Of a stretch of 28,451 bases of DNA, positions 1 through 28,451 are shown one piece after another. Source of the stretch: Candidatus Woesearchaeota archaeon (GTDB lineage Archaea; Nanobdellota; Nanobdellia; Pacearchaeales; GW2011-AR1). The stretch is from NCBI GenBank assembly GCA_964397665.1, contig CAYNJW010000004.1:6660-35110 (forward strand), in the 5' to 3' direction. Made by a program: the position numbers and the translations under genes. Below the pieces are notes generated by a model. That model saw only the letters and a list, made by a program, of their open reading frames with translations. It searched no databases and was not told where the DNA came from. How positions within the stretch are numbered: position 1 is the stretch's first letter; each line of letters opens with the position of its first letter.

Positions 1-40
1 TAGAAAGAATAAACTACTCTAAAATGACACTGAACATAAC

Positions 41-48
41 TTTTTAAA
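41..48 (+). promoter_or_regulatory. TATA-like box (TTTTTAAA) for the 70..1185 gene
   Basis: The box ends 22 nt before the ATG at 70. The same spacing recurs at at least 11 other genes in this window. Confidence 0.5.
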
Positions 49-69
49 GAAAAGATTATTAAAAAACTA

Positions 70-1185
70 ATGAATGAAAAACAATATATTGCCATAGAAA
101 ATGAACTAACAAGTTTTAGAAAAAATGAACAAAAAAGAATTAAAGGAAAAGAATTAAAAATTTATTTTTCCAAATTAAAAAACCAAACACATTATACTTC
201 AAAAAAAGAAATAACAACCACCCAATTAAGTCAAATAGAAAAAAAAGTTTTAAGAACTGAAACTGGGAACGCATATTATATTGATGGAGATGTTATAGAA
301 GTAGTGACTCCACCAATAGAAATAAACTATGGTTTTGCAACAAGATTAACGAATTCTTTAATGATTGCAAGAGAAAATATTCTAAAAACAATTCCTTTAG
401 AACATACTGGATATAGTATTCACTGGAATTTAACAACTCCTTATTCTTCAAAAGAAAAAAACTCTGAAAATAGAAAAAAATTTATGAGACCATTAATAGT
501 TCCATTTCAAATGTTTGGTTTAACACCTGTTTCTATTGGATGTGCAATAAGAGAAAGATATCCTAGGTGGGAACTAATGAGTGATGACATACCTACAGAA
601 AAACAATTATCTGCAACTGCACTACTACTTGGTGCATATTTAAAAAATCAAAAAAACAAAAGTTTAATGAATTATCCAACTGAAATTGAAATCAGAAAAT
701 CTAAAAAAGATAATCGGCTTGTATATTCAAACAATTATACAAACAGGGTAAAAGTTATCTCAACAATTGAAGGTAAACAAACAACTCAAGAATTCCTTTT
801 ATCATTTTATGAGAGAATTCACAAAGAGATAGAAAAACTTGGAGATAAAAAAGAGATAGAAAATTTAGAAAATTTTATTTTAGGAAAGGAAAATTTAGAA
901 ATAGACCACAATGATTTTTGGATAAAAACAAGAAATAACCAACCAAATAACCTTGGAATCAATTTACCACTAAAAATAAAAAATAAAACAAATATCTTCA
1001 GAAAAAATAAAATAAAAAAACAAACACCATTAGAAGGAAAATGTTATGGTGTAATAATCTCTAAAAAAAATATCCAAAAATTTAGTTGGAATAAATTAAT
1101 TATTAAAAATGAAGATGGAACTTTAAGCAAAATAGAAGGTGTGGAAAATATTATTAACTATGGATCAAGATTATTAAACAATTAA
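70..1185 (+). CDS. hypothetical protein (orphan; weak glutamine-synthetase/GCL-fold amidoligase-like motifs)
   Basis: 371-aa ATG ORF with a correctly spaced TATA box. No family is recognised with certainty. The ordered motifs IAIENEL, DGDVIEVVTPP and GYSIHWNL resemble GS-like amidoligase motifs, but this rests on memory only. Confidence 0.6.
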   Translation: MNEKQYIAIENELTSFRKNEQKRIKGKELKIYFSKLKNQTHYTSKKEITTTQLSQIEKKVLRTETGNAYYIDGDVIEVVTPPIEINYGFATRLTNSLMIARENILKTIPLEHTGYSIHWNLTTPYSSKEKNSENRKKFMRPLIVPFQMFGLTPVSIGCAIRERYPRWELMSDDIPTEKQLSATALLLGAYLKNQKNKSLMNYPTEIEIRKSKKDNRLVYSNNYTNRVKVISTIEGKQTTQEFLLSFYERIHKEIEKLGDKKEIENLENFILGKENLEIDHNDFWIKTRNNQPNNLGINLPLKIKNKTNIFRKNKIKKQTPLEGKCYGVIISKKNIQKFSWNKLIIKNEDGTLSKIEGVENIINYGSRLLNN

Positions 1186-1244
1186 TTTTTCTCAAACAAA
1201 AAAGATACAAACAATTTATAAATACTGAAATTCTTAAAATATTA

Positions 1245-1249
1245 GGAGG
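1245..1249 (+). promoter_or_regulatory. Shine-Dalgarno-like GGAGG upstream of the oxidoreductase operon
   Basis: GGAGG lies 5 nt upstream of the ATG at 1255. A TTTATAAA box at 1215-1222 sits further upstream, so this is one of the few leadered genes in the window. Confidence 0.5.
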
Positions 1250-1254
1250 GATAA

Positions 1255-2781
1255 ATGAAATATACAATTTTAATAGGTGGTCGAGCAGGACAAGGAATAA
1301 ATAAAATTTCTGAGATAATAACTGAAATTGTAAATTCTTTTGGATATTACATCTTCAATTATCGCGATTATCCTTCATTAATTCGTGGAGGGCATAATTT
1401 TAATGTTTTAACAATTTCTGATAAACAAATAGGTTCGATAGAAAAAAAAATAGATGTATTAATTGCTATGGATGAAAAAACAATTAAATTACATAAAGAA
1501 AAACTAAAAACTAAATCTTGGTTAATTACTCCAAAAGGTTTTGAAAAATTGGGAAGAGATTTGAATATTGCTCAAGCAACTGCTTTTCTTAAAATTCTTG
1601 GAATTCCAAAAAAATTAATCTTAAAAGAGGTTACAAAAAACTTTCAACATCAGGGAGCAAAAAACGCCGTTGAAGATGGTTATAATTCTCAAAAGGAGAA
1701 TATTAAACTAAAAAAACTAAATAATAAAATTTCAATTTTAACAGGTTCACAAGCAATAGCAAAAGGTGCAATAAACTCAAAAGTAGATAGGTATATTGCA
1801 TATCCAATGACTCCATCTACAGGAGTATTACATGAAATGGCAAACAAACAGTTTAACAATAACTTTGTAGTATTTCAACCAGAAAATGAAATCGCAGTTG
1901 TAAACATGGCACTAGGATCGAGTTTTGCAGGTGCAAGAACCATGATTGGAACTGCAGGCGGAGGATTTGACCTAATGACTGAAGGATTAAGTTTTCAGGG
2001 AATGTCTGAAGTCCCTTTAGTAGTTTATCTAGCCTCAAGACCTGGACCTGGTTCTGGAGTCCCAACATATTCTACACAATCTGATGTAGATATTGCGTTA
2101 AGAGCTGGACATGGTGAATTTCCAAGAGTTGTAATCGCACCAGGAGACCCAATTGAAGCTATTGAAAAAACAAATGAGTCCTTTTATCTTACTGAAAAAT
2201 TTAATACTCTTTCAATAATTTTAGCGGATAAACATCTTGCAGAAAGCCAATATTCCTCTCACAAAAAAGAAAATAAAAATATAAAAATTTCTCAAAATAG
2301 AAACATTCCAGGAAAAACTATTGTAAAATCTTCATCTTATGAACATAAAATAGATGGAAATACAACAGAAGATGCAAAAATAACAAAAATAAATGCAGAT
2401 AATAGAATTAAAAAATATAAAGAAATAAAGAAAGAATGTGCAAAATTTGAGATGGTAAAAATTCATGGTAAAAAAAATTCAAAAAATTTAATTATAGGAT
2501 TTGGTTCAACAAAAAACCAAATTTTAGATGCAATTGAAAATCTTGACTGCAAATTTCTTCAAGTAATCTATCTAAAACCAATGTCTAATAAAATAAAAAC
2601 AGAAATGAAAAAAGCAAAAAAGATTATTTTAATAGAACAGAATAGCACTGGACAACTTGGAAGACTCTTAAGAGAAAAAACTGGAATTTCAATACTTGAA
2701 AAAAATAGAATTTTAAAATATGATGGGAGACCATTTTATTTAGAAGAATTAAAATCAGAAATTAAAAAAAGATTAAAATGA
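1255..2781 (+). CDS. 2-oxoacid:ferredoxin oxidoreductase, fused gamma-alpha subunit
   Basis: A gamma-type N-terminal domain (GGRAGQGINK...YPSLIRGGHNFN) is followed by an alpha/POR_N-type domain (GSQAIAKGAI...YIAYPMTPSTG) and a domain-II-like C-terminus. The stop overlaps the next start (ATGA at 2778-2781). Confidence 0.85.
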   Translation: MKYTILIGGRAGQGINKISEIITEIVNSFGYYIFNYRDYPSLIRGGHNFNVLTISDKQIGSIEKKIDVLIAMDEKTIKLHKEKLKTKSWLITPKGFEKLGRDLNIAQATAFLKILGIPKKLILKEVTKNFQHQGAKNAVEDGYNSQKENIKLKKLNNKISILTGSQAIAKGAINSKVDRYIAYPMTPSTGVLHEMANKQFNNNFVVFQPENEIAVVNMALGSSFAGARTMIGTAGGGFDLMTEGLSFQGMSEVPLVVYLASRPGPGSGVPTYSTQSDVDIALRAGHGEFPRVVIAPGDPIEAIEKTNESFYLTEKFNTLSIILADKHLAESQYSSHKKENKNIKISQNRNIPGKTIVKSSSYEHKIDGNTTEDAKITKINADNRIKKYKEIKKECAKFEMVKIHGKKNSKNLIIGFGSTKNQILDAIENLDCKFLQVIYLKPMSNKIKTEMKKAKKIILIEQNSTGQLGRLLREKTGISILEKNRILKYDGRPFYLEELKSEIKKRLK

Positions 2782-3602
2782 AAAAAACAACAAAAGAAAA
2801 ATTAAGAACAAATGAAGAAATGACTTGGTGTCCTGGATGCCCAAATTATATGATTTTAGAAAGTGTAAAAACTGCACTATCCAAACTTATTAATTCTAAG
2901 AAATATAAACAAACAGATTTTGCAATGGCTTCAGATATTGGATGTAATTCAAAAATATTTGATTATCTGAATATTTCAGGTATTTATGGACTTCATGGAA
3001 GGTCACTTCCAACAGCAATAGGAATAAAACTTGGAAATCCAAAACTAAAAGTTTTATCTTTTACCGGAGATGGTGCAATTTATTCTGAAGGAATTTCCCA
3101 TTTAATTCCTGCATTCAGATACAATGTTGATATGACACTATTAGTACATGATAATCAAGCCTTCTCACTAACTACTGGACAACCAACAGCAACTTCCCAA
3201 CAAGGATACAGTTCAAAAGCAGACCCACGAGGAGTAATGGATCAACCATTAAATCCGATAAAGTTAGCTTTAGCATGTAATGCTACATTTATAGCAAGAA
3301 CAAATGCTAAAGATATTAAACATACTGCTGAAATTATTGAAAAAGCAATTAAACATCGAGGTTTCTCATATATTGAAATTATGCAAGATTGCTTAATATT
3401 TAATAAAAAAATAAACAACAAAGACTCAATAATGTATAAAATAAAAGATAACAAAAATTTAAAAATTGCAGAAAAACTTGCAAATGAATATGACTATAAC
3501 TCTAAAAAAGGAAAAATACCTTTGGGAGTAATTTACCAAACTAATAAACCAACACTAACTGAAAAAAGACCACTCCTAAAAAGGAAACTAAATAATAAAT
3601 GA
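2778..3602 (+). CDS. 2-oxoacid:ferredoxin oxidoreductase, beta (TPP-binding) subunit
   Basis: Contains the WCPGCPNY Cys motif, DIGCNS, and the TPP-binding GDGAIYSEG motif. It overlaps both neighbouring genes by ATGA. Confidence 0.85.
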   Translation: MKKTTKEKLRTNEEMTWCPGCPNYMILESVKTALSKLINSKKYKQTDFAMASDIGCNSKIFDYLNISGIYGLHGRSLPTAIGIKLGNPKLKVLSFTGDGAIYSEGISHLIPAFRYNVDMTLLVHDNQAFSLTTGQPTATSQQGYSSKADPRGVMDQPLNPIKLALACNATFIARTNAKDIKHTAEIIEKAIKHRGFSYIEIMQDCLIFNKKINNKDSIMYKIKDNKNLKIAEKLANEYDYNSKKGKIPLGVIYQTNKPTLTEKRPLLKRKLNNK

Positions 3603-4447
3603 ATAAAAATAATTTAACATTAATTGGGGAAAAATTAAATTCTAAAACCCCAATGTTAATAATGCTTGCTCCAGCATTTCTAACAGATTTTAAATTTCCA
3701 GACATAATTCATCAATTAAAAAAATTAGGATTTGATAAAGTTACTGAAATAACCTTTGGAGCAAAAATAGTAAATAAAGAATACCATAAACTATTAAAAA
3801 AAACAAATAGATTAGTAATCTCTTCTCCATGTCCTGGAATAGTCCATACAATCTCTCACAACTTCCCCAAACTTAAAAAAAATTTAGCAAAAATTGACAG
3901 CCCTGTTGTTGCTATGTCAAAAATCTGTAAAAAAGAATATCCTAATCATGAAATAACTTTCCTATCTCCTTGTGAATTTAAAAAAATAGAAGCATCAAAA
4001 ACAAAAACAATTGACTGGGTAATCGATTTTGAACAACTTAAAAAACTTATCAAAGAAAAGAATATAAAAAAACCGAAATTTAAAAAGAAAAACCTAACAT
4101 TTGATAAATTCTACAATGATTATACAAAAATCTATCCACTTTCTGGAGGACTTTCTCAGACTGCACAAATCAACAGAATACTAAAAAAGAAGGAAATTAA
4201 AGTTATAGATGGCATTCTTAATGTAATGGAATTTATGAAAAATCCTGACCCAAAAATCAAATTTGTAGATTGTTTATTCTGTGATGGTGGTTGTATTGGT
4301 GGACCTCATACAACAAAAAAAATTTCAATTGATAAAAAAAGTAAAATTCTTAAACAATATCTTAAACAATCTAAAAGAAAAAGTATTCCAGAAAATAGAA
4401 AAGGATTACTAAAAAGAGCAAAAAATTTAAAATTTACAAAACAATAA
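3599..4447 (+). CDS. [FeFe]-hydrogenase H-domain-like protein (minimal, 282 aa, no accessory cluster domains)
   Basis: Aligns by eye to the clostridial HydA H-domain. MLAPAF...LGFDKVTEITFGA matches QMAPAV...LGFDKIFDINFGA. L1-like SSPCPG has Cys78 at 3830-3832, L2-like SPCEFKKIE has Cys125 at 3971-3973, and L3-like FCDGGCIGGPH has Cys228/Cys232 at 4280-4294. Confidence 0.75.
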   Translation: MNKNNLTLIGEKLNSKTPMLIMLAPAFLTDFKFPDIIHQLKKLGFDKVTEITFGAKIVNKEYHKLLKKTNRLVISSPCPGIVHTISHNFPKLKKNLAKIDSPVVAMSKICKKEYPNHEITFLSPCEFKKIEASKTKTIDWVIDFEQLKKLIKEKNIKKPKFKKKNLTFDKFYNDYTKIYPLSGGLSQTAQINRILKKKEIKVIDGILNVMEFMKNPDPKIKFVDCLFCDGGCIGGPHTTKKISIDKKSKILKQYLKQSKRKSIPENRKGLLKRAKNLKFTKQ

Positions 4448-5309
4448 TTAAAATTGCCCCAATTAACATAACTATTGTTGCTAAAATTCTAATAAATAAA
4501 TTCTTATCTTTGAAAATTCTCCCACCAATTATTATTGCGAAAAAAACAGACAGCCTCTTTATAGACAACACCAAAGCTACTGGAATTAATTTAACTGCTA
4601 AAATTTGTAAATAACGATAAGATAATGTAATAAAAGATAGAATGAATATGGCTCTCCAAGAATATTTAATAGTTTTTTTTATTTCAGAGTAATCTTTAGA
4701 AACTAAAACTATTACTAAAAAGATAATTGCTAAAAAAAGATGTTGAAATGCAAAAAAAGCATTTACTTGAATTTTAAATTTACTTAATAATGCTTTATCA
4801 AGAATTGAAGTAGTAGTAAATAAAAAAAGTGCGATAAAAATGTACTTATTTCCTTTTGAACTAAATAGTTTTTTTACGGGAGTTAAAAAATCCAGTTTTC
4901 CACCTAATTGCAAAACATACGTCCCTATTAGTAAAAATAAAATTCCAATAATTTCAAAAAAAGATAAAACATCTCCAAGAATAAGAAATGCAAAAACTGC
5001 AACTAATCCAGGAGTAAGAATCAACATTGGTAAAGCTTTGCTAATCTCTAAATCTTTAATTGCGAGCATAACACACACAAAAGAAATTGCACCTAAAAAA
5101 CTTTTAAAGAACAACACAAAAAGACTAATTAATGTTAATGAATGATAATCTATAAAAAAGAAAAAAGGGATTGAGATAATAAAATTAAAAAAACCTAAAA
5201 GAAAAGAAAAAGATAAAGCTTTATCCTTAAATAAAATCTTCTTCTCGAGAATTGCAGCAAAAGCAGAAAAAATTGCAGAACCAAAAGCAAATAAATATCC
5301 TTCTAACAT
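4434..5309 (-). CDS. EamA/DMT-family membrane transporter
   Basis: 291 aa with about 10 hydrophobic segments arranged as two EamA-like halves. Its start overlaps the tatD stop by 7 nt. Confidence 0.7.
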   Translation of the reverse strand: MLEGYLFAFGSAIFSAFAAILEKKILFKDKALSFSFLLGFFNFIISIPFFFFIDYHSLTLISLFVLFFKSFLGAISFVCVMLAIKDLEISKALPMLILTPGLVAVFAFLILGDVLSFFEIIGILFLLIGTYVLQLGGKLDFLTPVKKLFSSKGNKYIFIALFLFTTTSILDKALLSKFKIQVNAFFAFQHLFLAIIFLVIVLVSKDYSEIKKTIKYSWRAIFILSFITLSYRYLQILAVKLIPVALVLSIKRLSVFFAIIIGGRIFKDKNLFIRILATIVMLIGAILIIVL

Positions 5310-6100
5310 AAATCGAATAACTCCACAGAATTCTTATAAATTTGTTTAGCAACTTCTTTTTCAGTTAAATTCTTAATTTCTGCAATCCTCTTGACTGTAA
5401 TTGTAACATTTGCAGGTTCATTTCTAACTCCTGCTATTGGTGATAAATAAGGCGAATCTGTTTCTGTCAATAATTGTTCAAGAGGAACTAAATCTACCAA
5501 CATTTCAAAATGTTGTAATCGAGTAATCACTGGAGGAACAGAAAAATAAAAACCAGCTTCAACACCTTCTCTAATTAAAGATTTTTTCCCATTAAAACAA
5601 TGCATTATAACTTTCCTTAAATTATTTTCTTTTAAAATTTTAATAGCATCAGCCTCTGCTTTTCTAGAATGAATCACTATTGGTTTATTTATCTTTTTAG
5701 CAAGTTCTATACTTTTTAAAAAAACTGCTTTTTGTTCTTCTTTAAAATCTGGAGCAATCTGATAATCTAAACCAACTTCTCCAATTGCAACACAGTCTTT
5801 TGAATGTTCTTCTATCCATTTAATCTCTTTATCTACTGAAAAAGGTTTAATAACTCTTGAAACATCATCATCTAACTGTCCAACAAGTTCTATAATTGAA
5901 TCTATTGGGTACAACCCAAAACTAGCTTTTATTAAAGAATACTTCTTACTAAGTTCTAAAGTTTTTCTATTTGTTTCAGGATTGACCCCTGAATTGATTA
6001 TAAAACTTACACCTTTCTCTTTTGCCCTAGTTAAAACATCTTTCAAATCACCCTCAAAACGCGAACTTTCAACATGTGCATGAACATCTACAAACTCCAT
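5303..6100 (-). CDS. tatD: TatD-family metal-dependent hydrolase/DNase
   Basis: N-terminal DVHAHV motif, plus GEVGLDY, VIHSR and TDSPYL motifs typical of TatD. Confidence 0.85.
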   Translation of the reverse strand: MEFVDVHAHVESSRFEGDLKDVLTRAKEKGVSFIINSGVNPETNRKTLELSKKYSLIKASFGLYPIDSIIELVGQLDDDVSRVIKPFSVDKEIKWIEEHSKDCVAIGEVGLDYQIAPDFKEEQKAVFLKSIELAKKINKPIVIHSRKAEADAIKILKENNLRKVIMHCFNGKKSLIREGVEAGFYFSVPPVITRLQHFEMLVDLVPLEQLLTETDSPYLSPIAGVRNEPANVTITVKRIAEIKNLTEKEVAKQIYKNSVELFDLC

Positions 6101-6111
6101 ATATAAAAAAG

Positions 6112-6179
6112 AAAAGCATAGTTTTTATTATTTTGCTAATCACCTTTTAATCTCTTTTCCATTGAAAATCAAAGTTGAA
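6112..6179. repeat. Direct repeat copy 1 (68 bp, identical to 7108-7175); an orphan copy of the tsaC 3' end plus the functional tatD promoter
   Basis: Base-by-base comparison at an offset of 996 nt gives 68/68 identity. Identity is lost at 6111/7107 and at 6180/7176. Confidence 0.95.
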
Positions 6180-6362
6180 AAACACAAGCGGAATGTAATG
6201 ACTTCCAGAGTTTTTTGTAAAAAAAATTTGGGAAAATTCTGTAAGGATTTTCTGTTAACTATTGTTGCTTTACCCTAACGAAGTGAGAGTCTCCAATGCA
6301 TTGCAAAAAAATGAGGAGTTTGAATACTCTTTACCACTATTAAATGACTAAAAATAGAAAGA

Positions 6363-6370
6363 TTTATAAA
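6363..6370 (+). promoter_or_regulatory. TATA box (TTTATAAA) of the insert ORF, with GGAGG at 6396-6400
   Basis: The box lies 40 nt upstream of the ATG at 6410. GGAGG is 9 nt upstream of that ATG, implying a leadered mRNA, unlike most host genes. Confidence 0.45.
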
Positions 6371-6409
6371 TGGAATTTCTTTTCTACTTTTGCAAGGAGG
6401 ACAAATAGA

Positions 6410-6838
6410 ATGAACAAAACACAAATAACAAATGCAGATCTTGTAGAGAGATTTCCACAAATAAGGAATAAAACTACTGCTATGAAAGCTGTAATGGATG
6501 TTCTGAAAGAAAGTCTAGAACCTGCATATCAGGGATTAGAAGTAAGACCCTATTTTGAAAATAGGGATATTGGCATATTAATGCCTTTATATGCTCCTGA
6601 ATTGAAAGGTTACCATTTAATTCAGAAAACAAAACTAGACCAACCAGAAAGAACTATCAAAAAAAGTCTTTTCGGACTTATAAAAACACAAGTAACTAAA
6701 ACACATGACAAGAGAAATATCGCCTATGGAGGTATAGAATCTTCTGCTCTTGACGTTCTTGTATATGAAAGCGAAGTTTTACAAGCATGTGAAGAAATTG
6801 CTAGAAAAACACAAGGTGGTCTTAGGGTTAGATTATAA
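6410..6838 (+). CDS. hypothetical protein (142 aa), sole cargo ORF of the insert
   Basis: The ORF track begins at the ATG at 6344, but only the ATG at 6410 has GGAGG at proper spacing, and no TATA box sits 22 nt upstream of 6344. I recognise no motif in it. Confidence 0.6.
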   Translation: MNKTQITNADLVERFPQIRNKTTAMKAVMDVLKESLEPAYQGLEVRPYFENRDIGILMPLYAPELKGYHLIQKTKLDQPERTIKKSLFGLIKTQVTKTHDKRNIAYGGIESSALDVLVYESEVLQACEEIARKTQGGLRVRL

Positions 6839-6844
6839 ATCTAA

Positions 6845-6860
6845 TTTCTTTTTTATTTTT
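6845..6860 (+). terminator. oligo-T tract downstream of the insert ORF
   Basis: T6 at 6849-6854 and T5 at 6856-6860 lie right after the stop at 6836-6838. Archaeal termination typically uses oligo-T. Confidence 0.35.
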
Positions 6861-7107
6861 ATTATCTTTATTTAAAACTCACTAATCAATGAAAAATTTT
6901 GGTGAGCTTTGTGAACATTTTATCCTTCGTTAGACAAAGTGCAAAGCATTTTGTAAGTTTTCATTGATCTGATAAGTTGTAGATTAAAAGTCTTTACATT
7001 TTTCTTGACATTCGAAAATAAGTAGTTTTTCTATTTTTGTCTAAAACAAAAAGCTATTTGTCCGAAGGACGTATGCTTATCTCTCCTATCATTCGGGTTG
7101 GAAGAAA

Positions 7108-7175
7108 AAAAGCATAGTTTTTATTATTTTGCTAATCACCTTTTAATCTCTTTTCCATTGAAAATCAAAGTTGAA
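7108..7175. repeat. Direct repeat copy 2 (68 bp); contains the last 12 codons and stop of tsaC plus 28 bp downstream
   Basis: Identical to 6112-6179. On the minus strand it encodes ...STLIFNGKEIKR*, continuous with the tsaC ORF. Confidence 0.95.
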
Positions 7176-7645
7176 GGTCTTCCATTCAAAACACCACCAT
7201 CAATAATCTCATCTACCTGGCTTTTAATAAACTCATCAATTAAACTTGTTGAAACTGCAAATGATTCTCCAGAAAGATTAACTGATGTAGTAATAAATGG
7301 AACTTTAGCTAATTGAATACTCTTAAAAAAATCACAATTGGGAATTCTTACCCCCAAAGTATCACCCTTAGCAACATGATTTAAAAAATTTCTTTTCTTT
7401 TTCCTAAGAATTAAGGTATATTGTCCTGGAAGATACTTTGATAAATCAACATCGACAATAAGATTTTCTTCTATCCATTTTATCGAAGGTGCTATAACAC
7501 TTAATGGCTTATTTTTGTCTCTTCTTTTCAAATCTTTTAATTTTTGAACCGCTGGAACATCTAAAGCGTTACAACCAAGACCATAAATTGTATCTGTAGG
7601 GTAAATAAATAATTTTCCACTTAATATTTTTTTCACAACATCCAT
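7136..7645 (-). CDS. tsaC: L-threonylcarbamoyladenylate synthase (YrdC/TsaC/Sua5 domain)
   Basis: Contains YPTDTIYGLGCNA, KRRDKNKPLSVI, LGVRIP and TTSVNLSGE motifs. The track start at 7666 is GTG. The ATG at 7645 has a TATA-like box (7668-7674, minus strand) 23 nt upstream and does not overlap the divergent promoter. Confidence 0.85.
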   Translation of the reverse strand: MDVVKKILSGKLFIYPTDTIYGLGCNALDVPAVQKLKDLKRRDKNKPLSVIAPSIKWIEENLIVDVDLSKYLPGQYTLILRKKKRNFLNHVAKGDTLGVRIPNCDFFKSIQLAKVPFITTSVNLSGESFAVSTSLIDEFIKSQVDEIIDGGVLNGRPSTLIFNGKEIKR

Positions 7646-7678
7646 AAGACTTATAATCTTAAACACCTAATAAACTTT

Positions 7679-7900
7679 ATGCAAATTATATCTCTAATCT
7701 TGATTCTCTGTGCAATTCCTTTAGGAATTTTTGCAAAAAGTCTGACAAAAGATGAAAAAAAAATTTACTGTAAAAAACAATACTTTCCGACAATTATTTT
7801 AATAACTTCAATAAGCATTTTAATCTTCTATTTTATAAATATTATAATTGCTAAAACATTACTTTTTATTACACTTCTAATTTTATTTTGGAAAAAATAA
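7679..7900 (+). CDS. small membrane protein (73 aa, 2-3 TM segments)
   Basis: ATG ORF. TTATAAT at 7651-7657 ends 22 nt upstream. The protein is strongly hydrophobic. Confidence 0.5.
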   Translation: MQIISLILILCAIPLGIFAKSLTKDEKKIYCKKQYFPTIILITSISILIFYFINIIIAKTLLFITLLILFWKK

Positions 7901-7950
7901 TTAAAAGTTATAACCAAAACTACTAAAAACCCTCAAAAACTATTCTAAGA

Positions 7951-8658
7951 ATGGTATTTAATTTAATAGGTCTTGGGTTAAATGAAAAATCAATAACTCT
8001 TGAAGCATTGGAAGCTATAAAAAACTCTGAAGAAGTCTATATCGAAAATTATACTGTTGATTTTCCTTACTCTTTTAGCGAATTAGAAAAAAATCTCAAA
8101 ATTAAGATTCAACCACTAAACAGGGAAGAAGTAGAAAATGAATCTGTAATAATAAAAGCAAAAAATAAAAATATCTCCTTACTAGTTTACGGAGATTCAT
8201 TATCTGCAACAACACATACACAATTATTACTTGCTTGTAAAAAAGAAAATTTAAAATTTAAAATTTACCATAATGCTTCAATTCTAACAGCAATTGCTGA
8301 AACTGGACTACAACCTTATAAGTTTGGAAAAATATCTTCAATGCCAACTTGGACAGATACTTGGAAACCTCATTCTTTTATGGAATACATCATTCAAAAT
8401 CAATCAATCAATGCTCATTCACTCTTGCTAATTGATATCTCACTACCCATTAAAAAAGCAATTGAACAATTAAAAATTGCTTCAAAAGAATTTAATCTAA
8501 ATCTAAATAAAATCATTATTTGTAAAAATCTTGGAACTAAAAATTCTCAAATAATCTATGAATCAATTGATAAAATAAAAGAAATAAAATCTCCATTTTG
8601 TTTTATAATCCCCTCTAAACTTCAAGAGATAGAAAAAGAATATTTAGAGAAATTATAA
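7951..8658 (+). CDS. dphB: diphthine synthase (EF-2 diphthamide biosynthesis methyltransferase)
   Basis: The N-terminus LIGLGLNEKSITLEALEAIK, GDSLSATTH and YKFGK match archaeal Dph5/DphB. Confidence 0.8.
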   Translation: MVFNLIGLGLNEKSITLEALEAIKNSEEVYIENYTVDFPYSFSELEKNLKIKIQPLNREEVENESVIIKAKNKNISLLVYGDSLSATTHTQLLLACKKENLKFKIYHNASILTAIAETGLQPYKFGKISSMPTWTDTWKPHSFMEYIIQNQSINAHSLLLIDISLPIKKAIEQLKIASKEFNLNLNKIIICKNLGTKNSQIIYESIDKIKEIKSPFCFIIPSKLQEIEKEYLEKL

Positions 8659-8696
8659 AACAAAACAAATAAAAACTAAGATCTCAATTTAAAATT

Positions 8697-11537
8697 ATGA
8701 CTGAAAAAAGACAAACTGTTAATGAAAAAGAAAAAGAAATTCTAAATTTTTGGAATGAAAATAAAATTTTTGAAAAATCACTTGAGCAAACAAAAGATAA
8801 GAAAGCATTTGTATTCTCTGATGGACCCCCTTTTGCCACAGGTATGCCTCATTATGGACATTTACTCGGTTCTGTGATAAAGGATATCTATGGTAGATTT
8901 TGGACAATGAATGAAAGATATGTTCGGAGAGTTTGGGGTTGGGATTGTCATGGACTTCCAGTTGAACATATTGCAGAAAAAGGACTTGGGATAAACTCAA
9001 AAGATGAAATTGAAAAAATGGGAGTTGATAAATTTAATAAATATTGTAGGAGCAAAGTTCTAGGTTATACTGATGATTGGAAAAATGTAATAAATAGACT
9101 TGGAAGATGGGTCGATATGGAAAATAGTTATAAAACTATGGACAATGAATATATAGAAAGTGTTTGGTGGGCATTTAAACAACTATTTGAAAAAGGATAT
9201 ATCTATGAAGGTGAAAAAATTCTTATGTATTGTCCTCGTTGTTCTACACCACTTGCGAAAGCAGAAGTTGCAATGGATAATTCATATAAAAACATAAAAG
9301 AAAATACTATTGTTGTAAAATTCAAATTAAAAGATGAAGAAGCATATGCATTAGCCTGGACAACGACACCCTGGACATTACCTTCAAATCTTGCATTAAC
9401 TGTAAATCCAAAATTAAAATATGTATACTTAAAAGACACTTCTGACGGAACAATTTACATACTTGGAAAAGATCTAATTTCTAATTTCTTTAAAGAAGAA
9501 AAAGAATATGAAATACTTAAAGAAATAACTGGAAAAGAACTTGAAGGGAAAAAATATGAACCACTTTTTGATTATTTCTCTGAAACAAAAAATGCATTTA
9601 AATTCTTATGTGGTGACTTTGTAACTGCTGAAGATGGGACTGGAATAGTCCATACAGCTCCAGCATTTGGTGAAGAAGATTATGCAATTTGTAAAAAATA
9701 TGATATCCCCTTAGTTCAACCAGTTGATGAAAAAGGGAACTTTACAGAAGAAATAAAAGATTTTGCAGGGCAATACATTCACAAAACTAATGATAAAATT
9801 ATTGAATTCTTAAAAGAACAAAATAAAGTTGTAATGATTAAAAAAGTAAAACATGAATATCCTTTTTGCTACAGGTGCGATACTAAATTAATTTATAGAG
9901 CATTGCCTGCATGGTTTGTAAATATCCAAAAAATAAAAAAAAGATTATTAGAATTAAATCAAAAATTAAATTGGCATCCAGAATTCTTAAAAAATGGAAG
10001 AGTAAAATATACTATTGAAACCGCACCTGATTGGAATATTTCAAGAAACAGGTACTGGGCAACTGCTATACCCATTTGGAAATCAAAAGATAATGAATTA
10101 CTTGTAATTGGTTCAGAAGAAGAATTAAAAAAATATGCAAAAAATCTACCAAAAGAAAAAATAGATTTACATAAGGATTACCTAGATAAAATTATCTTAG
10201 AAAAAGATGGAAAAGAATTTAAAAGAATTCCAGAAGTATTAGACTGTTGGTTTGAATCAGGTGCGATGCCTTTTGCTCAATTCCACTATCCTTTTGAAAA
10301 TAAAAAGTTCTTCGAAGAAAATTTCCCTGCACAATATGTTGCAGAATATATCGGGCAGGTAAGAGCTTGGTTCTATTACATGAATGTTATCTCTGCAATC
10401 TTATTTGATGATATTCCTTTTGAAAATGTTGTAACTACTGGAACAATTCTTGCTAAAGATGGACAAAAAATGTCAAAATCAAAAAATAATTTTACAGATC
10501 CAACAATCCTTATGGAAAAATTTGGAGTAGATGCACTAAGATTTTATTTAGCTGGAAGTACTGTAATGAATGCTGACAATATAAAATTTATGGATTCACA
10601 AGTTGAAGAAATTTACAAAAAGGTAATTATGCTTCTTTATAATGTTAATAATTTCTATAAACTTTATCCAAATATCAAAGAGGGAACACTAAACTCTGAA
10701 AATCCTCTCGACAAATGGATATTATCAAAAACTAATAAACTAATAAAAACAGTTACAAAAAATCTTAAAGAATATAACACTATTCAGTCTTGTAATGAAA
10801 TAAGAATCTTTGTAGATGATTTATCAAATTGGTTTGTCAGAAGATCTAGAGAGAGATTTAACTCTGGAGAGAAAAATGTTAAAGAAATTTTAAAATATGT
10901 TCTAAAAAATCTTTCAAAGATTATGTCTCCATTAATTCCTTTTATTTCTGAACGAATTTATAAAGATATTACAAATGAAGAATCAGTACATTTGAGTAAA
11001 TGGCCCTTAACTAATGAAAATTTAATAAATGAAGAACTTGAAAATCAAATGGATTATGTTCGTGAAATTGTTTCAAAAGGTCTTAGAATGAGGGATCAAG
11101 AAAGAATCGGCTTAAAATGGCCCTTGGCGAAAATTACTGTTTCTTCAAACATTAAATTATCTGAAGAATTGAAATTGATTATTCTTGAAGAATTAAATAT
11201 TAAAAAATATCAAGAAAAACAAAGCAAGGATACTACTTTAGAAATTAACTTAGACTTTAATTTGACTGAAGAATTGAAATCTGAAGGATTTACAAGAGAA
11301 ATTTCAAGAGTAATCCAAGCTAAAAGGAAAAAAATTGGACTTGTTAAAGAAAATAAAATTAATCTAATCATTGAATCAGAATTTGATGAAATGATAAAGA
11401 AAAATATTGAGTTTCTTATAAAAAGAACTGGAGCAAATGAAATTAACTTTGAAACTATTAAAGAAGATTCTGAAGAAATATTGAGTGGAAATATAAAAAA
11501 TAAGAAATTTAAACTAAGAATAATTAATCACTTATAA
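8697..11537 (+). CDS. ileS: isoleucyl-tRNA synthetase
   Basis: Contains DGPPFATGMPHYGH (HIGH region), WTTTPWTLPSN and KMSKSKNN. Confidence 0.95.
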   Translation: MTEKRQTVNEKEKEILNFWNENKIFEKSLEQTKDKKAFVFSDGPPFATGMPHYGHLLGSVIKDIYGRFWTMNERYVRRVWGWDCHGLPVEHIAEKGLGINSKDEIEKMGVDKFNKYCRSKVLGYTDDWKNVINRLGRWVDMENSYKTMDNEYIESVWWAFKQLFEKGYIYEGEKILMYCPRCSTPLAKAEVAMDNSYKNIKENTIVVKFKLKDEEAYALAWTTTPWTLPSNLALTVNPKLKYVYLKDTSDGTIYILGKDLISNFFKEEKEYEILKEITGKELEGKKYEPLFDYFSETKNAFKFLCGDFVTAEDGTGIVHTAPAFGEEDYAICKKYDIPLVQPVDEKGNFTEEIKDFAGQYIHKTNDKIIEFLKEQNKVVMIKKVKHEYPFCYRCDTKLIYRALPAWFVNIQKIKKRLLELNQKLNWHPEFLKNGRVKYTIETAPDWNISRNRYWATAIPIWKSKDNELLVIGSEEELKKYAKNLPKEKIDLHKDYLDKIILEKDGKEFKRIPEVLDCWFESGAMPFAQFHYPFENKKFFEENFPAQYVAEYIGQVRAWFYYMNVISAILFDDIPFENVVTTGTILAKDGQKMSKSKNNFTDPTILMEKFGVDALRFYLAGSTVMNADNIKFMDSQVEEIYKKVIMLLYNVNNFYKLYPNIKEGTLNSENPLDKWILSKTNKLIKTVTKNLKEYNTIQSCNEIRIFVDDLSNWFVRRSRERFNSGEKNVKEILKYVLKNLSKIMSPLIPFISERIYKDITNEESVHLSKWPLTNENLINEELENQMDYVREIVSKGLRMRDQERIGLKWPLAKITVSSNIKLSEELKLIILEELNIKKYQEKQSKDTTLEINLDFNLTEELKSEGFTREISRVIQAKRKKIGLVKENKINLIIESEFDEMIKKNIEFLIKRTGANEINFETIKEDSEEILSGNIKNKKFKLRIINHL

Positions 11538-11558
11538 GGGAGACAAAAGAGGGAAACC

Positions 11559-11566
11559 TTTAAATA
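11559..11566 (+). promoter_or_regulatory. TATA-like box (TTTAAATA) of the TrmB-family gene
   Basis: Ends 22 nt upstream of the ATG at 11588. Confidence 0.5.
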
Positions 11567-11587
11567 CTAAAAGGATATAAAAATAAT

Positions 11588-12391
11588 ATGATAGTAAAAG
11601 AAGAATTCTTAAGCAGACTAAGAAAGATTTTTGATTTAAATTTATATGAAGTTAAAGTTTGGACTGCACTATTATCTTTAAGACAATCAACAGCTGGAGA
11701 ACTATCTTCAATCTCAGATGTTCCAAGAAGTAGAACATATGATATTCTTGAATCTTTAGAAAAGAAAGGATTCATAATTATGAAATTAGGAAAACCAATT
11801 AAATTTGTAGCTCTTAAACCTGAAGAAGTGGTTGAGAGAGTGAAGAAAAATTTAGTTGTTGAGGCATCTGAAAAATCTAAAAGATTAGAAAAATTAAAAG
11901 GTGATGAAGTATTGGTAGAATTGACAGGATTATTTACCGAAGGAGTTAAACACATTGAACCATCAGAATTATCTGGAGCTCTTAAGGGAAGACAAAATCT
12001 GTATAATCACTTAGATATGCTTATTAGAGAATCACAAAACACAATTACTTTGGTAACTACTGCTGATGGTCTAAATCGGAAATTAGAAGTTCTTATGGAC
12101 TCTCTAGAAAAAGCAAAGAAAAGAGGAGTTAAAATAAGAATTGCAGCTCCAATAAATGAATCAAATAAAAAAGTAGCACAAGATTTTAAAAGAGTAGCTG
12201 AGGTTAGAGATATTGAAGGATTAAAAGCAAGATTCTTAATAATTGATAGTGAACAATTAATGTTTATGCTATTAGATGATGAAACAGTTCATCCAACATA
12301 CGACTTAGGTATCTGGTTAAACACTGAATTCTTTGCACAAGCACTAGAACAGCTATTTGAAGTAGCTTGGAAAAGTTTTAAGAAGATTTAA
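11588..12391 (+). CDS. TrmB-family transcriptional regulator
   Basis: Has an N-terminal winged-helix segment, YEVKVWTALLSLRQSTAGELSSISDVPRSRTYDILESLEKKGFI. The 267-aa length is typical of TrmB-like regulators. Confidence 0.8.
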   Translation: MIVKEEFLSRLRKIFDLNLYEVKVWTALLSLRQSTAGELSSISDVPRSRTYDILESLEKKGFIIMKLGKPIKFVALKPEEVVERVKKNLVVEASEKSKRLEKLKGDEVLVELTGLFTEGVKHIEPSELSGALKGRQNLYNHLDMLIRESQNTITLVTTADGLNRKLEVLMDSLEKAKKRGVKIRIAAPINESNKKVAQDFKRVAEVRDIEGLKARFLIIDSEQLMFMLLDDETVHPTYDLGIWLNTEFFAQALEQLFEVAWKSFKKI

Positions 12392-12443
12392 TTTTGAAAA
12401 AAAATAATAAATAATTCTTTTGAAGAAAAAAATTTTTTATAAA

Positions 12444-12689
12444 TTATAATGAATAACTCATCTCTCCGAAATAATTACTAAATTGTGAAACAAAACCAAA
12501 TTCTTTAGGAGATTCTTTTAAGATCAAATCATTTCTTGTAAACTGATATTCCATTAAACCATCATTAACTTTGGAATCTAAAATCTCTGCAGGATTGCCA
12601 CAAACAGCAAGAAATTCTATTCCATGTATCTGAAAAAATTTCTCTCTAAAACCTTCAGATACTTTGTTAACTTGTTTACCCAAACCCAT
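12444..12689 (-). CDS. hypothetical small protein (81 aa)
   Basis: The track start at 12704 is TTG. For the ATG at 12689, the palindromic TTTATAAA box (12711-12718) lies 22 nt upstream of the ATG. No family recognised. Confidence 0.5.
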   Translation of the reverse strand: MGLGKQVNKVSEGFREKFFQIHGIEFLAVCGNPAEILDSKVNDGLMEYQFTRNDLILKESPKEFGFVSQFSNYFGEMSYSL

Positions 12690-12710
12690 AAAACTAAAAA
12701 ACAAAAGTAC

Positions 12711-12718
12711 TTTATAAA
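12711..12718 (-). promoter_or_regulatory. TATA box (TTTATAAA) of the 81-aa ORF
   Basis: Perfect palindromic box lying 22 nt upstream of the ATG at 12689. Confidence 0.5.
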
Positions 12719-12733
12719 GCTTATTTAAAAAAA

Positions 12734-14401
12734 TTACATTTCTTCTAAAACTTCAATTCCGAGTAAATTCAATGAAACTTTTAAAGTATCTCTAAACTTA
12801 TCAACTAATTTTAATCTAAATCCTTCATTATCACTACTAACAACTGGACAAGAATGATAAAATTCATTGAATAATTTAGCAAGACTATATGAATAATTTG
12901 CAATTAAATTTGGAGCAGAATTTAAATAAGCTTTTTTAACAACTTCTTCAAAGTTACCTATCTTTTTCAATAATAAAATTTCAATAGGCTGAAAAGTAGA
13001 ATATGTTACTTCTTTGTTTTGTTTTACTTTTCTAATAATACTTGAAGCCCTTGCATATGAATAAAGTAAATAAGGTCCTGTGTCTCCTTCAAATGCCAAA
13101 GCTTCTTTTGGATTGAAAACAATTTTCTTCCTATAATCTACTTTTAATAAATGATACTTAATAGCTGCTAAAGATATCTTCAACGCTCTCTCTTTTAAAT
13201 CATCCCCTGAAGCATCTCTTTGCTTTAATCCTTCCAAGGCTAACTTCTTTGTATCTTCAATTAAATCTTCTGCCGAGACTGCAGTTCCTTCTCGTGATTT
13301 CATTTTTCCTTCTGGAAGAGTTACCATGCCATAGGACAAATGTCTCCAATCTTTCTTAAAACCTAATTTATTAAGAATATTAAAAAGTACCTTAAAATGA
13401 TATTCTTGATCATTACCAACAACATAATATGAGCTATCTAAATCAAAATCTTCTATTTTTAATTTTGCCAAGTATAAATCTGTAGTCATATATACTGAAG
13501 TACCATCTTTTCTAATTAGGATCTTTTCACCCAATTTATCTTTTTCTAAATTAATAAAAACTGCACCATCTTTCTTTTTAGAAAACAAACCATTTTTAAT
13601 CCCTTGTTCTATAATCTTTTTTCCTTTTAAATATAATTCAGATTCATAATAATTTTTATCAACATTTAACAAACCAAATTTCTTAAAAGTTTTATTCATC
13701 CCTTCATAAGTCCATGCATTCATTTTACTCCATAACTCTAAAACTTTCTTATCACCAGCTTCCCATTTTCTTAATTTATCTTTTGCAAGTTCTTCAAGAG
13801 ATTCATCTTCTTTTGATGCCTTACTAAACTGAACATATAAATCTCCAACAAAAACATCACCCTCCTTTCTAACATCAGAAGGTGTTTTTCCTTTTGAATA
13901 CAACTCATAACCTACGATTGATTTAGAAATTAAAATACCTCTATCGTTAAATAAATTTAAATGAAAAACTTTATTTCCAACAAATGAACAAATTCTGGAA
14001 ATTGAATCTCCAATAGCCATATTTCTTAAATGCCCAACATGTAATGGCTTATTAGTATTGGGTGAAGGATATTCTATACCAATTCTTTTATTATCTAATT
14101 TAAAATTTAAAATATCTTTCAGAAGAATCTCTTTAGCTAAAAAACTTTTATCAATAAAAATATTAACATAGGGTCCTTTTGATTCTATTTTTGAAATCTC
14201 ATTCACTAAAGAATTTTTTAACTTCTTAACAATTTCTTCTGAAATTTTAACCGGAGATTTTTTCTTAATTCTTGCTAAAGAAAAACAAGGGAAAGAATAA
14301 TCTCCTAGTTCTATTGATGGTGGAACCTCTAACAAATTTTCTACTTCTTGCTCACTTAAATTTGTTTCATCAGCAATCAAACAAATAATCTTTTTTTTCA
14401 T
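12734..14401 (-). CDS. argS: arginyl-tRNA synthetase
   Basis: Contains PSPNTNKPLHVGHLRN (class I HIGH region in ArgRS context). The C-terminal anticodon-binding region ends in Met, as is typical of ArgRS. Confidence 0.92.
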   Translation of the reverse strand: MKKKIICLIADETNLSEQEVENLLEVPPSIELGDYSFPCFSLARIKKKSPVKISEEIVKKLKNSLVNEISKIESKGPYVNIFIDKSFLAKEILLKDILNFKLDNKRIGIEYPSPNTNKPLHVGHLRNMAIGDSISRICSFVGNKVFHLNLFNDRGILISKSIVGYELYSKGKTPSDVRKEGDVFVGDLYVQFSKASKEDESLEELAKDKLRKWEAGDKKVLELWSKMNAWTYEGMNKTFKKFGLLNVDKNYYESELYLKGKKIIEQGIKNGLFSKKKDGAVFINLEKDKLGEKILIRKDGTSVYMTTDLYLAKLKIEDFDLDSSYYVVGNDQEYHFKVLFNILNKLGFKKDWRHLSYGMVTLPEGKMKSREGTAVSAEDLIEDTKKLALEGLKQRDASGDDLKERALKISLAAIKYHLLKVDYRKKIVFNPKEALAFEGDTGPYLLYSYARASSIIRKVKQNKEVTYSTFQPIEILLLKKIGNFEEVVKKAYLNSAPNLIANYSYSLAKLFNEFYHSCPVVSSDNEGFRLKLVDKFRDTLKVSLNLLGIEVLEEM

Positions 14402-14446
14402 AAACTACAAAACAAAAAACCATTTAATAATCTTTTGAAAGAAAAC

Positions 14447-14454
14447 TTTATAAA
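14447..14454 (+). promoter_or_regulatory. TATA box (TTTATAAA) of the 14476 gene
   Basis: Ends 22 nt upstream of the ATG at 14476. The argS promoter candidate TTATTAAA (14423-14430, minus strand) is likewise 22 nt from its ATG at 14401. Confidence 0.5.
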
Positions 14455-14475
14455 GAAAATTAAATAATTAAAATA

Positions 14476-14832
14476 ATGATTAAAGTATATCTCCTTGCTT
14501 TTATATTCTCAACACTTCTTTTATTAATCTCGGTGATTGGTTCAATTCTTTTATTAACTAAAAGAGAAAAAGGAAAAATTATAGATTATTTTGAGAGATT
14601 TATTATTGGGTCTATTTGGTTACTAATTGGAATTTGTTTGAAAGATTTTCTATTAATTGTGCTTGGGATAATCTTTGTGGGATTCTCTTATAATCACAAA
14701 AAAAATTGGAAGAAAAATCATCGATTAAATTCATGGAATAAACTTTCAAAAACTGAAAAACAAATTAAAAAAACTATAATGTTAATGTTAACAATCTTAA
14801 TTCTTTTAGGATTAATTTATTATCTAAACTAA
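14476..14832 (+). CDS. small membrane protein (118 aa)
   Basis: ATG ORF with a correctly spaced TATA box and 3-4 hydrophobic segments. Confidence 0.55.
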   Translation: MIKVYLLAFIFSTLLLLISVIGSILLLTKREKGKIIDYFERFIIGSIWLLIGICLKDFLLIVLGIIFVGFSYNHKKNWKKNHRLNSWNKLSKTEKQIKKTIMLMLTILILLGLIYYLN

Positions 14833-14835
14833 AAA

Positions 14836-16221
14836 TTATAATTTAATAATTTCTTCATATGAGGGGATTGTTATCTCAAATCCTTTTTCAATCAATTTCT
14901 TTGATAAAGCTAATTTCTGTTCTGAATCTCCATGAATCAAGAATACTTTTGGTTTTTTTGAAAAATAATTTAACCAATTATTGAGTCCTTCTCTGTCTGC
15001 ATGAGCAGAAAAACCCTCTATAACCTCTATCTTTGATTTAACATCTACTTCCCTACCTAATAATCTAATTCTTTTTTCACCAGACTTAATGTGTGCTCCA
15101 AGAGTACCCTCAACTTGAAAACCAATAAATAATAAAGTATTTTTCTCATCTTCGATGTTATTAACAATATGGTGTTTTATCCTTCCAGCAGTACACATTC
15201 CACTTCCAGCAATAATAATACATGGTTCATTCAAAGTATTTATCTCCATAGAATCTGTCCTACCCATAGTCATCTTCAAACCGGGAAAACCGAAAACATC
15301 TGAATCCGTCTTTAATCTATTCTGGACATCATTATTAAAATACTTAGTAAACTTCTTAAAAACTTCTGTAGCCCTTATTGCCATTGGGGAATCTAAAAAA
15401 ACTGGCATCTTGGGAATTATTCCCTCGGTCATCAGCTCATCTAAATAAAATAATAACTCTTGAGTTCTTTCAATAGCAAAAGAAGGAATCATCAATTTAC
15501 CACCCCTATTAAAAGTTTCTTTTACTATTCTAATTAACTCTCCTTTTCTAGAAACTAAAGATTCATGCAATCTATCTCCATATGTTGATTCCATAAGAAC
15601 ATAATCAGCATCTTTTATAAATTCAGTTTTTCTTACGAGAATTGTTTCTTTATTACCTAAATCTCCAGAAAATACAATCTTCTTTTCAACCCCTTTATCA
15701 TTTGCTATTACTTGTATGGAAGATGATCCAAGAATATGCCCTGCATCATAAAACTTTGCAGAAAAATTATCTGTAACTTTAACTAAATCTCCATACTTTA
15801 TTGGCTTAAATAAACGCATAGCTTTTGTTACATCTTCCATGGAAAAAATAGGTTTTCTTTGTGGAAGATTTTCTCTTGCTCTTCTTTTATTTTCATTTCT
15901 TACATCTTCCATTGCAATTTTTGCAGAATCTGCCATTACAATAAAAGCTAAAGCTTTTGTTGCATCGGTAGCATAAATTTTCCCATTGAAACCTTCATTA
16001 ACTAATAAAGGTATCCTCCCACAATGATCCAAATGAGCGTGAGTAAGTAATAATGCAGAATATTCTCTTGGATTTACTTTAAAACTTTGATAATTTAATC
16101 TTTCAGAATCTTTATCCCCTTGAAACATTCCACAGTCTATAAACAATTTTTCATTACCTAAACTTAAACTATAACAAGAACCAGTTACTCCCTTTGTAGC
16201 ACCTAAAAATTGTATCTCCAT
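14836..16221 (-). CDS. beta-CASP family metallo-beta-lactamase ribonuclease (aCPSF2/RNase J-like)
   Basis: Contains the HAHLDHCG (HxHxDH) motif. FLGATKGVTGSCY is at the N-terminus, and HGD lies near the C-terminus. Confidence 0.8.
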   Translation of the reverse strand: MEIQFLGATKGVTGSCYSLSLGNEKLFIDCGMFQGDKDSERLNYQSFKVNPREYSALLLTHAHLDHCGRIPLLVNEGFNGKIYATDATKALAFIVMADSAKIAMEDVRNENKRRARENLPQRKPIFSMEDVTKAMRLFKPIKYGDLVKVTDNFSAKFYDAGHILGSSSIQVIANDKGVEKKIVFSGDLGNKETILVRKTEFIKDADYVLMESTYGDRLHESLVSRKGELIRIVKETFNRGGKLMIPSFAIERTQELLFYLDELMTEGIIPKMPVFLDSPMAIRATEVFKKFTKYFNNDVQNRLKTDSDVFGFPGLKMTMGRTDSMEINTLNEPCIIIAGSGMCTAGRIKHHIVNNIEDEKNTLLFIGFQVEGTLGAHIKSGEKRIRLLGREVDVKSKIEVIEGFSAHADREGLNNWLNYFSKKPKVFLIHGDSEQKLALSKKLIEKGFEITIPSYEEIIKL

Positions 16222-16306
16222 CTTCTTAAAAACTACAACAAAAGACCATTTTAATATCTATCGAATATATCTAAAAACCTATAAACTAAAAATTCTTCCA
16301 TAAACT

Positions 16307-17233
16307 ATGGGAATGTTGAAAATTGGGAATGTTGAAATTGAAAATAGATTTATTCTCGCACCAATGGCTGCAGTAAATTGTACAGCCCAGAGACTATTAG
16401 CTAAAAAAAATGGTGCTGGATTAGTTTATACTCAAATGATTGACGCAGATAAAATTGAAAATAAAACTGATAAGGAAATTCAAGAATACTTAAATATCTT
16501 AGATAATGAAAGACCTGTTTCTGTACAACTTGCAGGATTTGATTTAAAAAATCTAAAACGTGCAGTAAAATTAATTGAACCTTACGCAGATATAATAGAC
16601 TTCAATGTGGGGTGTATTCTTGAAAATCAAATAGGAAAAGGATCTGGTGCTTACTTACTTAGAAATCCTGAACTCCTAGAAGAAAGAGTAAAACTTTTAA
16701 TTAAAGAAAGTTCAAAACCAGTAACTTGTAAAATTAGAATTGGATGGGACGCACAAACAATAAATGCTGTAAAAATTTGTCAAATGCTTGAAAAATGTGG
16801 TGTTAGTGCAATTGCAATACATGGAAGAACTGTTCAACAAAAATATGGGAAAAAATCAAACTGGACAATAATGAAACAAGTAAAAGAAAAATCTAAAATC
16901 CCAATTATAGCAAATGGAGATATTACAACATATGAAGAAGGATTAGAATTATTAAAAAAAACTGGTTGTGATTTTGTAATGATTGGTAGAGAAGCAAAAC
17001 ATGCCCCTTGGGTTTTCAATAAAAATTTTAAAAAAACTAATGAAAATGTCAAGGCTGAAATTTTAGAATTTATTAATCTTTATGAAAAATTTGAAAAAAG
17101 AGACTCAATTACTGAATTAACTCAACATGTTTTTTGGCTTTTCAGAGATATAAAAACATCACTAAGAGCACAATGGGTAAGGGAATGTAAAACTTATAAA
17201 GAGGTCAGGGCTTTTTTAGATAGAATAGATTAA
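16307..17233 (+). CDS. dus: tRNA-dihydrouridine synthase
   Basis: Contains FILAPMAAVN, VTCKIRIGW, AIAIHGRT and ANGDI, characteristic of the Dus FMN TIM barrel. Confidence 0.85.
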   Translation: MGMLKIGNVEIENRFILAPMAAVNCTAQRLLAKKNGAGLVYTQMIDADKIENKTDKEIQEYLNILDNERPVSVQLAGFDLKNLKRAVKLIEPYADIIDFNVGCILENQIGKGSGAYLLRNPELLEERVKLLIKESSKPVTCKIRIGWDAQTINAVKICQMLEKCGVSAIAIHGRTVQQKYGKKSNWTIMKQVKEKSKIPIIANGDITTYEEGLELLKKTGCDFVMIGREAKHAPWVFNKNFKKTNENVKAEILEFINLYEKFEKRDSITELTQHVFWLFRDIKTSLRAQWVRECKTYKEVRAFLDRID

Positions 17234-17237
17234 AAAA

Positions 17238-18026
17238 ATGGGAAGAAAATTTAAAAAAATACTCGTTATTGAAAGTTCAAAAAAAACAAAAAATCATAAA
17301 AAGAGTGCTAAAAATATTAAAAAAATATTAAAAGATTTAAATATTAATCACTCTTGGATAAAATATCAATCCTTGAAAAAAGAAAACCTAAAACATAAAG
17401 ACCTAATAATTACTCTTGGTGGTGATGGAATCTTTATTGGAGTTTCACATTTTTTACGAAATACCCCAATACTTGGGTTAAATAGTGACCCACTAACCTC
17501 TGAAGGAGCGTTGAAAGAAATCTCTGCATTGGATAATAAAAATATCATAAAAATCTTAAATGGAAACTACAAAATTAAACAAAAAACAAGAGCAAGAATT
17601 ATACTAAATAATAAATTCCTGAAAGAACTAGCAATAAATGAAGTCTATGTTGGAACAAAAACCCAAGCACATGCTTCAAGATATGTATTAAAATTCAATA
17701 AAAAAGAAGAAGAACAAAGAAGCTCCGGAATAATAATTTCTACAGGTACTGGAAGCACTGCCTGGTTCAAGTCTACTGGAGGTAAAAAATTTAAACAAAG
17801 TAAAAAAGAATTAAGATTTATTGTAAGAGAACAATTTAAAGGAAAACTTTTCAAAGGAAAAATAACTTCAGGAAAAATAACAAAAACAAAAACAATAGAA
17901 ATTTATTCTAAACAAAATACGGATGGCATAATAATAATTGATTCAAATATCTTTTATGACTTTAATAAAAAAGACAGAGTAAAAATACAGATTTCTAAAC
18001 AAAACTTAATTGTTATAACAAAATAA
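17238..18026 (+). CDS. nadK: NAD kinase
   Basis: Contains ITLGGDG, the INEV motif and ISTGTGSTAW. It starts 4 nt after the dus stop. Confidence 0.85.
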   Translation: MGRKFKKILVIESSKKTKNHKKSAKNIKKILKDLNINHSWIKYQSLKKENLKHKDLIITLGGDGIFIGVSHFLRNTPILGLNSDPLTSEGALKEISALDNKNIIKILNGNYKIKQKTRARIILNNKFLKELAINEVYVGTKTQAHASRYVLKFNKKEEEQRSSGIIISTGTGSTAWFKSTGGKKFKQSKKELRFIVREQFKGKLFKGKITSGKITKTKTIEIYSKQNTDGIIIIDSNIFYDFNKKDRVKIQISKQNLIVITK

Positions 18027-18034
18027 ATTTAAAA

Positions 18035-19036
18035 CTACTCTGCTTTTCTAGCAATCTGTCTCATACGTTCTATTGTCTTTCTATCTTCCCTACCTTTCTT
18101 AACCTCTTCTTTGTACCACTCATACCTATTAATTATTTCTTTTAATGCTGAAGCTTCACAAATTTTTTCGTTAGTAATTGATAATTTTATCCCGCTTATA
18201 CCCATATCTGTCGTAGATTTATAACCAAAGGGATTTCTTTTACTTGTAACTCTTCTCAAAATTTTAAAATTATTCAAATCACGATTATAAGATGTTGCTT
18301 TAATTTTATGAGCTTTAAGATGTAATTTATCAAGCATATTCTTATCTCCTAAATCTGCAGTTGCAGCCTCATATGCTAAATTTATTGGATGTTTTAAGGG
18401 TAAATCCCAAACAGGAAATGTTTCCAATTTAGCATATTTAACTTTTTTTCCATTTTTTATTTCATGATATAATTGGCTCAAAGCTACCGCCATTTTTCCA
18501 GAATTTCCTGCAGGACCTGTCAAAACTATTAACCTTTTTTTTAAATAAATATACCCATTATCCTTAAAACTTTCTAAAGCAAATTTTGTTTCCTCAGAAT
18601 AATTATCCCATTCTCTAAAAACCTTCGAATCTATCTTCTTCTTTTTTAAATATTTAAGAAATTTTTTAACTTTTTTATACTTTTTCCCCTCTTTAAACCT
18701 TGTAATAACTACTGTTTCTAGATGAAAGCCTTTAGATGAAAATTCTTCCAATTCTTTTTTTATCTGGCTCACATAATTCACTTTCTTTTTTGTTAACTTC
18801 TTTTTTGATTCTAAATCATTAGCATTTATACAATAAATAATGCCTAAATTTCTAAAAGAACTTAAAAGATGTAATTTATTCTTAGGATTATATCCTGGCA
18901 ACACTCTTGAAGCATGGCCATCAAAAATTAATTTTCCTCCGACTTCAAGATAAAATCTCTTAAACCCCTTTGCTCGTAATTTAATTTCTTTAGAAATAAA
19001 CTCTAAATATTTCTCTGAATCAAACCCTTCTTCCAT
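18035..19036 (-). CDS. UPF0371/DUF1846-family protein
   Basis: GFDSEKYLE...GGKLIFDGHASRVLPGYNPKNK, GPAGNSGKMA and KHPINLAYEAATADLGDKNM match my recollection of DUF1846 proteins. It appears shorter than typical members. A TATA box (19058-19065, minus strand) lies 22 nt from the ATG. Confidence 0.65.
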   Translation of the reverse strand: MEEGFDSEKYLEFISKEIKLRAKGFKRFYLEVGGKLIFDGHASRVLPGYNPKNKLHLLSSFRNLGIIYCINANDLESKKKLTKKKVNYVSQIKKELEEFSSKGFHLETVVITRFKEGKKYKKVKKFLKYLKKKKIDSKVFREWDNYSEETKFALESFKDNGYIYLKKRLIVLTGPAGNSGKMAVALSQLYHEIKNGKKVKYAKLETFPVWDLPLKHPINLAYEAATADLGDKNMLDKLHLKAHKIKATSYNRDLNNFKILRRVTSKRNPFGYKSTTDMGISGIKLSITNEKICEASALKEIINRYEWYKEEVKKGREDRKTIERMRQIARKAE

Positions 19037-19079
19037 ATAAAAAAAGAAACAAAGATGTTTTTATATCTTAGCGTTATAA

Positions 19080-20807
19080 CTAACTGTTAAATTTTTTAAG
19101 AGACTTATTCAAATACTCAAAATATTCTAAATCGCTAGAATTTGCCATTTTCTCAACAATTAACTCTGGTGTTGAATGTGCTAATCTTCCCAAAACGGGA
19201 TTATGATCTACGATTAAATTAAAATCCTTATCTAAACCTTTAGCTTCAATCCCATCAATTCTTGCACCTTTTGGTAAAACTTCTTTTATTTCATAACCAA
19301 GATGGGTTGCGATTACTAAAAAACAATTCTTATTTAAAAAATAATCTGCAGTTGTAGCAATTATCTTACCTGCTACTCCTGGTTCAGTTACTGCTTCAAT
19401 CTCATCTGCTAAAATCAACGTTTGACTACCTGGTTTTATTGTTGACAACTGCGTAAGGAGATTTTCAAAAGCCCCTTTATTTGCTACACCTTTGTTTTTA
19501 GCAAAATAATACACTTCAGTAAATTGTGGAGTTTTGAAAGAACCGTTGATTGGAAGACCGAGTTGAAAAAGACTTATAGATTGAATTAAATGTTCTAAAA
19601 GAGTAGTTTTACCACCTGAATTTGCCCCAGTTAAAATAGAACATTTATTTTCCATATCTAATCTGAACGAAATAGGTTGAGCGTTATCTAAAAAATAATT
19701 TTTAGAATTTTCTAAAATTAACTCTTCAGATTTACAGGGATAAGATTCTGTTAATTCAAGATATTTTGAAATCCCACCTAAAAAATCAAGAACAATTAAA
19801 AGACTTGATAATCTAGATAATTTTTCAGGAATTAATTTTATTAAACTTGAGTTTAATTTTACTTCTTCAGCTAAATCTGTAAACTCATTTGAACTCTGTC
19901 TTCTAATTAAATCTTCTAATTCTTTTTCATCTATTGAAACAGGGATAGAAATATTAAAAATATGTGAGGGGATTTTACTATCTTGTATAATTTTATTAAT
20001 CATTTTTTGAAAATCTTCTGGAAGTTTTCCTTCAGCCATAATTTTCATTAAAGATCCCCCAGAAATTGTAAAATCTTTTAATTTTTCTTCAAGTATAATA
20101 TTCATCTCATCTAAAGTCTCTTCAACTTTTTCTCTAGTAATAATCTTTGTTGAAGTTTCAACAAAAAAAGAAAATAACGACGACAATTCTTCCGTAATCT
20201 TAAATATCTCACCAGTAGTTATGTTCTTTCCTAAAACTTCTAAATTTTCTTTCCAACCGGAAAGTTTCTCTAAATATCTCTCAAGATAAATATCCTCAAC
20301 ATCCTTAATAAAAACTGTTTGTGATAATGTCTCCAAAGATCTTTGAAAATTATCACAATCAATTACTTGGACAATATCGTATCTTTCTAGTTCTGCTAAA
20401 TCTTGTTCAGAAATTAACAATTTTACTGTACACCCAAATTCTTTCAATTGCATAAAAATGGATTCATCCTCTGTAACAGCAATTACCTCATACTTTGGAG
20501 ACCAATTAATTCTTGGAACTTTCAATTCTTCTAAAAAATCTGTACGAATAATTCCTTTAATCTGCTTAAAAAATTCTTGACGATAATTTAACAAATCAAG
20601 ATTAGAGGTAAAAGGAATAACATGCCAAAGATTGGATGTTTCAGAAAAATTAAACTCTGAAGAAATCTTGCTTAAAAGACGATTATGGACTACTTTTGCA
20701 TCTCTTGTTTTATAAATTGAATCTGCATTCTTACTAATTGAAGTCTTTACAGAACTAAAAGGTGATAGCCCTTGATCAACAATAAACTTGCAAAATTCTT
20801 CTTTCAT
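19080..20807 (-). CDS. MutS-related ABC ATPase (MutS domain V only; no mismatch-binding or Smr domain seen)
   Basis: Has Walker A in LTGANSGGKTTLLEH and Walker B in LILADEIEAVTEPG. The track start at 20864 is TTG; the first ATG is at 20807. Confidence 0.75.
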   Translation of the reverse strand: MKEEFCKFIVDQGLSPFSSVKTSISKNADSIYKTRDAKVVHNRLLSKISSEFNFSETSNLWHVIPFTSNLDLLNYRQEFFKQIKGIIRTDFLEELKVPRINWSPKYEVIAVTEDESIFMQLKEFGCTVKLLISEQDLAELERYDIVQVIDCDNFQRSLETLSQTVFIKDVEDIYLERYLEKLSGWKENLEVLGKNITTGEIFKITEELSSLFSFFVETSTKIITREKVEETLDEMNIILEEKLKDFTISGGSLMKIMAEGKLPEDFQKMINKIIQDSKIPSHIFNISIPVSIDEKELEDLIRRQSSNEFTDLAEEVKLNSSLIKLIPEKLSRLSSLLIVLDFLGGISKYLELTESYPCKSEELILENSKNYFLDNAQPISFRLDMENKCSILTGANSGGKTTLLEHLIQSISLFQLGLPINGSFKTPQFTEVYYFAKNKGVANKGAFENLLTQLSTIKPGSQTLILADEIEAVTEPGVAGKIIATTADYFLNKNCFLVIATHLGYEIKEVLPKGARIDGIEAKGLDKDFNLIVDHNPVLGRLAHSTPELIVEKMANSSDLEYFEYLNKSLKKFNS

Positions 20808-20867
20808 AAATTTAACTTGGTTAATGAGTTTAAAATGTTTTATATATTCAAAAAGACAATTCAATAC

Positions 20868-21128
20868 ATGGAAGAAACTGTGGGAAAATGGTATGTATAC
20901 ATCTTAGAATGTGATACTGGTTCATTTTATACAGGTGTAACTAACAATATAAAAAAAAGAATGCAAGCACATATCGATGGAAAAGGAAGTAAATATGTTT
21001 TTAGAAATGGATTTAACCATCTAATCTCTTTTAAAGAATGTAAAAATAGAAGTGATGCATGTAAAAAGGAATATTTAATAAAAAAATTACCTAAATGGGA
21101 AAAATTAAAATGGTTTGAAGAAAATTAA
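20868..21128 (+). CDS. GIY-YIG nuclease-family protein (UPF0213-like, 86 aa)
   Basis: WYVYILECDTGSFYTGVTNNIKKRMQAH matches the GIY-YIG core. The track start at 20772 is TTG. The ATG at 20868 has TTTATATA (20838-20845) 23 nt upstream. Confidence 0.75.
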   Translation: MEETVGKWYVYILECDTGSFYTGVTNNIKKRMQAHIDGKGSKYVFRNGFNHLISFKECKNRSDACKKEYLIKKLPKWEKLKWFEEN

Positions 21129-21217
21129 TCATTCATTCGTTTAAACAAATTTTAAAACTTCTTAGTTTTATTAAAATTAAAAAGAAACCTAACAAGATAC
21201 TTTTTCTGGGAAAATTA

Positions 21218-21300
21218 TGAGAGCAGGAGGATTCGAACCCCCGTAGACATAAGCCAACAGATTTTGAGTCTGCCCCGTTTGACCACTCCGGCATGCTCTC
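21218..21300 (-). tRNA. tRNA-Leu (anticodon CAA)
   Basis: Cloverleaf folded by hand. The acceptor stem is GAGAGCA/TGCTCTC, the anticodon loop is CTCAAAA, the T arm is GGGGG-TTCGAAT-CCTCC, and there is a long variable arm. No CCA is encoded. Confidence 0.9.
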
Positions 21301-21470
21301 ATAAATTTATAGACGCACTTCAACTTAAAAAGGTTTTTATATCAATAACTTTTTAGAAGTCTAATCTAAAAGGATACTTAAAAAATTCCTTTAATAAAAA
21401 GAAATCTTTTTTCAAGAAAAAATTGCTTAAGGTAAAAAAATAAATTTAAACAAACACTAAATAAATTAAA

Positions 21471-22100
21471 ATGAACAAAGAAAAACTAATTTCAATCTTA
21501 GAAATAGTCATAATCATAATTTTATTCTCCGGACTTACTATTTTAATGAAAAAAAATCTACCCTTTTTTGAACAACTTATAAAACACAGTTTCAAAGGGG
21601 CCATAATTTATTCATTGATTGTTATACTCGCTATTGTGATTGCACCAGTTAGTTCAATACCCCTAATACCAATAATGAGTGGACTTTTTGGATGGGTTTT
21701 TACAGGATTCATAACTTTAATTTCTTGGACCTTAGGTTCAATCATAACTTTCTATATTGCAAAAATCTTTGGAATTCCAATAATTTCAAAATTAATCCCT
21801 CTAAAAAAACTAGAAAAACTAGAAAAAAAAATTATGTTAAAAGATTCGTTTCTAACAATTCTTATTTTAAGAACAGTTATTCCTGTAGATATCCTTAGTT
21901 ATGCATTGGGATTATTCAGCAAAATAAATATCTTAAAGTATACTCTTGCAACAATTTTAGGAGTTATTCCAGTAATTTTCATCCTATCCTATGCTGGTTC
22001 AGTATCCTTAAAAATGCAATTAACAATTTTTATAGGTGTATTTCTGATTATTTTTATTATCTTACTAGTTAAAGAAATTTTAAATAAAAAAACTAATTAA
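21471..22100 (+). CDS. TVP38/TMEM64 (DedA/SNARE-associated) family membrane protein
   Basis: 209-aa multi-pass membrane protein. The core APVSSIPLIPIMSGLFGW...GSIITFYIAKIFG is typical of the family. Confidence 0.7.
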   Translation: MNKEKLISILEIVIIIILFSGLTILMKKNLPFFEQLIKHSFKGAIIYSLIVILAIVIAPVSSIPLIPIMSGLFGWVFTGFITLISWTLGSIITFYIAKIFGIPIISKLIPLKKLEKLEKKIMLKDSFLTILILRTVIPVDILSYALGLFSKINILKYTLATILGVIPVIFILSYAGSVSLKMQLTIFIGVFLIIFIILLVKEILNKKTN

Positions 22101-22144
22101 TTTAATTTAGTTAATAATATAAATAAAAGAAATTTTGTTAATGT

Positions 22145-23830
22145 ATGGATTATGAAAAAATTAGCTCAACTTACAATCTTCTTGAAAATACTTCAAAAGG
22201 ATTAGAAAAAACAGAGATATTAGCTAATTTTTTAAAAGAAATAAAAGAAACTCCAAAATTCATTTATTTATTTAAGGGGAAAGTATTTCCAGATTATGAT
22301 TCCAGAGAATTAGGAATTTCACACCAACTAGTAATCAGAGCAATTGGAAAATCAATCGGTGAAAAAGATTCGGTAGTCTTAGAAGAATTCAAAAAATTTG
22401 GAGAAATTGGAAAAGCTGCTGAAAGTTTAGCAAAAAGGAAAAAACAAAGTTCACTTTTCTCGTCTAAATTAACTGTTGAAAAAGTTTTTAATAATCTTAA
22501 AAAAATTACAACTTACGCTGGAAAAGGAACAGTAGATAGAAAAATTGGATTGATTATAGAATTATTAAATTCTGCATCCCCTACTGAAACAAAGTTTATT
22601 GTTAGAACAGTTTTAAGTGATTTAAAAATTGGTGTTGGTGATGGACTATTAAGAGATTCAATTGCAAATTATTGTTTTTCTCCAAGTAATTTAGAAGAAA
22701 AAAAGAAATATTCAGAGTTAATCCAAGAAGCATATAACAAATCAACAGATTTTGCAGAAGTCTTTGAAAAAGCACAAACTAATTCTTTAGAATTAATAAA
22801 ATTATCTCCTGGAAAACCTTTGAAAGTAATGCTATTTCCAAAGGCAAAAAATATTGAAGATGCATTTAGAATCGTTGGAAAACCTGCAGCATTTGAATAT
22901 AAATATGATGGTTTTAGAGTCATGATTAATAAAGAAAAAAATGGAAAAATTAAAATTTTTACAAGAAGACTTGAAGAAGTAACAAAACAATTTCCAGAAA
23001 TAATAGAATATGTTTTAAAAAATGTTTCTGGAGAAAGTTTCATATTAGATGGTGAAGCTGTTGGATTTAATTCTAAAACTAAACAGTACACAGATTTTCA
23101 AGCAATTTCGCAAAGAATAAGAAGAAAATATGATATTGATAAAATGGCTAAAAAACTTCCAATAGAATTAGTTTTATTTGACATAATTTACTATGAAGGT
23201 AAATCTTTGATAAAGGAGAAATTTGTAAATAGGGCTAAACTATTAAAAAAAATAACCACTGAAGAAGCTTACAAAATAATCTTAGCTAAACAACTAATAA
23301 GTGAAAAAGTAGAAGAAATAGAAAAATTTTACCAATCAGCATTAGAAGATAATCAAGAAGGTTTAATGGCAAAATCTCTTTCTGCACCTTATAAACCTGG
23401 TGCAAGAGTTGGTTATGGAGTAAAATTAAAACCAGTTGATAAGGACTTTGATTTGGTAATAACTGGTGCAGAATGGGGAACTGGTAAAAGAGGAAAATGG
23501 TTAACTAGTTTTAATGTATCTTGTAAAGATGAATCTGGTGAATTATTTGAAATTGGAAAAGTCTCAACTGGTTTAAAAGAAAAAGCTGAAGAAGGATTAT
23601 CATATGGGGAAATAACTGAAATGTTAGAAAAACTAACAATTAAAGAAACCGGAAGAGAAGTTAAGGTTGAACCAAAAATTATTGTAACTGTTCAATATCA
23701 GAATATTCAAAGATCGCAAACTTACTCTTCTGGTTTTGGTTTAAGATTTCCAAGAATTCTAAGATTAAGGCCAGATAGGGGTGTTGAAGATATCACTAGT
23801 TTAGAAGAAATAGAAAGAGAGATTAACTAA
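22145..23830 (+). CDS. lig: ATP-dependent DNA ligase
   Basis: Motif I is EYKYDGFRV (KxDG), followed by LDGEAV, EGLMAKS and a C-terminal OB-fold region ending LRFPRILRLRPDR. Confidence 0.92.
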   Translation: MDYEKISSTYNLLENTSKGLEKTEILANFLKEIKETPKFIYLFKGKVFPDYDSRELGISHQLVIRAIGKSIGEKDSVVLEEFKKFGEIGKAAESLAKRKKQSSLFSSKLTVEKVFNNLKKITTYAGKGTVDRKIGLIIELLNSASPTETKFIVRTVLSDLKIGVGDGLLRDSIANYCFSPSNLEEKKKYSELIQEAYNKSTDFAEVFEKAQTNSLELIKLSPGKPLKVMLFPKAKNIEDAFRIVGKPAAFEYKYDGFRVMINKEKNGKIKIFTRRLEEVTKQFPEIIEYVLKNVSGESFILDGEAVGFNSKTKQYTDFQAISQRIRRKYDIDKMAKKLPIELVLFDIIYYEGKSLIKEKFVNRAKLLKKITTEEAYKIILAKQLISEKVEEIEKFYQSALEDNQEGLMAKSLSAPYKPGARVGYGVKLKPVDKDFDLVITGAEWGTGKRGKWLTSFNVSCKDESGELFEIGKVSTGLKEKAEEGLSYGEITEMLEKLTIKETGREVKVEPKIIVTVQYQNIQRSQTYSSGFGLRFPRILRLRPDRGVEDITSLEEIEREIN

Positions 23831-24103
23831 CTATTTTTTCAAAAGAAATATTCAAAGATAACAATCCTTAAAAACAAAAAATCAATGATTATTCTCTTAC
23901 ATTGTCTGGGAAAAATGCATTAGAAGCTCTTAATTTATTAGAAAGAAAATGTTCTGGAGAAGATGTAAAAAGAACTGTTAGATGTCAAATTGGAAATTTT
24001 CCAAGCGATGCTGATGATGTAAGTGCTCCAAATTTGTTTTAAAATAACTGCTTTTACTAAAAAGCATAAATTTATTTATTTCTAAGTTTATAACGACGAG
24101 GCC

Positions 24104-24144
24104 TTTATAAATAGAAACCATTTATAAACCAATACCTTTATAAA
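24104..24144 (+). promoter_or_regulatory. Three tandem TTTATAAA TATA boxes upstream of tbp (24104-24111, 24121-24128, 24137-24144)
   Basis: Three exact octamers, each preceded by CC/CA, start 17 and 16 nt apart. The proximal box ends 22 nt before the ATG at 24166. A fourth, weaker box, TTTATAAC, lies at 24087-24094. Confidence 0.6.
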
Positions 24145-24165
24145 CAAAATTTAATTTTATGAATC

Positions 24166-24795
24166 ATGGTAGTTAAGAAAAAGGTAGTAAAAAAAAGTAA
24201 AAAAAAGACTTCTAAAAAAGAAACAAAATTAATTGTTCAAAATATTGTTGCAACAACATCATTAGAAAAAGAAGTATCCTTGACAAAATTAGCAAGAACA
24301 CAACCAAATACTGAATACAATCCAGACACATTTCCAGGACTTGTATTAAGAGTAAAAGAACCAAAATCTGCAGTCCTAGTTTTCTCTTCAGGAAATCTCG
24401 TTTGTACTGGAACAAAATCAATAGCCCAAGTTAAAGATGTTGTTAATCAAGTAATTAAACAACTTAAAAAAGTTGGAGTAAATGTAACAATAAAACCAAA
24501 AATAAATGTTCAAAACATTGTTGCCTCTGGATCTATTAATTTAGATTTAAATTTAAACACTTTATCTTTGGAGTTGGAAAATACCGAATATGAACCTGAA
24601 CAATTTCCAGGATTAGTCTATAAACTGGATAACCCTACTGCTACATTTTTACTTTTTAGTAATGGAAAACTTGTCTGTACTGGAACAAAAAATAAAGCAC
24701 AATTAGAAGATTCTATGAAACAACTTAATAAAAATGTTAGAGCAGCATTAAGAAGGTTGAAAAACAAACCAGCAGATGAAGAACATATTTGGTAA
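24166..24795 (+). CDS. tbp: TATA-box binding protein
   Basis: Has two internal repeats (VQNIVATTSL...LVCTGTKS and VQNIVASGSI...LVCTGTKN) and a Lys-rich N-terminal extension of about 22 aa. Confidence 0.93.
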   Translation: MVVKKKVVKKSKKKTSKKETKLIVQNIVATTSLEKEVSLTKLARTQPNTEYNPDTFPGLVLRVKEPKSAVLVFSSGNLVCTGTKSIAQVKDVVNQVIKQLKKVGVNVTIKPKINVQNIVASGSINLDLNLNTLSLELENTEYEPEQFPGLVYKLDNPTATFLLFSNGKLVCTGTKNKAQLEDSMKQLNKNVRAALRRLKNKPADEEHIW

Positions 24796-24845
24796 TTAAA
24801 CAAAACAATACACTTTTTAAATCGTTAATCATGTATTTTATTATT

Positions 24846-24916
24846 GGGCACATAGTTTAATGGTAAAATGGCCGGCTCCAACCCGGCAGCTTGGGGTTCG
24901 ATTCCCTATGTGCTCA
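24846..24916 (+). tRNA. tRNA-Trp (anticodon CCA), intronless
   Basis: The acceptor stem is GGGCACA/TGTGCTC, the anticodon arm is GCCGG-CTCCAAC-CCGGC, and the T arm is TGGGG-TTCGATT-CCCTA. TTTTTAAA (24814-24821) lies 25 nt upstream of the 5' end. Confidence 0.9.
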
Positions 24917-24950
24917 TAATCACATTATCTCTTTCTAAAATATAGTTAAT

Positions 24951-24958
24951 CTTATAAA
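24951..24958 (+). promoter_or_regulatory. TATA-like box (CTTATAAA) of the zinc-ribbon gene
   Basis: Ends 22 nt upstream of the ATG at 24980. Confidence 0.5.
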
Positions 24959-24979
24959 GAAATTTTTCCTTAAAATAAC

Positions 24980-25168
24980 ATGGTAATTTACGTAGATCCA
25001 AAGGCAAAAAAACCGCTAAAGAAAAACTGTGTTGAATGTGGAAAAGAATTTGAACAAAAAGCAGGTGCAAGATATCCAAGAAAATATTGTGAAAAATGTT
25101 CTGCAAAAAGGAAAAAAGATTATGAAAATTTATGGAAAGTAACTGCAGATGAATGTGATGATGCTTAA
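24980..25168 (+). CDS. small zinc-ribbon protein (62 aa, two CxxC pairs)
   Basis: CVEC...CEKC, a basic middle and an acidic tail. It has its own correctly spaced TATA box and sits between two tRNA genes. Confidence 0.6.
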   Translation: MVIYVDPKAKKPLKKNCVECGKEFEQKAGARYPRKYCEKCSAKRKKDYENLWKVTADECDDA

Positions 25169-25214
25169 ATAAAATTAGTAATCTTTAAAAGCAAAAATTA
25201 ACACATAATAATAT

Positions 25215-25290
25215 AGCGAGGTGGAGCAGTCTGGTCAGCTCGCAAGGCCCATAACCTTGAGGTCGCATGGTTCAAATCCTGCCCTCGCTA
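25215..25290 (+). tRNA. tRNA-Met (anticodon CAT), probably the initiator
   Basis: The A1:U72 acceptor end (AGCGAGG/CCTCGCT) is typical of archaeal initiators. The anticodon loop is CCCATAA. The T arm GCA(T)GG-TTCAAAT-CCTGC needs a bulged T. CTTTAAAA (25183-25190) lies 25 nt upstream. tRNA-Ile2(CAU) is not formally excluded. Confidence 0.8.
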
Positions 25291-25403
25291 TAAAACTTTT
25301 TAAGAGTTTATTTAGATTAAAATAGTTAAACTAAAATCTTCAAATAAAGAATGTAGAAAATATTGTAGATTAATCTTATAAACTAATAATCTTTTAACAA
25401 ACT

Positions 25404-26057
25404 ATGAAACTAATTGGAATAGATGATGCAGGACGTGGACCAGTCTTAGGACCTATGGTTTTAGCAGGAGTTTTAATAGAAGATTCTGAACAATCAAAAC
25501 TTGCAGAACAAGGAGCAAAAGACTCAAAACTTTTGACACCAACTAAAAGAAAGATACTTGGTAATAAATTTAAACAAGAATATAAACACCATATTGAAAT
25601 TTCTAAACCAATAGAAATTGACGAATCCACTAATTTAAATGATCTTGAAGCAATTAAAACAGCAATGATTATCAATAAATTAGCAAATGAAACTACTGAA
25701 GAAATTACAGCAATAATTGATTGCCCATCTGTAAACACTGAAACTTGGGGAAACTTTGTAAAAAATCTAATTAAAGATAAAGATAGAATAACAATTAAAG
25801 CCGAACATAAAGCAGATTTTAATCACCCTGTTGTTTCTGCTGCATCAATTATAGCAAAAGAAAAAAGAGAGGAAGAAATGTTAAAATTAAGAATTGAACT
25901 AAAACAAGACTTTGGTTCAGGATACCCTGCAGACCCAAAAACTAAAGAGTTCATAAAAAAAAATTATGATAATGAAAAATTTAAAAGTATAATCAGGCAT
26001 TCATGGAGTACTGTAAAAAAATTAAAAAAAGCAAAGGCACAAGAAACTTTATTCTAA
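25404..26057 (+). CDS. rnhB: ribonuclease HII
   Basis: The N-terminus LIGIDDAGRGPVLGPMVLAGV and later DSK, ASIIAK and SGYPAD are typical of archaeal RNase HII. Confidence 0.9.
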   Translation: MKLIGIDDAGRGPVLGPMVLAGVLIEDSEQSKLAEQGAKDSKLLTPTKRKILGNKFKQEYKHHIEISKPIEIDESTNLNDLEAIKTAMIINKLANETTEEITAIIDCPSVNTETWGNFVKNLIKDKDRITIKAEHKADFNHPVVSAASIIAKEKREEEMLKLRIELKQDFGSGYPADPKTKEFIKKNYDNEKFKSIIRHSWSTVKKLKKAKAQETLF

Positions 26058-26164
26058 TATTCTAAAATACTCAAAATATGAACTCTTAAAAATTAATTTA
26101 GTCAATATTATCAAAAAATAAAAAAGCCATAAATCCTTAAAAACCCTCCTTTCTAAAGAATATC

Positions 26165-28451
26165 ATGCCACACGTAAAAAAAATTATAATGCAGGGGTTT
26201 AAATCATTTGCTAGAAAAACTGAAATTCCGTTCGAAGAAGGTATGAATGTTATTGTTGGTCCAAATGGTTCTGGAAAATCAAATATCACAGATGCATTAT
26301 GTTTTGTTCTTGGAAGAGTTTCTATAAAATCGATTAGAGCTGCAAAAGCTGCAAATCTTATTTTCTCTGGAAATAAACAATTTAAAAGCTCTTTGGAAGC
26401 TTCAGTAGAATTAATCTTTGATAACTCAGATAAAACTTTTGCAATAGATAAAAATGAAATCTCAATAAAAAGAGTAGTAAGAAAGAGTGGACAATCAGTT
26501 TATAAGATAAATAATGAAACAAAAACTAGGCAAGAACTTTTAGAACTTCTTGCGCAAGGAGGAATAGATCCACATGGATTTAATATTGTTCTTCAAGGAG
26601 AAATAGCTTCACTTATAAAAATAAATGCTGATGAAAGAAGGAAAATAATTGAGGAAGTAGCTGGGATTTCAATTTATGAAACTAGAAAAATTAAATCTTT
26701 GAAAGAGCTTGAAAAAACTGAAGAAAAACTAAAAGAAGTTTCAACAATACTAAAAGAAAAAAATAGTTATCTTAAAAATCTAGAAAAGGAAAGACAAGAA
26801 GTTTTATCTTATCAAAAATTAGAAGAAACAATAAAAAAATGCGAAGGAACAATTTTAGATAATGAAATACGAACTAAGAAAAAGGAACTTAAAGAGAAAG
26901 AAGAAAAAGAAGAAAAAGAACTTAGAAAACTGAAAGAGATAAAGGAAAAAGTTGCAAATAAAAATGAGATAATCAACCAATTTGAAGAAAAGATTATTAA
27001 AATAAATAAAAAAATCCAAACATCTACTTCTCAAGAACAAGAAACAATAAACAAAGACTTATCTGAATTAAAAGCAAAATTAGCCGGTTTAAGTGTGAAA
27101 AAAGAAAATTTTGAAAGAAGATTAGAACAGAATAATGAAAAAGAAAAAAATATGAGAAATAAAATTGAAAGCTATACTGAAAAACTTTCACAAATGGAAA
27201 AATCTACTCCAGAAATAAAACAGCAACAACAAGAATTAAAAAAAATTCAAGATAAATTTGATAAATTAGAAAAAGAACGAAGAAAGTTTTATCAAATTAA
27301 ATCTGAAGTTTCGACATTAGAAAATCAAAAAGAAGAAAAAATGGAAAAACTAATTGAAGAAAAAACAGAATTAGAATTAATTGAAAAAACAATAACCCAG
27401 TTATTTAATGAAATTAAATATGAAAAATCTCCTGAGAAAGCAAAAAACTTAATTCTTGAAACAAAAAAAGAAATAAGAAAAACAATTGAAGAAATAGAAA
27501 CACTAACAGATAAAATCCTTGAACTTGAAAAAACAAATGCAATAGTTGAACAAACAATCTCTAGAGAAGAAAAACTTAAGGGAGACATTATAACTCTTAA
27601 AACATGCCCATTATGTAAAAATGAAATAACTAAAGAACATATTGAACAGGTAATAAATCGGGCAAATGAAATAATAATAAAAACAAAAGAAGGTAAAGAA
27701 AAAAATAACGAAATAAAAGAAAAAGCAAAAATAAGAATCAAAAAATTAAAAGAAATTCTTGAAAAACTCGAATTAAAAATCCGTGAAATTGAACTAGATA
27801 TAATAAAAATAGAAAAATCTGAAGAAAAAAAAGAACAAATAAAAAAATTAATGATTTCTAGAGATCACAATAAAACAATCATTGATGGACTAAATCTAAG
27901 ATATAAAGATATTAAAAAAGAATATGAAAGACTAAAAAATATTGAAGAAATTTATGATGAAACTAGAATTAGAATGCAAGAGTTATCCTTTTCAGATATT
28001 GATATGGATTCTGAAATATCTATGAAACAAATGGAACTTGAAAAGATAAAAATTGAAATAAAGGCAATTGAAAGAGATTCAGAAGATTCAAAAATAGAAT
28101 TAAAAAAAATTATTAAAGATCTTGAAGAAATTTTAATTAAATCAAAGAAAAAAGAAAAAGAACAAGAAGAAATTTATAAACAATTCCAAAAATTATTTGA
28201 AGAAAAAAATGAATTTCAAGATCAACAAAAAGGAATTGAAACAATGGTTATTGGTTTTCAACATGAGATGAAAAATCATGAAATAAATATTGGAAATCTA
28301 AATATCGAAAAAGCAAAATTAAATGCCCAATTAGAAACTTTATCAAATGAACTTGAGAAATATAAAGGAATTGAATTCATGAAAGGACCAATAATACAAA
28401 TTAAAGAAAAGTTAAATAAAGCTAAACTAAGATTTTCCTCTTTTGGGAATA
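26165..28451 (+). CDS. SMC-family ATPase, 5'-partial (runs off the window end); SMC-type head with a Rad50-like CxxC hook motif
   Basis: Not in the ORF track because it has no stop in the window. I translated it by hand: open from the ATG at 26165 for 762 codons. It contains GFKSF, Walker A GPNGSGKSNITDALCFVLG (26258-26281), IVLQGEI, ERRKIIEEVAGIS and a long K/E-rich coiled coil, with CPLC at codons 481-484 (27605-27616). CTTAAAAA (26136-26143) ends 22 nt upstream. Confidence 0.85.
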   Translation, partial: MPHVKKIIMQGFKSFARKTEIPFEEGMNVIVGPNGSGKSNITDALCFVLGRVSIKSIRAAKAANLIFSGNKQFKSSLEASVELIFDNSDKTFAIDKNEISIKRVVRKSGQSVYKINNETKTRQELLELLAQGGIDPHGFNIVLQGEIASLIKINADERRKIIEEVAGISIYETRKIKSLKELEKTEEKLKEVSTILKEKNSYLKNLEKERQEVLSYQKLEETIKKCEGTILDNEIRTKKKELKEKEEKEEKELRKLKEIKEKVANKNEIINQFEEKIIKINKKIQTSTSQEQETINKDLSELKAKLAGLSVKKENFERRLEQNNEKEKNMRNKIESYTEKLSQMEKSTPEIKQQQQELKKIQDKFDKLEKERRKFYQIKSEVSTLENQKEEKMEKLIEEKTELELIEKTITQLFNEIKYEKSPEKAKNLILETKKEIRKTIEEIETLTDKILELEKTNAIVEQTISREEKLKGDIITLKTCPLCKNEITKEHIEQVINRANEIIIKTKEGKEKNNEIKEKAKIRIKKLKEILEKLELKIREIELDIIKIEKSEEKKEQIKKLMISRDHNKTIIDGLNLRYKDIKKEYERLKNIEEIYDETRIRMQELSFSDIDMDSEISMKQMELEKIKIEIKAIERDSEDSKIELKKIIKDLEEILIKSKKKEKEQEEIYKQFQKLFEEKNEFQDQQKGIETMVIGFQHEMKNHEINIGNLNIEKAKLNAQLETLSNELEKYKGIEFMKGPIIQIKEKLNKAKLRFSSFGN

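Follow-up and report, generated by a model that had tools for sequence, protein, structure and literature searches.

The window, a stretch of 28,451 nucleotides, comes from a DPANN (Pacearchaeota/Nanoarchaeota-type) archaeon with a tiny genome. Three ORFs were confirmed on its plus strand (Table 1), encoding the predicted alpha and beta subunits of a 2-oxoacid:ferredoxin oxidoreductase (OFOR) and a 282-aa protein with a hydrogenase domain. Read directly from the sequence, both gene junctions are ATGA stop/start overlaps (2778-2781 and 3599-3602), and the box TTTATAAA is the sole promoter-like element seen upstream of the three genes. The original prediction of a translationally coupled operon, in which an OFOR is followed by an [FeFe] hydrogenase consisting of the H-domain only, was confirmed in its ORFs, its overlaps and its domain content.

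Table 1. Features of the three-gene operon and its upstream region (positions in the window).
Feature	Position	Strand	Basis or remark
TATA-like archaeal box TTTATAAA	1215..1222	+	33 nt upstream of first ATG; read from sequence
Putative ribosome-binding site GGAGG	1245..1249	+	5 nt upstream of OFOR alpha ATG; read from sequence
OFOR alpha subunit (predicted), 508 aa	1255..2781	+	PF01558, PF01855, TIGR03710, PDB 5B48_A
OFOR beta subunit (predicted), 274 aa, start overlapping alpha stop (ATGA)	2778..3602	+	PF02775, PRK11866, PDB 5B48_B
Predicted group E "ultraminimal" [FeFe] hydrogenase HydA, 282 aa, start overlapping beta stop (ATGA)	3599..4447	+	PF02906, CABMGN01 homology

According to Pfam, the OFOR alpha subunit is composed of a POR gamma-like domain (PF01558, residues 11-143) fused to a POR_N alpha domain (PF01855, residues 171-388). 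It carries YPMTP, a version of the YPITP motif, and its best PDB match, 5B48_A (E 5.7e-67), spans both the gamma-like and the alpha parts. The beta subunit contains TPP_enzyme_C (PF02775, 104.7 bits) and PFO_beta_C domains, a TPP-binding GDG...DN motif and four cysteines (C18, C21, C56 and C205) for a single [4Fe-4S] cluster; these cysteines are aligned in its best PDB match, 5B48_B (E 1.9e-45). Alpha reached 433.1 bits against TIGR03710 (OAFO_sf), below the curated NCBIfam cut-off of 482.75, and beta 262.9 bits against PRK11866, below the curated cut-off of 402. Both subunits are condensed and divergent, so the family was assigned from the architecture and from homology to solved structures, not from the NCBIfam cut-offs. 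On these features the OFOR of the operon is an ordinary two-subunit archaeal enzyme (StOFOR / OAFO superfamily).

The enzyme of Sulfolobus tokodaii (StOFOR, PDB 5B46-5B48) shares with it the fusion of a gamma-like domain to the alpha domains, a YPITP-type motif and a beta subunit with TPP and one [4Fe-4S] cluster on four cysteines; neither has a delta subunit, and the acceptor is an external ferredoxin. The differences are an alpha subunit shorter by about 120 aa (508 vs 627 aa in S. tokodaii), scores under the curated cut-offs (for alpha 433 vs 482.75 bits), and the hydrogenase gene that comes next in the same operon here. It had been proposed that the OFOR is peculiar in being delta-less. 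There is indeed no delta subunit or domain, and Pfam revealed no Fer4 domain in any of the three operon proteins; the peculiarity did not hold, since both subunits match best the two-subunit enzyme of S. tokodaii (5B48_A and 5B48_B), and we ruled it out as a novelty. To our knowledge, the two-subunit Sulfolobus-type OFOR never has a delta subunit.

In relatives, small ORFs lie between the OFOR alpha and beta genes. A scan for Cys motifs revealed no hidden delta or ferredoxin gene among them. A recurring one resembles, by eye, a GNAT acetyltransferase.

The only domain in the 282-aa protein is PF02906 (Fe_hyd_lg_C, 129 bits, residues 21-236). Its AlphaFold2 model is one compact domain (pLDDT 85), of which the top fold match is the H-domain of CpI (TM 0.74-0.78). 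The H-cluster cysteines C78, C125, C228 and C232 align to C300, C355, C499 and C503 of CpI, and all four are conserved in 200/200 homologues in the residue table. K128, E131 and A24-P25 are also conserved; among the homologues the equivalents of CpI K358, E361 and P231 are each found in 200/200 and that of A230 in 199/200. The position of the proton-relay Cys (C299 in CpI) is taken by Pro77 and is not a Cys in any of 200 family members, and the equivalent of E279 is Tyr. With both positions replaced, the canonical proton path is missing; our literature search found no specific follow-up work on proton transfer in group E, the class to which we assign the protein below.

Nar1/NARF-like H-domain proteins have an N-terminal ferredoxin-like Cys cluster and have lost the residues lining the 2Fe pocket. 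A grouping with them, which according to the original prediction would have spoken against a hydrogenase, did not emerge: the 282-aa protein has no N-terminal Cys cluster domain, keeps the 2Fe-pocket residues and lies near a published group E exemplar; this separation is based on domain and residue features. Membership of group A or group B was ruled out, as the curated models for groups A and B1 scored far under their cut-offs (TIGR02512, 63.3 vs 406 bits; TIGR04105, 136.4 vs 450 bits).

The closest published comparison is the enzyme encoded on CABMGN010000008, with 49% identity over residues 13-281 (E 4e-87), and both proteins fall in one tree of 80 sequences. The enzyme of the CABMGN01 genome was modelled as a group E exemplar, with one hydrogenase per genome (Greening et al., Cell 2024, PMC11216029); the exemplars of this group are Fm of Ca. 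Forterrea multitransposorum and Na of CABMGN01 sp902385635. In the same study, group E "ultraminimal" [FeFe] hydrogenases were described with OFOR genes "frequently adjacent" and with the HydEFG maturases missing (PMC11216029). The 282-aa protein shares with them its size (282 aa vs a mean of 286), an architecture of the H-domain only, the four H-cluster cysteines, non-canonical proton-transfer residues, a DPANN host, a single copy per genome, the lack of HydEFG and the frequent adjacency to oorAB/porAB. Differences from the CABMGN01 enzyme are small: the C299 position is Val there and Pro here, and its gene sits by LSm and RNase Z genes, whereas the hydrogenase of the operon belongs to an OFOR-linked clade. 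On its sequence we assign the protein to the group E ultraminimal [FeFe] hydrogenases. It shows no difference in kind from the enzymes of that group, which are exactly the unusually small [FeFe] hydrogenases of DPANN archaea mentioned in the original prediction.

Whether the protein acts as a hydrogenase in the cell depends on the H-cluster. A search for the maturases had been proposed, with their absence from a complete genome counted against a hydrogenase; HydE, HydF and HydG were indeed not found above cut-off in the 84%-complete genome, nor in five relatives (91-100% complete), which leaves the assembly of the [2Fe] subcluster in vivo unexplained. One reading is that the [4Fe-4S] part of the H-cluster is all that the protein holds, so that it would carry electrons for the OFOR or accept them from it, or act in Fe-S handling analogous to Nar1. 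Besides the maturase result, the absence of the proton-relay Cys from all family members points to it, as does the published activity of Fm, which was seen only in protein matured artificially with synthetic [2Fe]adt. However, residues of the [2Fe] pocket that a simple [4Fe-4S] site would not require do not vary (A230 excepted in a single homologue), and these genomes already own a ferredoxin for plain electron carriage. For Fm, catalysis has been shown, as has binding of the 2Fe cofactor in a well-defined environment, and active enzyme is still made in some eukaryotes that have no maturases (PMC11216029). We regard this reading as unlikely. The lack of HydEFG extends to the whole archaeal family, where it is a recognised puzzle, and is not special to this locus.

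A role in H2 sensing was also suggested in the original prediction, that is, a regulatory hydrogenase like those of groups C and D, reporting the H2 partial pressure. The proton-relay Cys is missing in those sensory groups as well, and group E was reported as the sister of group C (PMC11216029). Pfam found no PAS or other signalling domain in the protein, whether kinase, phosphatase or other; the H-domain fills the 282 aa, and the gene is the last of a catabolic operon. These two observations make H2 sensing very unlikely. In addition, Fm, which once artificially matured holds an H-cluster and produces H2, is biased to H+ reduction, unlike a group C enzyme (PMC11216029).

The linkage between OFOR and hydrogenase, proposed as a check of the operon, is conserved in relatives: in 41/76 assessable loci the two are at most 6 kb apart, and in 20 they are directly adjacent, so the arrangement is more than chance. 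It occurs in two of the three hydrogenase clades of the tree. Stop/start overlaps join beta to the hydrogenase in 15 of 21 cases and alpha to beta in all 13. The remaining clade is unlinked and comprises 30 hydrogenases, including the published exemplar, beside LSm/RNase Z. Its conserved c4-c3-HYD context was considered as a new partner system and rejected as housekeeping synteny, because c4 resembles LSm and c3 RNase Z by eye. In a sample of 151 genomes of the order, OFOR was present in 19/20 hydrogenase-positive vs 44/131 hydrogenase-negative genomes, counts that are drawn from related genomes and hence not independent. Where the hydrogenase is unlinked, OFOR is still present (5/5 genomes). 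Within one genus, g3, the hydrogenase was found in 6 of 11 genomes.

No ferredoxin gene was found among the window ORFs examined (positions 1-8000). The proposed search of the rest of the genome revealed a 63-aa single-cluster ferredoxin (PF13370) on another contig (G000:C12:1678-1839), which rules out a ferredoxin-free genome. Among related genomes this ferredoxin is present in 61/63 OFOR-positive and 19/20 hydrogenase-positive ones, and it adjoins the cluster in six cases (L012, L023, L025, L027, L028 and G105).

These data bear on the idea that the hydrogenase docks on OFOR beta and draws electrons directly from the [4Fe-4S] cluster there; the two enzymes would then form a pyruvate:H+ oxidoreductase complex that needs no ferredoxin. 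The stop/start overlaps suggest stoichiometric co-synthesis, like that of subunits of one complex, and the linkage is old, being found in two clades; the hydrogenase has no accessory clusters, hence its [4Fe-4S]H would be exposed (PMC11216029). On the other hand, a dedicated ferredoxin accompanies both enzymes in nearly all genomes, the same OFOR is used in the 44 genomes without any hydrogenase, the 30 hydrogenases beside LSm/RNase Z form a whole clade unlinked from OFOR, and several relatives carry unrelated genes in the space between beta and hydrogenase. Direct docking therefore appears improbable. If true, a physical OFOR(alpha-beta)-HydA complex would be the smallest known pyruvate:proton oxidoreductase, and the ferredoxin would serve other reactions. 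The very short electron path of the original prediction turned out to be unnecessary: as the ferredoxin tracks OFOR so closely and OFOR also occurs without hydrogenase, no ferredoxin-free shortcut is needed.

We consider the operon to be a fermentative electron-disposal module, in which pyruvate is converted to acetyl-CoA and CO2 and the electrons pass via ferredoxin to H2, with a probability of about 75%. The genome encodes pyruvate kinase, enolase and PPDK/PEP synthase, which could supply pyruvate. This, and possibly other 2-oxoacids, would be oxidatively decarboxylated by the alpha-beta OFOR to acyl-CoA and CO2. The beta subunit, with its single [4Fe-4S] cluster, would hand the electrons on to a go-between, probably the small soluble single-cluster ferredoxin. 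The group E hydrogenase, its H-cluster presumably assembled without HydEFG, would reoxidise the ferredoxin at the solvent-exposed H-cluster and release H2. Acetyl-CoA may then be converted to acetate by an AMP-forming acetyl-CoA synthetase (ACS), which is encoded about 2.3 kb upstream of the operon (C4:3631-5562). The flow from 2-oxoacid oxidation over ferredoxin to H2 is also that of the clostridial and algal PFOR-ferredoxin-HydA systems (group A: CpI, CrHydA1), and the H-domain fold is the same as in CpI (TM 0.74-0.78); the protein differs from group A in having no F-clusters and no canonical C299/E279 proton path, in the maturases not found, and in its TIGR02512 score (63 vs 406 bits).

The pairing of OFOR with group E hydrogenase has been known since 2024 (PMC11216029), and this locus is a sound but ordinary example of it. 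That study already asked how an H-cluster can be made in the absence of HydEFG and how protons get to it when the relay Cys is missing, and the locus makes these questions no more testable than the published ones do. Two observations go slightly beyond its one-sentence statement: within the hydrogenase family, clades linked to OFOR are separate from those linked to LSm/RNase Z, and the single-cluster ferredoxin closely tracks OFOR. The locus adds one more well-resolved example in which ACS, OFOR, ferredoxin and ultraminimal hydrogenase would make up a minimal fermentative module, by which DPANN archaea with reduced genomes would release their surplus electrons as H2.

The genome that holds the window, on contig C4, is 617 kb in 36 contigs and 84% complete, and the GC content of the window is about 27%. 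The three coupled ORFs of the original prediction were borne out, with both ATGA stop/start overlaps read in the sequence (Table); its observation is thus confirmed, and its interpretation is supported in part. Directly 5′ of the operon lies a 371-aa ORF with no Pfam match; when the neighbouring genes of 80 related loci were clustered, it stayed a singleton. It separates the 2-oxoacid:ferredoxin oxidoreductase (OFOR) from an acetyl-CoA synthetase (ACS) gene. In relatives these two are often close neighbours: 16 loci have them near each other, several in direct adjacency. An EamA-family transporter gene is convergent with the hydrogenase gene, the two sharing 14 nt at the 3′ end of the latter. 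In about 20 related loci, OFOR-linked as well as RNase Z-linked, this transporter likewise lies downstream, and in many of them TatD comes next.

Table. Features of the operon, its surroundings and the source genome G000 (GCA_964397665.1; C4, C10, C12 and C32 are its contigs, other positions are of the window)
Feature	Location	Strand	Remark
ACS, AMP-forming, 643 aa	G000:C4:3631-5562		just upstream of window, ~2.3 kb upstream of OFOR alpha
371-aa ORF	70-1185	+	
TTTATAAA box	1215-1222	+	read in sequence, 5′ of first ATG
GGAGG	1245-1249	+	read in sequence, 5′ of first ATG
OFOR alpha (ORF1), 508 aa	1255-2781	+	ORF call
OFOR beta (ORF2), 274 aa	2778-3602	+	ORF call
Hydrogenase HydA (ORF3), 282 aa	3599-4447	+	ORF call
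EamA-family transporter	4434-5309	-	
Gene beyond EamA transporter	5303-6100	-	
Single-cluster ferredoxin, 63 aa	C12		PF13370, 47.9 bits
Fer4_8 dicluster protein	G000:C10:~14514	+	135-aa frame, 116 aa from first Met; two CxxCxxCxxxCP motifs
ABC-type ATPase, 592 aa	C32		N-terminal Fe-S domain; read as ABCE1/RLI by eye

PF02906 was the only Pfam domain of the hydrogenase (129 bits), and more than 1000 homologues of about 280 aa each were found in metagenomes. Curated models for group A and group B1 [FeFe] hydrogenases gave 63 and 136 bits, far under cut-off, and both assignments were rejected. Group E “ultraminimal” [FeFe] hydrogenases were defined by Greening et al. (Cell 2024, PMC11216029): they average 286 aa, have no domain besides the H-domain and are hosted by Nanoarchaeota, Micrarchaeota and Iainarchaeota, and the member Fm bound the H-cluster after artificial maturation, with a bias towards H+ reduction. 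Our named-genome scan returned 215 relatives of the window hydrogenase, and 80 loci were kept. Nearly all of these were labelled Pacearchaeota, Woesearchaeota, Nanoarchaeota or simply archaeon, the others being one Aenigmatarchaeota and four bacterial. Among them was contig CABMGN010000008, from the assembly whose enzyme was modelled as group E (PMC11216029); its hydrogenase and the window protein share 49% identity across residues 13-281 (E 4e-87). Judged by this sequence kinship, the window protein belongs to the group E family, and the pairing of OFOR with group E hydrogenase is already in the literature.

The four contigs labelled as bacterial MAGs (L016, L048, L070 and L077; Fusobacteriaceae, ‘bacterium’, Paceibacterota) carry archaeal LSm/RNase Z context (L016 and L048), the usual EamA neighbour of the family (L070) or OFOR (L077). 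All fall inside the archaeal hydrogenase tree, and therefore they are probably mis-binned or mislabelled.

The AlphaFold2 model of the hydrogenase was confident (pLDDT 85, pTM 0.85), and its top structural matches were the H-domains of CpI (a group A enzyme, used for residue numbering), T. kivui HydA and T. maritima HydA (TM 0.72-0.78, E ~1e-16). C78, C125, C228 and C232 (CpI C300, C355, C499 and C503) and the equivalents of CpI P231, K358 and E361 were kept in 200/200 aligned members, and that of A230 in 199. No member has Cys at the proton-relay position (CpI C299), where Pro (99), Thr (38), Val (32) and Ala (31) occur instead. Residue 62 (window 3782-3784), aligned to E279 of the CpI proton pathway, is Tyr in all 200 and is followed by His in 182; these two residues are candidates for an alternative proton route.

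HydG and HydE gave no match in the 84%-complete source genome, and HydF gave only generic GTPase matches (≤50 bits, against a cut-off of 325); the outcome was the same in five hydrogenase-positive relatives of 91-100% completeness. This maturase search, which the original prediction had called for, reproduces a published puzzle, the full HydEFG set being present in only 5/130 archaeal genomes (PMC11216029). Because HydEFG were not found even in these relatives, the alternative of a non-hydrogenase role in vivo stays alive, but at low probability; the invariance of the 2Fe-pocket residues speaks against it.

ORFs were called in all 80 loci and neighbours were clustered; 76 loci were assessable, window counted in. 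OFOR beta was directly upstream of the hydrogenase on the same strand in 20/76 loci, with OFOR within 6 kb in 21 more, and in 28 loci the order was instead LSm–RNase Z–hydrogenase, which is housekeeping synteny. The maximum-likelihood tree of the hydrogenases contained three supported clades: one of 12 sequences (11 OFOR-linked), one of 30 (support 100/99) that holds CABMGN01 and has RNase Z context, and the clade of the window, with 38 sequences (support 98/94; 30 OFOR-linked). Five genomes of the unlinked clade were tested, and each had the same OFOR elsewhere. Directly adjacent beta–hydrogenase junctions overlapped in 15/21 cases, with a gap of ≤9 nt in three more, and alpha–beta junctions had a 4-nt overlap in 13/13. 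This otherwise universal overlap is broken by variable small genes (84-290 aa) inserted between alpha and beta in nine loci (L008, L009, L010, L013, L014, L018, L028, L044 and L065); one of them recurs and resembles a GNAT acetyltransferase, and a ferredoxin Cys motif was found in none of the inserted genes of these loci.

In the OFOR alpha subunit, POR_N (aa 171-388) is preceded by a fused POR gamma-like domain (aa 11-143), and beta comprises TPP_enzyme_C with a weak PFO_beta_C match (Pfam). The nearest NCBIfam models were TIGR03710 (OAFO superfamily alpha, 433 bits) and PRK11866 (OFOR beta, 263 bits), both scores being below the curated cut-offs. The best solved-structure match of both subunits was the two-subunit OFOR of Sulfolobus tokodaii (5B48_A, 5.7e-67; 5B48_B, 1.9e-45), with which they share by alignment the YP(I/M)TP motif, the CxxC...C...C ligands of a single [4Fe-4S] and the GDG...DN TPP motif. 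The window alpha is about 120 aa shorter. This well-known gamma–alpha fused type is by nature without a delta subunit; therefore the “delta-less” state is normal for this OFOR and no anomaly.

Ferredoxins were searched by a motif scan of the whole source genome (Table). The dicluster protein (Fer4_8/Fer4_17, HdrC/GlpC-like) is a possible second electron carrier in this very small genome. Among 151 genomes evenly drawn from the order, hydrogenase was found in 20 and OFOR in 63 (19/20 hydrogenase-positive vs 44/131 hydrogenase-negative genomes; the genomes are related to one another and the counts are descriptive only). PF13370 ferredoxin was found in 100 of them, including 61/63 OFOR-positive and 19/20 hydrogenase-positive genomes. 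It lies about 5 kb or less downstream of the hydrogenase in five loci, and directly upstream of OFOR alpha in one genome (G105). Considering this co-occurrence and the 44 genomes with OFOR and no hydrogenase, the best support goes to the conventional OFOR → ferredoxin → HydA route, and the very short, ferredoxin-free electron path first proposed is not needed.

The source genome encodes pyruvate kinase, enolase and a PPDK/PEP-synthase-type enzyme. The enolase match (G000:C12:17816-18622, minus strand) has an in-frame TAG inside, for which a sequencing error and a pseudogene are among the possible explanations. In 16 relatives an ACS homologue sits beside OFOR (alpha), a pattern suggestive of an ACS–OFOR–HydA acetate/H2 cluster.

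Follow-up and report, generated by a model that had tools for sequence, protein, structure and literature searches.

Introduction

The att repeats quoted for crenarchaeal integrated elements are 29–69 bp long, and archaeal elements are known to integrate into protein-coding genes at their 3'-distal parts (PMC6563490). The elements catalogued in Thaumarchaeota and Crenarchaeota are complex and multigene, and site-specific integration needs an integrase (PMC6563490). The locus described here lies in a 28.4-kb stretch of archaeal DNA, referred to throughout as the window, and it resembles these archaeal att-flanked elements (SSV-type, tyrosine-integrase and cryptic) in having perfect repeats, one of which restores the 3' end of the target gene. 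It differs from them in that the insert is only 0.93 kb and holds one small gene and no recombinase, in that the cargo is a chromosomal lineage gene rather than a viral or plasmid one, and in that close relatives yielded no empty-site allele.

Other kinds of integrated DNA carry no recombinase of their own. IMEX-type and satellite elements depend on a recombinase of the host or of a helper, such as Xer, and are flanked by duplicated recombination sites. Both the lack of a recombinase and the duplicated flanks are seen here, but the repeat is a gene tail plus a promoter rather than a dif-like site (palindromes of ≤5 bp, judged by eye), and there is no sign of multiple integrations or of a helper. 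Insertion sequences and MITEs make short target duplications, typically of 2–14 bp, and have terminal inverted repeats; small size and flanking direct repeats are shared with the present locus, but its duplication is 68 bp long and terminal inverted repeats are missing. Insertion of an integron cassette would not make a 68-bp duplication, and the window was found to hold no IntI. When a circle and the chromosome recombine by a single crossover within a common segment, the insert is left between two identical direct copies of that segment, with no enzyme of the element being needed. The product of such Campbell-type integration is the arrangement seen here, where the insert lies between two direct copies of a segment that is single in the uninterrupted locus of a relative (L013). 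Homology-facilitated illegitimate recombination (HFIR), described in bacteria, inserts short linear DNA that is homologous at just one of its ends (PMC3240628).

Results

Alignment of positions 6112–6179 with positions 7108–7175 showed two direct repeats that are identical at 68/68 positions with an offset of 996, just as the earlier note on this DNA had claimed. Exact identity ends at both repeat margins, and the longer alignment covers 74 nt at 97%. The repeat is perfect and far above chance expectation: the maximum exact repeat in 30 first-order Markov simulations was 22 nt, and the next-longest exact direct repeat in the window is 19 nt. The repeats and the genes around them are as follows.

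6112–6179, no strand assigned: direct repeat copy 1, an orphan copy of the tsaC tail with the final 12 codons, the stop codon and 28 nt 3'
7108–7175, no strand assigned: direct repeat copy 2, the functional tsaC 3' end plus 28 nt 3'
7136–7666, minus strand: tsaC, Sua5/YciO/YrdC family, TsaC-like (Pfam E 4e-34)
5303–6100, minus strand: tatD, TatD-family hydrolase (Pfam E 1.8e-69), leaderless
4434–5309, minus strand: eamA, EamA (Pfam)

The pair is of the att type in that one copy overlaps the 3' end of a target gene (68/68). Within copy 2, 37 nt are coding (STLIFNGKEIKR); the stop codon (7136–7138) and 28 nt of downstream sequence make up the rest, and it is because of this copy that the C-terminus of tsaC is intact; the gene callers start tsaC at the ATG at 7645, which gives a protein of 169 aa. 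Directly after copy 2, in the direction of tsaC, lies a T7 tract (7101–7107, minus strand) that is likely the tsaC terminator. Copy 1 lies upstream of tatD, with 11 nt between its end and the tatD ATG (6100), and it includes an A/T-rich, TATA-like stretch (6122–6134, read on the minus strand). This is the sole TATA-like element upstream of the leaderless tatD, and the tatD promoter thus appears, as judged from sequence, to be located in copy 1. The assignment of copy 2 as the true tsaC end and of copy 1 as an orphan duplicate with a TATA-like box beside tatD, made in the earlier note, is borne out by these features. Removal of one repeat and of the 928 bp between the repeats yields tsaC, 39 nt and tatD in succession, the compact arrangement that had been predicted. 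Since copy 2 keeps the tail, stop and terminator region of tsaC and copy 1 seems to keep the promoter of tatD, both housekeeping genes would have survived an insertion into the 39-nt spacer.

The same structure, with both repeats identical, is present in a second contig (L001; ENA ERZ27262693 k141_751296) that is 99.92% identical to the window, with 13 SNPs over 16.8 kb. The assembly k-mer of this contig, 141, is longer than the 68-bp repeat and spans the repeat plus both flanks. A Logan contig assembled at k=31 from SRR8439058 (L002; 988 bp) corresponds to window positions 6150–7137, i.e., 30 + 928 + 30 nt; it stops 30 nt inside each repeat, as a de Bruijn graph would make it do at a real 68-bp repeat. 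Given the structure in the second assembly and the break of the k=31 contig inside both repeats, the repeat-bounded insert is not an assembly artefact.

The content of the inserted segment is as follows.

6180–7107, plus strand: inserted segment between the repeats (928 bp), GC 30.8%, with one gene, ORF142
6410–6838 (ATG 6410), plus strand: ORF142, encoding a 142-aa protein of a rare DPANN-archaeal family of ~130–155 aa
6363–6400, plus strand: ORF142 expression signals, TATA box TTTATAAAT (6363–6371) and Shine-Dalgarno-like AGGAGG (6395–6400)
6305–6935, plus strand: core module of promoter, ORF, T-rich terminator and downstream hairpin region, ~77% DNA identity with a homologous locus (L004)

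One 142-aa ORF (6410–6838) and a non-coding tail of 269 bp (6839–7107) make up the insert much as had been described, and the observation that it carries no integrase also stands: ORF142 is its only gene, neither a tyrosine nor a serine recombinase is encoded in it, and searches of Pfam, PHROGs, NCBIfam, PADLOC and PDB with the ORF142 sequence were all without a match. No viral or plasmid relatives were found in IMG/VR, INPHARED phages or PLSDB. The insert had been said to differ in composition, and this claim proved weak. Its GC content is slightly raised, at 30.8% relative to 27.4 ± 2.1% across 928-bp windows (95th percentile), and ORF142 has the highest GC content of the 23 genes (33.1%); the non-coding flanks of the insert, with 30.4% and 27.5%, rank at the upper end of the spacers in the window (9–28%). 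The GC3 of ORF142, however, is 17.5%, inside the host range of 15.7 ± 2.3%, so that the difference is marginal. With no database matches and a host-like GC3, the insert shows neither viral- or plasmid-type cargo nor a foreign composition.

Further candidates for functional or relic sequences in the insert were rejected. ARAGORN detected no tRNA, Rfam gave only chance-level matches at the gathering threshold and at E≤5, and RNA folding z-scores were –0.45 to –2.1; an RNA element was rejected. Terminal inverted repeats are absent, the left end aligning with the reverse-complemented right end at the shuffle mean. An inverted repeat of 9 bp, CTAACGAAG, occurs at 6275 and 6925, on either side of the conserved module and nowhere else in the window, but as a pair of element ends it is attributed to chance, since an equally GC-rich 9-bp inverted pair occurs in 20% of shuffled inserts. 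No Pfam remnants were found in the non-coding flanks in any frame, nor did the flanks have similarity to proteins of the relatives, and pseudogene remnants were rejected on these grounds.

ORF142 has a GGAGG leader, in a genome where most genes look leaderless; this point of the earlier note holds, as a Shine-Dalgarno-like leader is absent in 21/23 genes of the window, and the combination of TTTATAAAT, a spacer and AGGAGG is shared by ORF142 with the host POR gene (1255) and by these two only in the window. The AAGGAG motif is retained at two homologous loci (L004 and L003). Homology to L004 spans ~6305–6935, i.e., ~630 bp of the 928 bp, and the promoter, leader and terminator of ORF142 are intact and conserved with that locus. 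Of the outer segments of the insert, the left one (~125 bp) is without detectable homology to L004 and the right one (~170 bp) has marginal homology to L004 only; neither has a source match among the available sequences. The protein family is a small archaeal one of 16 representative clusters, rare and fast-evolving; dN/dS values between ORF142 and its homologues are 0.40–0.63. An AlphaFold model built from 18 sequences (pLDDT 92.9) predicts helices flanking long β-hairpins. Foldseek returned no neighbour of this model at E≤1e-3 or TM>0.31; the weak, non-significant matches were to MC1-domain and HU-like DNA-binding proteins, all at TM ≤ 0.31, and a Gad1, MC1 or HU-like identity was set aside on these values (E>1e-3, TM ≤ 0.31).

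To place the insert in its genomic context, we compared the locus with those of relatives. In the closest relative found (L013; TatD 74% and TsaC 64% identical), tsaC and tatD are contiguous with a 4-nt overlap (ATGA) and a single copy of the tsaC tail, which supplies the uninterrupted junction that the earlier note had proposed to look for. Because the two genes overlap by 4 nt there, the insertion appears to have been into an ancestral tsaC/tatD junction. L013 is a distant relative (74% protein identity), and its 4-nt overlap differs from the 39-nt spacer that would have been present before the insertion. The block POR-TPP-FeHyd-EamA-TatD...Dph5-IleRS is collinear with that in relatives (L014/L015), and the region downstream of tsaC is variable among relatives.

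Homologues of ORF142 are found in this same block. In a Nanoarchaeia MAG (L018), a member of the family lies between ACS and POR, which are 70.6% and 61.6% identical to the orthologues of the present genome. A second homologue (P0003, 59% identical) is the direct neighbour of an AMP-binding gene, at 2.4 kb from POR; its 12.4-kb contig (JGI 3300075153) also has tsaC, without an ORF142 gene beside it. Both positions fall inside the syntenic block shared with the window. A third homologue (L003/L011/L012) has an arginase gene on one side and an MFS gene on the other, and no flanking direct repeats are present at the homologous locus L003. A second context for the homologue P0002 (L005) was discarded, as its flanks were recognized by eye in the alignment as Illumina adapter and hold no context information. 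ORF142 is therefore no orphan, contrary to what had been stated, its family having 16 representative clusters with two members in the same syntenic block. The earlier note had added that its reading would fall if the ORF proved to be a conserved gene of the lineage; this was nearly the outcome, in that two members of its rare DPANN family lie in the same syntenic block.

Signs of mobility were sought in the window, in the second contig and in sequence collections. Of the search proposed earlier for trans-acting recombinases and for further copies of the insert, the part that covered the 28.4-kb window and L001 was negative: no recombinase was found among the Pfam-annotated genes of the window or in L001, and neither the repeat nor the flanks of the insert have further copies in these two. 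Third, degenerate copies, as older integrations at tsaC would leave, were likewise absent from both in a repeat search, and no other long direct repeats were found to flank the three hypothetical genes that separate ACS from POR. The exact 45-nt core of the repeat had 0 matches to JGI metagenome contigs. Sequence searches for an empty site or a circle junction of the same species, corresponding to the excised 996-bp circle envisaged before, turned up neither, and contigs among the homologues had no terminal overlaps as circular contigs of ~0.9 kb would. The signature of an att-like integrative element is thus upheld as far as the insertion and its long, target-site-like duplication at the tsaC 3' end are concerned; recombinase, element ends, extra copies, empty site and circle were not found in the sequences covered. 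Nothing indicates present mobility of the insert, though the two 68-bp repeats could still permit a rare loop-out deletion.

Discussion

The insert looks like a fixed single-gene insertion in the chromosome of a Woese-/Pacearchaeota-like DPANN archaeon of the GTDB class Nanoarchaeia, a one-off recombination scar. We consider it somewhat probable that a gene module of the host lineage was relocated once, with a 68-bp target duplication, and that no foreign mobile element arrived. Since ORF142 homologues stand beside ACS/POR of the same syntenic block in relatives, the event is best read as relocation or re-acquisition. The unit moved would comprise the TATA box, the Shine-Dalgarno leader, ORF142, the T-rich terminator and ~0.3 kb of flanking DNA; its source would be lineage DNA from the AMP-binding/ACS-POR site, where relatives have the gene a few kilobases away in the same block, and its landing site exactly the tsaC/tatD junction. 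Most simply, a circle of ~996 bp carrying one 68-bp copy would have given the two identical direct repeats by a single, Campbell-type crossover, for which either host homologous recombination or a trans-acting recombinase would have been the catalyst. The same product might have been reached by a join that was homologous at one end and illegitimate at the other, or by a replication template switch. To our knowledge, neither Campbell-type integration nor HFIR has been demonstrated in DPANN archaea. We infer the circular intermediate, the single crossover and the direction of relocation; no donor site, circle or empty allele was seen, and the mechanism is read from the end product.

Several observations touch on this reading from both sides. 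The host-like GC3 of ORF142 and the leader architecture in common with the host POR gene favour relocation. On the other side, the context of the ORF142 family has changed more than once (the arginase/MFS site), as a mobile module also would; GC content is slightly above the local norm both in the insert as a whole and in its non-coding flanks; and the outer segments of the insert match nothing available.

A non-autonomous, site-specific mini-element would be a ~1-kb circle with the tsaC 3' end as a 68-bp attP, served by a recombinase encoded elsewhere (genome, virus or plasmid), with ORF142 as cargo or as a DNA-bending or directionality factor. Perfect repeats that duplicate a gene 3' end are the classical att signature, and 68 bp falls within the 29–69 bp crenarchaeal range, at its upper end; the occurrence of the ORF142 family in at least three gene contexts, the slightly raised GC, the predicted long β-hairpin arms and the weak, non-significant Foldseek matches to MC1-domain and HU-like proteins would also suit such an element. 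We nevertheless regard it as unlikely, as no recombinase was found in the window or L001, no second copy, terminal inverted repeat, circular contig or empty site turned up, and the homologous loci are without flanking repeats. Only ~630 of the 928 bp are common to L004 and the leftmost ~125 bp lie outside the homology, so that neither conserved element ends nor an attP can be recognized. Moreover, the placement of two homologues in the conserved ACS/POR neighbourhood is that of ordinary chromosomal genes, and the structural matches are all at TM ≤ 0.31.

The insert might instead be what decay has left of a larger element (provirus, plasmid or cryptic). Such an element would have had its own integrase and the tsaC 3' end as its attB, and later internal deletions would have spared ORF142, some non-coding DNA, attL and attR. 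The att-like repeats fit this, as does the variability downstream of tsaC among relatives, and the non-coding DNA of the insert (~500 bp), which for a compact genome is slightly GC-rich and of unusual length, could be degraded coding sequence. This reading is equally doubtful, because the flanks hold no integrase or other Pfam remnant in any frame and no similarity to proteins of relatives, viral or plasmid homologues were not found, and the promoter, leader and terminator of ORF142 are intact and conserved with L004, in a family that is chromosomal in the same block. The repeats are also still perfect, though the interior would need extensive decay.

A more specific proposal, and a very unlikely one, is a minimal integrase-less DPANN element. 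Its excisable form would be a ~1-kb circle with a 68-bp attP in imitation of the tsaC 3' end and the tatD promoter, a recombinase of the host or of a helper would move it, and ORF142 would be its DNA-bending or directionality factor. If excision or mobilisation proved true, this would be the smallest integrase-less integrative element in archaea. Hardly credible is an artefact in which a separate ~1-kb molecule or a repeat collapse was threaded into the chromosome via the shared 68 bp. Assembly at k=31 does leave the repeat unresolved, with a contig break at that place, but the identical structure is present in two long contigs that come from different assemblies and are 13 SNPs apart, and one of these was assembled at k=141, which spans the repeat and the flanks on both sides.

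If relocation of a lineage gene is the true explanation, the locus offers no new kind of system, but a natural example of an ultra-compact DPANN genome gaining a gene between tightly packed essential genes, and it helps to understand gene-order change and promoter architecture in unculturable archaea. The ORF142 family, tied to the acetyl-CoA-synthetase/POR neighbourhood and with a confidently predicted fold that has no structural neighbour, may merit separate study.

Structure of the insert at the tsaC-tatD junction

The earlier note had described a perfect 68-bp duplication of the 3' end of tsaC, with one copy closing that gene and the other just upstream of tatD, around an insert with one 142-aa ORF and a 269-bp non-coding tail. 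All of this was borne out, and Pfam confirmed tsaC, tatD and eamA. The two copies agree at 68 of 68 nt with an offset of 996 nt; exactness ends sharply on both sides, and the match reaches 74 nt if two mismatches are tolerated. Because the window's next-longest exact direct repeat measures 19 nt and the longest repeat in 30 Markov-1 simulations of the window was at most 22 nt, a chance origin of the 68-nt repeat is excluded. The 928-bp insert consists of the ORF (hereafter ORF142) with non-coding DNA upstream (230 bp) and downstream (269 bp).

Features of the junction and of the AGGAGG leaders in the window
1186-1254: POR leader with AGGAGG and the TTTATAAAT box
4434-5309, minus strand: EamA (Pfam)
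5303-6100, minus strand: TatD (Pfam)
6112-6179: copy 1, same sequence as copy 2, 11 nt upstream of the tatD ATG
6363-6409: ORF142 leader with AGGAGG and the TTTATAAAT box
6410-6838: ORF142
7108-7175: copy 2, read on the minus strand (T-TCA...AGG-TGA); last 12 tsaC codons (STLIFNGKEIKR), stop and 28 nt downstream
7136-7666, minus strand: TsaC, Sua5/YciO/YrdC protein (Pfam)

With the duplication so placed, tsaC is left with an intact C-terminus, stop and T-tract, and the only TATA-like element upstream of leaderless tatD stays in place. Copy 2 also duplicates the putative leaderless promoter of tatD, which would be directed into the insert tail (7040-7107, minus strand), where a micro-ORF of 12 codons (MIGEISIRPSDK) starts at an ATG at 7092 and a GUCCUUCGGAC hairpin and a T-tract come after it; the duplication may have created an orphan transcript of ~50 nt there. 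In copy 1, 32 more codons free of stops, reaching into the insert, share the reading frame of the orphan tsaC tail (6112-6310, minus strand). This extended frame, GKATIV...RLCF running into STLIFNGKEIKR and the stop, lacks an ATG and so is probably not expressed.

The same locus is present in a second assembly (ENA ERZ27262693:k141_751296), with 13 substitutions relative to the window over 16.8 kb, an identical insert and both repeats perfect. In a k=31 graph the integrated form is indistinguishable from an empty site plus a circle, whereas contigs built at k=141, which covers the entire 68-bp repeat and both flanks, can discriminate, and these have the integrated form. A Logan contig (k=31, SRR8439058; 988 bp, window 6150-7137) comprises the insert and, on either end, precisely k-1 = 30 nt of repeat, the graph break expected of a true 68-bp repeat. 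By these two independent lines of evidence the locus is real DNA, and the assembly artefact against which the earlier note had advised a check is very improbable.

The window is low-GC (27%) housekeeping DNA of a DPANN archaeon, encoding TBP, DNA ligase, RNase HII, IleRS, ArgRS, a Dph5-like methylase and three tRNAs; its closest relatives in databases carry the labels Woesearchaeota, Pacearchaeota or Nanoarchaeia. The deviation in the insert's composition, proposed earlier, is marginal: its GC is slightly high (30.8% versus 27.4 ± 2.1%), with one non-coding flank at the upper end of the intergenic range and the other beyond it, but the GC3 of ORF142 is host-like (17.5%). In 21 of 23 window genes the ATG has a TATA-like box ~25-33 nt ahead of it and no Shine-Dalgarno motif, so these genes are read as leaderless. 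Only ORF142 and the host POR gene differ: in both, TTTATAAAT is followed by ~25-30 nt, AGGAGG and ATG; the leader and the mostly leaderless host genes had been seen correctly, but the feature is common to a core host gene. Separately, a 16-nt unit with TTTATAAAC in it is tandemly repeated about three times at 24102-24149, which places repeated TATA-box-like motifs before the TBP gene (24166). The apparent absence of listed ORFs at 26141-28451 (plus strand) reflects a purine-rich frame that stays open for at least 770 codons, continues past the window end and carries a Walker-A motif, GPNGSGKSN (SMC/Rad50-like).

Gene order at the junction in relatives

An uninterrupted tsaC-tatD junction was found in the relative with the nearest TatD homologue (P0021, 74%, on contig L013). 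Its TsaC (169 aa, 64% identical, C-terminus ...GKEVKR) ends in a TGA that overlaps the tatD ATG (ATGA), and a radical-SAM gene comes next. This contiguity indicates that the adjacency is ancestral in the group and that the window bears an insertion; no empty-site allele was found in a search for one in the same species. In two further loci, L014 and L015 (TatD 68%), the block is collinear with the window, POR-TPP-(AcT)-FeHyd-(173 aa)-EamA-(rSAM)-TatD-[X]-Dph5-(deaminase)-IleRS, where X is ORF142, TsaC and a 73-aa gene in the window.

The tatD-dph5 interval
Window, 6101-7900: ORF142, TsaC and the 73-aa gene
L014, 3959-4949: two C39-peptidase genes
L015, 1841-2831: two C39-peptidase genes

In two other relatives a 312-318-aa gene follows tsaC instead. 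These differing neighbours indicate that the tsaC-adjacent segment is rearrangement-prone, and gene order points to the tatD-dph5 spot as a site of recurrent gene turnover.

The ORF142 family

In a word-indexed search, 5.8 billion proteins yielded only three homologues of ORF142 (59-64% identity), and 1.84 billion representatives, searched exhaustively with an HMM, gave a family of 16 proteins, almost all 110-160 aa long, with no Pfam, NCBIfam, PHROG, PADLOC or PDB-sequence match. The family is thus real but rare. The AlphaFold model (18-sequence alignment) is confident (pLDDT 92.9) and has long beta-hairpins framed by N-terminal and C-terminal helices, and Foldseek against PDB and BFVD gave nothing significant (best TM 0.31). 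Values of dN/dS of 0.40-0.63 against two homologues indicate a protein that is constrained yet fast-evolving.

In a Nanoarchaeia MAG (GCA_028718805.1), the homologue P0015 (L018, 6001-6417) sits between acetyl-CoA synthetase (ACS) and POR genes 70.6% and 61.6% identical to those of the window's genome. P0003 (59%, JGI contig 3300075153) directly adjoins an AMP-binding gene situated 2.4 kb from POR-TPP, and tsaC lies 8.5 kb away on that contig with no adjoining ORF142. In the window's genome ACS, POR-TPP, EamA, TatD and TsaC fall within ~11 kb; the ACS-POR interval holds three unannotated genes, and ORF142 is at tsaC/tatD. A third context lies between arginase and MFS genes (L003/L011/L012). 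From these contexts, ORF142 appears to be a lineage gene of the syntenic block that has moved position. Viral or plasmid cargo was rejected, given the chromosomal contexts and the lack of relatives in the IMG/VR, phage and plasmid sets. One apparently different context, that of an ORF142 homologue on a public contig (ENA ERZ1742238 NODE_168699), was discarded as a library artefact, its flanks (1-67 and 647-776) being what we take to be Illumina P7/P5 adapter sequences.

Origin of the insertion

DNA homology of the insert to L004, the locus of homologue P0002, is ~77% and spans ~6305-6935, comprising promoter, leader, ORF, T-rich terminator and downstream hairpin region. The left outer 125 bp has no homology (z = -0.65 versus L004), and homology over the right outer ~170 bp, where L004 stops, is marginal (z = 1.6); neither segment otherwise matched the window, the second assembly, relatives' DNA or proteins, or Pfam. 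Terminal inverted repeats were sought in the insert and none was found, a unique 9-bp inverted pair (6275/6925) was not significant, and no direct repeats flank the L003 homologue locus.

Direct-repeat-flanked insertion at a gene 3' end is an already known kind of event. Crenarchaeal att sites are quoted at 29-69 bp, and 14/68 thaumarchaeal elements lie in 3' parts of protein-coding genes (PMC6563490). The att-flanked integrative element proposed earlier stands as to its att-like direct repeats and 3'-distal gene target, which the insert shares with archaeal integrated elements; unlike them, it encodes no integrase and carries no mobile-element cargo. It is also not an IS element or MITE.

At a junction contiguous in a relative, 928 bp were gained together with a 68-bp duplication. 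The insert works like a Campbell-type insertion, and the simplest route would be a single crossover, homologous or site-specific, that joins a ~996-bp circle with one 68-bp copy to the chromosome. The same product would result from a replication template switch, or from homologous joining at one end combined with illegitimate joining 68 bp upstream, as in the HFIR concept (PMC3240628); staggered cuts of the transposase type are unlikely at 68 bp. We somewhat favour a one-off relocation scar, since neither a recombinase nor a further copy of the insert turned up in the window or the second assembly, no conserved element ends were found, and the cargo has a chromosomal pedigree. On the same evidence, a mini-element mobilised in trans is unlikely, as is, to a like degree, a larger integrated element of which the insert is the remnant; a minimal integrase-less excisable element is a shade less likely again. 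For ORF142 itself, the family members beside AMP-binding/ACS genes and near POR in two relatives hint at a functional link to the ACS/POR metabolic cluster.

Follow-up and report, generated by a model that had tools for sequence, protein, structure and literature searches.

A probable chromosomal Smc of Pacearchaeota with a Rad50-type CxxC hook in place of the hinge

The hinge counts among the defining and functionally important parts of SMC proteins and is credited with dimerization, DNA binding and possibly a DNA gate. To our knowledge, only chimeras built in the laboratory, in B. subtilis and fission yeast, show that an unrelated dimerizer can take its place. B. subtilis Smc(Zh), which carries the hook of P. 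furiosus Rad50 instead of its hinge, supported normal growth (Buermann et al., 2017; PMC5344682), and a hook-tipped Smc is therefore a workable design. The reciprocal chimera is a Rad50 with the MukB hinge (PMC6969161). Among natural proteins, the ASRPs (ClsN/coalescin, Sph1/2; NF045487) are archaeal SMC-superfamily ATPases of ∼590 aa in which a CxxC hook replaces the hinge, and the 'hinge-less' SMCs of marine Actinobacteria (PMC12153180, 2025) combine a head and arm of SMC type but lack the hinge. In the literature searched, no natural Smc with a hook was found described. An earlier SMC survey gathered its sequences via their hinges (PMC5344682, methods), and hinge-based surveys would thus have been blind to such proteins.

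The window, the whole stretch of 28,451 nucleotides that was analysed, ends within an smc-like open reading frame (26165–28451, + strand) and holds codons 1–762 of its 954. The full-length protein, P0001, is 100% identical to the translated frame over these 762 residues, and Pfam SMC_N (PF02463) covers its residues 4–945 (4.8e-57). A sequence-only reading had predicted a protein of ∼950–1000 aa with a hook at its midpoint; as the full protein has 954 aa, the CxxC lies 4 residues off centre. The motifs listed in that reading are present: GFKSF at residues 11–15, GPNGSGKSNITDALCFVLG at 32–50, IVLQGEI at 141–147, ERRKIIEEVAGISIYE at 157–172 and LKTCPLCKNEITKEH at 478–492, with CPLC at nucleotides 27605–27616. 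The end of the window, ...LRFSSFGN, had been likened to the LGxVN motif of SMC proteins, and in P0001 it does run on as INLRALEVY, which completes the motif LGNVNMRALEVY of the family, here termed hook-SMC.

The ATPase head is of the SMC type. Its N-terminal half (residues 1–168; 26165–26668, + strand) matches the Pyrococcus Smc head (1xew/4i99, E 1e-45), is predicted by AF2 to form a beta/alpha head and has invariant K38, R58 and Q144. The Walker A/P-loop GPNGSGKSN (residues 32–40; 26258–26284, + strand) is invariant in 62 of 62 aligned members. The same site is an intein position in some relatives. The split ABC-ATPase head is intact throughout the family alignment: GPNGSGKSN, LSGGEK and FDEIDAALD are all invariant, as are the ATPase residues K38, Q144, S867–E870, D894/E895 and H926. 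P0001 scores 513.3 bits with TIGR02169 and 478.3 with TIGR02168, against 43–84 with the Rad50 family models (cutoffs 700–1087), 83.7 with the ASRP model (NF045487) and at most 84 with any non-SMC model. By these scores the head resembles Smc more than it does Rad50, RecN, ASRP or MukB. Both SMC equivalog cutoffs (729.4 and 567.35, respectively) are missed, and the TIGR profile alignment is confined to positions 1–455 and the C-terminal part. In a PDB sequence search, Pyrococcus Smc was the best match (7e-56, versus 5e-8 for Rad50), and Foldseek placed condensin Smc4/Smc2 and the Pyrococcus Smc head on top for the full-length model. These scores uphold the original assignment of the head to SMC, not Rad50.

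No hinge was detected. Pfam SMC_hinge (PF06470) had no match at E<=1 in the 762-residue fragment or in five full-length members; the nearest hinge-bearing relatives, as a positive control, gave 1e-30 to 1e-33. A local hinge HMM combined with a CPxC scan yielded 101 sequences with a hinge, 151 with a hook (none of them matched by the HMM) and 0 with both, and in an alignment with hinge-bearing relatives the hinge block is absent from hook-SMC. The AF2 model has a long antiparallel arm of helices 169–477 and 490–∼780, continuous apart from a turn at the apex, a 12-residue loop at 478–489. The lack of a hinge, initially noted for the visible residues, thus extends over all of P0001, including the part beyond residue 762.

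The N-terminal strand of the arm (residues 169–477; 26669–27595, + strand) is predicted as helices 169–342, 352–416 and 423–477. The visible part of the C-terminal strand (residues 490–762; 27632–28450, + strand) is predicted as helices 490–589, 593–608, 615–732 and 743–758 and closes with the terminal FGN(INLRALEVY) motif. A predicted non-helical break with pLDDT <50 at residues 343–351 (27191–27217, + strand) is a candidate elbow and pairs with a predicted break at residues 609–614 (27989–28006, + strand) in the C-terminal strand. The two breaks bound the segment that is absent from ∼800-aa hookless relatives.

The hook motif (residues 478–492; 27596–27640, + strand; CPLC at codons 481–484) is placed so that its CPxC falls exactly where the antiparallel coiled coil turns back on itself. 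Conservation is complete at C481, P482 and C484 and 94% at H492; the adjoining coil is conserved just 50–60%. Exactly one CP[LIVTMFK]C is present at the aligned position in all 120 + 31 family sequences, at identities down to 39%, versus any CxxC at all in 1 of 101 hinge-bearing relatives, and for this reason the CxxC cannot be attributed to chance. The spacing to the histidine, eight residues on, is the same as in P. furiosus Rad50.

Structural databases point to Rad50 as well. A single-sequence PDB search with an 80-aa hook segment returned only BRCA1/RING CxxC matches, and the Rad50 hook emerged with a profile: the hooks 1L8D and 6ZFF were best, with C-P-x-C and His+8 aligned in 1L8D (E 0.002). 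Pfam Rad50_zn_hook (PF04423), scanned against hook segments (n = 30) and not the whole alignment, was the top family in 24 of the 30, with all scores below the gathering score and a best E of 2e-4. The model of the hook segment (pLDDT 95.6) has 1L8D_B as its best fold match (TM 0.84, rmsd 2.2 Å, E 8e-3). The modest strength of the 1L8D matches, in sequence and in fold, is expected of a ∼20-residue motif on a coiled coil. The tip is thus of Rad50/SbcC hook type in both sequence and predicted fold, as had been proposed, and it is invariant among orthologues. Four ∼800-aa relatives within the hook clade have neither hook nor hinge, which implies that the hook is not indispensable in every member.

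In a neighbour-joining tree of heads, a single clade (93.5% bootstrap) unites the hook-bearing SMCs and is nested among hinge-bearing SMCs labelled Woesearchaeota, consistent with the expected relationship of Woesearchaeota and Pacearchaeota. Identity to these nearest relatives, hinge-bearing archaeal Smc proteins, is 35–40%. Among relatives whose names were looked up, no hinge-bearing sequence is named Pacearchaeota. A profile search of genome contigs (patterns GPNGSGKSN and DEIDAALD) gave, among the matches listed, a single hook-type protein (locus L006, Nanoarchaeota), canonical bacterial and archaeal SMCs being predominant. No hinge past residue 762, a head that lies outside Rad50 and a conserved CxxC are the outcomes for the three points on which the sequence-only reading had been made to depend.

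The gene sits amid housekeeping genes: rnhB, TBP, DNA ligase and tRNAs. The upstream neighbour, correctly recognized beforehand as rnhB, encodes RNase HII (25404–26057, + strand; Pfam PF01351, 1.7e-41) and also lies 5′ of hook-SMC in loci L001, L002, L005 and L086. In L087, rnhB (47% identity) is found 2.4 kb upstream of a hinge-bearing Woesearchaeota smc, and a downstream surface-protein family is common to both kinds of locus. The single clade beside hinge-bearing Woesearchaeota SMCs, together with the same locus, indicates an smc native to the lineage, whose hinge was exchanged in situ. Judged by phylogeny and locus, hook-SMC is by descent the Pacearchaeota orthologue of canonical Smc, and the same two lines of evidence lend indirect support to its being the only SMC of the lineage.

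Partner genes were also sought. Neither mre11 nor nurA nor herA occurs in the window or in L001, L002, L005 and L086, and no kleisin gene (ScpA/ScpB) is adjacent in five hook-SMC loci; likewise, none lies beside the Woesearchaeota hinge-Smc. For P0002, which is near-identical to P0001, the contig ends 1.4 kb beyond the gene. With ScpA of the archaeal smc-scpA locus L008 as query, single-sequence and profile searches gave no match named Pacearchaeota, and 130 kb of Pacearchaeota DNA contained no ScpA, ScpB or other kleisin. Local ScpA HMM matches in Pacearchaeota loci fell on the coiled coil of the SMC, had high bias scores and were discarded as compositional. A conserved 316-aa open reading frame downstream of smc was ruled out as a kleisin by its signal peptide, C-terminal membrane anchor and S-layer-like repeat.

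Hook-SMC shares with prokaryotic Smc (Smc-ScpAB, e.g., of Pyrococcus) the sequence and fold of the head, the ATPase motifs, the head-proximal LGxVN...EY and an antiparallel arm of ∼300 residues, and with Woesearchaeota smc its genomic position. It differs from prokaryotic Smc in having ∼25 residues with a CPxC where the latter has a hinge of ∼200 residues (PF06470), in being about 205 aa shorter, with each arm about 30 aa shorter, and in falling below the equivalog cutoffs. Its likeness to the Rad50 hook of P. furiosus (1L8D/6ZFF, PF04423) comprises the apex CPxC, the His 8 residues after the second Cys, the hydrophobic/Thr pattern between them and the predicted hairpin. This likeness is limited to the tip; head and arms are those of Smc, and no Mre11 gene is nearby. 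The engineered Smc(Zh) has the same combination of Smc head, Smc arm and Rad50-type hook but is man-made, whereas hook-SMC is natural, widespread across an archaeal order and evolutionarily stable. As far as could be found, hook-SMC is the natural counterpart of a chimera so far only built in the laboratory. The ASRPs are a separate family, hook-SMC being far closer to Smc; NF045487 was rejected as its named family on score (83.7 bits, cutoff 300) and length (954 versus ∼590 aa). The marine Actinobacteria SMCs are bacterial, have no CxxC and are nearer to the ∼800-aa hookless Pacearchaeota variants.

The resemblance at the tip could mean that the protein is a Rad50/SbcC-type double-strand-break repair ATPase, its head merely SMC-like and its partner the Mre11 nuclease. 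Besides an apex hook with the CPxC-x7-H spacing of Rad50, a length not far from the ∼880 aa of archaeal Rad50 and the failure to find a kleisin in the loci, the ScpA searches or the 130 kb of Pacearchaeota DNA would fit such an enzyme. However, the Rad50 equivalog models reach 43–84 bits against cutoffs of 700–1087, where SMC models reach 478–513; Smc exceeds Rad50 in the PDB search by 7e-56 to 5e-8; five neighbourhoods are devoid of mre11, herA and nurA; and the clade branches from within hinge-bearing Smc proteins, whose locus it shares. A repair ATPase is extremely improbable on these grounds. An extra, specialised SMC-like paralogue beside a canonical hinge-bearing Smc, acting for instance as a defence ATPase or, like ASRP/ClsN, as a compartment factor, has a precedent in that other archaeal SMC-related proteins (ClsN/ASRP) bear zinc hooks (PMC9389158). 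Such a paralogue is nevertheless unlikely: the protein reaches 84 of the 300 bits that the ASRP model requires and is longer than the ASRPs (about 590 aa), the gene occupies the Woesearchaeota smc position amid housekeeping genes, the tree fits the Woesearchaeota/Pacearchaeota relationship, and no hinge-bearing sequence named Pacearchaeota occurs among the relatives checked by name.

The cysteines themselves allow another reading, namely that the CPxC is conserved for a purpose other than zinc binding between subunits, for example a redox-sensitive disulfide or an intramolecular hairpin cap, with dimerization by arms or heads only. The four ∼800-aa clade members, which have neither the cysteines nor a hinge, must dimerize otherwise, and the marine Actinobacteria SMCs are reported to do without hinge and CxxC as well (PMC12153180). 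Against this, the two cysteines alone cannot complete a tetrahedral zinc site, a problem that Rad50 solves in exactly the proposed way; His+8 and the flanking pattern are as in the Rad50 hook, on which the predicted fold superposes (1L8D); and the motif is invariant in 151 sequences within a coiled coil conserved 50–60%. A role of the CPxC other than inter-subunit zinc binding is thus very unlikely. The reading preferred here, which we consider probable, is that of a chromosomal Smc of Pacearchaeota (DPANN) that carries a Rad50-type CxxC hook instead of the hinge and is dimerized through zinc.

A course of events can be proposed. At the stem of Pacearchaeota, the ∼200-residue hinge of the resident smc would have been replaced by a short hook of Rad50 type. 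The protein would fold back on itself, with an SMC ATPase head, an arm of ∼300 residues and the CPxC in the tip hairpin. Two protomers would share one Zn2+ via four cysteines; the resulting constitutive dimer, joined tip to tip, would take over the function of the hinge, and its heads may come together and separate with ATP, as they do in Smc-ScpAB. Zinc binding, hook-mediated dimerization, partnership with a kleisin and a part in organizing the chromosome are thus all putative properties of hook-SMC. It is suggested, more tentatively, that the Pacearchaeota chromosome is organized by a single Smc dimerizing through a zinc hook captured from archaeal Rad50, and that some descendants lost the whole distal arm with the hook.

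Domain-based annotation rules (PF06470, the TIGR02169 cutoffs) will miss or mislabel hook-SMC genes. For structural study of SMC arms, hook-SMC offers a compact and simple tip. A hook retained on Smc throughout an archaeal order, at the ancestral smc position and with identity among members as low as 39%, would be independent evolutionary evidence on the role of the tip: stable dimerization would be what the tip has to give, with arm and head carrying the remaining mechanism. If a single zinc-hook Smc does serve this lineage, it would represent a natural experiment in which neither the hinge fold nor hinge–DNA contacts are needed for core SMC function.

An SMC-like open reading frame occupies nt 26165-28451 (+) of the window as an uninterrupted frame of 762 codons that continues past the window end; the RNase HII gene is immediately upstream. 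The full-length version, the 954-amino-acid protein P0001, was found by database search and is 100% identical to the window ORF across 762 residues. Homologues (the best 120 clusters at 90% identity) are nearly all 946-958 amino acids long and 51-66% identical to the query, and where the source gives a name they are the SMC of 'Candidatus Pacearchaeota', 'Nanoarchaeota' or 'archaeon'. Public records annotate the gene as 'chromosome segregation protein SMC' or 'AAA family ATPase', and nothing more. The sequence-only reading had proposed an SMC head with a CxxC zinc hook replacing the hinge, and the motifs it listed are all present in this frame where it had placed them. The window-terminal FGN runs on as INLRALEVY, the family's LGNVNMRALEVY motif preceding the C-terminal head, and the hook, which had been placed at the midpoint, is four residues from it in P0001.

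The head of the window protein is that of an Smc and not of a Rad50, as had been read from the sequence. Among NCBIfam models run on the full protein, archaeal Smc (TIGR02169) scores 513 bits and bacterial Smc (TIGR02168) 478 bits, versus 84 or less for all Rad50 models, 84 for the archaea-specific SMC-related proteins (ASRP) and 48 for RecN. A PDB sequence search gives Pyrococcus Smc at 7e-56 and cohesin and condensin SMCs at ∼1e-33, against 5e-8 for Rad50. The Pfam SMC_N match covers residues 4-945. Across 62 aligned members, no variation occurs in the residues of the Walker A, Q-loop, signature, Walker B, D-loop and H-loop motifs. Foldseek best matches of the AlphaFold2 model of the full protein (mean pLDDT 76.8) are the heads of condensin Smc4/Smc2, Smc5/6 and Pyrococcus Smc.

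The window protein has no hinge, also as claimed. Pfam SMC_hinge finds no match in five full-length members, even at E ≤ 1; this is not a problem of sensitivity, since the nearest hinge-bearing relatives (35-42% identity overall) reach PF06470 at 1e-30 to 1e-33. A local hinge HMM built from these relatives and run on 269 collected sequences shows a hinge in 101, a mid-protein CPxC in 151, both in none and neither in 17. In alignment, a block at approximately residues 490-690 of the Woesearchaeota Smc is missing from the hook proteins, which have ∼25 residues with CPxC instead, and each arm is ∼30 residues shorter. The AlphaFold2 model displays no globular middle domain. Its helices (169-342, 352-416 and 423-477) lead to a 12-residue turn at 478-489 and return as 490-589, 593-608 and 615-732, giving arms of ∼290-310 residues.

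At the tip is LKTCPLCKNEITKEH (codons 478-492), with CPLC encoded at nt 27605-27616, and this tip is predicted to be a Rad50-type hook. Exactly one CxxC per protein, always CP[LIVTM]C, is found in 120/120 close homologues; among remoter representatives, with identity as low as 39%, CPFC and CPKC also occur at the aligned position. In the hinge-bearing relatives, by contrast, just 1 of 101 has any CxxC. C481, P482 and C484 never vary and H492 is conserved at 94%, with only 50-60% conservation per column in the surrounding coiled coil. Profile alignment to the Rad50 hook places CPlC over CPVC and also aligns the His eight residues past the second Cys. Pfam Rad50_zn_hook is the top family in 24 of 30 hook segments, with a best E of 2e-4 and all scores under the gathering score. 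An AlphaFold2 model of the 100-residue tip (pLDDT 95.6) forms a helix-loop-helix hairpin with the cysteines within the loop. Its best PDB structural match is the Pyrococcus furiosus Rad50 zinc hook, 1L8D chain B (TM 0.84/0.83, rmsd 2.2 Å), and the Chaetomium thermophilum Rad50 hook 7ZQY and 6ZFF are within the top seven. The hook match scores are modest in absolute terms, as a short motif would lead one to expect, yet profile, curated HMM and fold search agree on a Rad50 hook.

The window protein descends from archaeal Smc. When 1.84 billion representatives were searched exhaustively, the matches fell into two sharply separated sets: those of 943-1023 amino acids have CPxC and align with the query over the whole length, and the next best, of ∼1050-1200 amino acids, have only two aligned stretches and a hinge. 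Neighbour joining on the concatenated halves of the head (124 sequences, 364 columns) groups all hook proteins in one clade with 93.5% bootstrap, nested among hinge-bearing SMCs. Named members of the clade are Pacearchaeota, and named adjoining hinge-bearing sequences are Woesearchaeota. RNase HII is upstream of the hook-type smc in the window and in the Pacearchaeota loci L001, L002, L005 (whose member is 39% identical) and L086; in the Woesearchaeota locus L087, with a hinge-bearing smc, RNase HII (47% identical) is 2.4 kb upstream. One surface-protein family is convergent with and downstream of smc in both groups (L086 12943-13893, L002 13183-14127, L001 15809-16996 and L087 11070-12371, all on the minus strand). 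The simplest reading is a single replacement of the hinge in a resident smc gene, in the Pacearchaeota stem. As to the source of the tip, it shares the CPxC-x7-H spacing with archaeal Rad50, and a Rad50 hook may have been captured instead of arising by convergence.

The surface protein is of a secreted, C-terminally anchored type; it displays a signal peptide, repeat core and transmembrane segment, with the conserved tail ...KKDKPIEEVETSYY, and has no Pfam family apart from a faint FixG_C match. In Pacearchaeota loci a small DUF7557 gene follows it.

Variant relatives are also found. Four Pacearchaeota SMC homologues inside the hook clade, P0139 (804 aa), P0141 (801 aa), P0142 (779 aa) and P0144 (781 aa), have neither hinge nor CxxC. 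They are without residues ∼350-610 of the window protein, that is, all that is distal to the AlphaFold2 helix breaks at 343-351 and 609-614, and ∼100 residues of helix-like sequence are found instead. They are not assembly artefacts: the P0139 cluster comprises five members, which come from several sources and lie on contigs of up to 40 kb. P0126 (1483 aa) and P0128 (1479 aa) are hook-type SMCs with a ∼530-aa intein that carries a LAGLIDADG homing-endonuclease domain and is inserted directly past Walker A (query residue ∼38 corresponds to ∼570); several hinge-type relatives of ∼1660-1800 aa (e.g. P0153, P0157) probably contain inteins as well. SMC homologues of ∼740 aa from Saccharibacteria/Patescibacteria (L044 6933-9179, L061 10001-12232 and L079 10001-12217) show no hinge-HMM match and no CxxC, and may represent hinge-less or very divergent-hinge forms in another reduced-genome lineage.

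The window is AT-rich (G + C ∼27%), and its remaining genes are archaeal housekeeping genes encoding TBP, ATP-dependent DNA ligase, RNase HII, a beta-CASP RNase and pyruvate:ferredoxin oxidoreductase, together with a class I aminoacyl-tRNA synthetase (Ile/Leu/Val/Met type). The three tRNA genes are Leu-CAA at 21217-21301 (-) and, in the TBP-rnhB interval immediately preceding the smc locus, Trp-CCA at 24845-24917 (+) and Met-CAT at 25214-25291 (+). At 1255-4447 (+), two pyruvate/2-oxoacid:ferredoxin oxidoreductase subunit genes precede a 282-aa ORF, with overlapping stops and starts. This ORF matches only the [FeFe]-hydrogenase large subunit C-terminal domain (PF02906, 2.4e-37) and is a putative short hydrogenase-like protein, unusual for a DPANN genome. 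A 594-aa ORF at 19080-20864 (-), listed with a TTG start, lacks a confident family assignment (best AAA_14, 9e-4); its counterpart on sister contig L086 is a 575-aa gene without a Pfam family. A 138-aa antisense ORF at 27325-27741 (-), entirely within the SMC coiled-coil coding region, is most likely no gene but a by-product of A/G-rich Lys/Glu codon composition.

The two cysteines of a single chain are insufficient for a zinc site. By analogy with Rad50, one Zn2+ would be coordinated by four cysteines from two chains, which would join the two arms at their tips. The heads, with every catalytic residue intact, would engage with ATP. We infer zinc binding, dimerization and a chromosomal role. 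No kleisin gene adjoins the hook-type smc, nor smc in the Woesearchaeota loci; searches for ScpA that started from an archaeal smc-scpA locus yielded no match named Pacearchaeota, and a local ScpA HMM on 130 kb of Pacearchaeota DNA matched SMC coiled coil only, through compositional bias. In a profile scan of genome contigs, canonical SMCs predominate among the matches listed, and a second SMC or Rad50 may be present in the same cells.

The observation made from the sequence is confirmed and its interpretation supported. The protein differs from the Smc family in lacking the hinge, a defining feature, and in scoring under equivalog cutoffs; with Rad50 it has only the tip in common. Nor is it an ASRP/ClsN member. 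ASRPs have hooks but are a separate, shorter family (PMC9389158). Hinge-less SMCs of marine Actinobacteria are explicitly without CxxC (2025; PMC12153180). Full-text searches of open-access papers revealed no account of an Smc that naturally bears a hook, and an earlier mention elsewhere is possible. Bacillus subtilis Smc with the P. furiosus Rad50 hook in place of its hinge supports normal growth, given a suitable arm length (PMC5344682), which shows that the architecture is workable; the reciprocal chimera, Rad50 with the MukB hinge, functions in fission yeast (PMC6969161). The hook-Smc represents a natural, lineage-wide counterpart of the engineered chimera and bears directly on the purpose of the SMC hinge.
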